From NCBI GenBank assembly GCA_965112735.1, contig OZ218955.1, forward strand, positions 868,001 to 932,000: 64,000 bases of DNA. Direction: 5' to 3'. Positions 1 through 64,000 of the stretch are shown here, one piece after another; position 1 is the first letter of the stretch; every line of letters starts with the position of its first letter. The notes below the pieces were generated by a model. It was not told the origin of the DNA. It did not search any database and saw only the letters and a program-made list of their open reading frames with translations. This stretch comes from Phaeosaccion multiseriatum (taxonomy: Eukaryota; Protista; Ochrophyta, other classes). The translations under genes and the position numbers were made by a program.

Positions 1-209
1 AGGGGATATATTCAACCATGTAAGTGTTGATTGAGTGAGTGGGAGAGTGAGTGCGTGAGTGGGTGAGTGAGTGGGTGAGTGAGTGGGTGGGTGGGCCTTA
101 GTGAGTGACTGAGTGAGTGACTTAAGTGACTGACTGAGACGCACCCCGCTTGACAGTGGAGCCCTCCCCTCCTTCGCTTCCTTGCACATGCCTGAAATGT
201 GTACCACAG

Positions 210-3040
210 GCCAAAACCATTCGCGCCATGGGGGAAGACCCCGGCATGAATAAGGAGGAGTTCCTGATGAAGCTCAAGAAAGAGACGCGCACAGGCCACG
301 ATGGAAAGATCAGGGACAGGATGATACGGGTGGGTTGTTGTTTTTTTCTTATTGTTGTTGTTGTTGTTGTTGTTGTTGTTTTCGTTTTTGTTTTTGTGTC
401 CCTCACCTCGGCCCTTTATCAATACACAATTGTGTGTAACCGTATCCTCCTCCCCTCCCCTCCCTTACCCCTGTTCCTCCCCTCCCCACCCCCTCTCCCT
501 CTCTCCTTTCCCCTCCAATGCAAACAATGAAAGGTTGAGCACGACCTCGCTCTGTCCATGGGGCGGTCTCTAAAGTTCATGGGAACTGACCAAGAGATGA
601 GTGCTTTAGGCAGGGCAGCTCCGAGGCTCGGCAGCAGGCTGCACATCGGGGGAGTGGGGGATGGCGACGGGACACTGGAGGAGGGAGAGGGAGCTGCCAA
701 GCTCGACATGGCGGTACGTGTGTGTGGGCGATGGATTGATGGCAGTTGGTGGGTGGGTGGATGGATGGATGGATGGATGGATGGGTAGGTAGATGGATGG
801 ATGGATGGATGGGTGGGTGGGTGGGTGCGTGCGTGGGTGGATGAATGGATGGGTGGATGGATGGATGGCAATGGATGGATGGCAATGGATGGATGGTGAG
901 AGGCGATGGGATGAGTCGTCAAGTCAAGTCAAGTCAAGTAAAAGTGCCATTAGGTGCGTCCAACCCTTCATCCCACCTCCTTCCCTTCCTCCCTCCCTCC
1001 GTTCCTGCCGGATTGTCCGTCTGCGGATATCACTCTTCCTTCCTTCTTCACACCCCCTATAGAACATTCCCCCGGAGGTACTGCAAGAGGTGTACATGGA
1101 CATGGTGGAGAGAGACGAATCGAAGCGGAGAATGATGAAGGAGAGCGGGCTCGATCCGGACAGGGACGAGCGGAGGAAGAACACCCTCCTGCGAAGCATG
1201 CGAACGTACGACCCCAAGTACCACGAGACGTGGGTGAAACTCTGCAGCGGCCTTCCCAGCCTCGCGGTGAGTGAGCTTGGGTGTCGGGATGAGTGAGCTT
1301 GGGTGTCGGGATGAGTGAGTCTAGGGGTCGGGATGAGTGAGTTTGGTTGGGTGTCGAGACAAGTGAGCTTACTTGGGTGTCGCGAGGAGTCAGTCTGGGT
1401 ATCAAGATGAGTGAGCTTGCTTGGTATCGGGGTAAGAGAGTTTGGTTGGGTGTCGAGATGAGTGAGTTGGGTGTCGAGATGAGTGAGTTTGGCGGTCAGG
1501 ATGAGTGAGAGCTTGCTTGGGCTTACGCTCGAAACTGAAACTTTTGTGTTTGCCCCTCTACCTCCGGACTGTCCGGCTGGGCGGGCAGGAGGTGCAAGCG
1601 CGTGATAATCGCCGAAAGAGAGCGTCCCAGCTTCGAGCCATAGCGCGCAAGAAGGAGAGGATGCAGCGGCAGGAGGAGGAGGAGGAGGAGGGAGGGACGG
1701 TGGGGGGCGAGGAGGACGACAACGACGAGGAGGAGAAGGAGGAAGAGGAGGCGACGGGGGCGAAAGACCGGCAGCTACTGAGGGGAAGGGGTCACGTGAA
1801 AGGCTCGATCGACGTGGCTTCAGATGACGCTGTTGATGTGAGCGGCGACGGCAGCAGCAGTGGGGGTGGCTCTGACACTGTAGCTAAGGAAAGAGAAGAT
1901 TACGAGAAGGAGGAGGAGGAGGAGGAGGAGGAGGAGGAGGAGGAGGAGGATGATGATGATTTTGAGGAGGAGGAGGAGGAGGAGGAGGAGGAGGAGGAGG
2001 AGGAGGAGGAGGGGGATTTTGATTATGACGATGAAGACGAAGTCGGCGACGGCTTTGATGAATTCGACGTCCAAGCATACGAGGAGGCGGAGGAGGAGCT
2101 GCGGCTGCAAAGGGAAGAGCAAGGGCAACTCACCCAAGCCCAGATGGATGCCGCCGCAGAGGCGTTTGTGGCCGCGATGGAGGAGGGGGTAGGAGACGAC
2201 AACCCCATGATGACGTTCGAGCAAAGGGCCGAGATTGCTATTCGAGTGGCGGCCAAGGCGGCAGGGGCGGGAGAGGGCGTGGAGGGGGCGGAGCTACTTG
2301 CTGCCAACGCAGAGAGAATTATCGCCGGTGCTGTTGGAGGAGAAGGAGGAGATGGCCGTGGCAGTACAGGTCGTGTGGGCGGCACGACGACGAAAGTGAT
2401 GCCTTGGGTGAATGCAGCGCAGAATAAGGAGATGCAGGCGGACATGCAGCAGCAGTGGCAGGAGGCGGAGGAGCAGTATGAGCAGTACGAGCTTTTTGAG
2501 AAGTATGCGCAACAGGCGGAGGAGGAGGAGCGGCGGTATCGGAGCAGCGAGAAGGCGCCTCGAGCAGCAGGGCAAGAAGGAGTCGGGCGGGAGGTGATGG
2601 ATGTGTCTACGGAGAGGAGGGGGGGCGACGAGGACGTAGTACCACGACAACTTGGGATCGCGGAGCTGGCGGCTGAGGCCCAAGCGCGGGGGGTGATGGA
2701 GGGTGTCGACATGCGATCTATGGGAGGGTATGTGTTAGGGGATGAGGAGGAGGAGGAGGAGGAGGAGGAGGAGGGGCGGGGGGCTGTTGCTAGCGATGCT
2801 GCGATTGCTGCCGCCCAGGCTGCCATCGCGGAGGCGGGGCCGTGGGATGGCGAAGGGGAGGATGAGATGGTACGAAGGCTCGCGCTTTGGATGCAGCAGG
2901 AGGAAGCTTTGTTAGACGAGCAGAATGCTCTCTTAGATGAAGAGTTGGCGGCTATGGAAGAGGAAGATAGACGTATGGAAGAGGAAGATAGAGCGATGGA
3001 AGAGGAAGAGGCGAGGCAGGGGGAGGGAGGGGGAGATTAA
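210..3040 (+). CDS. Spliced protein of unknown function with a long Glu/Asp-rich C-terminal region; 5' part probably lies upstream of the window
   Basis: In-frame GT-AG exons 210-329, 534-713, 1063-1266 and 1589-3040 (all phase 0) join into one ORF ending in TAA. No recognisable domain. Confidence 0.65.
1267..1505 (+). repeat. Intronic minisatellite, ~22-bp unit GAGTGAGCTTGGGTGTCGGGAT, degenerate
   Basis: Tandem copies begin at the GTGAGT donor at 1267. Confidence 0.85.
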
Positions 3041-4186
3041 TAACGATTTACAGTGGGTGGTGAAGAGAAGGAGGAGGGAAGAGGAGGAGGAGCCATTGTA
3101 GGCAGGACAAAGGAAGCTGGCGATGGACGAGCCACCGAAGGCCAACGTAGGAAGATGCATGTGGAGGACAGGCTGAGCCAGCCCATGGGAGGAGTAGAGC
3201 TTGGGGGAGAGGCCTAGCTCAGGGGAGTAGAGGGAAGGGGCGCGAAGAGGGTGTGTTCGTGCACCATCAGCCAAGCCGGTAGAGGGTAGAGAGACTCGTA
3301 GGTAGAGAAGCGATCGCCGAAGAGAGAGAGGGGCTGGGAGCTCGCTCGCCTCGCGCCGCAAAGGGGTTGGCGACGACTATTCCGCTGTACTCTCAACCGT
3401 CTCTCTCTCTGTGACCAAGGCACGGGGTGTCTACACAGGACGATGGAATTGCATTAATCAGAGCTTAAGGAGAAGGGGGCGGAGGTATGTATGGCAGAGT
3501 GGAGGAGGAAGGGTAGCGTGTAGGAGGAGGACGAAGGCGGAGACATGGTATGGGTCGGCAGCTATTCGTCAGATTCTCGAAGAAAGGTAGGAAACAGCAC
3601 AAACAGTTTGCCTTGGCGAGGGAGGAGAGAGTGGGAGGTGTGCAAGAGACTGGCTTGCATCACACTCGCTGCTAGCAGGCCAGCCCCCACCGCATGATTC
3701 GATTGATAGGCCCGGCGTTGTGATGAGCCCTTTCGCGCTGAGGGCAGAGACCGGCCGACTCTCTCCGTCTCCTCCGCTTACAGGGGTAGAGCTTTACAAG
3801 CCTTTACTCAGGCAAACCTTTGGGTCGGAGTGGATTCCTCCGTATAGCCTATATGTTTAATCAACAGTGCATAGTTTCCCTTCCTTTACCTTCCCCCCCC
3901 CCCCTCTGATGAGCACACACTAAACAGCGTACGTGAATTTTGAGGAGGAGGAGAAAGGAGGGGTCAGGGAGTGAAGAGAAGGAAAAAGGATGGGACAAAA
4001 GGGCGAACCAGAGCTGTCGGGGGATACATGATTATCTAAGCTACGCAGATAGGCGGCCGGTTCATGTCCTTTTACAATGGGGGGAGGGGGCACTACATTG
4101 TCAATTGTCAAGCACAAAAGCAACTTCCCCGAGGGGGAAGTGGGCGTTAAAACAGCAACACTCCCATGTAAAAAATCTTACCGCAT

Positions 4187-4290
4187 AGCTGCCCTCTCGG
4201 CTAATTGGGGGCATAACTAGGGCCTGTCGTTTGTCTCAGCTACCCTCTCAGCTATTTGGGGGCACACAACTAGGGCCTGTTGGTTGTCTC
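4187..4290. repeat. Two imperfect ~52-bp direct repeats
   Basis: The core GCT(G/A)CCCTCTC..GGGGGCA..AACTAGGGCCTGT..TTGTCTC occurs twice in tandem. Confidence 0.7.
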
Positions 4291-4794
4291 GCGGGTTATA
4301 GTGCTCAAAGAATCGCTTGGAAGAGGTAGCCAGCCCAAGTTCCTGTTCACTCTAAAGGAGATGGAGAGGCTGAGGAGGCTCTCACCAAGAGCCCAGGTGC
4401 GTGGCAACGGTGAGGCCGTGAATAAACCCGCGTGAGCGATAAGCAGCAAAAGACTCTCGATGTTGGCTGTCCGATTGTCAAGTTGTCAGCTCAGCCACTG
4501 ACATCCTTTGCATCCTCACATGGGACATACACCACTTATCGACTGACCAACCCTCTCCCTACCTCGCTTGGACTCGCTCGCTCTGCCCTCCTGCACTCTG
4601 CCCCTAGGCCAACCGTCTCTATAACAGGCTGGAGAGGGCGGCCATAAGCGCCGAGGTGAGCGGCGAGACGAAAGCTTTATTCACGATGTTACCGCTCGTC
4701 GCGGGGCTTAGCGCGCTCTCGCTCGCTCCCAGCAGCCACGCTCCGTTCCATCCGACTGCTGTATCCGCGTACCACGACGCTCTACGACGTCTCT

Positions 4795-5703
4795 ATGTCT
4801 CACCAGGACTCGCCCAACCTCACTCAGGCCCGCTCTCCCTCCCTCCTCCCTCCCTCCCCCCCTCGCTCGGTCTGCCTTCAGGCTCATCACCTCTGTGACA
4901 CCATCGAGAGAGGGCGAAGTCGAGGCAGAATCAGAGCAGCTCTGAGGGCATACGTCGCTGAGCAAGGAGGGAAGAGGGCTTGCCTGGAGAAGGCCATCAA
5001 TGATGATGGATTCACGCCGATGGTTCTCGCTGTGCTGGACAGGCCCGACGTTGTCGACCTTCTGCTCGAGGAGGGAGCCTCTCCGAACACACGTGCAGGC
5101 TGCCAGGACGACTCCCCCCTTGGCATTGCTTGCTACCACGGCAAGGGCGAGGTGGTGGATAAGCTGCTCTCCGCAGGTGCAGCAGTCAACACACCAAGCG
5201 GGCGAGGGGACTTGTTGGCCCTTCAACAGGCTTCCATGGAGGGCCACGTTCACCTTGTGCCAAAGCTACTTGCAGCTGGAGCTGACCTTGAAAAGCGTGA
5301 TCGACAGGGGTGGACTGCGCTGCACCATGCCGTCTTTTGGGGCAGGCTCTCCGTTGTTCGGAAGCTTGTCGCCGCTGGGGCACGCGTAGATGCAATGACT
5401 CCCGAAGTGTGCACCTTGATCGGTCCCGGAGGTATGTCGCCCCTGTGTATGGCACGCTTCCTTGAGCACTGGGCGGTGGAGCACGCACTGCTCTCGGGAC
5501 GTCGAAGCTCTTCGCCATTTCCGCGATATGTAACCACAGCAGTTCAGGCCTGCTCGCTCCTGCTGAACCCGGTGCAGCAGTTGCTTCACCACAGCAGCGT
5601 CGAAGAGTTTGCGGTTGAGAGGGTCGTCCACGCCCACAGCGAGCTTCACCAAGGACGGCAGCACGGGGATGGTCCCGAAGGAGCGCTGGTGAGGAGGGCA
5701 TGA
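4795..5703 (+). CDS. Ankyrin-repeat protein (true start uncertain)
   Basis: About five ankyrin units: GFTPMVLAV, DSPLGIACYHGKGEVVDKLLSAGA, ALQQASMEGHVHLVPKLLAAGAD, GWTALHHAVFWGRLSVVRKLVAAGA, GMSPLCMA. Confidence 0.8.
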   Translation: MSHQDSPNLTQARSPSLLPPSPPRSVCLQAHHLCDTIERGRSRGRIRAALRAYVAEQGGKRACLEKAINDDGFTPMVLAVLDRPDVVDLLLEEGASPNTRAGCQDDSPLGIACYHGKGEVVDKLLSAGAAVNTPSGRGDLLALQQASMEGHVHLVPKLLAAGADLEKRDRQGWTALHHAVFWGRLSVVRKLVAAGARVDAMTPEVCTLIGPGGMSPLCMARFLEHWAVEHALLSGRRSSSPFPRYVTTAVQACSLLLNPVQQLLHHSSVEEFAVERVVHAHSELHQGRQHGDGPEGALVRRA

Positions 5704-7065
5704 GCTAGCAAGCTTCCAGAGAGATGAAATGCCTGAACTGAAGCCCTCTTCTCGGCGTAAGAAGAGGCAGGAAGTAGCTCGGTTCTGTAAGTTGCTAAGG
5801 CGAGTGGCTGCGCGCATCATTCCGAGGAGCGGAGCAACGATGTCGGGCACGATCGATGAAGAGAGCGACACAGCGCCATGGAATGAATGCAGACGAGCAG
5901 AGCTTGGGGAGAAGTGCGCAGGTAGTAAGGTGCGGTCGGGTAGGAGGGGGTTGACGGGGGGAAGGAGACGGAAGGCGACAACAACAGGAGCGAGGCGAAG
6001 CCAACGTGTGGGGTACGAGACATCTGGAGGGCATGGGGACAGGCTCTAGAAGGAGAGTGAACCCGCGCAGAGCACAGTAGCCTGATAGGGGAGGGGAAGG
6101 GTAGCAGGGCCTCTGCCTTTCGAGGCAGGCTTAAGGTCTGACCGCTCCTGCCAAACTACCTCTGCCATCGCTCGGGCACAGAAAAGGTTGATCGAAGTCT
6201 GAGGCTCGCGGTATTTGAATAGATATATAAGTTTTAATAAATAGAATGGTTTCGAGAGGGAAGGCGATTGTTCCTATGCACCACTATTACTCTCTCCACA
6301 AGAACTCGAGCTAAGGCTTCCCTCTTGCTGAGGCGGGGCCGCACTGCCCCTTTCTGCTAGAAATGATCTCGCTCGGACGAAGAAAGAGGGGCACCTAAGG
6401 GGTTGGGGCAAGGACGGCCGCAGCGCAGCCAGCTTGGCCGCCGGCGTAGCAGGCAGCGAATGACGCCCCTCCAAGAGAAGCGCAGGCAGCTTGGAGTGTT
6501 GCGTAGCACGCAACGACACCTGAGGATGCGGAAGACGGAGTGAAAAGCTTTTCTTCAATAATCATGCAGCGCTGACACTTTCCACTCACCCGGTCCCGTG
6601 GCGAGGCAGGCCGTCCAGGAAGCGGCCTGACAGGCGCCGTAGCCCACCGGCCCGCAACCGAGAGCCACAATACTCTGGCATATGCCATACATCACAGGCC
6701 CAGCGGCAATGCGCTGGATAGTAGCACCGAGGAGCAGGACTGCGGGAGGGGAATGAACACAAAGCGAGATTAGCTAATGAGGGCGGGAAACGCGCTGTGC
6801 GAACGGGATGTCTCTGGCCTGTCCTCGCGTACTCACATGGGACAAAGAGCTTCATGGGGAGAGAGAGAATAAGAGGTTGCAGTGATACACTGTTGCACTG
6901 TACGGGAAAGTGGGCGTTGGAAAGATCACCCACCACTTGAAGTTCGAAGTGTTTGAAGTACCCGTTCAGGAGGTGTCGTGCGTGTTGGTCATTTGGATTA
7001 TTTGACTCACAGCGGGCATCCTTTCACTTTTTTTTTTTTCCCCTCTTGCTTTCTCCTCTCCTCCA

Positions 7066-8391
7066 ATGTTGCGGGCCTCTGTGAAGGTCTCGGCAGCAGG
7101 GAAAACCTTCGCACGAAGCGTGAGCACGACGCGGCTTGTAAGGAACAGGCCAGAGTCTTTGCAGGCCCCCGTCACTCTCGATTCGTTTACTCCATTCTTT
7201 CAGGAGAGGCGTCCCTGCGTGTTGCGAGGCCTGGCAAAAGAATGGCCTGCTGTGCAGCGATGGAGGGAGCTTGATTACCTCAGAGCAGTTGCATCTTCTG
7301 CAGGAGAGGCAGGCGCGATGGAGCCCTTCTGCAGGCTCGAAATGGGTGAGACTTGCAGGCTTTCACCCTGGCCTTGGGAGCTGAAGTCTGTGTGTGAGAA
7401 CAAGCCCTCCCCCATACCTGATTAATTTTCATTGTGTTGATCTTCCTTGTGTTTGGAGAAGCACCCTCTGTGTGGGGGGAGGCGACTCCCCCCTAAAAGC
7501 GATAATGCGGCTGACTTCTTTGGGCTGACTCATTGCTTCGCTCTTCCAGGCAAAGACTACAGTGACCCGGCACTGCAAGTGGTGGAGGCCCCCTTCCTCA
7601 GCTTTGTCGACTTCTTAGAGCTTGCCCGAGAGGAATGGGAGCAGCAGCAGCAGCAGCAGCAGCAGGAGCAGCAGCAGCAGGAGGAGGAGGAGGAGAGGGA
7701 GGAACCAGCAGTGGTGGGAGGAGGGGGGGGGAAGAGGGCAGGTGGCGGCAAGCAGACCCCAACAACCCCGCTCGTGTACCTGGCCCAGCAGCAGCTGTTG
7801 GAGGTGCTACCCGAGTTGAAAGGCGACATTTTCCCTCCTAACCACCTCATGGACGGACTGGGGAGGGAGCTTCTCGTCGAGAGAGAGAGAGCGGGGGACG
7901 AGGAAGCTCGCACCGCGCAGCAGCAGCAGCCACAGTACAAAACACGGGCAAAGGGTAATCTGCATGCCTGCAATGCGTGGATGGGTCCTTCGGGCACCAC
8001 GAGCTCTCTCCATCACGACCCGTACGACAACTTGCTGGTGCAGTTGGTGGGTCGAAAGCGAGTGCTCCTCTTTCACCCTCGACTCACGCCCTTCCTCTAC
8101 CAGGGAGGCGTTCGGGCAGCGCCAGCAGCAGGAGGAGGAGAGCGGGGCGCGCAGCAGCATTTTCAGATTCCTAAGGCAGCGGCGGCGGTGCTAAGCAACA
8201 CGTCAGCCGTGGACCCCCGGGCCCCCGATGCGTCCCTTCATCCTCTGTACCTGTCCTCGGCGCAGGGGGAGGCGCAAGAGGTGGTGCTGGAGGAGGGAGA
8301 CGCGCTCTACATTCCCATCAAGCATTGGCACTTTTGCGAGGCCCTGCCGACGGCTCCCATGTCTTTCTCCGTCAACTTTTGGTGGAGGTGA
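7066..8391 (+). CDS. JmjC/cupin-8 2-oxoglutarate-Fe(II) hydroxylase (JMJD5/JMJD7/FIH-like)
   Basis: Exons 7066-7345 and 7550-8391. Motifs: PCVLRGLAKEWPAVQRW, YLAQ, NAWMGPSGTTSSLHHDPYDNLLVQLVGRKRVLLF, LEEGDALYIPIKHWHFCE, SFSVNFWW. The HxD...H triad is intact. Confidence 0.92.
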
Positions 8392-8724
8392 AGTGAAGCA
8401 AGGGAGAGGGGGAGGGAGAGAGAGAGAGAGAGAAGGAGTCGTCAAACGGAAAGAAGGGATTAAAGCCGTCACTCAGTACAGTAGAGTTCCTGGGCGCGAC
8501 AGTAGACAGGCTCCGACGCGGAAGAATCAATCTCGACCATTGAGGCGGCGGCCACCAAGGGCACCAGCCAAGGCTGCTGCGTCGGAGTCGAAGGTTTATA
8601 TGGGATGTCAGCCCAAACAAAGAGCCATGGGGGGGGGGCGGCGGGGCGGGAAAGTCTCTCTTCTCCCTACTAGACTGGACTGGGCTGGACTGGACTGGAC
8701 TGGGCTGGACTGGACTGGACTGGG

Positions 8725-9402
8725 CGGATATGCTTCTCAGATTGGAGAGTTGCCCCAGTTCGCGCGGTATCGTCCCTGCAGAAGAGAGGAAACATCTTTG
8801 GTCACTCCAATAGGAGGCGAATTGGACACGAGGGTTGCTGCAACCACTTACCACTTACCGGAGAGTTGGTTGTGGCGGAGGTACAGAATTGCGAGATTGG
8901 CGAGCTGGCCAAGCTCCGGTGGAATTGTCCCTGTGGAGGAGAGAGAATGACTTGTTGGTTACCCGTTGGTCACACTCACATCAAGCAAGTGGAGTGAGGC
9001 CCAGGCTTTCAAACACTCACCAGACAGCATGTTGCCGCCGAGACTGAGTTGCTTAAGGACTGCAGAGTTGGCCAAGCTCCATCGGAACGGTCCCTACAAA
9101 TGTTGAGACGCCACCACAGCAGGAAGGTGAGATTGGAGAGAAGAAAGTTGTTTGGTCACACCAACAATGCCAAGTGGAGAGAGAATGACGTCGAGGCTTG
9201 CCACCACTTACCAGAGAGCTTGTTGTGGTGGAGATGCAGATGTGCTTAGATTCAGGAGTTGATCAAGCTCCGGTGGAATGGTCCCTGTGGACGAGAGAGG
9301 AAGATTTTTGCTGGTCACACTATTGCAGTGAATATCGAGCAAAGAAAAGAAAGGAGAGATTTAGCTCTATGAATGAATAACCAAGCTCCGGTGGAATGGT
9401 TC
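8725..9402 (-). pseudogene. Degenerate array of five single-LRR exon modules (24-aa GxIPxELGxLxxLxxLxLxxNxLS type)
   Basis: Modules: 9402-9381 (truncated), 9284-9212 (73 nt, +1), 9093-9021 (73 nt, +1 and a stop), 8930-8859 (72 nt, intact: GTIPPELGQLANLAILYLRHNQLS) and 8775-~8725 (broken by (CCAGT)n). Each has an AG acceptor; the three full-length modules have GT donors. Confidence 0.85.
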
Positions 9403-9559
9403 CTGCAAAGAGGAGGGCAATGTATTAGTTGCGTGCCACTCGGCGGCGACGCCTCCGATTTCTTGGAGCAGCTTCCTCCCTCATCCCTCATTTAGAATCA
9501 AGGAAGGGCAGTGCCCATTGGCGGCAGCACGAGCGACTCTCGTCTTACCAACGAGCCCA

Positions 9560-9645
9560 TCAAGCCCCAGATTCAAGAATTTTCGATAGCGCGCTATCGG
9601 CCGCCGGCCGATAGCGGATAGCGGATAGTGGATCAGGCGTTGATC
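9560..9645. repeat. Palindromic GATAGC/GCTATC element, copy 1 (divergent)
   Basis: Perfect palindrome CGATAGCGCGCTATCG at 9584-9599, inverted repeat GCTATCGGCC/GGCCGATAGC at 9593-9615, and tandem GATAGC(G). Confidence 0.6.
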
Positions 9646-9851
9646 AAGCCCGCCAAAAAAATCGTTGGCTTATTATTGAACCGCCCTCGGAGCTCTGCGG
9701 TTTCGCTTTGACGATTTGAGAAAGGGGTCTTTGTACGTGGGAGAAGAACGAGGGACGGTCTCATTCGTATAGGACATGACACGGAAGAGCGACTAAGGGC
9801 AAAGTTAAGGTATGCAGGTCTCAATGCCGCAGTAGCAATCACCGACGAGGC

Positions 9852-10797
9852 ATGGAGAGTTGTCTTGAGGAGGGGAGAATGAGGAGGGGAGAAAAAGTGG
9901 GAATGAGCGGAAGACGACGGGTGCGCAAGCGTGAAGAGTCATCCGCCGTGGTAGTCGAGAAGCAGAAGCCGACTTGTCGGCGGCGGAGGGGCAAGAGGGT
10001 GAGGTCTGGGGTGGTGGGACGCCTCCCGAGGGCCATGGTCGTGGGAATGGCCCTGCTCGCTTCCATCCGCTCTCCGGCTGATGCCAGGGAGGCTGACGCC
10101 ACAAACGAAGTGTGTACGAGTGCATCGCTGCCATCGTGGACATCAGAGCATGGAAATTTGCATATGGATGGAGAGCGCTTTCATCTCAAAGGTGAGTGGT
10201 GTCCTGAGACGTTGAGTGAGGCTGAGGTCCCTCTCCTCATTTCTCTTGAGACCTCCCTCTCTTGGGTTCCTCTTGAGTTGGCAGGGAGGGGAGCAAGTCT
10301 GGAGCTACGGTTTCAGCAAGTTGAATGTAGATTATTGGGAAAGGATCTCGATTGAGGAAAGGGGGTTGGCCCTCGGACAAGACGAGGCCAACGCGGACGG
10401 GGAAGAAGTATGGTACCTACGCAACCCCTTTCCTCCTCTCACCAGAGCATGAACAACACCGATTCAATCCCTCCTTGCATATGCTGCTGCTGATCCTACT
10501 CCCTCCACCTCACTCATCCTTCTTGTAAAAAAACAGGAGTGAGCTGGTTCGGGTTCGACACTGATCTCTACGTTATCGAGGGGCTCGCCGATGGTGGCAA
10601 CATCGCAGGATATCTTGAGTTTCTCGTCGAGAATAAATTCAACGCCCTTCGGGTGCCCATTTCTTTGGAGTTTGCGCTTAACCCGGACACCTTGACAGCT
10701 CCGTACACGTGTGGGGAATTGGATTGTACTGTGCAGTGGCCCTGGGTGGCGAAGGGTTGGGACGTGCTGCATGAGCTGTTCTCTAGGGTAGGTTCAA

Positions 10798-10853
<56 letters not shown>

Positions 10854-13800
10854 TGGCAAGATGGTTCGACTGAAGATACCACTCCCCTCAGTACCAATAC
10901 CGTAACTCCTCGTGCTTCTCATCTTCCTGCCCCTACTCCTTCCCTCTTTCAGCACAATAAAGGGGAGGGAGGGAAGTGGTGGGACACAGTTTGCCCCCAC
11001 AAGTCACTCTGTACCTCACCCCCCTCGCCCCTCTCCCACTCTCCCTCTCCTCCTCCTCCTCCTCCTCGCCCTTGCGTCCTTCAGTGTCGAGAGTACGGTA
11101 TACTCATTATGCTGGACATGCATAGTCTCACTCCCAATAACTATCGAAATGAATGGGGCTGGCACGACGCCAACTACGGCGCTGATGACTTCATTGTGAG
11201 TGGGCTGGAAAGACGTTGTGGTCTGAAAACGCTTGGGGAACGAGTATCGCAAGGAAGAAAGCGAGGGAGAGGTCGGGTGTGAGAAGGGTGTGAGAAGGGT
11301 GTGAGCGGGTGAGTGAGGGACTTGGGTAGGGGGGTAAGAAGGGAGTTGAGCGAGGGAGTTGGATACGTGAAAGGGTGAGGGACGGAGTCAGAAATTTAAC
11401 CCCCCCCCCCCCCCCCAACACACACACACACACACACACACACCATACACCCTTCTCCCCTCCACTCCTCTCCGCACTCTCCCCCGTCCTTGGTGGAGCA
11501 GGACGGCTGGCTGGCCATGATCGCCGAGTTCAAGCAGTATGAGAACTTCTTCGCCATTGATATTCTTAACGAGCCGCACGACGGGGACGATGACGAGATT
11601 GAGGGGGCCACATGGGGAGATGGGGACAAGGACACAGACTTCAAAAAGGTAGTACGGAGGTGTCTTGTTGCGGATCGATCTTTGGATCGTGAGGATCGAG
11701 TTGTTTGTTGCTCAACGTCGAATGGAACTGAATTGACCTGGAGGGGGGCTGGCCGTGGTGTGGCGTTGTTGTGTGGTGCGTTTGGGTGTTTTTCTCGGCC
11801 CCCTATCAACCCGCCCATCGGCCTATTGACATACTACATCCACCCACCCATTGACATACTACACTCCAGTTCTGCGAGAAGGTGATGAAGAAGGTCGATG
11901 ACGCTCACTCGGACTGGAAAGGGCTCTTTATGGTGGAGGGGGTCGAGGAGGGGGCCTACAGCAACCTCTACGACACCTTCTGCGAAGACGACGACACAAA
12001 TGACGACGACAGTTCTAGCGCTTCTGAAGAAGCAACCTGCACAGAGCTGGACTATGTCAAGAACATGGGGTACTGGTGGGGCGGCAACTTAATGGGGGTG
12101 TACGCCGATCCCATTGAAGCCCACAACGACGCCCTGCAGAAGAGGGTGAGGCGTGTGTGCGTCGGGAGTTTGAGTTTGAGATGGATAGTTATCTTCCTCA
12201 GCCTATGATGTGCTGGTCATTGGCTTCCGCTTTCAGCTCCCTCTCGAAGTCGCCAACCATTGACTTATGCTAAATCACTGACTCACAACAACACCAGGTG
12301 GTTTACGCACCGCACGTGCACGGCCCCGGGGTGTACAACATGACCTACTTCGCCTCGGACGGAGACTACGGGAGGTGAGGCGGGGTTCGAAGTTTCAGTT
12401 TCAGTTGTCAGTTTTGAGGACCGTGACATCCGATCAATGTAGACAATCGATGCATTGATACGTTGCAGAAGTCGTGGGGGTGGGTGCGTGTTGACGTGTT
12501 CGCTGTAGGGGGTATCACAGCCCTCCCGCTTCATACCCTCCCCATGCCCTCAACCCTCCCCTCCCCTCCCCTTCCCTCCCCCTCCCTCCCCTCCCTCCCG
12601 CCCCCCTCCCCCCCTTCAGTTTCCCCGACAATATGGGTAAGATCTGGGACATCACAACTGGCTTTGTGGAGAACAAGACGGGCAACGCCCTCGTCATTGG
12701 CGAGTGGGGAGGGGTCTCGGCGCTGACTCCCTTAGACCCCAGATCCAGAGACCTGAATGGCAATGGCTTAAGCGATCAGTGGGAGGTACGGAAACACAAC
12801 CCCCCGACACACACACAGAGACACACACGCACACACACACATACACCCACACACACAGACACACACACACACACATACACACGCAGGCACACAGGCACAC
12901 ACATACATACACACAGAGAGAGAGACACTTACACACGCACTGTCTGACGGGTCCCTCCCTCCCCTCCCTCCCCTGCCCCCCTGCCTACGCTTGTGCTGTG
13001 TGTGGCTGTGCGGTGCTACGTTGTATCACCAACGGGTGTGCTGTGCTGTGCTGTGAGTAGTGGAGCGAGCTTCTTGGCGACTACCTCGTCGATAATTGCT
13101 TGTCGGACACCTTCTGGTGGTGAGTGGGAGTGAGTGAGTGCCAGGACAGTGAGTGACTGTCAGGGCAGGGAGTGGGTGTCAGGACAACGTTCCCGGTTAC
13201 CTTCTGGGGTTGAGCACACCCCGTCCAAAGCGAGGGAAGGCGAAAGGGGTACAACAAGCCCAGGCTCCACCACACACCCAACGGTTGCACAAGCCCAGGC
13301 TACATCATACCCAACAGTTTCTCTCGTCTACGCGCATGCACACACACACATACATACATATATACCTTCAACATACGCACACACAGGTGCACACACGCAC
13401 ACACACACTCACCCATCCACCCACTGACCCACCCCTCTATCCTACCATAACTTAAGGTGCCTCAACCCCACCTCCGAGGACACGGGCGGACTGCTGCTCG
13501 ACGATTGGGTCACGCCCGACACCCACAAACTTGCCCTCATGGACTCCGTGCAGGTCAGTTGTCAGTTGTGATTCCGGGCCGCCTTAGTCATACCCACCCT
13601 ATAATCGTACGTAGTTAAGCGGGAGTGACACTAAGCGCTCCTCCTGCTCCTCCATAAGAGGGTCGCTGTCCACCGACTCTGACCACCGCTCCTCCTCCTC
13701 CTCCTCCTCCTCCTCCTCCTCCTCCTCCTCCTCCTCCTCCTCCTCCTCCTCCTCCTCCTCCTCCTCCTCCTCCTCCTCCTCCTCCTCCTCCTCCTCCTCC

Positions 13801-15897
13801 TCCTCCTCCTCCTCCTCCTCCTCCTCCTCCTCCTCCTCCTCCTCCTCCTCCTCCTCCTCCTCCTCCTCCTCCTCCTCCTCCTCCTCCTCCTCCTCCTCCT
13901 CCTCCTCCTCCTCCTCCTCCTCCTCCTCCTCCTCCTCCTCCTCCTCCTCCTCCTCTTCCTCCTTCCCCAATCCTCCTCTTCCTCCTCCTCCTCCTCCTCC
14001 TCCTCCTCCTCCTCCTCCTCCTCCACCTCCTCCTCCACCTCCTCCTCCTCCTCCACCTCCACCTCCACCTCCACCTTCTCCTTGGGGGGTGGTTATCGAT
14101 CTATCGATACGTGCATACTTCCTACGCGCACCACAGCCCAACCCTTCCACCTTCACCTTCACCGCCTTCGGAAACACCATACGAACGACCTGCATGCAGC
14201 CTGGGGAAGACGCTAACGTAAACTGTCGCTCGTACGAGAAGGGGGTGGACGAGTACTGGACTGACGAATACAACAGCACGCGCAGGGTAAGGGTGGCAGT
14301 AGATCGTACTTGGGGAGAAGGAGTGGGGGACAAGGCTGTAGGGGAGGAGGAGGAGGAGGAGGAGGAGGAGGAGGAGGAGGAGGAGGAGGAGGAGGAGGAG
14401 GAGGAGGAGGAGGAGGAGGAGGAGGAGGAGGAGGAGGAGGAGGAGGAGGAGGAGGAGGAGGAGGAGGAGGAGGAGGAGGAGGAGGAGGAGGAGGAGGAGG
14501 AGGAGGAGGAGGAGGAGGAGGAGGAGGAGGAGGAGGAGGAGGAGGAGGAGGAGGAGGAGGAGGAGGAGGAGGAGGAGGAGGAGGAGGAGGAGGAGGAGGA
14601 GGAGGAGGAGGCGTGATAGCAAATGATATACACACCTTGATATCATTCGACCAATACCTCCCTATCTCCCCTGTTTCCTTGCCTCCCTTCCCCTCTTCCC
14701 TCCCTCCCTCCGCTCCCCTCTCTCTCAATGGCGGCTGCCTCTGTATCACCCACACGGCCCCAATAGAACGATCCGAAATACTTTATCAGCTTTGACGTGG
14801 AGTTCACCGTAGAGGTGGGAGGCCTCACCATTGAGGAGAGCGTTGAAGTCGCAGAGAACGAGGAGGTGGGGGAGGAGATTGTCGACACCGTCAGCTCCTG
14901 GTGCTACACTGGCTGCCGGTGCCGCAGGTAAGGAGGAAGGTGGGGTAGGAGAGTGAGGGTAGGAGAGTGAGAGAAAGGGAGGGGAGGGAGGGGACGGGAG
15001 GGGAGAGGAGAGGCACGATGAGCTCTGAACGAGTCCCGAAGGCTCTGCACCATCTGCACCGTTTGCACGGCCTGCACTGACTGGACGTTACCCTCTCTAT
15101 TCATTTGTTCGCGCTCCTGCCTGCCCTTAGGAGATTGCCCTCATGTACCTGATCCCTGATCCCTCCTGCCTACTCTCTCACTTACCTATTCTTACGTATC
15201 TGCTCCCTTCTGCCCGGTGGCTCACATGCCTCTCGCCTCTCCCACACTCAGGTACAGCTGCTGGGGTTGGGGCTCTGGGTATGGCAGTTACTGGGGATAC
15301 GGTTACAGCAGGGGGTACGGGTATGGAAGACGTCGGAACCGATACTCATGGTATAGACGACGGATGGGAATAGAGGAGGAAGGAGAGGAGGAGGGGCACA
15401 TGTACATGCTGGATGGGGACAAGTTTCAGTATCCTGGAGACGATTGGGAGGGATGGGACGAGTACGAGGAGGAGACGGACGAGTACGATGACCAACACGG
15501 CCACCAGGGGGTGCGCCTGCAGAATGGTCGTCGCCAACTGCAGACCAACAGCAGCGCCGCCGACGCCGTGGAGTTTCTCAATCTTACTCACCTGTACAAC
15601 CAGACGGGCAGCAGGTGCGTGGGTGATATGGGTTGGATGGATGGATGGACGGATGGATGGGTGGCAGTGGATGGATGAGTGGCTGGATGTGTGTGGGCGT
15701 ATGGTTGGTTGGTTGGTTGGTTGGTTGGTTGATGGGTTGGTTAGTCGGACTTATTTGCTTCTTGAGTGCTTGCCTTGCTGGGTTGGTTGGTGGGCTGATT
15801 GGTCGCAGGCTTGGTTGGTTGGTTGGTTGGTTGGTTGGTCAGTTGGTCGATTGGTTTGCTGGACACTATGTAATAAAGCTATGCTCACCCTCTCTTT

Positions 15898-15963
<66 letters not shown>

Positions 15964-17370
15964 TCCTCCCTCTTTCTCCCCCTCTCTCTCCGTCCCTCCC
16001 TTGTTCACTCCCTTGTTTCCTCCCTCCCTTCCTCCCGCCTGCCCTCATTCACTCTCGCTCTCTCCCTCGCCCCACCCCAGTAACTTCACCTTCAACGTCA
16101 CCGACAATGACTACGCTCAGCTCCGTATCCTACTCATGGCGCGAAACGAAAACACTTCTGAGGTACGTACAGAAGGAGCGAGTGCGAGGGTGAGCTAAAA
16201 TTCCACGACTCCAAGGACAGCTGACTCAGGAGGAGAGGAACCGAACTCCATGGCGGGATGTGAAGAGGAAGAGCCAAATCCCCTGTTGGAAGCATGTTCA
16301 ACGGGGAAAATACGTCCTCCCTCCCTCCCTCCCTCCCTCCCTCCCTCCCTCCCTCCCTCCCTCCCTCCCTTCCTCCCCTCCCCCCCTCCCTTCCTCCCTC
16401 CCTCCCTCCTTCCTTCCTTCCTTCCTTCCTTCCTTCCTTTCCTCTCCTCCCTCCCTACCCCACGTGCACGCGGCAGGGCGCCTTGCTCTCCACTCGAATG
16501 AAGTCCCTTACCACACTACCAATGCCCGGTATCTCCACCACTTCCGTCGTGGTGAACTCGGCGACGGACAATACTCCCGGTGAGTAGGGCCTGTGTCCTT
16601 ACCTTCTTCCTTCCCTCCCTCTCCCCTCCCCCTTCCTCCTTCTCGTCCTCCTCTTCCTCTCCTGCTCCTCCTCCTCCTCCTCCTCCTCCTCCTCCTCCAC
16701 CTCCTCCTCCTCCTCCTCCTCCTCCTCCTCCTCCTCCTCCTCCTCCTCCTCCTCCTCCTCCTCCTCCTCCTCCTCCTCCACCACCTCCTCTGCCTCCTCT
16801 TCATCCTTCACCACTACCAGCCTCTCAGCTCCTTTCTCCCTCCCCTCACTCCCTCCTTCCCATCCCTCCCTCCGTCCCCCCCTCCCTCCTGTCCCTCCCT
16901 CCCTCCTGTCCCTCCCTCCTTCTCTCCCCTCCCTCCCCTCCCTCCTCTCCCTTCCCTCCCTCTCTCCCTCCCTGCTCCCTTCCCCTCTCTTCATGGCAGC
17001 CGGGACCACGCTCACATTTGATCAAGTCACCGCCTGGACAGGCTACGGTCCCGCCCCTTTGTGGATCAAGATTGTGCTGCCCATCGTGTTCTTCATCGTA
17101 TGCCTCGCAGTCGTCGCCAGATACTTTCTTGTAGACGCCAAAAGGACACTCGAAGGAGGGCAGAGAGGAGCTGATAATCACCTTGACTTGGATCACGGGG
17201 ATGGGAAGGATGAGATACCGGGGGACAAAGATGGATATTTGGCCAAGTTTAGGTGAGTTCGAGTTGGTGATACAGAGGGGGGGGAGAGAGGGGGAGGGAG
17301 GGAGGGTGGGAGAAAGAGAGAAATCAAGCGATGGGGGATGGTGCGTGGGAGAGATAAGGGAGGGAAGGAA

Positions 17371-17410
<40 letters not shown>

Positions 17411-17830
17411 AGGGAGGGAGAGAGGGAGGGAGGGAGAGAGAGACCTGTCTCTTTTCATTCCGCTTCCTCCTCCTTCCTTCCCCCTCGTCCCTCATCTGGT
17501 GACTCAGCATCAATTCCTTGCCCACTTGCTTCTTCCACATCCTTCCCTTCCTCGCTTCTTCTTCCTCCTCCTCCTCCCCTCGGCAGTCGCAAGATTCTGG
17601 CCAAGTCCAAGACAGCAATGAACCTGCAGGACCACGGAGGCACCAACCGCCACGAGAGGCGGATAGTGCCGGGTGAGGACGCGGAGTCCCTCGCCCAACT
17701 GGGGCAGGGTAAGCAGAAGGTGACGACCATCCACGGCAAGAGAAAAACGGACGAGGCAGGCAGCAACAAGAGGGGGTCTTGGTTTCAACGGATGCCCAGC
17801 ACGAAGGCAGACGTTGGGGTGGAGGAGTGA
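9852..17830 (+). CDS. Glycoside hydrolase family 5 (endoglucanase E1-like) with a long C-terminal extension, one TM helix and a cytoplasmic tail
   Basis: 16 exons: 9852(or 10035)-10191, 10537-10787, 11085-11195, 11502-11648, 11870-12145, 12298-12374, 12620-12785, 13061-13119, 13457-13553, 14137-14286, 14767-14927, 15252-15614, 16081-16162, 16477-16579, 17000-17252, 17587-17830. Phases are consistent. Motifs: KGVSWFGF, FNALRVP, IMLDMH, IDILNEPH (acid/base), YAPHVHGP, IGEWGG (nucleophile), FWWCLNPTSEDTGGLL. TM segment WIKIVLPIVFFIVCLAVVARYFL. Confidence 0.88.
13689..14075. repeat. (CCT)n trinucleotide tract in a GH5 intron
   Basis: About 270 bp of near-perfect repeat followed by degenerate copies. 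Confidence 0.95.
14344..14610. repeat. (GAG)n trinucleotide tract in a GH5 intron
   Basis: About 267 bp of perfect repeat, reverse-complementary to the tract at 13689. Confidence 0.95.
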
Positions 17831-18978
17831 CGGGGATGGGGGGGAGAGAGAGTGGGGGCGGGATAAGGGATGCTTCTGTGGTTGTTGTTTGGTGTGTGTG
17901 GGTAGTGTCAGGGATCGGCGGCTGTGTTACTGGGTGGCACGGCAGCCACTGGCCTGGGGAGAGGAAGTGTCTGAAGGTGGAGTTTCGGTTATTTTGGTGG
18001 TGGGTGGGTGCTCGACAAAGGAGGAGAATGGCCTGTGATGGTGACACACACACACACACACACACACAAACGCCACAACAGAGTGAGTCCATGTGACACA
18101 AACCCCACGTGCCACAAACAGAGAGGAAGACGCTTCTCCTCCGAGTAGTAACAGCAGATGGCAGCACATGGCCGCCAGCACACACACTACGAAACATAGG
18201 TACAGAGGGGCACACCTTGGCGAGCCGCAGAGTCGCATGGCATGCTTCTTCGCGGCGTGGTACAGTGGTATCGTCTAGTTTTAGTTGGGGTAATGGAGGG
18301 AAGGCAAGTAATTGCACACCCTGAAGAGAAAGAGCTGCGCAGTCGAGTCGAAGCACAATCAGTCACTCACTGACCCACTCCACCCGTCTTTGTCCGATAG
18401 CTTCCATTCGCTTCAAGGAAGGAGGGTGTTCGACTTTTCTCTTCGTCCTACTTGACGTGCGGAGAGTTGACACCCCTGGGTCGAGGGGGGGGGGGTTTGA
18501 TCTGCCGTCTGTATTGAAGCAACAATACATTAGATATGTTGTACTTTCCCTTTGACGTGCTAGTGGGGGACCGTCGTCGGAGGCTCCAGTGAGCCACCAC
18601 TCCTCTCTGCCAGCAGCTGCCGGCACGACTCTGAAGCGTAGGGCAAGGAGGGGCGATAAACGAATCTCTTCAAGATCGTTCGGAGAGCGCGATTGGGCCG
18701 TCCTCTTGACAGCGCCTCCTATCCCTCCCCTTCTCCTTTGGAACCTCCGACAAACAAGACGTCTTCTCTTGTCTGGTGCGAGAGCAGAGAAGCCGATGGA
18801 TGGATGCTCCAGGTTGCATCCCCTCTTGGCAATCTCCACCCCTCGTTCTCCTACCTCGCTCAGTCCCCCTCTCCATCGAGAAGCTCAAGCGATCTCCATA
18901 CCATGCCCCCGCCCTCTCTCGTCCTCGATCAAAACCAAAGTGGACCAAATAAATGAGTTGACTTCTCCATTAAATCAA

Positions 18979-25385
<6,407 letters not shown>

Positions 25386-25655
25386 ATTTCGACCTTCTCC
25401 TCCTTGCTGGTTTGCTTCTCACTGGTTCAACTCCTCCATTTCGCCCGGAAAGTACTCCCACGCTCCACTCTCCTTCACATACCCATCAGCCCCCACTTTA
25501 CGGTTGTACGATCCTTCTGTTGGAGTCTAATTGTCTCTTCTGGTGGCGTTTCCCTCTCTCTCTTCGTCACAAAGGGAAGCGGCCCAACCAAACTGACTTG
25601 TTGACTTACGAATGTTGAGGGCGGGCCAACCACTCCCTCTTGACAGAGAGCTATC

Positions 25656-27116
25656 ATGCCTGCGGTAATGAAGCGCCGGATAATATCGCCTCTGGTAGTG
25701 CTGTGCTGCCTCTGCTCCTGCGGTCATGGCTTCACGTTCAGCAGCATAAGCAACAGCAGAGTAGGATCGCCGCGAAGGTCTTCAGTAGTCGCCCGGGCCA
25801 CCTCCCCCGCAGCAGCTGAGGCACGGGAAGCAGCAGTGGCACCAGAGGGAGCGAGCAGGCGAATGTCGGTGGGACGAGGCAGCAGGAGCAGCAGCAGTAG
25901 CAGCAGCAGAAGAGACTGGATACGCCAAGCTGTGTCGGCGGGCTCGGTGGCCGCAGGAGTCGGCGCAGTAATAGTAGGCGGCGCGCCAGAGCAGAGCTGG
26001 GCAGAAGGGGGGGGTATCGGGGGGTTCCTGCAGAAGGCGGTGGAGACTGTCTCAGGGGGGGGGGGCGAGGAGGGGGGGGAGGACGCGCGCAAGCCTCTCA
26101 AGGTGGGGCAGGCACCAGAAAGCGTCACCAGCACCATCACTTACAAGGACTTTGTGAATGATTTGTTTGAGGGCAAGATTGAGAGCGCGCAGTTCTACGG
26201 CTCGCAGCTGGAGTCGTGCGTCGTGACCTTTAAGGACGGGGGAGAGCAAGCTCTCATCGGCGAGGGGTAAGTACTTTGTTTTTTGTGTGTGGGGGGGGAG
26301 GGAAAGGAGGGCCGCAAGCAGACGGGGTGGAGAGAGCAATGCGCGGGGTAGAGTGAGAGGAAGGGGTGGGGGTCGGGTGGGAGGCATAGCTGGACGGGAT
26401 GCCCCCTTCGATCGCTCGACGCGAGAGGACTACTCCCCTACCTGTCGAGTGCGGCCCCCAACACCCGAACACCTTGCATGCGTGGCAGATGTGGTGTGTG
26501 ATGCTTAAGTGTGATGCTTTTGTGTGATGCTTTTGTGTGATGCTTCATCCTACCCCGTCTCTACTCTCTACCTCCTATTCCGCTCTACAACTCCGCCCTC
26601 GTGTGCCGGTCTATATCGTATTCCCCCTCTCTTTCCCAGCAACACGCCGCCTTCCTTTCTCCCCTCTGCGTCCTCCCCCATCCTTCCCCCGTGGGGTCTG
26701 CATCAGTTTGCGTCTCCATCCTGCTGCTGCTCTTGCTCCTCCTGCTGCTGCTGCTGCTGCTGCTGCTACCAACTGCTACTAACCCCTCCCGCCCTCCTCC
26801 CCCTATCCTCCGCCCACCTGCCTGGCTGTCTGCCTGTCTGCCTGTCCCCCCCTCCCCCTTTCCCCGTCTTCCGACGCTCGCTCCCCCAACCCTCAACCCC
26901 CTCCGCAGCTACCCCCGGCCCGCCCCCACAACGGATGAGTCCCCCTATAAGGTGGTGAGTCAGTTACGAAACGCCGGCGTGCCTTACAAGTCGTCCTTCT
27001 CGCTGGGCAAGAACGTTTTACCGCCCTTCCGTACAGGGGACGAGGCGGCGGCTCGGGTGAGGCAGAGCGATGAGGAAAGGGAGATCGACGAGATGATGGC
27101 GAGGAGGCGGCAGTGA
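25656..27116 (+). CDS. Predicted thylakoid-lumen protein resembling the N-terminal lumenal domain of FtsH, with no AAA or protease part
   Basis: Exons 25656-26266 and 26909-27116. Signal peptide ends GHG|F, followed by an S/R-rich transit peptide, then RRDW + hydrophobic stretch + SWA (TAT-like), then ITYKDFVNDLFEGKIESAQFYG...VSQLRNAGV. Confidence 0.7.
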
Positions 27117-27771
27117 GCGAGGAGGACGGATAGATAGATAGGTCATGGCGAGGAGAGACAGTGAGCGACGAGGAGGAGGAGGAGGAGGAGGAGGAGGAGG
27201 AGGAGGAGGAGGAGGAGGAGCAGGGGGAGCAGGAGGAGGAGGAAGAGGAGGATGTTCGGGGGGGGGGATAAGCAGGCGGCGGCGGCGGTGAGCGAGGAGG
27301 CGGCGGGCGGGGATGGACGTGGAGCAGGAGGTAACCCGACGAGGACAGGGGAGTAGATGTGGAGATATGGGCAATGAGCGGCAGTGGGTGGGAGTGGGTG
27401 CCAGTGAGCGACGAGGAGACAGACCGACGAGGACAGTGACGGGCAGAGATTGATGATTGTGGCGAGCAGGAGGGGTGGAGGGGGGGCAACGCTGTGCAGT
27501 GCCCAAGCGTATTGGATAGGAGAGGAGGGAAAGGAGATGGCAGTGGGCGCGGGGTTGTGGCAATTCAATCTCGTGAATCCGGCTAGTGGGTCAAGCACCA
27601 CCCAACTCGCCAGAGCGGGGCGTATCGTTTAGAAGCAGTATTTTACGATGTTTTATCTGTGAACTGTGGGAGGCAAACTTTTCGCTTTCTCCTTCATGAA
27701 GTAGGCCCGACCCGCCACCCCTTCACCCGATCCATAAGATGAGAAGGTGCCGCACTCTGAAAAAACCAAGA

Positions 27772-27830
27772 TCAACCCCTGACGCGCTGTTGAGCTATCG
27801 CGTGCCGGCACGTAGCGTGTCAGGGGTCGA
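27772..27830. repeat. Palindromic element copy 2 (59-bp hairpin, MITE-like)
   Basis: Arms TCAACCCCTGACGCGCT and AGCGTGTCAGGGGTCGA (17 bp, 2 mismatches). Internal GCTATC and palindrome CGTGCCGGCACG. Confidence 0.7.
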
Positions 27831-27965
27831 GAGTCGAGAGCGTCAGCAGTTCATCGATCTGGATTGTTGAAAGTCACTCTCCGGCGACGACTGTACCCCC
27901 GGGGAAAGCGCACTAGAAAGAGAGCGCAGTAGAAAGAGAGCGCAAAAGAAAGACAGGAAGGGATC

Positions 27966-29415
27966 ATGAGTGCCCTGCGGATGGTGATGCGGAGGGCGGT
28001 GATTGCACGGCCAGGTGCGGTGCGGGGAGGGGGGGGGAGGCCAATGCCACCACATGTGCGACTACCGCCACCTGCGAGCTCGGTAAGTCATAAGGAGAGG
28101 GGGAGTAGAGGGAGCAGATGCGTGTCCCTTCACAGCACCGCCTTAGGCATGGCGAGTTTCTCCATTTGCATCCTCTGAGCGAGGCGGTGATGCGCTGTGG
28201 AAGAGTTTGAGGACGGGACAAACGAATAACCATTCTGCGCGTACGGGGAGAGGGGTTATCCGGAGGGAATGCGTGTTGCTTGGCTTGTACAGGGACGACT
28301 GCAGTTGGACTGCATGTGGAATGAGGTCGTAGGAGAGAGAGGTATAGCCATATCAGGTCCTGCAGCAGCTTGGCACCTCAGCCTTCATGGCGGCTTGTTG
28401 TCCCAGTCGTGTGTTCCCTCTAGTCCGTTCACTGGTCTGCTTGTGTCTCGCACTCACATGGCAAAGAAGGGCACGTACACATCGATCGTTTTACTGCCAC
28501 GCTCGTCAAACCTTTTGTGTAAAAGCCGTACCGATGGCGTCCATGGCCCTTACATACATGTATGCCTTCCCTCTTCCTCACCATCATGCCGTCCATGATC
28601 CATCCACCCTCCTCCCCCATCCTCTCCCCCTTCTCTTTCTCTACCACAGTTGAATGAACACCACGAGCTGGTGTGGAACGACTCCGTAGCGCCAGAAGTG
28701 TGTGTGGACACAGACGCTCCCAACGTGTCCCCGCAGAAGGCGACTCAGTGGTGGTTCACAGCGATTGCATCATTAGGTGCGAGCACTTGTGGAGGGGAGG
28801 CAAGAGGGGGGGGGACGGTGTGCATCTGTGATCTTATCTCTGTCTAACAGGGCGGCTGGGGCTTCTTCCCCATCAGTTTCGCAATGCGTGACCTCTTCCT
28901 CTTCCTTCTTTGAAAGGGGAATCTTGTTCTCCTCCTGCTGCTGCTGCTGCTGCTGCTACCCTCTGCTTCCCCCCTCCTGCCTCATTTGGACAATCAAACT
29001 CACTCTGTGGACGACGAATCCTTTGTGAAGCTTCTCCACATGCACCGCCTCCCTCGACTGTCAACCGTTTTTGCCACCCCCCCGCCCCAACACCCTTTGT
29101 CCCTCGACTGTCAGCCGTTTTTGGCCACCCCCCCGCCCCAACACCCTTTGTGTCCCTCGTCCCTCTCTTGTCCGTCCCTGAGCAGGTGCCTTGTACATGG
29201 CTTTGAGCATTTACGACCCAAAGAGAAACCGGCCTGTGGCGTGTCGAACGACGACAATGGGCAACTCCGCCTTCTTCCCTCCCGATGTCCTGCAGGGGAG
29301 GATCAAAGACCCTGCAGTAGTGGAAGCAGAGGCAGCGGCTAGCAGTGGTGGCGGTAGTGGTGCAGGGGCGGCAGAGGAGGAGGATGAGGAGGAGGAGGAG
29401 GAAGAGGAGGACTAG
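27966..29415 (+). CDS. NDUFB8: NADH:ubiquinone oxidoreductase (complex I) accessory subunit B8/ASHI
   Basis: Exons 27966-28082, 28650-28776, 29186-29415. Mitochondrial presequence, RLPPP..LNEHHELVWNDSVAPEVCVD, a single TM helix and DPKRNRPV, as recalled for plant/protist NDUFB8. Confidence 0.8.
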
Positions 29416-29918
29416 AAGATACATGGGCGTCCATGAGGATGAGGATAAGGATGGGGGGGTGTTGGGGGGAAGGGGTATATGGGCATGTACATGGAAAGGG
29501 GTGGTGAAGAAGGCACAAGGAGGATGCGCTTCTGTGGTAGTCAGTTAGGACGTAAGAACGTTGGTGGAAGATTAAAAGAAAAAAATAGGACGTTTATCAA
29601 CAATCAACGTCTCTGCCTACACAGCCCCGACGGAACTTGAACAGCCGCTACGACGGAACTTTGCAACTTGTCCAACGCTCGTCCACATCAGCCAATGGTT
29701 GGGGTCCCTGGGACTGGAAATAGGCGGGACATGTCTGGGTATCGCACCGTCATATACTCACTCACTGGAGGAGCGAGCTGCTGCCTGACCATGCACTGTA
29801 CAGTCGTTGTGTCTTTCAGCCGTTACTCTTTCGTCTGGCCGTCGTTGTGTCGTTCAGCCCCACCCCCCCCCCCCCCCCCTGGGTCCACCCCCAACCTCCT
29901 CCATCCCTTCTCTTTCCT

Positions 29919-30800
29919 TCAGCTCATTTCCTCCGCCATGCTCTCCCACACCTCGCTCCCGACACTCCAGGGCCTCTCCAGCGGCGGCATCCCCCTCTCC
30001 TTGCCGAAGGTCGGATCAGTCCTTCGCATAAGGTCCAATGCGCTTTGAGATCGGAAGAAGGCTGCCGCCGTATCTCTGATTCGCTGCTCCATTACGGGGG
30101 CCAGATGGTACCTCCGTGCCCCAGCCAAGGCCTTGTCCACCGAGGCATCGGCCGACAGGAGCTGCCGCACAGTGCCATGGTGGCCCTTGTAGATGGCGAG
30201 AAGCAGAGGGGTGCCGCCGATCAACATCTGGGCATCAATGGGGGATCCCGCAGACATAAGACAAGCGATGACTGACTCATGTCCTTTTTGAGCAGCAACG
30301 TTGAGAGGTGTTGTACCGTCGTTGGCCGCTGTCTCCACTCTGGCTCCCGCAGAGAGAAAGCGCTTAACCACGGCGTCGTAGAGGACCATATCCATCTGTG
30401 GGAGAATGTTCAAGCTCGGCGTGGGCCCTGATAAGCTGCTGTACCACTCTCCCGTGACCTTTGGTAGACGCCACCATGAGCGGAGTTACGCCATGACAGT
30501 CTGCCTTGTTCACATCCGCTTGAGCGGAAATGAGCTGCTCTTCCACGGAGGTGTACCCACACTTACAGGCATACCCAAGCGGAGTGCGTTCCGTGTCATC
30601 GGATTTGTCAATGCTCGCGTGCGCGGCGAGTAGCTGCTGCACAATCGTAGAATGCGCCCCCGACGAGATTGGCTTGGTCGACAGAGGCTTCAACATCCAA
30701 GAGCCGCCTCACCACCTGCTCGTGTCCATTAGCGGAAGCCCCCGTCAGTGGCGTGTCCCCGACACAGCGATGAGCTTCCTAACCAGCGCTTTCACAGTGG
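29919..30800 (-). pseudogene. Ankyrin-repeat pseudogene (frameshifted)
   Basis: Ankyrin units (RTPLGYACKCGY, GVTPLMVASTKGH, GTTPLNVAAQKGH, GTPLLLAIYKGH) are split across frames near 30380 with no intron, and there is another break near 30700-30745. Confidence 0.75.
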
Positions 30801-30878
<78 letters not shown>

Positions 30879-31266
30879 AGGTGCAACGAGGTGAGAGGGC
30901 GAGTGAGGGAGACGAAACGGACGAAGAGAGGGAATGAGGTGGAGTCATGCTTACCTCGACGGGGGAAGCTGTTGTCTGCTGACTGCTCATGTCAGCTAGT
31001 CAGAGGGAAGTGGAGGAAAAAAGGGGGGGGGGAGAAGGAACAAAATTTCAGTTGGGTCCTCAGGGAGATCAGAGAATGAGAAGAGGAGGGTGAAGGAGCA
31101 GCAGAAGTAGCACGTGCGGGTACACACGAGCAGGGTTGATGTAGATCCTTGTGAGAAAGGAAGAAGCGAAGAAATTGCTCGGGGGGGCTCCGGATCAGGC
31201 TATCCTCAAGGAAGGCCGGATCGACTGATTTTATTTAGATCAATCAAGAGAGAGGGGGGTGGCACG

Positions 31267-37003
<5,737 letters not shown>

Positions 37004-37683
37004 TTGTGAGTATGGAGAGAATGAGGAAGATGATGAGGACGAGAATGAGGACGAGGATGAGGATGTTGCTGATGTGAATGTGATAGATGATACCCACAGC
37101 CTTGCGTGTGGTGGAGGGGAAGGGGAAAGACGTAGAGAGGCGGGCGTTTGTGTCGTACCAAACCGTCCTCCCTCCCTCTCTTGAAGCACCTTGCAGCAAT
37201 GGCAATTTCTACCAGCAACCAAACAAACCACAGCCTCCTGCTGCTGTAGATTACTTAGGAGGATGTAAATAAAACAATGAACTAAACAGAGCATGGGAAA
37301 TGTTTGTTTTGATGTTTTGTTTTGTTTTTATTTGTGGATGGTCAGGCATCCCCATTCGTGGTCATATCCTCCCCACTATATTACATACTACAAAGAGTCA
37401 GCAACGCTCGCTCGTCCAATCAGAGGTTGGCAGTTAAGGACAAGTCAACCTTGTCTCGTAAGAAACCCTGGGGGAGGAGTCGAATGGCGCCCAACACAAC
37501 GAGCATGTTTAGGCAACTTTTCTAGTCTAAGCTGTGGTCTATGTTTTGTTGTGTTTGTGGTCTATGTGATTTTGCCCTCTCATTCCTCTCTCCCTCATCC
37601 CCCCCCCCCCCCTCCTCCCCCACACCCACACACGCGCGCGTCTCTTGCAGCACACACCGCTGTTAAATGCTTAGCCTCTCCGC

Positions 37684-39318
37684 TTAGAGCTGGAGCGTCC
37701 TCTTGAAAGCGATGGATGACTTGCCCGTGTCCTCGAGAGGAATGTTGCCCGCCACTGTCCAGTTGTTGCCCTCCTTGAACTCCCAGTCTACGTTGGTCTT
37801 GCAGGCGGTCACCTCGATGGCGCCCTTTCCATCCTCGAGGTCACGGTTGAGTCGCACTGACACGTCTCCGCTCTTGAGGTCGAACTTGGGTGAGATCCTG
37901 TGTGTGTGTGTGCGTTAGGAGTTGGTTGGATTCGTTGTGGGTTACGTGGAGAAGGTGAGAACAGAAAGAATGTACTGAGAAAGCAGACCCGGAGCACGAG
38001 TACGACGAGACTTGTCGAGTTGACTCGCTTTCCCCTACCACCAACACAACCTTCATGTCTACCCAAAGCAGCAGCAGAAGCAAGCCAAGCACCACCAATT
38101 AATCGTCGATCAACCACATCAGTCTAACCTGTTGGAGTCGTCCAGCTTGTGCGACACCTCCACCACCACACTCTCGTCCCGCTGGTCCAGCGTCACCTCA
38201 GCCGTGGTGTCGGGTCCGTCGAGCTCCGTGTTGACGACAACAAAGCCGGTCTTCTCCTGCACGTTAACAGTGGGCTCAATGACGACTCGGCGTCCGTCCA
38301 TGTCCAGCTCCTTGTGAATGCGCACCGGCCCCACGACGTTGGTAGCGGTGTCGTAGTCGACGGTCACAGAGTCCTCTCCTTGGTTCAAGGTGGCCTCCAC
38401 GACGGTGGCCTTGGACTCCAGGTCGTACTGTTGATGGCGGTGTGGTTCGGGCAGACAAGAGAGCAGAAGAAGAACAAGAAGAAGATGTTAGTTGTCCGTT
38501 TGAAAAAATCAGACAAAACCCCTTTGGGGTGATGTGGCTGGCTGTGCATGAGGGCGTACACGCAAGAGACTTTGCGTACTCGCAGCAGCGTGATGCAATG
38601 ATCGAACACCGTATCCAACTACCAAACCATTGGCCCAAATGCGCAACGTTCTCTGCTAAGATTCTGAGGCTCAGCAACGCCGCTCGGCTGCGAGATTGCC
38701 GTCGCTGTTGCTGCACTGCGACTACTACGCTGCAGCAGTGCGATGCCTCGCTGCTGCGGCCTCTATACCAATTGTGCGAAAGCTGAAGGGAAAAGGACCA
38801 GTTCTCTGAACCCATGACCCAAACATACAGAACGCCCAAGATTCCTACTGCAGGAGCAACGGCATGCACCCGCACCGCTTTGCCCGCTGTGCCACCCCTA
38901 TTGCTGCACGGCTTCCCCCCCCGCCCTACCCTTCCTCGGCCCTCGCGCCGCCGCTGCTGCCGCGCATGTTCTGAAAAAAACAAACTGCTAAAATCCTGAT
39001 GTTGAAGTTCATTTTCTCTCTCACCTCGGCCTTGATCTCTGCCGCAACATTGTTGCCCTCATCGATGTCAGTCTTGCCGCGCACCCACACCGAGGTGGGC
39101 AGGCCTCTTGCCTGGTTGTACCTGTACTCGACTCCTGCGTTCACGTTGTCCAGCACCTCGTGCTCCCATGTGCCCTCGAGGTTGAGGCTTCCTGCCCCAT
39201 CGGGAAGGGAAGCGTCGTTGATCTCCACGCTGAGGCGAGGCCCCTGGATGTTCTGCAGGTTTGCTGCGTTGGCCACTCCGAGGAGGGCGGTGAGGGTGGC
39301 GATGCAGAAGGTCTTCAT
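37684..39318 (-). CDS. Signal-peptide-bearing, all-beta, probable beta-barrel (OEP24-like?) protein
   Basis: Exons 39318-39025, 38427-38129 and 37897-37684 are in frame. Signal peptide MKTFCIATLTALLGVANA, alternating polar/apolar strands with short D/G turns, C-terminal strand SSIAFKRTLQL. The family assignment is an inference. Confidence 0.7.
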
Positions 39319-39660
39319 GGTGTAGGTAAAAAGTTGATTTGGATACAATTGATAATGAGCAGTGGCAGTGGCATTTGTGGCGTTGAAGGAAAATGGAAAA
39401 TGCGGACTTCAACGTCGATTTTGAAATCGACATTGAACCCCTCGGGTCTGCCACGCACAACCACACACGCCTCGCGCACACCCTCACACACACCCACACG
39501 CCTGCCGTACACACCCCCTGCTCAGGCCAAGGGCCCGAAATACCGAGGGAGCGAGAGAGAACCTGCACCATGGAGAGAAGTGAGAAGTAGCTTGCAGGAA
39601 TGAGGGGGCGAGAGAACGGCCAAGTGGTCGACCGTGCTATCGACGACCGCTTTCTCGATA

Positions 39661-39747
39661 TCGGCCCCTGACAAGGTTCTGAGGCAACACAGGTTCATCA
39701 GGTTCTGACCGGCGATAGCAGATAGCAGATAGCGCGTCAGGGGTCGA
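39661..39747. repeat. Palindromic element copy 3
   Basis: Arms TCGGCCCCTGAC and GTCAGGGGTCGA, with internal tandem GATAGC(A) x3 and AGGTTC x3. Confidence 0.65.
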
Positions 39748-40375
39748 AAGTGGAAGGTGTGCCTCTTTCGAACATTTCTCTCCTTGACACATACGCCCTC
39801 ACGTCTACATCACTAAAACACGATGCTCCGAGAGCCGCGGCATACATGACGCATAAGGCAGGTATGTCGGTTGGGTCCCCAATACCCAATGCCTGAACTC
39901 AGGTGCAAAAAGCTCATGTGTATCCACTGTGTATCCACATTCCACACGCCAGCAGTTAAGTGGGCGGATCAGTTGAAATAAAAAAAAACACTTTGTGCTG
40001 CCTCTGGACCACTAACTGCTGCTGTGCTGCTGCTGCACGGGGTGGGGCGGTCGGCACTTGAAGCCACAAGCCCATTGAGCGAGATTCAGCGGCAGGAAGG
40101 CCTCAGCGTAGTATCAATGCATCTACAAGTATCAATCGCGAGGGGAGCTTCTCTCAGTCTCTCTCCCTGGCTCCCCAGACACTCTTATTCTTTTGTCTTT
40201 TGTGCGTGCTGCCTCCCCTTTATCACTGTGGCCCGGTCTGCTACAAGCGCTGCAGCTGCCGCCCCTGCTGCTGCTGCTGCTGCGGCAGCTGCTTCTCCTC
40301 CTCCTCCTCCTCCTCCTCCACTTCTCTACATCCGACAGTACTCGCCACCCCCCTCAAAGCTTGAAAGGGAAGGCT

Positions 40376-41820
40376 TTACATGACGCTCAGGAGCTCCACA
40401 TCTGAGCACGCAAGAGCAGGAGGAAGAGGAGGATGGGGGAAGGAGGAGGAGGAGGAGGGGGGGGGGGGGAGAAGGAGGGTTTAGGGTGGTGGCGAAGAGA
40501 CAAAACGGGCAGTCCCCTGTACCCCGCAGCAGAGGGGGGTGTGATACCAACAGGAGTTGGTGATACTGTAGCAACAGCAGCGGCAGCCTCCTCCTCTTCC
40601 TCCTCCCCCTCCTCCTCCTCCTCCTCTTCCTCCTCCCCCTCCCCCCCATTCTCCTCCTCCTCATCCTCATCCTCCTCCTCCTCCTCCTCTCCTTCTCACC
40701 AAAGTAGAGGGTAGCGTCGGGCGGGATGATGCCTCCGGCCCCCCGCTTGCCATAGCCCAGCTGGCTTGGCACCACAAGCTGGCGCCTCTCTCCCACCTTC
40801 ATGTCCAGCACCGCCTCGTCCCACGCCTTGATCACCTGCAGCAGTTGGTGATAAAAGGTAAGCAGCAGTTGGTGATACACCAGGTGATACAACAACAGCA
40901 GCAGCAGCAGCAGCCGGAGTAGCTGCGCCCCTCTCGCATAGCTGCAGCAGGCAGGCGTCCATCGGAAGAAGAGCCCAAAGGAAGGAAGAGGTGTGATAGG
41001 TCCGAACCCCTTTAGATACCTGTTCTGAACCCACCCACCTGTCCATTGCCAACTTTGAAGGTGAAGGGTCTTCCGCGGTCACGAGAGGAGTCAAACTTAG
41101 CCCCGTCCCCGTCAAAGCCGTTGAGCCAACCCGTGTAGTGAGCCTGCAGCAGTTGGTGATATCGCAGCAAGCGAGGGGCCAGCAAAGCAGGCAGGGTAAG
41201 GACAGAATACCTGCATCCTTTCCTCCTTTCCGCTCATCAACTCCCTCCCCACACTGCAGCATTGCAGCATTATGACGAGTGTAAGATTATAAACTGGAGA
41301 GTGATAAAGCATCCACTCCCTCCCCCCTCCTCATGCAGAAGTACGATCCTACCTTGACGCTGGATCCCGCTGGCGGCTGCGCTCCTGTGCCTTCCTTGAT
41401 GACCTTGTACTGCGAGGAAGCGCGGGAGAGGCGGGGGGGGGGGGGGATGGAAGGGAAAGGATGAAAAGAGGAGCTAACACAGCAACAGCGATTAGATTTC
41501 ATGGTCCTCCTTCACCTTTCACCCTTGGCTTGGGATTGATTTCACACCTGCAAGCCGCTGTCCGTGGTGATGAAGCCAGCGTCGTCCGCGAAGGCAATGT
41601 TGGCTCCTCCCGTTGCTAATCCTCCGGCCAAGACGGCTCCTGTGGTGGCGATGAAGTTTCTCCTGCCGTGCATGCTTGCGCTGTTGGGGCTGTTGCTCAT
41701 GCTCATGCTAACGGAGCGAGATGCTACCCGTCCGCATGCCTTGCCCGCCGCCAGAGGGACCGCGGTAAAGGCAGTGGCGCTTGGCAAAAGGGCAATGATC
41801 GAGAGAATGGCCGGACGCAT
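40376..41820 (-). CDS. FKBP-type peptidyl-prolyl cis-trans isomerase, predicted thylakoid lumen
   Basis: Exons 41820-41548, 41409-41353, 41143-41039, 40835-40700, 40401-40376. Targeting: ATA|F signal cleavage, RRNF twin-Arg, AFA. Motifs: TDSGLQYK, HYTGWL, KFDSSRDRGRPF, VIKAWDEA, LGYGKRGAGGIIPP, FDVELL. Confidence 0.95.
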
Positions 41821-42059
41821 GTTTTGTTGTTGTGTGTGTTGGAAATCACACACACAGACCGTCCATCAGCTGCCTTCCCGTTGGCCCAACCGTCCCTTCT
41901 CCCTTCCTCCCTCTCCATATATCTCTCATCTCTTGAGAATATACATGTAGCTTAGATCACAGAGGAGAGGAGAGGAGAGGAGAGGAGGGAGAGGGGAGGA
42001 GAGGAGAAGAGAAGAGAGGAGAGGAGAAGTGGAGCATCGACGAGGATATCCGACAAGCG

Positions 42060-42893
42060 ATGCCCCTTCCAGACCGACGTGCCTGCCTCTCCACGGGCCT
42101 CCTCCTCAGGCTCCTGCTACCGCCACTGCTGCTACTCCTGATCAGTCCCCAGCGCGTCATAGCCGAGGTTGAGAAGGAGGAAGCAGCACCATCGGTACTC
42201 CTCAACCCCGCGGATCCCATCGGGCAAGGGGAGAAGGGCATCGCCAAGCTCAAGAGTGCGCTCCTCGCCCACTGCAACGGCGAAGGCGAGGGCGAAGGCG
42301 CTATTTGGAGCGGGTGTAGGGGCGGGGAAGCCTTGGACAGGAAAGCTGTGGCTGTTTTTGGGGTCTGCGATGCCAACTATGTGGAGCACTACGCCACGGC
42401 GTTTGCCTCGATACGCAAGCACCACCCCACATGGGGAGACATGAGAGAGCCGGGCGAAGAAGCAGGAAGAGGGGGCGATGTCGACCTCTTTCTCTTTGTT
42501 GTGGAGGGAGATATTACTCCGTCGCTGCAAGAGCAGGTAAGGACAGACAGCGGATGGAGTCTTTCGTGCTCATCAACACTGGCTCCAAGTGTCACGTGTC
42601 CACCCCACTCACTGCTCCTTGTACCTACCCACATCAACCTCTGCACCCAACCACCTTCTCCCCCCCATTTCACCCCCCGCCGCTACCGGGCTAACCTCTC
42701 CCCCCTTTTCTCGCACACTTCCACACACACAGATATCCAAACCCTCAAATTAGTCCCACCCCCATCCATATGCGATAATCCATAAGCCACAGATGTCGCC
42801 CCCCGCCCTCTCTATCTCCACTTATCCCATCAAGAACGAACTGACCTCTTCCTGCCCCTCCCCACTCCTCATCCACTGCCATCCCGACACTTG

Positions 42894-42924
<31 letters not shown>

Positions 42925-44744
42925 CAGCCGGCCTGGAGAGCCCTCCTCTCTCCTCACCTCCAAGTCACCCCCCTTCCCATCGACCTCACCGGCGCCTTTG
43001 CCGGAGTACGCCGTGGCGAGGTCATCAACTGGTGAGGTTTGTGGCTTGTAGTGTCAATCAGTGTCAGTTGTAAAGGTGTTTATTGACCCCGACCAGTATC
43101 GAGAACCGATAACCCAATAACGATGAATTCCCATGGGCTCCCATCTTCCCCGTACACGTTCCTCAACCGAAGTGTGTACGTGGGGGCACCTTTAACCATG
43201 TCGCCATGTAGTGCCATCTGCTGCTACGTAAGAGTGACAAATATTATCCCCCCGTATGACGCCCCTCTCCAGGTGGGCCGCTGTGCCGGAGCTGCTTGCC
43301 CTAGTGGGCTACCCTCGCAGCGTGTACCTCGATGGAGACGTCATGGCCGTTAGACAGCTTCCGCTGCAGAGCATTTGGCAGCAGGTGCGAAGAAGTGGGT
43401 CATGTTAGAGGTGTATGGGGGTCGTGTTAGAGGCGTATAGGGCATGGCAAGGGTATGGCCTCTCCTGACCCCCCTTCCGCTATGTCTCCTCTCTGTACCC
43501 GACGTTACGCGAATTTATTCCATCAAAACCACACCACACCACACCACATCACACACCACACCACACCACACCCCACCCCACCTCAACCACAACCACACAC
43601 CACACCACCCATCCACTGCCATCTACGCCATCAGGCGCAAGGCGTGTCGGGGGCGCCTGCCGGAGTCATGATTGCTCACCTCGCCGCCACGGGACAGCAT
43701 GGAGCCGGGCAAAGGCTGCTCCAGGCCTTCAAGTCACACACCCGCACACCCACGCACCCACACGACTCAGCACGCGACTCACAGATGGATGCACACCAGA
43801 GGATGACGGAGGATGCACAACATGCTCGGGCGGTGGATGAGGTGGTGGCCGGCATGGAGCACTCTCTACACCACCTTAGTTTCCTCAACACCGGCGTGCT
43901 CGTGTTCAACGGCCTTGCTCTGGGGCTTGGGCAAGGAAAAGGCTTGGGGTTCTTCGCCTCCTTCCAGCAGTCCTTCTTAACCATGCAGCGCGGGGGGCTG
44001 CAACAAGCCGCCCAAGGTAAAGTAAGGGGTCTGTTTTTCTTCTTCTTATGGTCGCCATATTGTCACGTCTGATGCCATCCATCCGGATGAATCATCATAC
44101 TATCTGCTGCCATGCTTCGGTCATCAGTCATCACGTCTGCTGCCATCCATCCGGGATGAATCACATGACATCTACTGCCATCCTGATGAATCATGACCAC
44201 AGGCGACCAGGAGATCCTCGGCCTGTTATTGGCGCTGATATCCGCGAGAGAAGACCCAACCCTGCCCATTCCTGCTGTATCACCAACTGCTGCTGCTGCT
44301 GGGACGGGACGAGGAGAGGCAGCAACAGCAGAAGGAGCAGGAGGAGGAGGAGGAGGAGGAGGTCTGCCGATTCCAGCCGTGGGCAAGCACAAAATACACT
44401 ACCTACATCGAGCATGGAACTACCAATGCTCCAGAGGCTTCATTAGAGTGGCGATGGGCAACAGCAAGACGAAGGGCACGTTTCGCTGGATTCGGCAACC
44501 TCTGGGGCTGGGGGCGGACGGAAATGGCGGTTACAGTCACACCGAGTCGACGGTTACGGGAAGCGTCCCACCGCCGCCGGAAGCAGACCCCATCTTTGTG
44601 CACTTTACCTTCTCCAAGCCGTGGAAGGCAATGGATGGGTGGGCGGAGTGGGAGAGGACGGACGGAGAGAAGGTGGCCTACGCAAGGGAATGGGCGGCCA
44701 CTCGACGGGAATGGGAAGAGAAGGTGAAGCTGGACTCTGCATGA
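42060..44744 (+). CDS. Glycosyltransferase family 8-like protein with an N-terminal signal/anchor
   Basis: Exons 42060-42536, 42928-43031, 43273-43384, 43635-44016, 44203-44744. Motifs: CDANY, YLDGD (DxD), FLNTGVLVFN, GDQEIL, WNYQ, VHFTFSKPW. Confidence 0.85.
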
Positions 44745-46116
44745 TGAGCTTCAACATCAATCGTCGCAGTTGGTGATACAGCAGGACTAGCGAGAGCACA
44801 GCATGTGGCTGGGAATACGAGGAGAAGCTGAAGCCGTACTCTCTGAGACACAACAACAACAACAGCAGCAGCAGCAGCAGCAGCAAGAGCGGCAGCAGCA
44901 GTAGCAGCATCCGGAGCAGGAGTAGGAGCAAGACCAGCAATTGGCAGCAGGGTGGCCCTATATCCTCCTATCCATCCTCCCCCCCCCCCCATCTCGTCTC
45001 TCCCACACGAGACGGCTCAGGAGGGAGGAGGCACTCCAAAGTAGGAGCAGCAACGGCAGCAGCGGCGCTACCATCAGTTCTATTAGTACCAGTTGGTGAT
45101 ACAGCACGGGGCAGCTGGTAGAAGGAAGGAACGATCGCCCAAGCGTAGAAGCCAAGGCTTGGGTTTCAGTCCTCCCGAACGAAGTCAGGCACGAGAACGT
45201 GGACCTTCGGCCCTTCTCTTCAGCCGAAATACATAACCAACAGGCCAGTGCTGCCCTTTTCTCCCCATAGGACCCTGGATTCAGGGCCGGAGAGGCGTCG
45301 CCAACCGGAGAGAGGAGACAGCCCCCCCACTCCGACCCACAGATGAGGAGGGCCCTTCAGCAGCTTCAGTAGTCTGAAGGACACACACGCCAGCTCGCCC
45401 ACCGCTCATTCACAAGCTGGTAAGAAGATGCGAGGGAAGGAGACACGAGCTCATCAGATGGCAATGGATGGTGGATATCTTCTTCACCGACTCGGAGAGA
45501 GCAGTTGCGATGGTGCCCAGGGGGGTGATGGTGAAGATCTATGAAATAGGCTCTCCCCTGCCCCCCCTGTCCAACAGAGGAGGAAGAGAGGAAGAGTGTT
45601 GTGCTGCTGAGGCTGGGGCTACATCAACAGAGGAGGAAGATGAGGTGAGGGCATATCAACAGAGGAGGAGGAGGAGAGCATGGGCTTTTGTTGCCTGCTG
45701 AGGCTGATGCTGAGGCCACATGTCTTGGCACTCTTTTTCACACCCATTGAGACTGAGACTGAGACTGAGACTGAGTGAGGCTACAGGAGCACAAGCCTCG
45801 CACTCATTCGTGGCTGAGACAATGTGTTTGTACTTGTGACACGACGTGACTGCAACGCAAAGAACGTCTCGACAAACGGACGGACGGACGGACGGACGAG
45901 GCTCCGGAGGGCTAACAGTTATAAGAGCGAGAGGGTACCGGTGTATCTGCCTGTCTAGGGCTAGCTACCACCTGAGAGTAAACAGCGAGACTGCCGGTGG
46001 CAGGGGCAAGAGGTATGTCTGGGCAGCAACCACAACGGACAGGGGTGGAAGAGACCAAAAGCGCAGCGGACGCCGGTCCCAACAAGTTTGTAATAATACC
46101 AGAAAAAAGGAGGGTT

Positions 46117-46272
46117 TGAAACGAGACTCTCCACTTGGATGAATGATTGATGAATGACACTTCATGCCTGAAACAAAACTCTCCATTTGGATGAATGATT
46201 GATGAATGACACTTCATGCCTGAAACAAAACTCTCCATTTGGATGAATGATTGATGAATGACACTTCATGCC
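46117..46272. repeat. Tandem repeat, 3 x 52 bp, AT-rich
   Basis: Unit TGAAACAAAACTCTCCATTTGGATGAATGATTGATGAATGACACTTCATGCC. Copies 2 and 3 are identical. Confidence 0.95.
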
Positions 46273-46666
46273 TTTGATAGGGCAGTGTTGCATCTGCCAC
46301 TCCTTCTACTCTTCTTTCCAAAAGGCACTTCATCACTTCTCACATTTGCCGGTCCTGACACCTGTTGGCAGAGGCCCTCCCCATCCGTCCTGCTTCCCCC
46401 TCCAAGACCTTCCTGCCGTCGCCTCGCCCAAGCGGGCTTCTACGCGCCCTCCTCCTCCTTCGCCTGCTGCGCCCGCTCCTTCTGCTCCGCCTGTCACTCC
46501 TCCTCCTCCTCCTCCTCCTCCTCCTCCTCCTCCTCTTCCTCCTCCTCCTCCTCCTCCTCCTCCTCCTCCTCCTGCTCCTCCTCCTCCTCCTCCTCCTCCG
46601 CTACTGGTGCAGCACTGAACCCCCCACCCCCACCCTCACTCCTCAATATGTCAATGATTCATCTCC

Positions 46667-49600
46667 TCATTTACTCGCCGCCTCCTCCTCCAGGGCCTCC
46701 CTGTGCTCCTTCACCAACTTGACCTGTAAGTCCCTGTTGACCTGTTGGTGCTTCGAATACTCCATGGTGTACTCCCCTTTACCCTGTGTCCCACTACGCA
46801 GATCCGTCGAGTACCCAAACATCTGCGCTAAAGGCACCTCAGCCTTGATGCAGCAGCTGCTGCCATCTTCGCTCACGTCCACCCCGTGCATTACCCCCAT
46901 TCGTTTGTTGATACCCCCGACGATACCTCCTTGGAAGTCGACGGGAGCGGTGATCTCAACCATCATCATGGGTTCGAGTACAGCGGGATTGGCTGGGGGG
47001 GGTGGGAGGGGAGGGGAGGGAAGGGAGAGAGGGAGGGAGGGAGGGAGGGAGGGGGGGAGGGATAAGGGGAGGAGAGGAGTGAGTGAGTGAGGGAGGGACG
47101 TAAGGGGAGGTTGGGGATGGCAGTGGATGGGGGCGACAAGCAGGCGGAGCAGGGGAGTGAGGACGTCCCCTGACCCTGCCCCTGACCCTGACCCTGAGAC
47201 CCTGCCCCTGACCCTGACCTTTACCTTCACCCTCACCCCTCACCCTCACCCTCACGCCTCACCCCCACCCTCAACCCTCACGCTCACCACTCCCTCTTCC
47301 CTCCCTCACCTTGGACCATGGCTGTTCTGACGGCGGCGGCGGAGGCGAAGCGGAAGGCCATATCGCTCGAGTCCACAGCGTGGGCAGCGCCGTCTTGGAG
47401 AACCACCTGTTGTATGTATGTAGAGGTGGAGGGGCAGGGTCAGGGCCAAACCGAGAAGAGGCGAGGAGGCAAGGAAGAGATGGAGTTAGTATGTACCCCA
47501 AGGTAGGGAAGTCAAGGATATGTACCCCGAGCATGCCTACATGCCCATAAAGGCCTACATGCCTATACGCCTCCATGCCTATATGCCTCCAGGATGCCTC
47601 CATATGCCTTCATGATGCCTACATGCCAATAGGCCTCCATGTCTATATGCCTCCATGATGCCTCTATATGCCTTCATGACGCCTATATGATGCCTACATG
47701 CCTATAAAGGCCTCCATGTCTGTATGCCTCCAGGATGCCTCCATGATGCCCATAAGCCTTCCTTACCCTGAGGCCGTGCACCTCCTTGCCCAGCAGCCCC
47801 CCCTCCAGCCTCGCGTCATCAAAGCCCTTCATGCAAGAGGTTATGTACTCAGGGGGGATGTTCATGCCCACGCAGTGATTCTCGAACTCGTGGGTCACCT
47901 ATTGGGTGGTTGGTTGGAGGGGATGAGAGAGAGAGGGAGGTTGAGGGAGAGGGGGCGGGGTGAGGAGAGAGGGAGAGAGAGAGAGAGAGAGAGAGAAGAG
48001 AGACGAGAGAGAAGAGCGGGAATCTTGTTTGTACTTTTTAGTTTTACGTGACCTTAGCAATGTCGAACACCATACATGGAGTCGATATCGAAGCTTCTGT
48101 GTCTACTCCACTGTCTGACTCGAAACTGCCTCTGAAACTGTCCGACTCACCGGTGCTCCGTTGTCGTCCTTGGCGTTAATGTCGAGAGGCTCGATGAAAC
48201 CGATAACCTTGGCGTACTGCCCGGAGCCGCCCGTCTGCTTCTTGTGCAGGTACGTGAAAGAGGCCTTCTTGTTGATGGCCTCTCTGTAGTTTACCTTGGG
48301 TGCCCCCACCACCACGTTGACCTGTTGGTTGTGTGTGTGTGTGTGTGTGTGTGTGACATGGCAAGGGCCTTTACTCGATATCCCTTGGTAATCCAAAAAT
48401 ATCGGATCCAAAAAGTCGAAATCACGGAAGGACACTGCTGGCTCTCTGCCGCTCTTCCTTCTGTGCTCCTCCCTCCCCCCCCTCCCCCCCATCCACTGCC
48501 ATCCCATCCCTCACTCACGTTGTACTCCCGCTTGAGCCGCTCCACATAGACATCGAGATGAAGCTCTCCCATGCCGCTCATTATGGTCTCTTTGGTGTCA
48601 AGGTCGGTGTGGATGCGCAGGGTGGGGTCTTCACGAGTGAACTTCTGTAACGCCTTTCCAAAGTTGTCCAGGTTGGCGTCCTTTTTTAGCATTTCAGATG
48701 ATTTGGGTTCATCATTTTGAGGCCCGGTAGAGGGGAGGGGAGGGAAGCCGAGGGGCAAAACGTAAGTGCCAAGCAATGCGAACAGAAGAAAGGACACGAA
48801 GCGGTGTATGTGTGCGTGCGTGCGTGCGTGCGTGCGTGTGCGTGTTCCCCCCTCCCTCCCCTCCCTCCCCTCCCTCCCTCCTCCCCTCTGTTATCACCGA
48901 CTCGCTCACCTTGTCGGGCTTGACGGCCAGGCTCATGACTGCCTCAGGCACGTACATGCTGGTCATGGCGAGGTTGTGTGTGCCATCTGTGAAGCTGTCC
49001 ATGGAGGAGCAGTCCACTCCGAACATCGCGATGACGTCACCCGCCCCGCACCGGTCAACCTAAATTAAGAGTTTTCAGTGTCAGGTTTCTGGTAGTTCGA
49101 ACGTATCGAACACATTCATATGGTATCGGTGTCGACACGCTTGGCCAAGAGCTCACGCACTCACTCACTCACCGCTCACTCACTCACGCACTCACTCACT
49201 CACCGCTCACTCACTCACGCACTCACTCACTCACCGCTCACTCACTCACTCGCTCACTCACTCACTCACTCACTCACTCACTCACTCACTCGCTCACTCG
49301 CTCACTCACTCACTCACTCACTCACTCACTCCCTCCCTCACTCACTCACTCACTGACCACTCACTCACTCACGCACTCATTCACTCACCTCCTGCATCTC
49401 GTTGGAGTGCATGCGCACTACTCGAGGCACCTTGACCTGTTGGTGATTCATTCGTTTGTTTTGTCAGTTGTAAGTTGTAAGTTGAGAAGAGAGAGAGGTC
49501 TGACACGAAAATCCGATACTACTATTCATCACAATACCAAGATGGATGTCGATACTGAAATCGATGTGCTCGATACCGCTCCTGCTTACTTACCGACTTG

Positions 49601-49708
49601 CCCGTGTTGAGGTTGGTGATGGTGCAGCCCTTGGAGATGGTGCCCTGCAGCAGTTGGTGATACAGCAGCAGCAAATGGGTGATACAGCAGAAGCAATTGG
49701 TGATACAG

Positions 49709-49747
<39 letters not shown>

Positions 49748-50087
49748 ACTGTACTCACTGACCCACTCCTTGACCGATCGACGACTGACCTACCTGGTAT
49801 ATCCGCATGTACGTGAGCTGCCCGTACTGCCCCTCCTCCAGCTTGAAGGCAAGGGCAAGCAGAGGCGCGTCGCTGGAACACACCACAGGCACTTGGGCCT
49901 CGCCAGCCGTCTGAGGGGAGGAGAGGGGGGTACAAGACAGGCATATGGGCAGGGCATGTGGGCAGACAGCCAGACAGACAGTCAGACAGACAGACAGTCA
50001 GAAAGAGGCATATGGGCAGGCAGGCAGACAAGACAGACAGACAGAGAGACAGACAGACAGAGAGATAGACAGACATATATACATACG

Positions 50088-50127
<40 letters not shown>

Positions 50128-53100
50128 GGCAGACAGACAGAGAGAGAGAGACAGTCAGACAGACAGAGACTTGGGCAGACGGACAGGGACAAGTAAGACG
50201 GAGAGACCATACGGTACATAGGACAGGGGAATATAGGCAGGGAGACAGGCAGACGGACAGCAAAGCAGGTAGGCAGGCAGGCAGGCACGTAGGCAGGTAG
50301 GAAGGCAGCCAGTACATGGGCAGGTTGATACGCCAGACGGACAGACAGAAGAAAGTAGCAGACAGCGGCAAGGCGTGACAGACCTTACGCACTCCCCCCC
50401 TCCCCTCCCTCCCTCTCCCTTCCCCCCCTCCCTCTCTCCTTCCCTCCCTCTCTCCCTCACTCACTCACTCACTCACCGTGTCCAGCGCGAAGTTTGGTAC
50501 CTCCTCGGGGCAGGGAAGGTAGTCAATAACACCGTCCAACAGAGGCTGCACGCCCTTGTTCTTGAACGCCGATCCCATAAACACGGGGCAGAATTTACAC
50601 GCAATGGTTGCACGCCGAATGGCAGCCTGGGGAGGGGAGAGAGGAGGAGAGGAGGAGGAGGAGGAGGAGGAGGAGGAGGAGGAGGAGGAGGAGGAGGAGG
50701 AGGAGGAGGAGGAGGAGGTGAGAAAGGGAGGGGGGCGAGGCGGGAGGAGGAGGCGGAGATGACGAGGGACACCATGGGAACGCGGATGAGAGTATGCGAG
50801 TGTCTTTCCTTTCATTCCATAATAGAGGGTCTTTCTTCCCATGTGTCTTTCCTTCCATTCGCGCACTCTCGCGTGAAGAAAGTCGCTGCCAGCTGTGCGT
50901 AGCTGCCGTTGCTGCTCTTGCTGCTACCGGCAAGCGCCGACGCCCTTCTTGCTTTCTTACCTTAAGTGTGTCTGTGTCGATTTCTTCCTCCATGAGAAAC
51001 AGTTCTCCGATCTGTTTGGAAGTCCGTGAGGGGAGGGGAGGGAGGAGAGGAGAGGGGAGGAGGAGGGGGGACACAGGAAATGGGAGGAGAGGGGAGGTGA
51101 GGGAAGGTGAGGGGAGGTGAGGGGGGAGAGAGGAGAGGGTGCAGGCACACACGCACGGATACACACACATGCACGCGCAACCACAGCACACACACGCTCG
51201 TACACACACACGCACGCACGCACGCACGCACGCACGCACACACAAACACCGCGCCCAGCCCCCCACACACACACCTCTTCATCCACGTCCGCCACCCGCT
51301 CGATGACCTCTTGTCTGGCGGTGAGGGCCTCCTGAGAGAGGAGGTATGCAGCGATAGGGGAAGGCAGGCATCATGCAGTCACATGGGCACAGAGCAGCAG
51401 GCAGATGAGCAGCAGCAGCGGCGGCGGTGGTTCAACGGGTCGAGGGGGCCATGAAAAGAGAGGTGCCTAAGAAGGTTCCGTGGAAGTTCTCTCTCGCTAA
51501 TAAGCGTGACCCCAAGTGCCACACCCTAGACCCCAAACCCAACCCCCAAACCCACACACATGACTACATACTTAATCACACACACGCACACACATACACA
51601 CACATGACTACATACTTAATCACACACACGCACACACATACACACACACACACATGACTACATACTTAATCACACACACGCACACACATACACACACACA
51701 TGACTACATACTTAATCACACACACGCACACACATACACACACACCTGCTGGTACTCCTCCGGCACAGGCCCCTCTGTGACGGTTTCGCCCTTCTCTCCC
51801 TCAAAGCTGAAGGATCGCATGTCGATTATGTCAATGACACCTTGGTGCCTGTCCTCCAGACCCATGGGAAGCTGCACCGCTGCTGCGTTGAGACGGAGCT
51901 GAGAGCGCAGATCGCCGATGACCTGGAGAGCAGGGGGGGGGAGGGAGGGGAGGGAGAGGGAGAGAAACAGAGTGAAAGATCGAAGGGGATAGAGAGACAG
52001 GGAGAGAGAGTGAGACAGAGAGGGAGGGAGCAAGAGTGTGAGAGAGGGAGAGGAGAAGGAGAGCGAGGCACAGCGAGTGAGGAATGACGGGGAAGGTTAC
52101 CGCATTTTACCTTGTGAGCACCACGCGTATATCCATCTTGAGTACATCTTTCGCGGACTGCTCCTACACACTCACGCACCCACAGACACATGCACGCACG
52201 CGCGCACCCACCCACCCACACCCACCCACACACACGCACACAAACGCAGACACGCACACTCACTCACACACGCACACACACACACTCTCTCTCACACACA
52301 TACACCAACACACACACACGTTCCCTCTTACCTTTGACGGACTGGCCCCGGAACGGTCGAGTTTATTGACGAAGGCGAGGCGCGGAACACTGCCCAGGGA
52401 TGTGCGGCACACGTACGTAAGAAGAAACGTAAGGGGTGAATACGAGGGGTGAGAATACGATAAGGGGTGAAAGAAAAGAGTGAGTGTACTTCCTCCTCTT
52501 GTTTTGTCTGTCTGTCTCTCCCGCCCCCTCTCTTACTTGTATCGCTTCATCTGTCTGTCGACGGTGAGGGACTGACTCTGCACGCCAGAGACACCACACA
52601 GCACCAAAATGGCCCCATCCAGCACTCGGAGAGCACGTTCCACCTTCAGTATTCACAGATGGCAGAAGATGGCCGTAGAGGGGGGAAAGGGGGAAGAGAT
52701 ACAATACAGACAGACGGGGGGGAGGCGAACACATTGTAGTAGAGGGAGGGTATCGAGTAGAGCTTGGGTGAGAGAAAGGGGAGGCAAGGCAACCTGGCGT
52801 GGTGTGCGTGCGTGCGTGAGTGAGTGAGTGAGGGTAAGTGAGTGAGGGTAAGTGAGTGAGTGAAGGAGTGAGTGAGTGAGTGCGTGAGTGAGTGGGTGAG
52901 TGAGTCGGTGGGTGAGCGTGAGTGAGTGAGTGAGAGAGTGAGGTGGCAGGTGGGTGAGTGACTGAGTGAATGAGTGGGCGTGTGAGTGAGTGCGATGGGG
53001 CATAGGCTCTAGCACGCACACACGCACGCACGCACGCACTCACCTCAATGGTGAAGTCAACGTGTCCCGGTGTGTCAATGATGTTAATGTGCTTGTCGCC

Positions 53101-54102
53101 CCACTCGCAGAATGTGGCAGCCGATTGAATGGTGATGCCCTTCTCTCGCTCGAGGTCCATGCTGTCCATCTTCGCGCCTGTGTTGGTGGGAGGGGGTGGG
53201 GAGGGAGGGGGTGGGGAGGGAGGGAGGGAGGGAGGGGGGAGAAGGGGGGCAGGGAGAGAGGGAGAAGGAGACGGACAGAAAGGTAAGACAGGTACGGAAG
53301 AGAGAAAAACACGGCACACACACACACACGCCCACCCACACACACACACACGCACACACGCACACACACGAACACACCTACTCCATCCTTGCCCCGAACG
53401 TCGTGAATGGAGCCAATCCTGCCCGTGTAGAATAAAATCCTCTCTGTGAGGGTGGTCTTGCCGCTGTCAATGTGGGCGGAGATGCCAATGTTGCGAGTGG
53501 CTTGCATGTGCTTATCCAAGGGATGACCAGCGTCGTCGTCATCTGCTTCTGCTGCTGCTGACGCGGACTTTGAGCGGACTTGCTGCTGCTGGTGTGGGCG
53601 CTGCAACGAGTGCCGGGACGGAGACAAGAGGGCGACAGAGCTGGTGGACCTGCGCGTGTGTGGATGCCACACGAGTGAGTAAGAGAGGACGAGGAGAAGG
53701 AAGGAGGGGGGGGTAGAATGACGAGCGAGAGGCGCGAGCTACGTTGGCGAGAGAGAAAGCCTACCGCAAATCACACGTCAAGTATGCCGGCATAGTGCTG
53801 TGAATAGGATCGAAAGCAGAGTTCTTCCCGCGCTGCTCATCATACATCCATCAGTGTCTGCGTGCTTACCTTCTCCCCCATGGCCCTCGCTGCGTCGGTG
53901 GGCGCAGGGACGACGCAAAGGAGTGCAGCGGACAGCAGTACGATGATGAATGATGAGATGCCCTGTACTGGGCAGCTGCAGGCGCTACTCCTTCGTGGCA
54001 TTGCTGCGGCTGCTGCCCCTGAAGTAGTGAAGCAGCCGCCTGTAAGCGACTACCGCTGCTGCCACGCCGAGGACACGAAGTGGCGCGTGCGAGCCGCCAC
54101 AT
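46667..54102 (-). CDS. GFM1: Mitochondrial translation elongation factor G1
   Basis: 18 exons: 54102-53870, 53649-53378, 53177-53044, 52643-52537, 52389-52332, 51922-51746, 51331-51275, 51011-50961, 50626-50477, 49910-49794, 49644-49594, 49436-49389, 49059-48910, 48680-48519, 48321-48151, 47898-47767, 47406-47310, 46992-46667. Motifs: [94 protein letters not shown]. Confidence 0.96.
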
Positions 54103-54516
54103 TATTAACTCAGCCCTCCACTTTAACTAGTCTCCTTCTTCTCCCTCCCTCGCTTCCTCGTCTCACGGCGTTGATGCCGTCGCTACCGGTGGGGGTGAGG
54201 TATCACAGATATGCGACACCAAGACTGAGGAGGATGCCAGGCGGCAAAGGAGAGAGTGAGGAAGTCTTCAAAGGAGGTGTGTGTGATTGTGCGGCGATTT
54301 CGTGGGGCCAAACGTCACGGCTCAGAAACCATTCTTTCCTCTTTTCCTTTCACCTTTACCTTTAGGCCCGCCCGCACCTTGCCACCCGCTTTCCGTCGCA
54401 GACTCGCAACGAATAGTGCAGCTGAGGAAGATTCCCTTGGGGTACAGAGCGAGAGGGTTGTAGTCCTTTGAAGAGTCGCAGCGGATACGTAATAAGAGTA
54501 CGCCAAGAGAAGATAG

Positions 54517-55503
54517 ATGGGGTCGCCTAGCCCCTTGATTAGCGAGGGGGCGCGCCGAGCCATCAAGGTAGGGTCATGGGCCTTGTGCACGGTGGTGGGC
54601 TATGAAATGGTCTTTAGGACGGACTATGGGGAGCACGACCACTGCTTCAGAGGGGCGCAGGAGTGGCACAGGAAGGTGAGAAGGAGAGGAAGGGGGAGGG
54701 GAGGGGAAGGGGGAAGGGAGAAGGGTACATGCTCCCTTTTCTCTTTCCTCTCTCTCTCTCTCTGTATCTTCTGTACTTTGTCCTTATGTGCCTTTGCTCC
54801 CCGTTCTAACTCTCCCTTTTTCTAAAACACGGACCCCGCTTCCGCCCCTCGCTCTGCTACTCTTGCTCGATTTCCTCCCTTCTCTCCCGGTCCATATTCT
54901 CCCCGCTTCTCCGTCTCTCTCTCTTCACCCGATCAACCAACAGAGGGTTCACCAGCTCTTCGGCATTGACAGCACCCCCAGCCACACAGTGTCGAAGAAC
55001 AGGTCGGACGCAGGCCGTACCCTGGAGAACGAGAGGGAAGAGGCAGACGCATATTGGACGTCACGCAACGCCATCACTGACTTAGGCGGTGAGTACGGAG
55101 GAGGAAGGAGGAGGAGGAGGAGGAGGAGGAGGAGGAGGGGGGGGGGAGAGGAGGAGGCGAGGGATCGCCTGCGCGAGACTCACTCACACGTGTTTCGAGG
55201 CGTCCGAATGAGGGGAGGAAGCGGTATGGATGTGAAACACCATTCACCAGTGGACTGTCCCTTTGTCATGCTGCTGCTGAACTTTGCTGGAGAGATGTGT
55301 GCCTCAATCTTAATTCCTCAACCCATTTTCTTTTTCTTTTTTCCTTCGTCCATACCCGTTCCTCCCTCCCTCTGCCATGCACTGCCATCCATGCAGGCGA
55401 AGGCATTTTCAGCTCGGCCTTCCGAGAATACAAAGACGGGCGCAAAAGAAAAGACGCCCCCATGCCTGGGCCAAAAGAAGGAGAGGAGGGGGGAAGTCCG
55501 TAA
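54517..55503 (+). CDS. Small (~136 aa) single-TM protein of unknown function
   Basis: Exons 54517-54675, 54944-55088 and 55397-55503 splice in frame. A hydrophobic helix is followed by TDYGEHDHCF. Confidence 0.7.
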
Positions 55504-55999
55504 CCTTGAGTCCACCAACCACCCTCCACCGGGGGGGTCGATGGGGGGGAAAGATGGGATGGATGGAGAGTGAATGGATGGATGGATGAATATCCAAGCA
55601 CAACATTCGTCCGTGGAAGGTCACCGTCAGATCAGATCAGAGAGGCGTGTGCTGGGTGGTGGTGGTGGTGGTGGTGGTGGTGGTGCCTGAGTACTCACAG
55701 ATGGCAGCTGCAATATGACCAACTACTTCGCAGGACCCTCCTGCTGGGCACTCACAGATTGGTGGAAAGATGGATGTGGAGGTGTGTGAGGTGTGGACAG
55801 CAGCGCATGGGCCGGAGTGATGGCAATGGATGGGGGGGGGGGGAGACCCTGGCATCCACCAAAGCCTTACTTACTTTGGTCGTGTCGTCCGCCTTATCTT
55901 GACTTACGTATGACAGACACCGCCCTCCCTTAGTTTTAATTAAAATTATGTGCATAGTAAATACATACAAAAAAGGACCGCAGTAATGACGAGCATGGC

Positions 56000-56365
56000 C
56001 TACAGCACCGCAGTAATGACTAGCATAGCCGGGACCATGAGGATGGTGCCGAGCACGAAGCTCCTCGCAATCACCTCCGTACCCAGCCCGTAATTCTTGC
56101 ACAGAGTAAAGCCCGACACCGCCAGCGGCAGGGCGGCAATAACTACAAACACCTGCCTGACAAGCACCTCCCTCTCTTCCTCCCCCTCCCCCCCCTCCTC
56201 GAGAAGGAAGCCGCCCAGGCCCCAAGCCACCACGGGCAGTAGGGCAAGCTTGTAGAGCACGTAGCATCCCACGAGGGCCCAGCCCGTGCCCGCGGGATGG
56301 GGGCGCGCTTGATGGTAGTCGACGGTGGAGGGTGCAGGAGGTTCCTGCTCCTCCTCCTCATCCTC

Positions 56366-56403
<38 letters not shown>

Positions 56404-58113
56404 GCTGTATCACCATCCGCTGCCCCTGCTGCCGTCGTGTTGTTGGCAGGAGCGCTATGAAGACCCCTACGGTCACGGCGGCAAGCGGGGTCACTGTAGC
56501 AGCGAGCCAAGAGAGGCCGTTGTCGAGGTATGAGGGGAGGGAGTACGGCGGAGCTGCTCCGCCCCCATCCACCGTCGTGTCGCGACGGCTCGTAATGAGA
56601 CCGCTCCACGCCAAGCCGGCGAGGATGCCCAGGACAGGGGGCAGGGAGAGCACGCGTGTTGAAATCCGCCAGGCGAGGGAGCGTCGCCAAAGCTTGACGC
56701 CCTGTACGTTGGGGAGGAAGGGAGGGAGGAGAGAAAGGGAAGAAAGAGCACTCGTTAGGTGGTGGGGTGGGGTGGAGAGGGGATCGAGGCTACGCCAGAT
56801 GGCACCCAGCGGCTGGGGGTGCACGCACAAGGCTGCCTGTCGAGGCAGAAAGTGCACGAAGCAATAGAGGGGAACGAACCTTCTCCCCGGCTCTGCCTTG
56901 GCTCTGCCGGCCGCTGCTGCGACTCTCCTGCTGCCCACTGCTGCCTGAGCCCCCTCCTCTCGCCACTCCTTGTGGTGGCAAATGCTCCTCCTCCTCCTCC
57001 TCCTCCTCCTCCTCCTCCTCCTCCTGCTCCTCCTCCTGCTGCTGCTGCTGTCCCCCGCTCTCTTCGTCCTCCTCCTCCTCCCCTTCCTCTGCGTGTAGTT
57101 CTCTTTGTAGCGCCCTCCACTCGAAGAGAGTGAGCATGAGAGGCAGCTGGAAAATGAAGCTGCTGATGGATGCAAGTACGCAGTACACAGCATACTCCTT
57201 TCCATACACGGCCTGAGAGAGAGAGAAAGAAAGGGAGAGAGAGAGAGGGAGAGGGAGAGAGAGGGAGAGGCTTGGCCAATGGTTTGAAGCGAGACAGGAC
57301 AAAGTCAGTCCATCCAAAGGGCAGAGAAGGCAAGACAGTAAATCCAAAGGGCAGCAGGGAGCCAGCGAGCAGACGACGTCACCACGAACGCACGCACTTG
57401 TTGGCCAGAGCGACGACAGGATGCACTGGCCCAGTAGCAGTAACAAGCGCTCGCTCTCTCACTCAACGCGTTTACTGCCCACGAGAGAAAGAAAGCAAAT
57501 GGATTTTACTTACCGTGACTATGGGGATGCCAAAGATGATGGTGTTATAAAAACTGCCCCCAAGGAAGTGCAGAAGGAAGTGGCCCACAGCATCAGAGGG
57601 CAGGCCGGCTGTAACGACAAGCATCGAATTATCACTCTCCTTTCCTCCGTTCCGGCATTGCTGCTGTTGCGCAGTCGGTACTGCCCTTGCCCTCACTCTC
57701 TTTTGCATTGGGTTCACCCTAAACCCCCCCCGCCTCTCTACCATGTCTTGTGATTGCTGTCCCTCCTTTTCTTTCCTCCCCTCTGCAGCCGCCGGCCAGA
57801 CCGAGGCGGGCAAGTGAATAGACCCTATCGTGGCAAGAACAGCGATGGCGCACGCCACCAAACGAAGCACCAAGAAGGACACCAAGAAATTCCAATAACC
57901 GAGCGCTTCATACTGCTGGACTTGTTGGATGGCGAGGAGGCGAAACACCGCGGCTGGCACACCAATCAAGAAGACGAATTTGTTCAATGTGCGCAAGCTT
58001 TCTGTGCCGAACATGCCCACCCTACCGGTCACGTAGCCTATCAAGATAAGGGCCCACAAGCTGACTCCAACCTTGAGTAGCGCTTTCGCCTCATTCAAGC
58101 TCTGCTCTGACAT
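56000..58113 (-). CDS. AEC (auxin efflux carrier / malate permease, Mem_trans) family transporter
   Basis: Exons 58113-57514, 57212-56880, 56701-56000 (all phase 0). Motifs: LILIGY..LNKFVFLIGVPAAVF, NTIIFGIPIV, PPVLGILAG, TPLAAVTVG, KLALLP, ALPLAVSGF. Confidence 0.9.
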
Positions 58114-58324
58114 CCTCTGCGTTTGTTGTTCTTTTGCCCTCCACCTTCTCACAACTTGAAGCTGAGGATGTGGTTCTCCTCCTCAACCAAATGGCGACTA
58201 CGACTGGCTCTTTGATCAATTCCACGTGATCAATTCCTTCTCTTCAAGGATCGGCGCAGCCTGGAGAGAGGAAGCTCAAGAGAACAGTGGAGGAGAAGAG
58301 TTGTTTCGCCTTGTGGTTCCATCC
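58114..58324. promoter_or_regulatory. Putative bidirectional promoter/5'UTR region between the AEC transporter and hydA
   Basis: Only 211 bp separate the divergent ATGs. Contains a direct repeat TGATCAATTCC x2 (58213-58237) around a CACGTG. Confidence 0.5.
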
Positions 58325-61300
58325 ATGCTGATTTCCCGCTTGAAGGCAGGGAACAAAGGCTATTACTTTCGCAGCAGCAGCCTATGTGGTGTGCGATGCG
58401 GTGTCTCTTCTCTGTCGTGGCGGGATTGGTGGAACCAGGAGAAGAAGGGAGACGATAAAGATGATGAAGATGGCCCGTTGGAGAAGAAAGGGCAGCAGGA
58501 GGGGGAGAAGGAAGTGCACTTTGTGCTCAATGGCCGCAGAGTGAGCGGTGCGGGAACAATTCTCTCTGTGGCAAGGGAGAGGGGGTTAAGCATACCGACC
58601 CTTTGCTATCACCCACGGCAACCGTCGAAGGGGGTTTGCCGCCTTTGCTTAGTTGAGGTGGGTATTGCCTCAGAGCTCTACTAGGGAGGCTGCCTTCCGC
58701 CCCCGCCCTCGGGCGGGCCTCTCCAACTCTCTGCGACGACGAAGTGCATGGTTGCCCTTTCTGCGTTGTATACTCTAAGGGGCACCGACTCCCCGACCGA
58801 TTGTCTGACTGTCTGCCTGTCCCACTGCCTGACTTCACTCCTTCACCCCCCCGCCCCTCCCAGGTGCAACAGCCAGGCCAGGGCAAGAGCCCTCCAAAGC
58901 TGCTTCCTGCTTGCAAGGTAGGCAGTCTTAGGTAGTGCTTGCCAGCAGTGGCTTTGCTCGTTTCTCCGTCGATCGTCGGACAGCAATTTCGGCTCTTACC
59001 CCCCTCCACTCTCTGTCCACTTCTGCCCCTCCCCTTTCTGCGTCGCTCTTTTCCGACTCTCCCATTTCGCTTCTTTCTGCTCCACTCCCTCCCACCTATC
59101 CTTGATTGCCATCTGCCGCGACTGCCCAACAAACACAGACGGCCGTAGGCGAGGGGATGAAAGTGACGACCAACTCCCCTCCAATCCGCGAGGCAGTCAC
59201 AAACAACCTTTGCTTCATCATGCGGACCCACCCCCTCGACTGTTTCAAGTGCGAGGCCAACGGGACGTGCGAACTCCTGGCCCTCACTCAGCGTTACCTT
59301 GGACCGAGAGATTGGGCGAGAATACATGAACCTGAGGAGGAGGAGGCAGAGGAGGAAGAGGAGGAAGAGGAGGAGGGAGGATTTCGGCGCTCGTTGCTGC
59401 AGGGGGCGTTGGCGGAGAACAAGAAGCAGGCTGCGGCTGAGGCTGCTGAGGGTTTGATGATGGAAAGCAGTCCTGCACTGACTCGGTATGCAGACAAGTG
59501 TATCAAATGCGGTAGGTGAGTGGGTGAGTGAGTGAGTGAGTAAGTAGTGAGAGAGGGAGAGTGTGAGTGAGTGAGTGAGTGAGTGAGTGAGTGAGTGAGT
59601 GAGTGAGTGAGTGAGTGAGTGAGTGAGTGAGTGAGTGAGTGAGTGAGTGAGTAAGTGAGGGAGTGAGTGAGTGAGTAGTGAGTGAGTAAATGAGTGAGTG
59701 AGTGAGTGAGTGAGGGAGGGAGGGAGTGAGTGAGCGAATGAGTGAGTGAATGAGTGAGTGAGTGAATGAGTGAGTGAATGAGTGAGTGAGTGAGTGAGTG
59801 AGTGAGTGAGTGAGTGAGTGAGTGAGTGAGTGAGTGAGTGAGTGAGTGAGTGAGTGAGTGAGTGAGTGAGTGAGTGAGTGAGTGAGTGAGTGAGTGAGTG
59901 AGTGAGTGAGTGAGTGAGTGAGTGAGTGAGTGAGTGAGTGAGTGAGTGAGTGAGTGAGTGAGTGAGTGAGTGAGTGAGTGAGTGAAGAGTCACTGGCATT
60001 GGTTGGTAATGGATGGTTGGATGTCACCTCTTTATTATCTAAACGGACGGATGGCCACCAGAGTCTCACCCTGCATAACAGAATAACCGTCACGTGCGTG
60101 TTGGTACTTCGCACAGGTGCATCACAGCATGCGAGCAGCAAGGGATGGGGCTATTGCATTGGGCAGGGAGGGGGGAGAACATGCACATCGTTGTCAGCAG
60201 CCCAGACCACAGGACCAGGAGGAGGACTGAAGCTCAAACTGAACCTGGGATGACGAGGGACGAGGAGGCAGAGGAGGAGGCAGAGGAGGAGGAGGGGATG
60301 GAGGTGCCACTGAACTACTCGGTGTGCTTAGCGTGTGGACAGTGTAGTGCGGTGTGCCCGGTAGGGGCCATTGTACCTCGCTCAGAGCTACGGAGCGTTA
60401 TGGACTTACTGGACAGCGCGGTGGGTGAAGAAGACGATGAAGAGGAGGAGGATGATGCTGAGAAGAAGGCAAGAGTAAGGGAGTCCTGGCTGACAGCTGG
60501 CAGGAGTGACAGCGACAAGGAGCAGCTCGAGCAGCGGCAGCAGGAGCAACAGGAGAAGGAGCAGACGAAGGGAAAACTAGGAAGAAGACTAAGAAGAAGG
60601 CCGATTACCATCGCCGCCATAGCCCCTGCTGTACGAGTGGCCATTGCGGAAGAGTTCGACCTTCCCCCCGGGGCCGTGCCGCCGGAGCAGCTGGTGTCAG
60701 GACTGAAACGCCTGGGCTTTGACGAAGTATTCGATACGAACTTTGCTGCGGACTTGTGTATCGTGGAGGAGGGGAGCGAGTTCATAGACCGACTCCGAGA
60801 GAATGGCCTTCTTGCCACCAATGGGGCAGCAATTGGTGATACAGAGCACCCACAGGCGAGGGAGAAGGCGGCTCTGCCCATGTTCACATCGTGCTGTCCA
60901 GGTATCGTACACGCTTCGTCTGATGTATTACGTAGTATTACATCTTGTCTTACGTTGCTTTGCTCTCTGCTCTTTGCCTGACTGACAACAGACGGAAGGA
61001 CTGACTGGCCTTCCCCCTTCCGGTCTAGCGCCTACTCGTCTACTCGCACAGCCTGACTCACTGCCAAACTGATTCCCTGCATCACTGCCTTACTCCCTGC
61101 CTCGCTGATTTACTTATGACATTGCCATACCCTTCCTGCCTCACTGTGTGATGACAGCGTGGGTGAACATGGTGGAGCAGGAGTATCCCGAGCTTATTCC
61201 GCACCTCTCTTCCGCCAGATCGCCACAGGGCATGATGGTAAGTTGGTGATACAGGGTATGATGGCAAGTTGGTGATTCGTTGATTGGCAGGCAGTGTAGT

Positions 61301-63957
61301 CCGACTCCGAGTGATGATATTTGCGCACTCCCTTCCTCCCTCTCTCCGTCCTTCTGCCTGACCCACACATACCATTCCTCGCTCCCGCTCTGCTCTGCAC
61401 TGCACCGCATCACCAACTGCTCTACCTGCTCCTTAGGGCTCCATGGTGAAGAGCTTCTACGCTAAGAAGAGGGGCCTCTCGCCCGATGACATCACCCTCG
61501 TCTCCATCATGCCATGCACCGCAAAGAAGCAAGAGGCGGACAGAATGCAGGTAAGAAGAGTACGTGGAACACCGTACTGTCGACGAAAGGTGCCATCTGG
61601 TCAGACTGTAGGCTGCCATCTTGTCGTCCTTGCTTGACTTGACTTTACTCTGCTGCCAGCTGTCACACACACACAACACACACATACAATCAATCACATA
61701 CACACACGCGCGTGTCTCCCGCTGGAGTACTGTCCTTAAAAGCCCCCTCCCTCCCCTCCCCTCCCCTCCCTAGCTGTGGCATGAGACCAACTTCGTGCTA
61801 ACGACACGCGAACTCGGCCGTCTCTTTCGCATGAGGCACATCCCCTTGACCGCCCTCCCTGAGACGCCCTTCAGTGACCCCCTCGGAGAGTCAACGGGGG
61901 CAGGCGTTATATTCGGGTACGTGTCGTAGGTTAAGTTGCGAGATGGGGGTGAGGAGAGCGGGGTGCGTGTGTGCGTACGAGTATGTGTGCGTGCGTGCGC
62001 TATTGCTGGTGGTGCGTCTGGCTTGATACTCCTTTGGGTTTCCTTCCCCTTGTTCCCACCACACCACATCCCACGAAACCACATCACACCACATCACATC
62101 ACACTACAGCGCCACAGGAGGAGTGATGGAGGCCGCCCTCAGGACTGTGTACGAGATACTCACGGGCACAGCCATGGTAAGTAAGATTAAGTAAGCATGG
62201 TCTCTCTGCCTCGCACTGGCATACCCATGGTAAGGAAGCACAGGCTCTGTCTCTATCTTTGTCTCTGCGTCTCTCTCTGTCCACCCCTACCTTTCTCACG
62301 GACATTCCATGCTCGCCTTCCTTCCTTCCTTCCTTCTTTCCTTCCTTCCTTCCTTCCTTCCTTCCTTCCTTCCTTCCTTCCTTCCTTCCTTCCTTCCTTC
62401 CTTCCTTCCTTCCTTCCTTCCTTCCTTCTTTGCTTGCTTCCTTCCTTCCTTCCTTCCTTCCTACCTACCTTCCTTCCTCCATCCCCTTCCTCCCTCCCTT
62501 CCTTCCTTTTCTTCCTTTCTTCCTTCCTGCCTGCCTTCCTTCCTTCTTGCCTCGCTTCCTTCCTCCCCTCATTTCTCTCGCCCGTTTCCCTCACACGCAG
62601 GCGGACTTGAATCTGACTGCCGTGCGTGGCTTCGAGGGGGTGAAAGAAGCCCCTCTCTGCCTCAAGCTTAAGCAAGCAGCAGACCAACACAAGGAGGAGG
62701 AGAAGGAGGAGGAGAAGGAGGAGGAGAAGGAGGAGGAGAAGGAGGAGGAGAAGGAGGTGGTGCTGAAGGTAGCGGTGGCGCACGGTGCCAAGAACGGCCG
62801 CATACTGGCGGAGAGGGTGTTGCAAGCCGTGAGGGAAGGCACGCCGCAGCCTTACCACTTGATTGAGGTGAGTCCTGAGGCCGGGGAGTCCTGGATACCC
62901 TGCCCATCGCCTGCCCATCGCCTGCCATTCCCTGCCATCCTCTCTCATCCGCTGCCATCCCCTGCCGCCTTACCGCCCCCTCTCCATCCCTCTGCCATTC
63001 CTCTGCCATTCCTCTGCCATTCCTCTGCCATCCCTCTGCCATCCCTCTGCCATCCCTCTGCCATCCCTCTGCCATCCCTCTGCCATCCCTCTGCCATCCC
63101 CCTGCCATCCCCCTGCCATCCCCCTGCCATCCCCCTGCCATCCCCCTGCCATCCCCCTGCCATCCCCTGCCATCCCCCTGCCATCCCCTGCCATCCCCTG
63201 CCATCCCCCTGCCATCCCCTGCCATCCCCTGCCATCCCCTGCCATCCCCTGCCATCCCCTGCCATCCCCTGCCATCCCCTGCCATCCCCTGCCATCCCCT
63301 GCCATCCCCTGCCATCCCCTGCCATCCCCTGCCATCCCCTGCCATCCCCTGCCATCCCCTGCCATCCCCTGCCATCCCCTGCCATCCCCTGCCATCCCCT
63401 GCCATCCCCTGCCATCCCCTGCCATCCCCTGCCATCCCCTGCCATCCCCTGCCATCCCCTGCCATCCCCTGCCATCCCCTGCCATCCCCTGCCATCCCCT
63501 GCCATCCCCTGCCATCCCCTGCCATCCCCTGCCATCCCCTGCCATCCCCTGCCATCCCCTGCCATCCCCTGCCATCCCCTGCCATCCCCTGCCATCCCCT
63601 GCCATCCCCTGCCATCCCCTGCCATCCCCCTGCCATCCCTCTGCCACCCCCCTGCCATACCTCTGCCACCCCCTGCCACCCCTCTGCCATCCCCTGCCAT
63701 CCCCTGCCATCCACTGCCATCCCACACCATCCCCTGCCATCCCCTGCCGCCTTACCGCCGCCATCCCCTGCCATCCCTTGCCATCCCCTACCATCCCCCT
63801 GCTACCCTCTGCTATCCTACTGCCATCCCTTTGCCACCCCCTGCCATTTCTCTGCCACCCCCTGCCACCCTAGGTGATGGCCTGTTCCGGTGGTTGCTTG
63901 GGGGGGGGCGGTCAGCCCAAGTCGCAGGATCCTCAAATCCTCCTCAAGCGGGCACAG
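58325..63957 (+). CDS. hydA: [FeFe]-hydrogenase, group A, CpI-like F-domain + H-domain; 3' end lies beyond the window
   Basis: Exons 58325-58657, 58864-58917, 59139-59515, 60117-60901, 61158-61237, 61437-61550, 61774-61916, 62110-62176, 62601-62867, 63874-63957. [2Fe-2S]: IPTLCYHP..CRLCLVE..PAC. His-ligated cluster: HPLDCFKCEANGTC. 2x[4Fe-4S]: CIKCGRCITAC and CLACGQCSAVCP. H-cluster motifs: FTSCCPAW, MPCTAKKQE, EVMACSGGCLGGGGQP. Also GVIFGATGGVMEAALRT. Confidence 0.95.
59516..59985. repeat. (GTGA)n tetranucleotide array starting at a hydA donor site
   Basis: Direct reading. Confidence 0.95.
62320..62560. repeat. (CCTT)n tract in a hydA intron
   Basis: Direct reading. Confidence 0.9.
62900..63870. 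repeat. 10-11-bp minisatellite (CCCCTGCCAT)n filling a hydA intron
   Basis: Perfect core at about 63200-63620 with degenerate flanks reaching the acceptor at 63873. Confidence 0.95.
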
Positions 63958-64000
63958 GTACGATAGAACCTCTCTTGTCCTCTCTTGAAACTGAAATTGG

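Follow-up and report, generated by a model that had tools for sequence, protein, structure and literature searches.

Does the full-length [FeFe]-hydrogenase (HydA) encoded in the DNA of the ochrophyte alga Phaeosaccion multiseriatum belong to the plastid, or does it work elsewhere in the cell? Algal hydrogenases have been studied almost entirely as green-algal plastid enzymes. The gene lies near the end of a window of 64,000 nucleotides, the whole stretch of contig OZ218955.1 that was analysed. An earlier note on this window, made from the letters alone, described an intron-rich CpI-type enzyme with a mitochondrial-type presequence.

Structure of the hydrogenase gene

Rebuilding the gene from the DNA gave ten exons on the forward strand (58325-63957), all with GT donors and AG acceptors and free of frameshifts, which join into a single open frame of 768 residues. 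The exon junctions gave a gapless fit in an alignment with an intron-less orthologue. As the frame stops at a donor GT at position 63958, the C-terminus lies beyond the window. The features of the locus are as follows.

56003..58113, reverse strand: multi-exon gene of a Mem_trans (auxin-efflux-carrier family) transporter, the conserved divergent partner of HydA
58114..58324, no strand: spacer of 211 bp between the two divergent start codons, presumed bidirectional promoter
58325..58657, forward strand: HydA exon 1, with the start codon, an N-terminal extension of 64 residues and the first half of the 2Fe-2S domain; Fer2_4 match; donor GTGGGT
58864..58917, forward strand: HydA exon 2, carrying the fourth 2Fe-2S cysteine (LLPAC)
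59139..59515, forward strand: HydA exon 3, with the motif for the His-ligated 4Fe-4S cluster, an insert of acidic low-complexity sequence and the start of the first ferredoxin-type motif; NADH-G_4Fe-4S_3 match
60117..60901, forward strand: HydA exon 4, with the two 4Fe-4S ferredoxin motifs, a pair of acidic inserts and the beginning of the H-domain as far as P1 (FTSCCP); Fer4 and Fe_hyd_lg_C matches
61158..61237, forward strand: HydA exon 5, AWVNMVEQEYPELIPHLSS..., 71% identical to the orthologue on metagenome contig L001
61437..61550, forward strand: HydA exon 6, with P2 (MPCTAKKQE)
61774..61916, forward strand: HydA exon 7, Fe_hyd_lg_C match and comparison with L001
62110..62176, forward strand: HydA exon 8, with ATGGVMEAALR
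62601..62867, forward strand: HydA exon 9, carrying an insert of (KEEE)n
63874..63957, forward strand: HydA exon 10, with P3 (MACSGGCLGGGGQP), followed directly by the donor GT at which the gene runs past the window

The public runs that hold the gene are all DNA, and their contigs span the introns; no spliced joints were found in the contigs of these genomic runs over HydA. Several lineage-specific low-complexity inserts are present in the protein, and the acidic ones in exons 3, 4 and 9 are putative coding sequence.

In the spliced product, the 2Fe-2S cluster is ligated by C95, C106, C109 and C128 and the His-ligated 4Fe-4S cluster by H162, C166, C169 and C175, while two CxxCxxCxxxC motifs occupy residues 250-260 and 324-334. 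All 16 ligands of FS2, FS4C, FS4A and FS4B are present, which gives the F-domain architecture of M3 enzymes. Compared with the consensus sequences TSCCPxW (P1), MPCxxKxxE (P2) and ExMACxxGCxxGGGQP (P3), the H-cluster motifs are intact and read FTSCCPAW, MPCTAKKQE and EVMACSGGCLGGGGQP, respectively. Single exons matched the Pfam families Fer2_4, NADH-G_4Fe-4S_3 and Fer4, and Fe_hyd_lg_C was matched on three exons; the E values for PF02906 were 1.6e-22 (exon 4), 1.3e-9 (exon 6) and 4.3e-7 (exon 7). TIGR02512 also matched exon 4. The small-subunit-like domain of the C-terminus, Fe_hyd_SSU, was found in the two orthologues P0039 and P0163 introduced below, the window protein being cut at 63957. 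A search of solved structures returned [FeFe]-hydrogenases as top matches, Chlamydomonas HydA1 being the best.

The locus is a real, intact nuclear HydA gene of M3 layout, the catalytic function of which is predicted. The at least ten exons, the four accessory FeS motifs and P1-P3 that had been read from the letters were all recovered, and the N-terminus quoted then is the exact product of the first in-frame ATG.

Relationship to other hydrogenases

In the tree, the window HydA falls in a clade of eukaryotic M3 enzymes and Thermotogae with 100/100 support, several members of which carry short presequence-like leaders. Neither the H-domain tree nor the full-length tree fixed its position inside this clade; a grouping with Cyanophora received 93/69 support. 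The best curated model was the Thermotogae-type NF040763, which outscored the clostridial NF040762 for P0039 (742 vs 500 bits) and exon 4 (123.6 vs 87.1 bits). The two orthologues scored 742 and 758 bits against its cut-off of 765, and the window protein was scored exon by exon. Clostridial CpI proper was ruled out as NF040762 stayed below NF040763 for every piece and orthologue, far under its own cut-off of 900 bits. The designation CpI-type thus describes the domain layout well, but by profile scores the sequence is Thermotogae/eukaryote-like. Judged by its sequence, the protein belongs to the eukaryotic/algal and Thermotogae-like group of [FeFe]-hydrogenases.

The H-domain comes closest to enzymes of green algae, reaching 58% with a HydA of Micractinium. 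A search with exon 4 against 1.84 billion representatives yielded nothing above about 55% identity, and a metagenome scan gave only matches of at most 54%, mostly bacterial. Exon pieces aligned to a full-length homologue gave a poor alignment, which was left out as a search query. Full-length (M3) HydA is known from Chlorella, Uronema and the ochrophyte Nannochloropsis (PMC10744039, PMC3897525). The window HydA therefore adds to a known kind of enzyme, and the earlier statement that the F-domain is typical of anaerobes was too strong.

The divergent transporter gene

The Mem_trans gene starts at 58113, head-to-head with HydA. The same head-to-head pair was found on two intron-poor eukaryotic metagenome contigs, L001 and L084, and was not found at the two green-algal loci checked (Chlorella and Pedinophyceae). 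This conserved pair is what is new here. On L001, which stems from an AT-rich genome, the HydA orthologue P0039 begins with about 96 acid-free residues; P0163, on L084, has an arginine/serine-rich leader of 27 residues. In both syntenic orthologues the leader is basic and shows no signal peptide; these orthologues are intron-poor and are preceded by spacers of 120-503 bp. Grouping the three syntenic HydAs as a clade was not rejected: under this constraint, the tree was 4.35 log-likelihood units better. No 7-9-mer is common to all three Mem_trans-HydA spacers, and no maturase genes were found beside the orthologous HydA on either L001 or L084.

The N-terminal leader and the compartment of the enzyme

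The first 33 residues of HydA have a charge of +6 and no acidic residue, the first Asp being at position 34, and are sharply set off from the acidic sequence that comes next. The maximum hydropathy over nine residues is 1.23, against 2.94 for the leader at 25656 and 2.29 for the protein at ~39318, both signal peptides from the same window. A hydropathy scan found no signal-peptide hydrophobic core in the N-terminus of HydA, which does not qualify as a bipartite leader for complex plastids. The earlier description of a basic, acid-free leader lacking a signal peptide is borne out by these values.

A lumen-type protein encoded in the window has a hydrophobic signal peptide; behind it come Phe, a region rich in Ser and Arg, and a twin-arginine motif. 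Plastid import in this alga thus uses signal peptides, and as HydA lacks one, it would not enter the plastid. An upstream exon encoding a signal peptide, which had been put forward as a finding that would overturn a mitochondrial location, has only 211 bp of room. Because this room is bounded by the divergent neighbour, plastid targeting is unlikely. The HydA frame stays open for 53 codons 5' of the ATG, but this stretch is acidic and has no ATG, and the two upstream ATGs in the spacer (at ~58148 and ~58191) open reading frames that end after 12-15 codons. HydA is probably not plastid-targeted and would work in the mitochondrion or the cytosol.

The Arg/Lys/Ser-rich, acid-free composition of mitochondrial presequences is found in the HydA leader and in both syntenic orthologues. 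The maximum hydrophobic moment over 11 residues is 0.41, a value reached by 914 of 1000 shuffled sequences, and no clear processing motif (R-2/R-3) was seen in the leader by eye. Hence, the label mitochondrial-type reflects the composition of the leader. A mitochondrial destination is plausible and forms the weakest link in the explanation given below. Mitochondrial HydA in an aerobe has a precedent in Acanthamoeba (PMC3785491), whereas the hydrogenase of Naegleria was predicted to be mitochondrial and is in fact cytosolic (PMC4007538). None of the papers found determined the HydA compartment in an alga with a complex plastid.

The other genes that the earlier note had placed in the window were recovered in part: the lumen-type leader and a mitochondrial-type EF-G were found, and the complex I subunit was not. 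The EF-G was assigned to the mitochondrial type on its motif.

Proposed function and alternatives

The explanation preferred here is that the gene encodes a functional nuclear M3 HydA outside the plastid, the leader of which most likely directs the enzyme into the mitochondrion, and that H2 is made in dark anoxia or hypoxia; even odds (about 0.5) seem appropriate for it. Under such conditions, HydA would reoxidise reduced ferredoxin by producing H2, or could draw electrons from NADH through NuoE/NuoF-like partners. The neighbouring carrier and HydA may be co-expressed from the shared promoter.

A cytosolic hydrogenase, with the N-terminal extension being one more low-complexity addition like the acidic inserts, is conceivable though not likely. 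It would account for an amphipathic moment no better than that of shuffled sequences and for the other lineage-specific inserts in the protein, and Naegleria gruberi sets a precedent (PMC4007538). However, basic, acid-free N-termini before the 2Fe-2S domain have been kept in three deeply diverged syntenic HydAs, and the break in charge after residue 33 is sharp. It is rather unlikely that the product is a hydrogenase-like protein with no role in H2 metabolism, namely a redox or electron-transfer protein lacking maturases, or a silent relic. A motif scan of the window revealed no radical-SAM/HydF maturase signature, and in Thalassiosira pseudonana HydA is reported to occur without HydEFG, with H2 at the edge of detection (PMC10407231), but all H-cluster ligands and P1-P3 are intact over ten exons without a frameshift, and the ochrophyte Nannochloropsis has HydA together with HydE/F/G (PMC3499364). 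Finally, a plastid enzyme, the counterpart of green-algal plastid HydA with a signal peptide added by an unrecognised upstream exon or alternative start, is very improbable: the resemblance of the H-domain to green-algal enzymes, the open upstream frame and the DNA-only nature of the public runs would fit it, but the short and acidic upstream region, its dead-end ORFs and the intron-poor orthologues that likewise lack a signal peptide all speak against it.

If the mitochondrial, H2-producing reading is extended to the transporter, Mem_trans and a mitochondrion-directed M3 HydA under one bidirectional promoter could form a module. Aerobic eukaryotes that are very far apart, this alga and one resembling rhizarians among them, would have kept it or passed it on laterally; it would mark facultatively H2-producing mitochondria, and the task of the carrier would be to handle a coupled product of fermentation. 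This extension is doubtful.

If a full-length HydA is barred from the plastid route, a hydrogenosome-type reaction that is sensitive to oxygen would take place in or beside the respiring mitochondrion of a phototroph, which bears on the persistence of anaerobic modules in aerobes. The transporter-hydrogenase pair gives a concrete handle for testing co-regulation and the flow of metabolites linked to H2 production, and its synteny may serve as a marker to trace the history of HydA where trees stay unresolved.

Comparison with known systems

The closest comparison is with the algal M3 enzymes Chlorella variabilis HYDA1/2, Uronema belkae HydA2 and Nannochloropsis HydA, which share with the window HydA the layout of 2Fe-2S, His-4Fe-4S, two 4Fe-4S and H-domain, an identity of about 51-54% across 490 shared columns, membership of the same strongly supported clade, and a nuclear, intron-containing gene. 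Nannochloropsis shows that ochrophytes can have an M3 enzyme (PMC3897525). In that genus hydA, hydE, hydF and hydG form a cluster (PMC3499364), whereas the visible upstream neighbour of the window HydA is a transporter gene and not hydE/F/G. Unlike the algal M3 enzymes, the window HydA has several long acidic inserts and a leader without a signal peptide, and it sits next to a conserved transporter gene, which the loci of Chlorella and Pedinophyceae lack.

Clostridium pasteurianum CpI has the same M3 architecture and cluster-binding motifs, but the window HydA comes from a eukaryotic gene that is split by introns and adds an extension at the N-terminus. The NADH-dependent HydA of Thermotogae (group A6, the alpha subunit of HydABC) provides the best curated model and shares a clade with the window HydA; its genes, in contrast, have neither introns nor a leader. 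The mitochondrial or hydrogenosomal HydAs of, among others, Acanthamoeba, Trichomonas and Blastocystis combine, as does the window HydA, a short basic leader with a multi-cluster enzyme. Unlike their hosts, this alga is photosynthetic; like Acanthamoeba, it has otherwise normal mitochondria (PMC3785491).

Gene model and motifs of the hydrogenase

Three-frame translation of positions 57000-64000 revealed + strand segments resembling a hydrogenase, interrupted by CT-rich spacers filled with microsatellites. Locating donor and acceptor strings set the splice sites of this [FeFe]-hydrogenase gene (HydA), and ten exons, joined across introns that are all of the GT-AG type, form a single stop-free frame of 768 residues. 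The earlier note had placed the gene at 58325-63957, which is exactly the distance from the first ATG to the end of exon 10, and its observation of a hydrogenase gene with at least 10 exons and the expected motifs was borne out. As exon 10 ends at 63957 and is directly followed by GT, the C-terminal part lies beyond the window; in relatives, this part (approximately 60-100 residues) is a small-subunit-like domain. The public runs containing HydA are of genomic DNA and the exon model is a predicted one; when two green-algal enzymes and an orthologue lacking introns are aligned with it, its junctions are gapless.

In the spliced protein, all four cysteine ligands of a plant-type 2Fe-2S cluster are present, as are the ligands (H-C-C-C) for the surface 4Fe-4S cluster. 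It also carries a pair of ferredoxin motifs (CxxCxxCxxxC) and all three H-cluster signatures, with the TSCCP proton-relay cysteine and the Lys and Glu of MPCxxKxxE in place. Exon by exon, Pfam returned Fer2_4, NADH-G_4Fe-4S_3 and Fer4, with Fe_hyd_lg_C on three exons. The solved structures matching exon 4 are [FeFe]-hydrogenases, the best being Chlamydomonas HydA1. An unusual feature is the presence of four low-complexity inserts (acidic or Lys/Glu) inside exons 3, 4 and 9. These are putatively coding, being in frame and rich in Glu/Lys/Gln, whereas the introns are stop-rich. The KEEE insert of exon 9 is made by a coding repeat, (AAGGAGGAGGAG) x5.6. Three introns (59516-59985, 62316-62564 and 62898-63867) consist almost wholly of micro- or minisatellites, namely (GTGA) x118, (CCTT) x63 and the 10-mer (CCCTGCCATC) x94.

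Class and relatives

HydA had been called CpI-type. This holds for its domain layout, the four-cluster F-domain plus H-domain (M3) as in CpI, but not for its sequence, which is not clostridial: the curated Thermotogae-type "group A6" model scores well above the CpI-type model, both for the HydA exons and for the orthologues. No relative above approximately 55% identity was found among 1.84 billion representatives searched. The nearest named proteins are from Cyanophora, Chlorella, a pedinophyte and Chlamydomonas moewusii, and a search started from Chlorella HYDA1 returned mostly green-algal M3 enzymes and Thermotogae. Some loci of the metagenome scan, from human-gut metagenomes, were bacterial contigs rather than human sequence and were left out of further comparison. 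In the full-length tree, HydA groups at 100/100 support with Kosmotoga, green-algal M3 enzymes and unnamed eukaryote-like sequences, in a clade whose internal branching order the tree does not resolve; the H-domain tree gave the same picture. Judged by its predicted sequence, HydA joins the known algal M3 group as a new member and is not a clostridial-type oddity.

One Cyanophora paradoxa entry (P0001, EukProt) is a predicted protein of 4,122 residues with seven hydrogenase-like stretches, probably a tandem HydA gene array fused by annotation.

A conserved transporter-hydrogenase pair

Directly upstream of HydA lies a divergent gene:

start 58113, minus strand: transporter of the Mem_trans (auxin efflux carrier) family

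A spacer of 211 bp separates the start codon of the transporter gene from that of HydA and contains just a pair of short, dead-end upstream ORFs (58148-58230). The protein most similar to HydA (56% over the trimmed H-domain alignment used for the first tree), P0039, is encoded on L001 (JGI 3300082588), a 120-kb intron-poor eukaryotic metagenome contig. There too, a Mem_trans gene is located upstream, head-to-head, and with tblastx and tblastn both genes of the pair match collinearly. A second intron-poor eukaryotic metagenome contig, L084 (JGI 3300073658; HydA P0163), carries the pair in this arrangement too, with 120 bp between the genes; its GC content is 63% versus 46% for L001. The pair is absent from the Chlorella locus, the pedinophyte locus and two other metagenome loci. 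A duplicated GATCAATTCC around an ACGT core (CACGTG box) was noticed in the leader/spacer region of HydA; CACGTG also occurs in the L084 spacer, but a 6-mer may be there by chance.

The three syntenic HydAs share 47-51% identity, which does not exceed their identity to green algae. However, a tree constrained to unite the three is not rejected and lies 4.35 likelihood units above the free search result (p-AU 0.61). The pescadillo gene of L001 groups with Rhizaria (SH-aLRT 100). If the alga of the window belongs to the ochrophytes, the lineages sharing the pair are very distant from one another; its distribution could reflect either old conservation or transfer between eukaryotes. Both orthologues carry an N-terminal extension without a signal-peptide core. 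In P0039, approximately 96 N-terminal residues are free of Asp/Glu, and such a long open frame is unlikely to arise by chance in a genome of 46% GC; P0163 has an Arg/Ser-rich leader of 27 residues. The most useful new fact is a transporter-hydrogenase pair kept in three distant eukaryotes, with presequence-like leaders.

Leader and predicted location

The following further genes were recognized in the window:

4660-5700, + strand: ankyrin-repeat gene
7441-8388, + strand: JmjC/Cupin_8 exon
20015-23046, - strand: ABC1-kinase exons
25656-26267, + strand: first exon of a lumen-type gene; hydrophobic signal peptide, Phe, Ser/Arg/Ala-rich stretch, RRDW twin-arginine motif, second hydrophobic stretch ending SWA
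38929-39408, - strand: ORF with a classical secretory signal peptide (MKTFCIATLTALLGVANA)
about 48100-53500, - strand: multi-exon EF-G gene, G-domain motif AHIDSGKTT ... VRGKDGVG

The predicted leader at 25656 is of the three-part plastid/thylakoid-lumen type, as expected in algae with complex plastids; a weak FtsH_ext match (E = 0.0018) occurs further into this gene. The ORF at 38929-39408 has a faint outer-membrane beta-barrel profile match (E = 0.0069). For the JmjC exon, no relative above 43% identity was found in a large protein collection. The EF-G, typed by its motif, is presumably of the mitochondrial type.

The first 33 residues of HydA include six basic and no acidic ones, and an acidic/lysine-rich linker leads from there to the 2Fe-2S domain, which starts at residue 65. 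The highest 9-residue hydrophobicity of the leader is 1.23, versus 2.94 and 2.29 in two genuine signal peptides of the window, and the predicted protein is without a signal peptide. Together with the 211 bp to the neighbour, which leave little space for a hidden exon, this makes plastid import unlikely, and a hidden plastid leader is a lesser alternative. Mitochondrial import is the natural alternative predicted from the sequence. The earlier note had proposed an H2-producing mitochondrion, which is reasonable in view of the missing signal peptide and the leader composition and to which we assign a probability of roughly 0.5. The helical hydrophobic moment of the leader, however, is ordinary (reached by 914 of 1000 shuffles), and inspection of the leader brought out no clear cleavage motif. 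The main rival is that HydA is a cytosolic enzyme.

Comparison with known algal hydrogenases

Another lesser alternative to an H2-producing mitochondrion is that HydA works without maturases in a role other than H2 production. A motif scan of the 64-kb window found no maturase motifs, which given its scope does not argue for their absence from the genome. In Thalassiosira, where a HydA occurs but maturases do not, there is almost no H2 (PMC10407231). In Nannochloropsis, maturases flank hydA (PMC3499364), whereas the upstream neighbour of the window HydA is the transporter and its downstream side lies beyond the window. The clade in which HydA was placed agrees with the published grouping of algal HydAs, Nannochloropsis included, as one group (PMC3897525) and with the existence of M3 enzymes in Chlorella and Uronema (PMC10744039).
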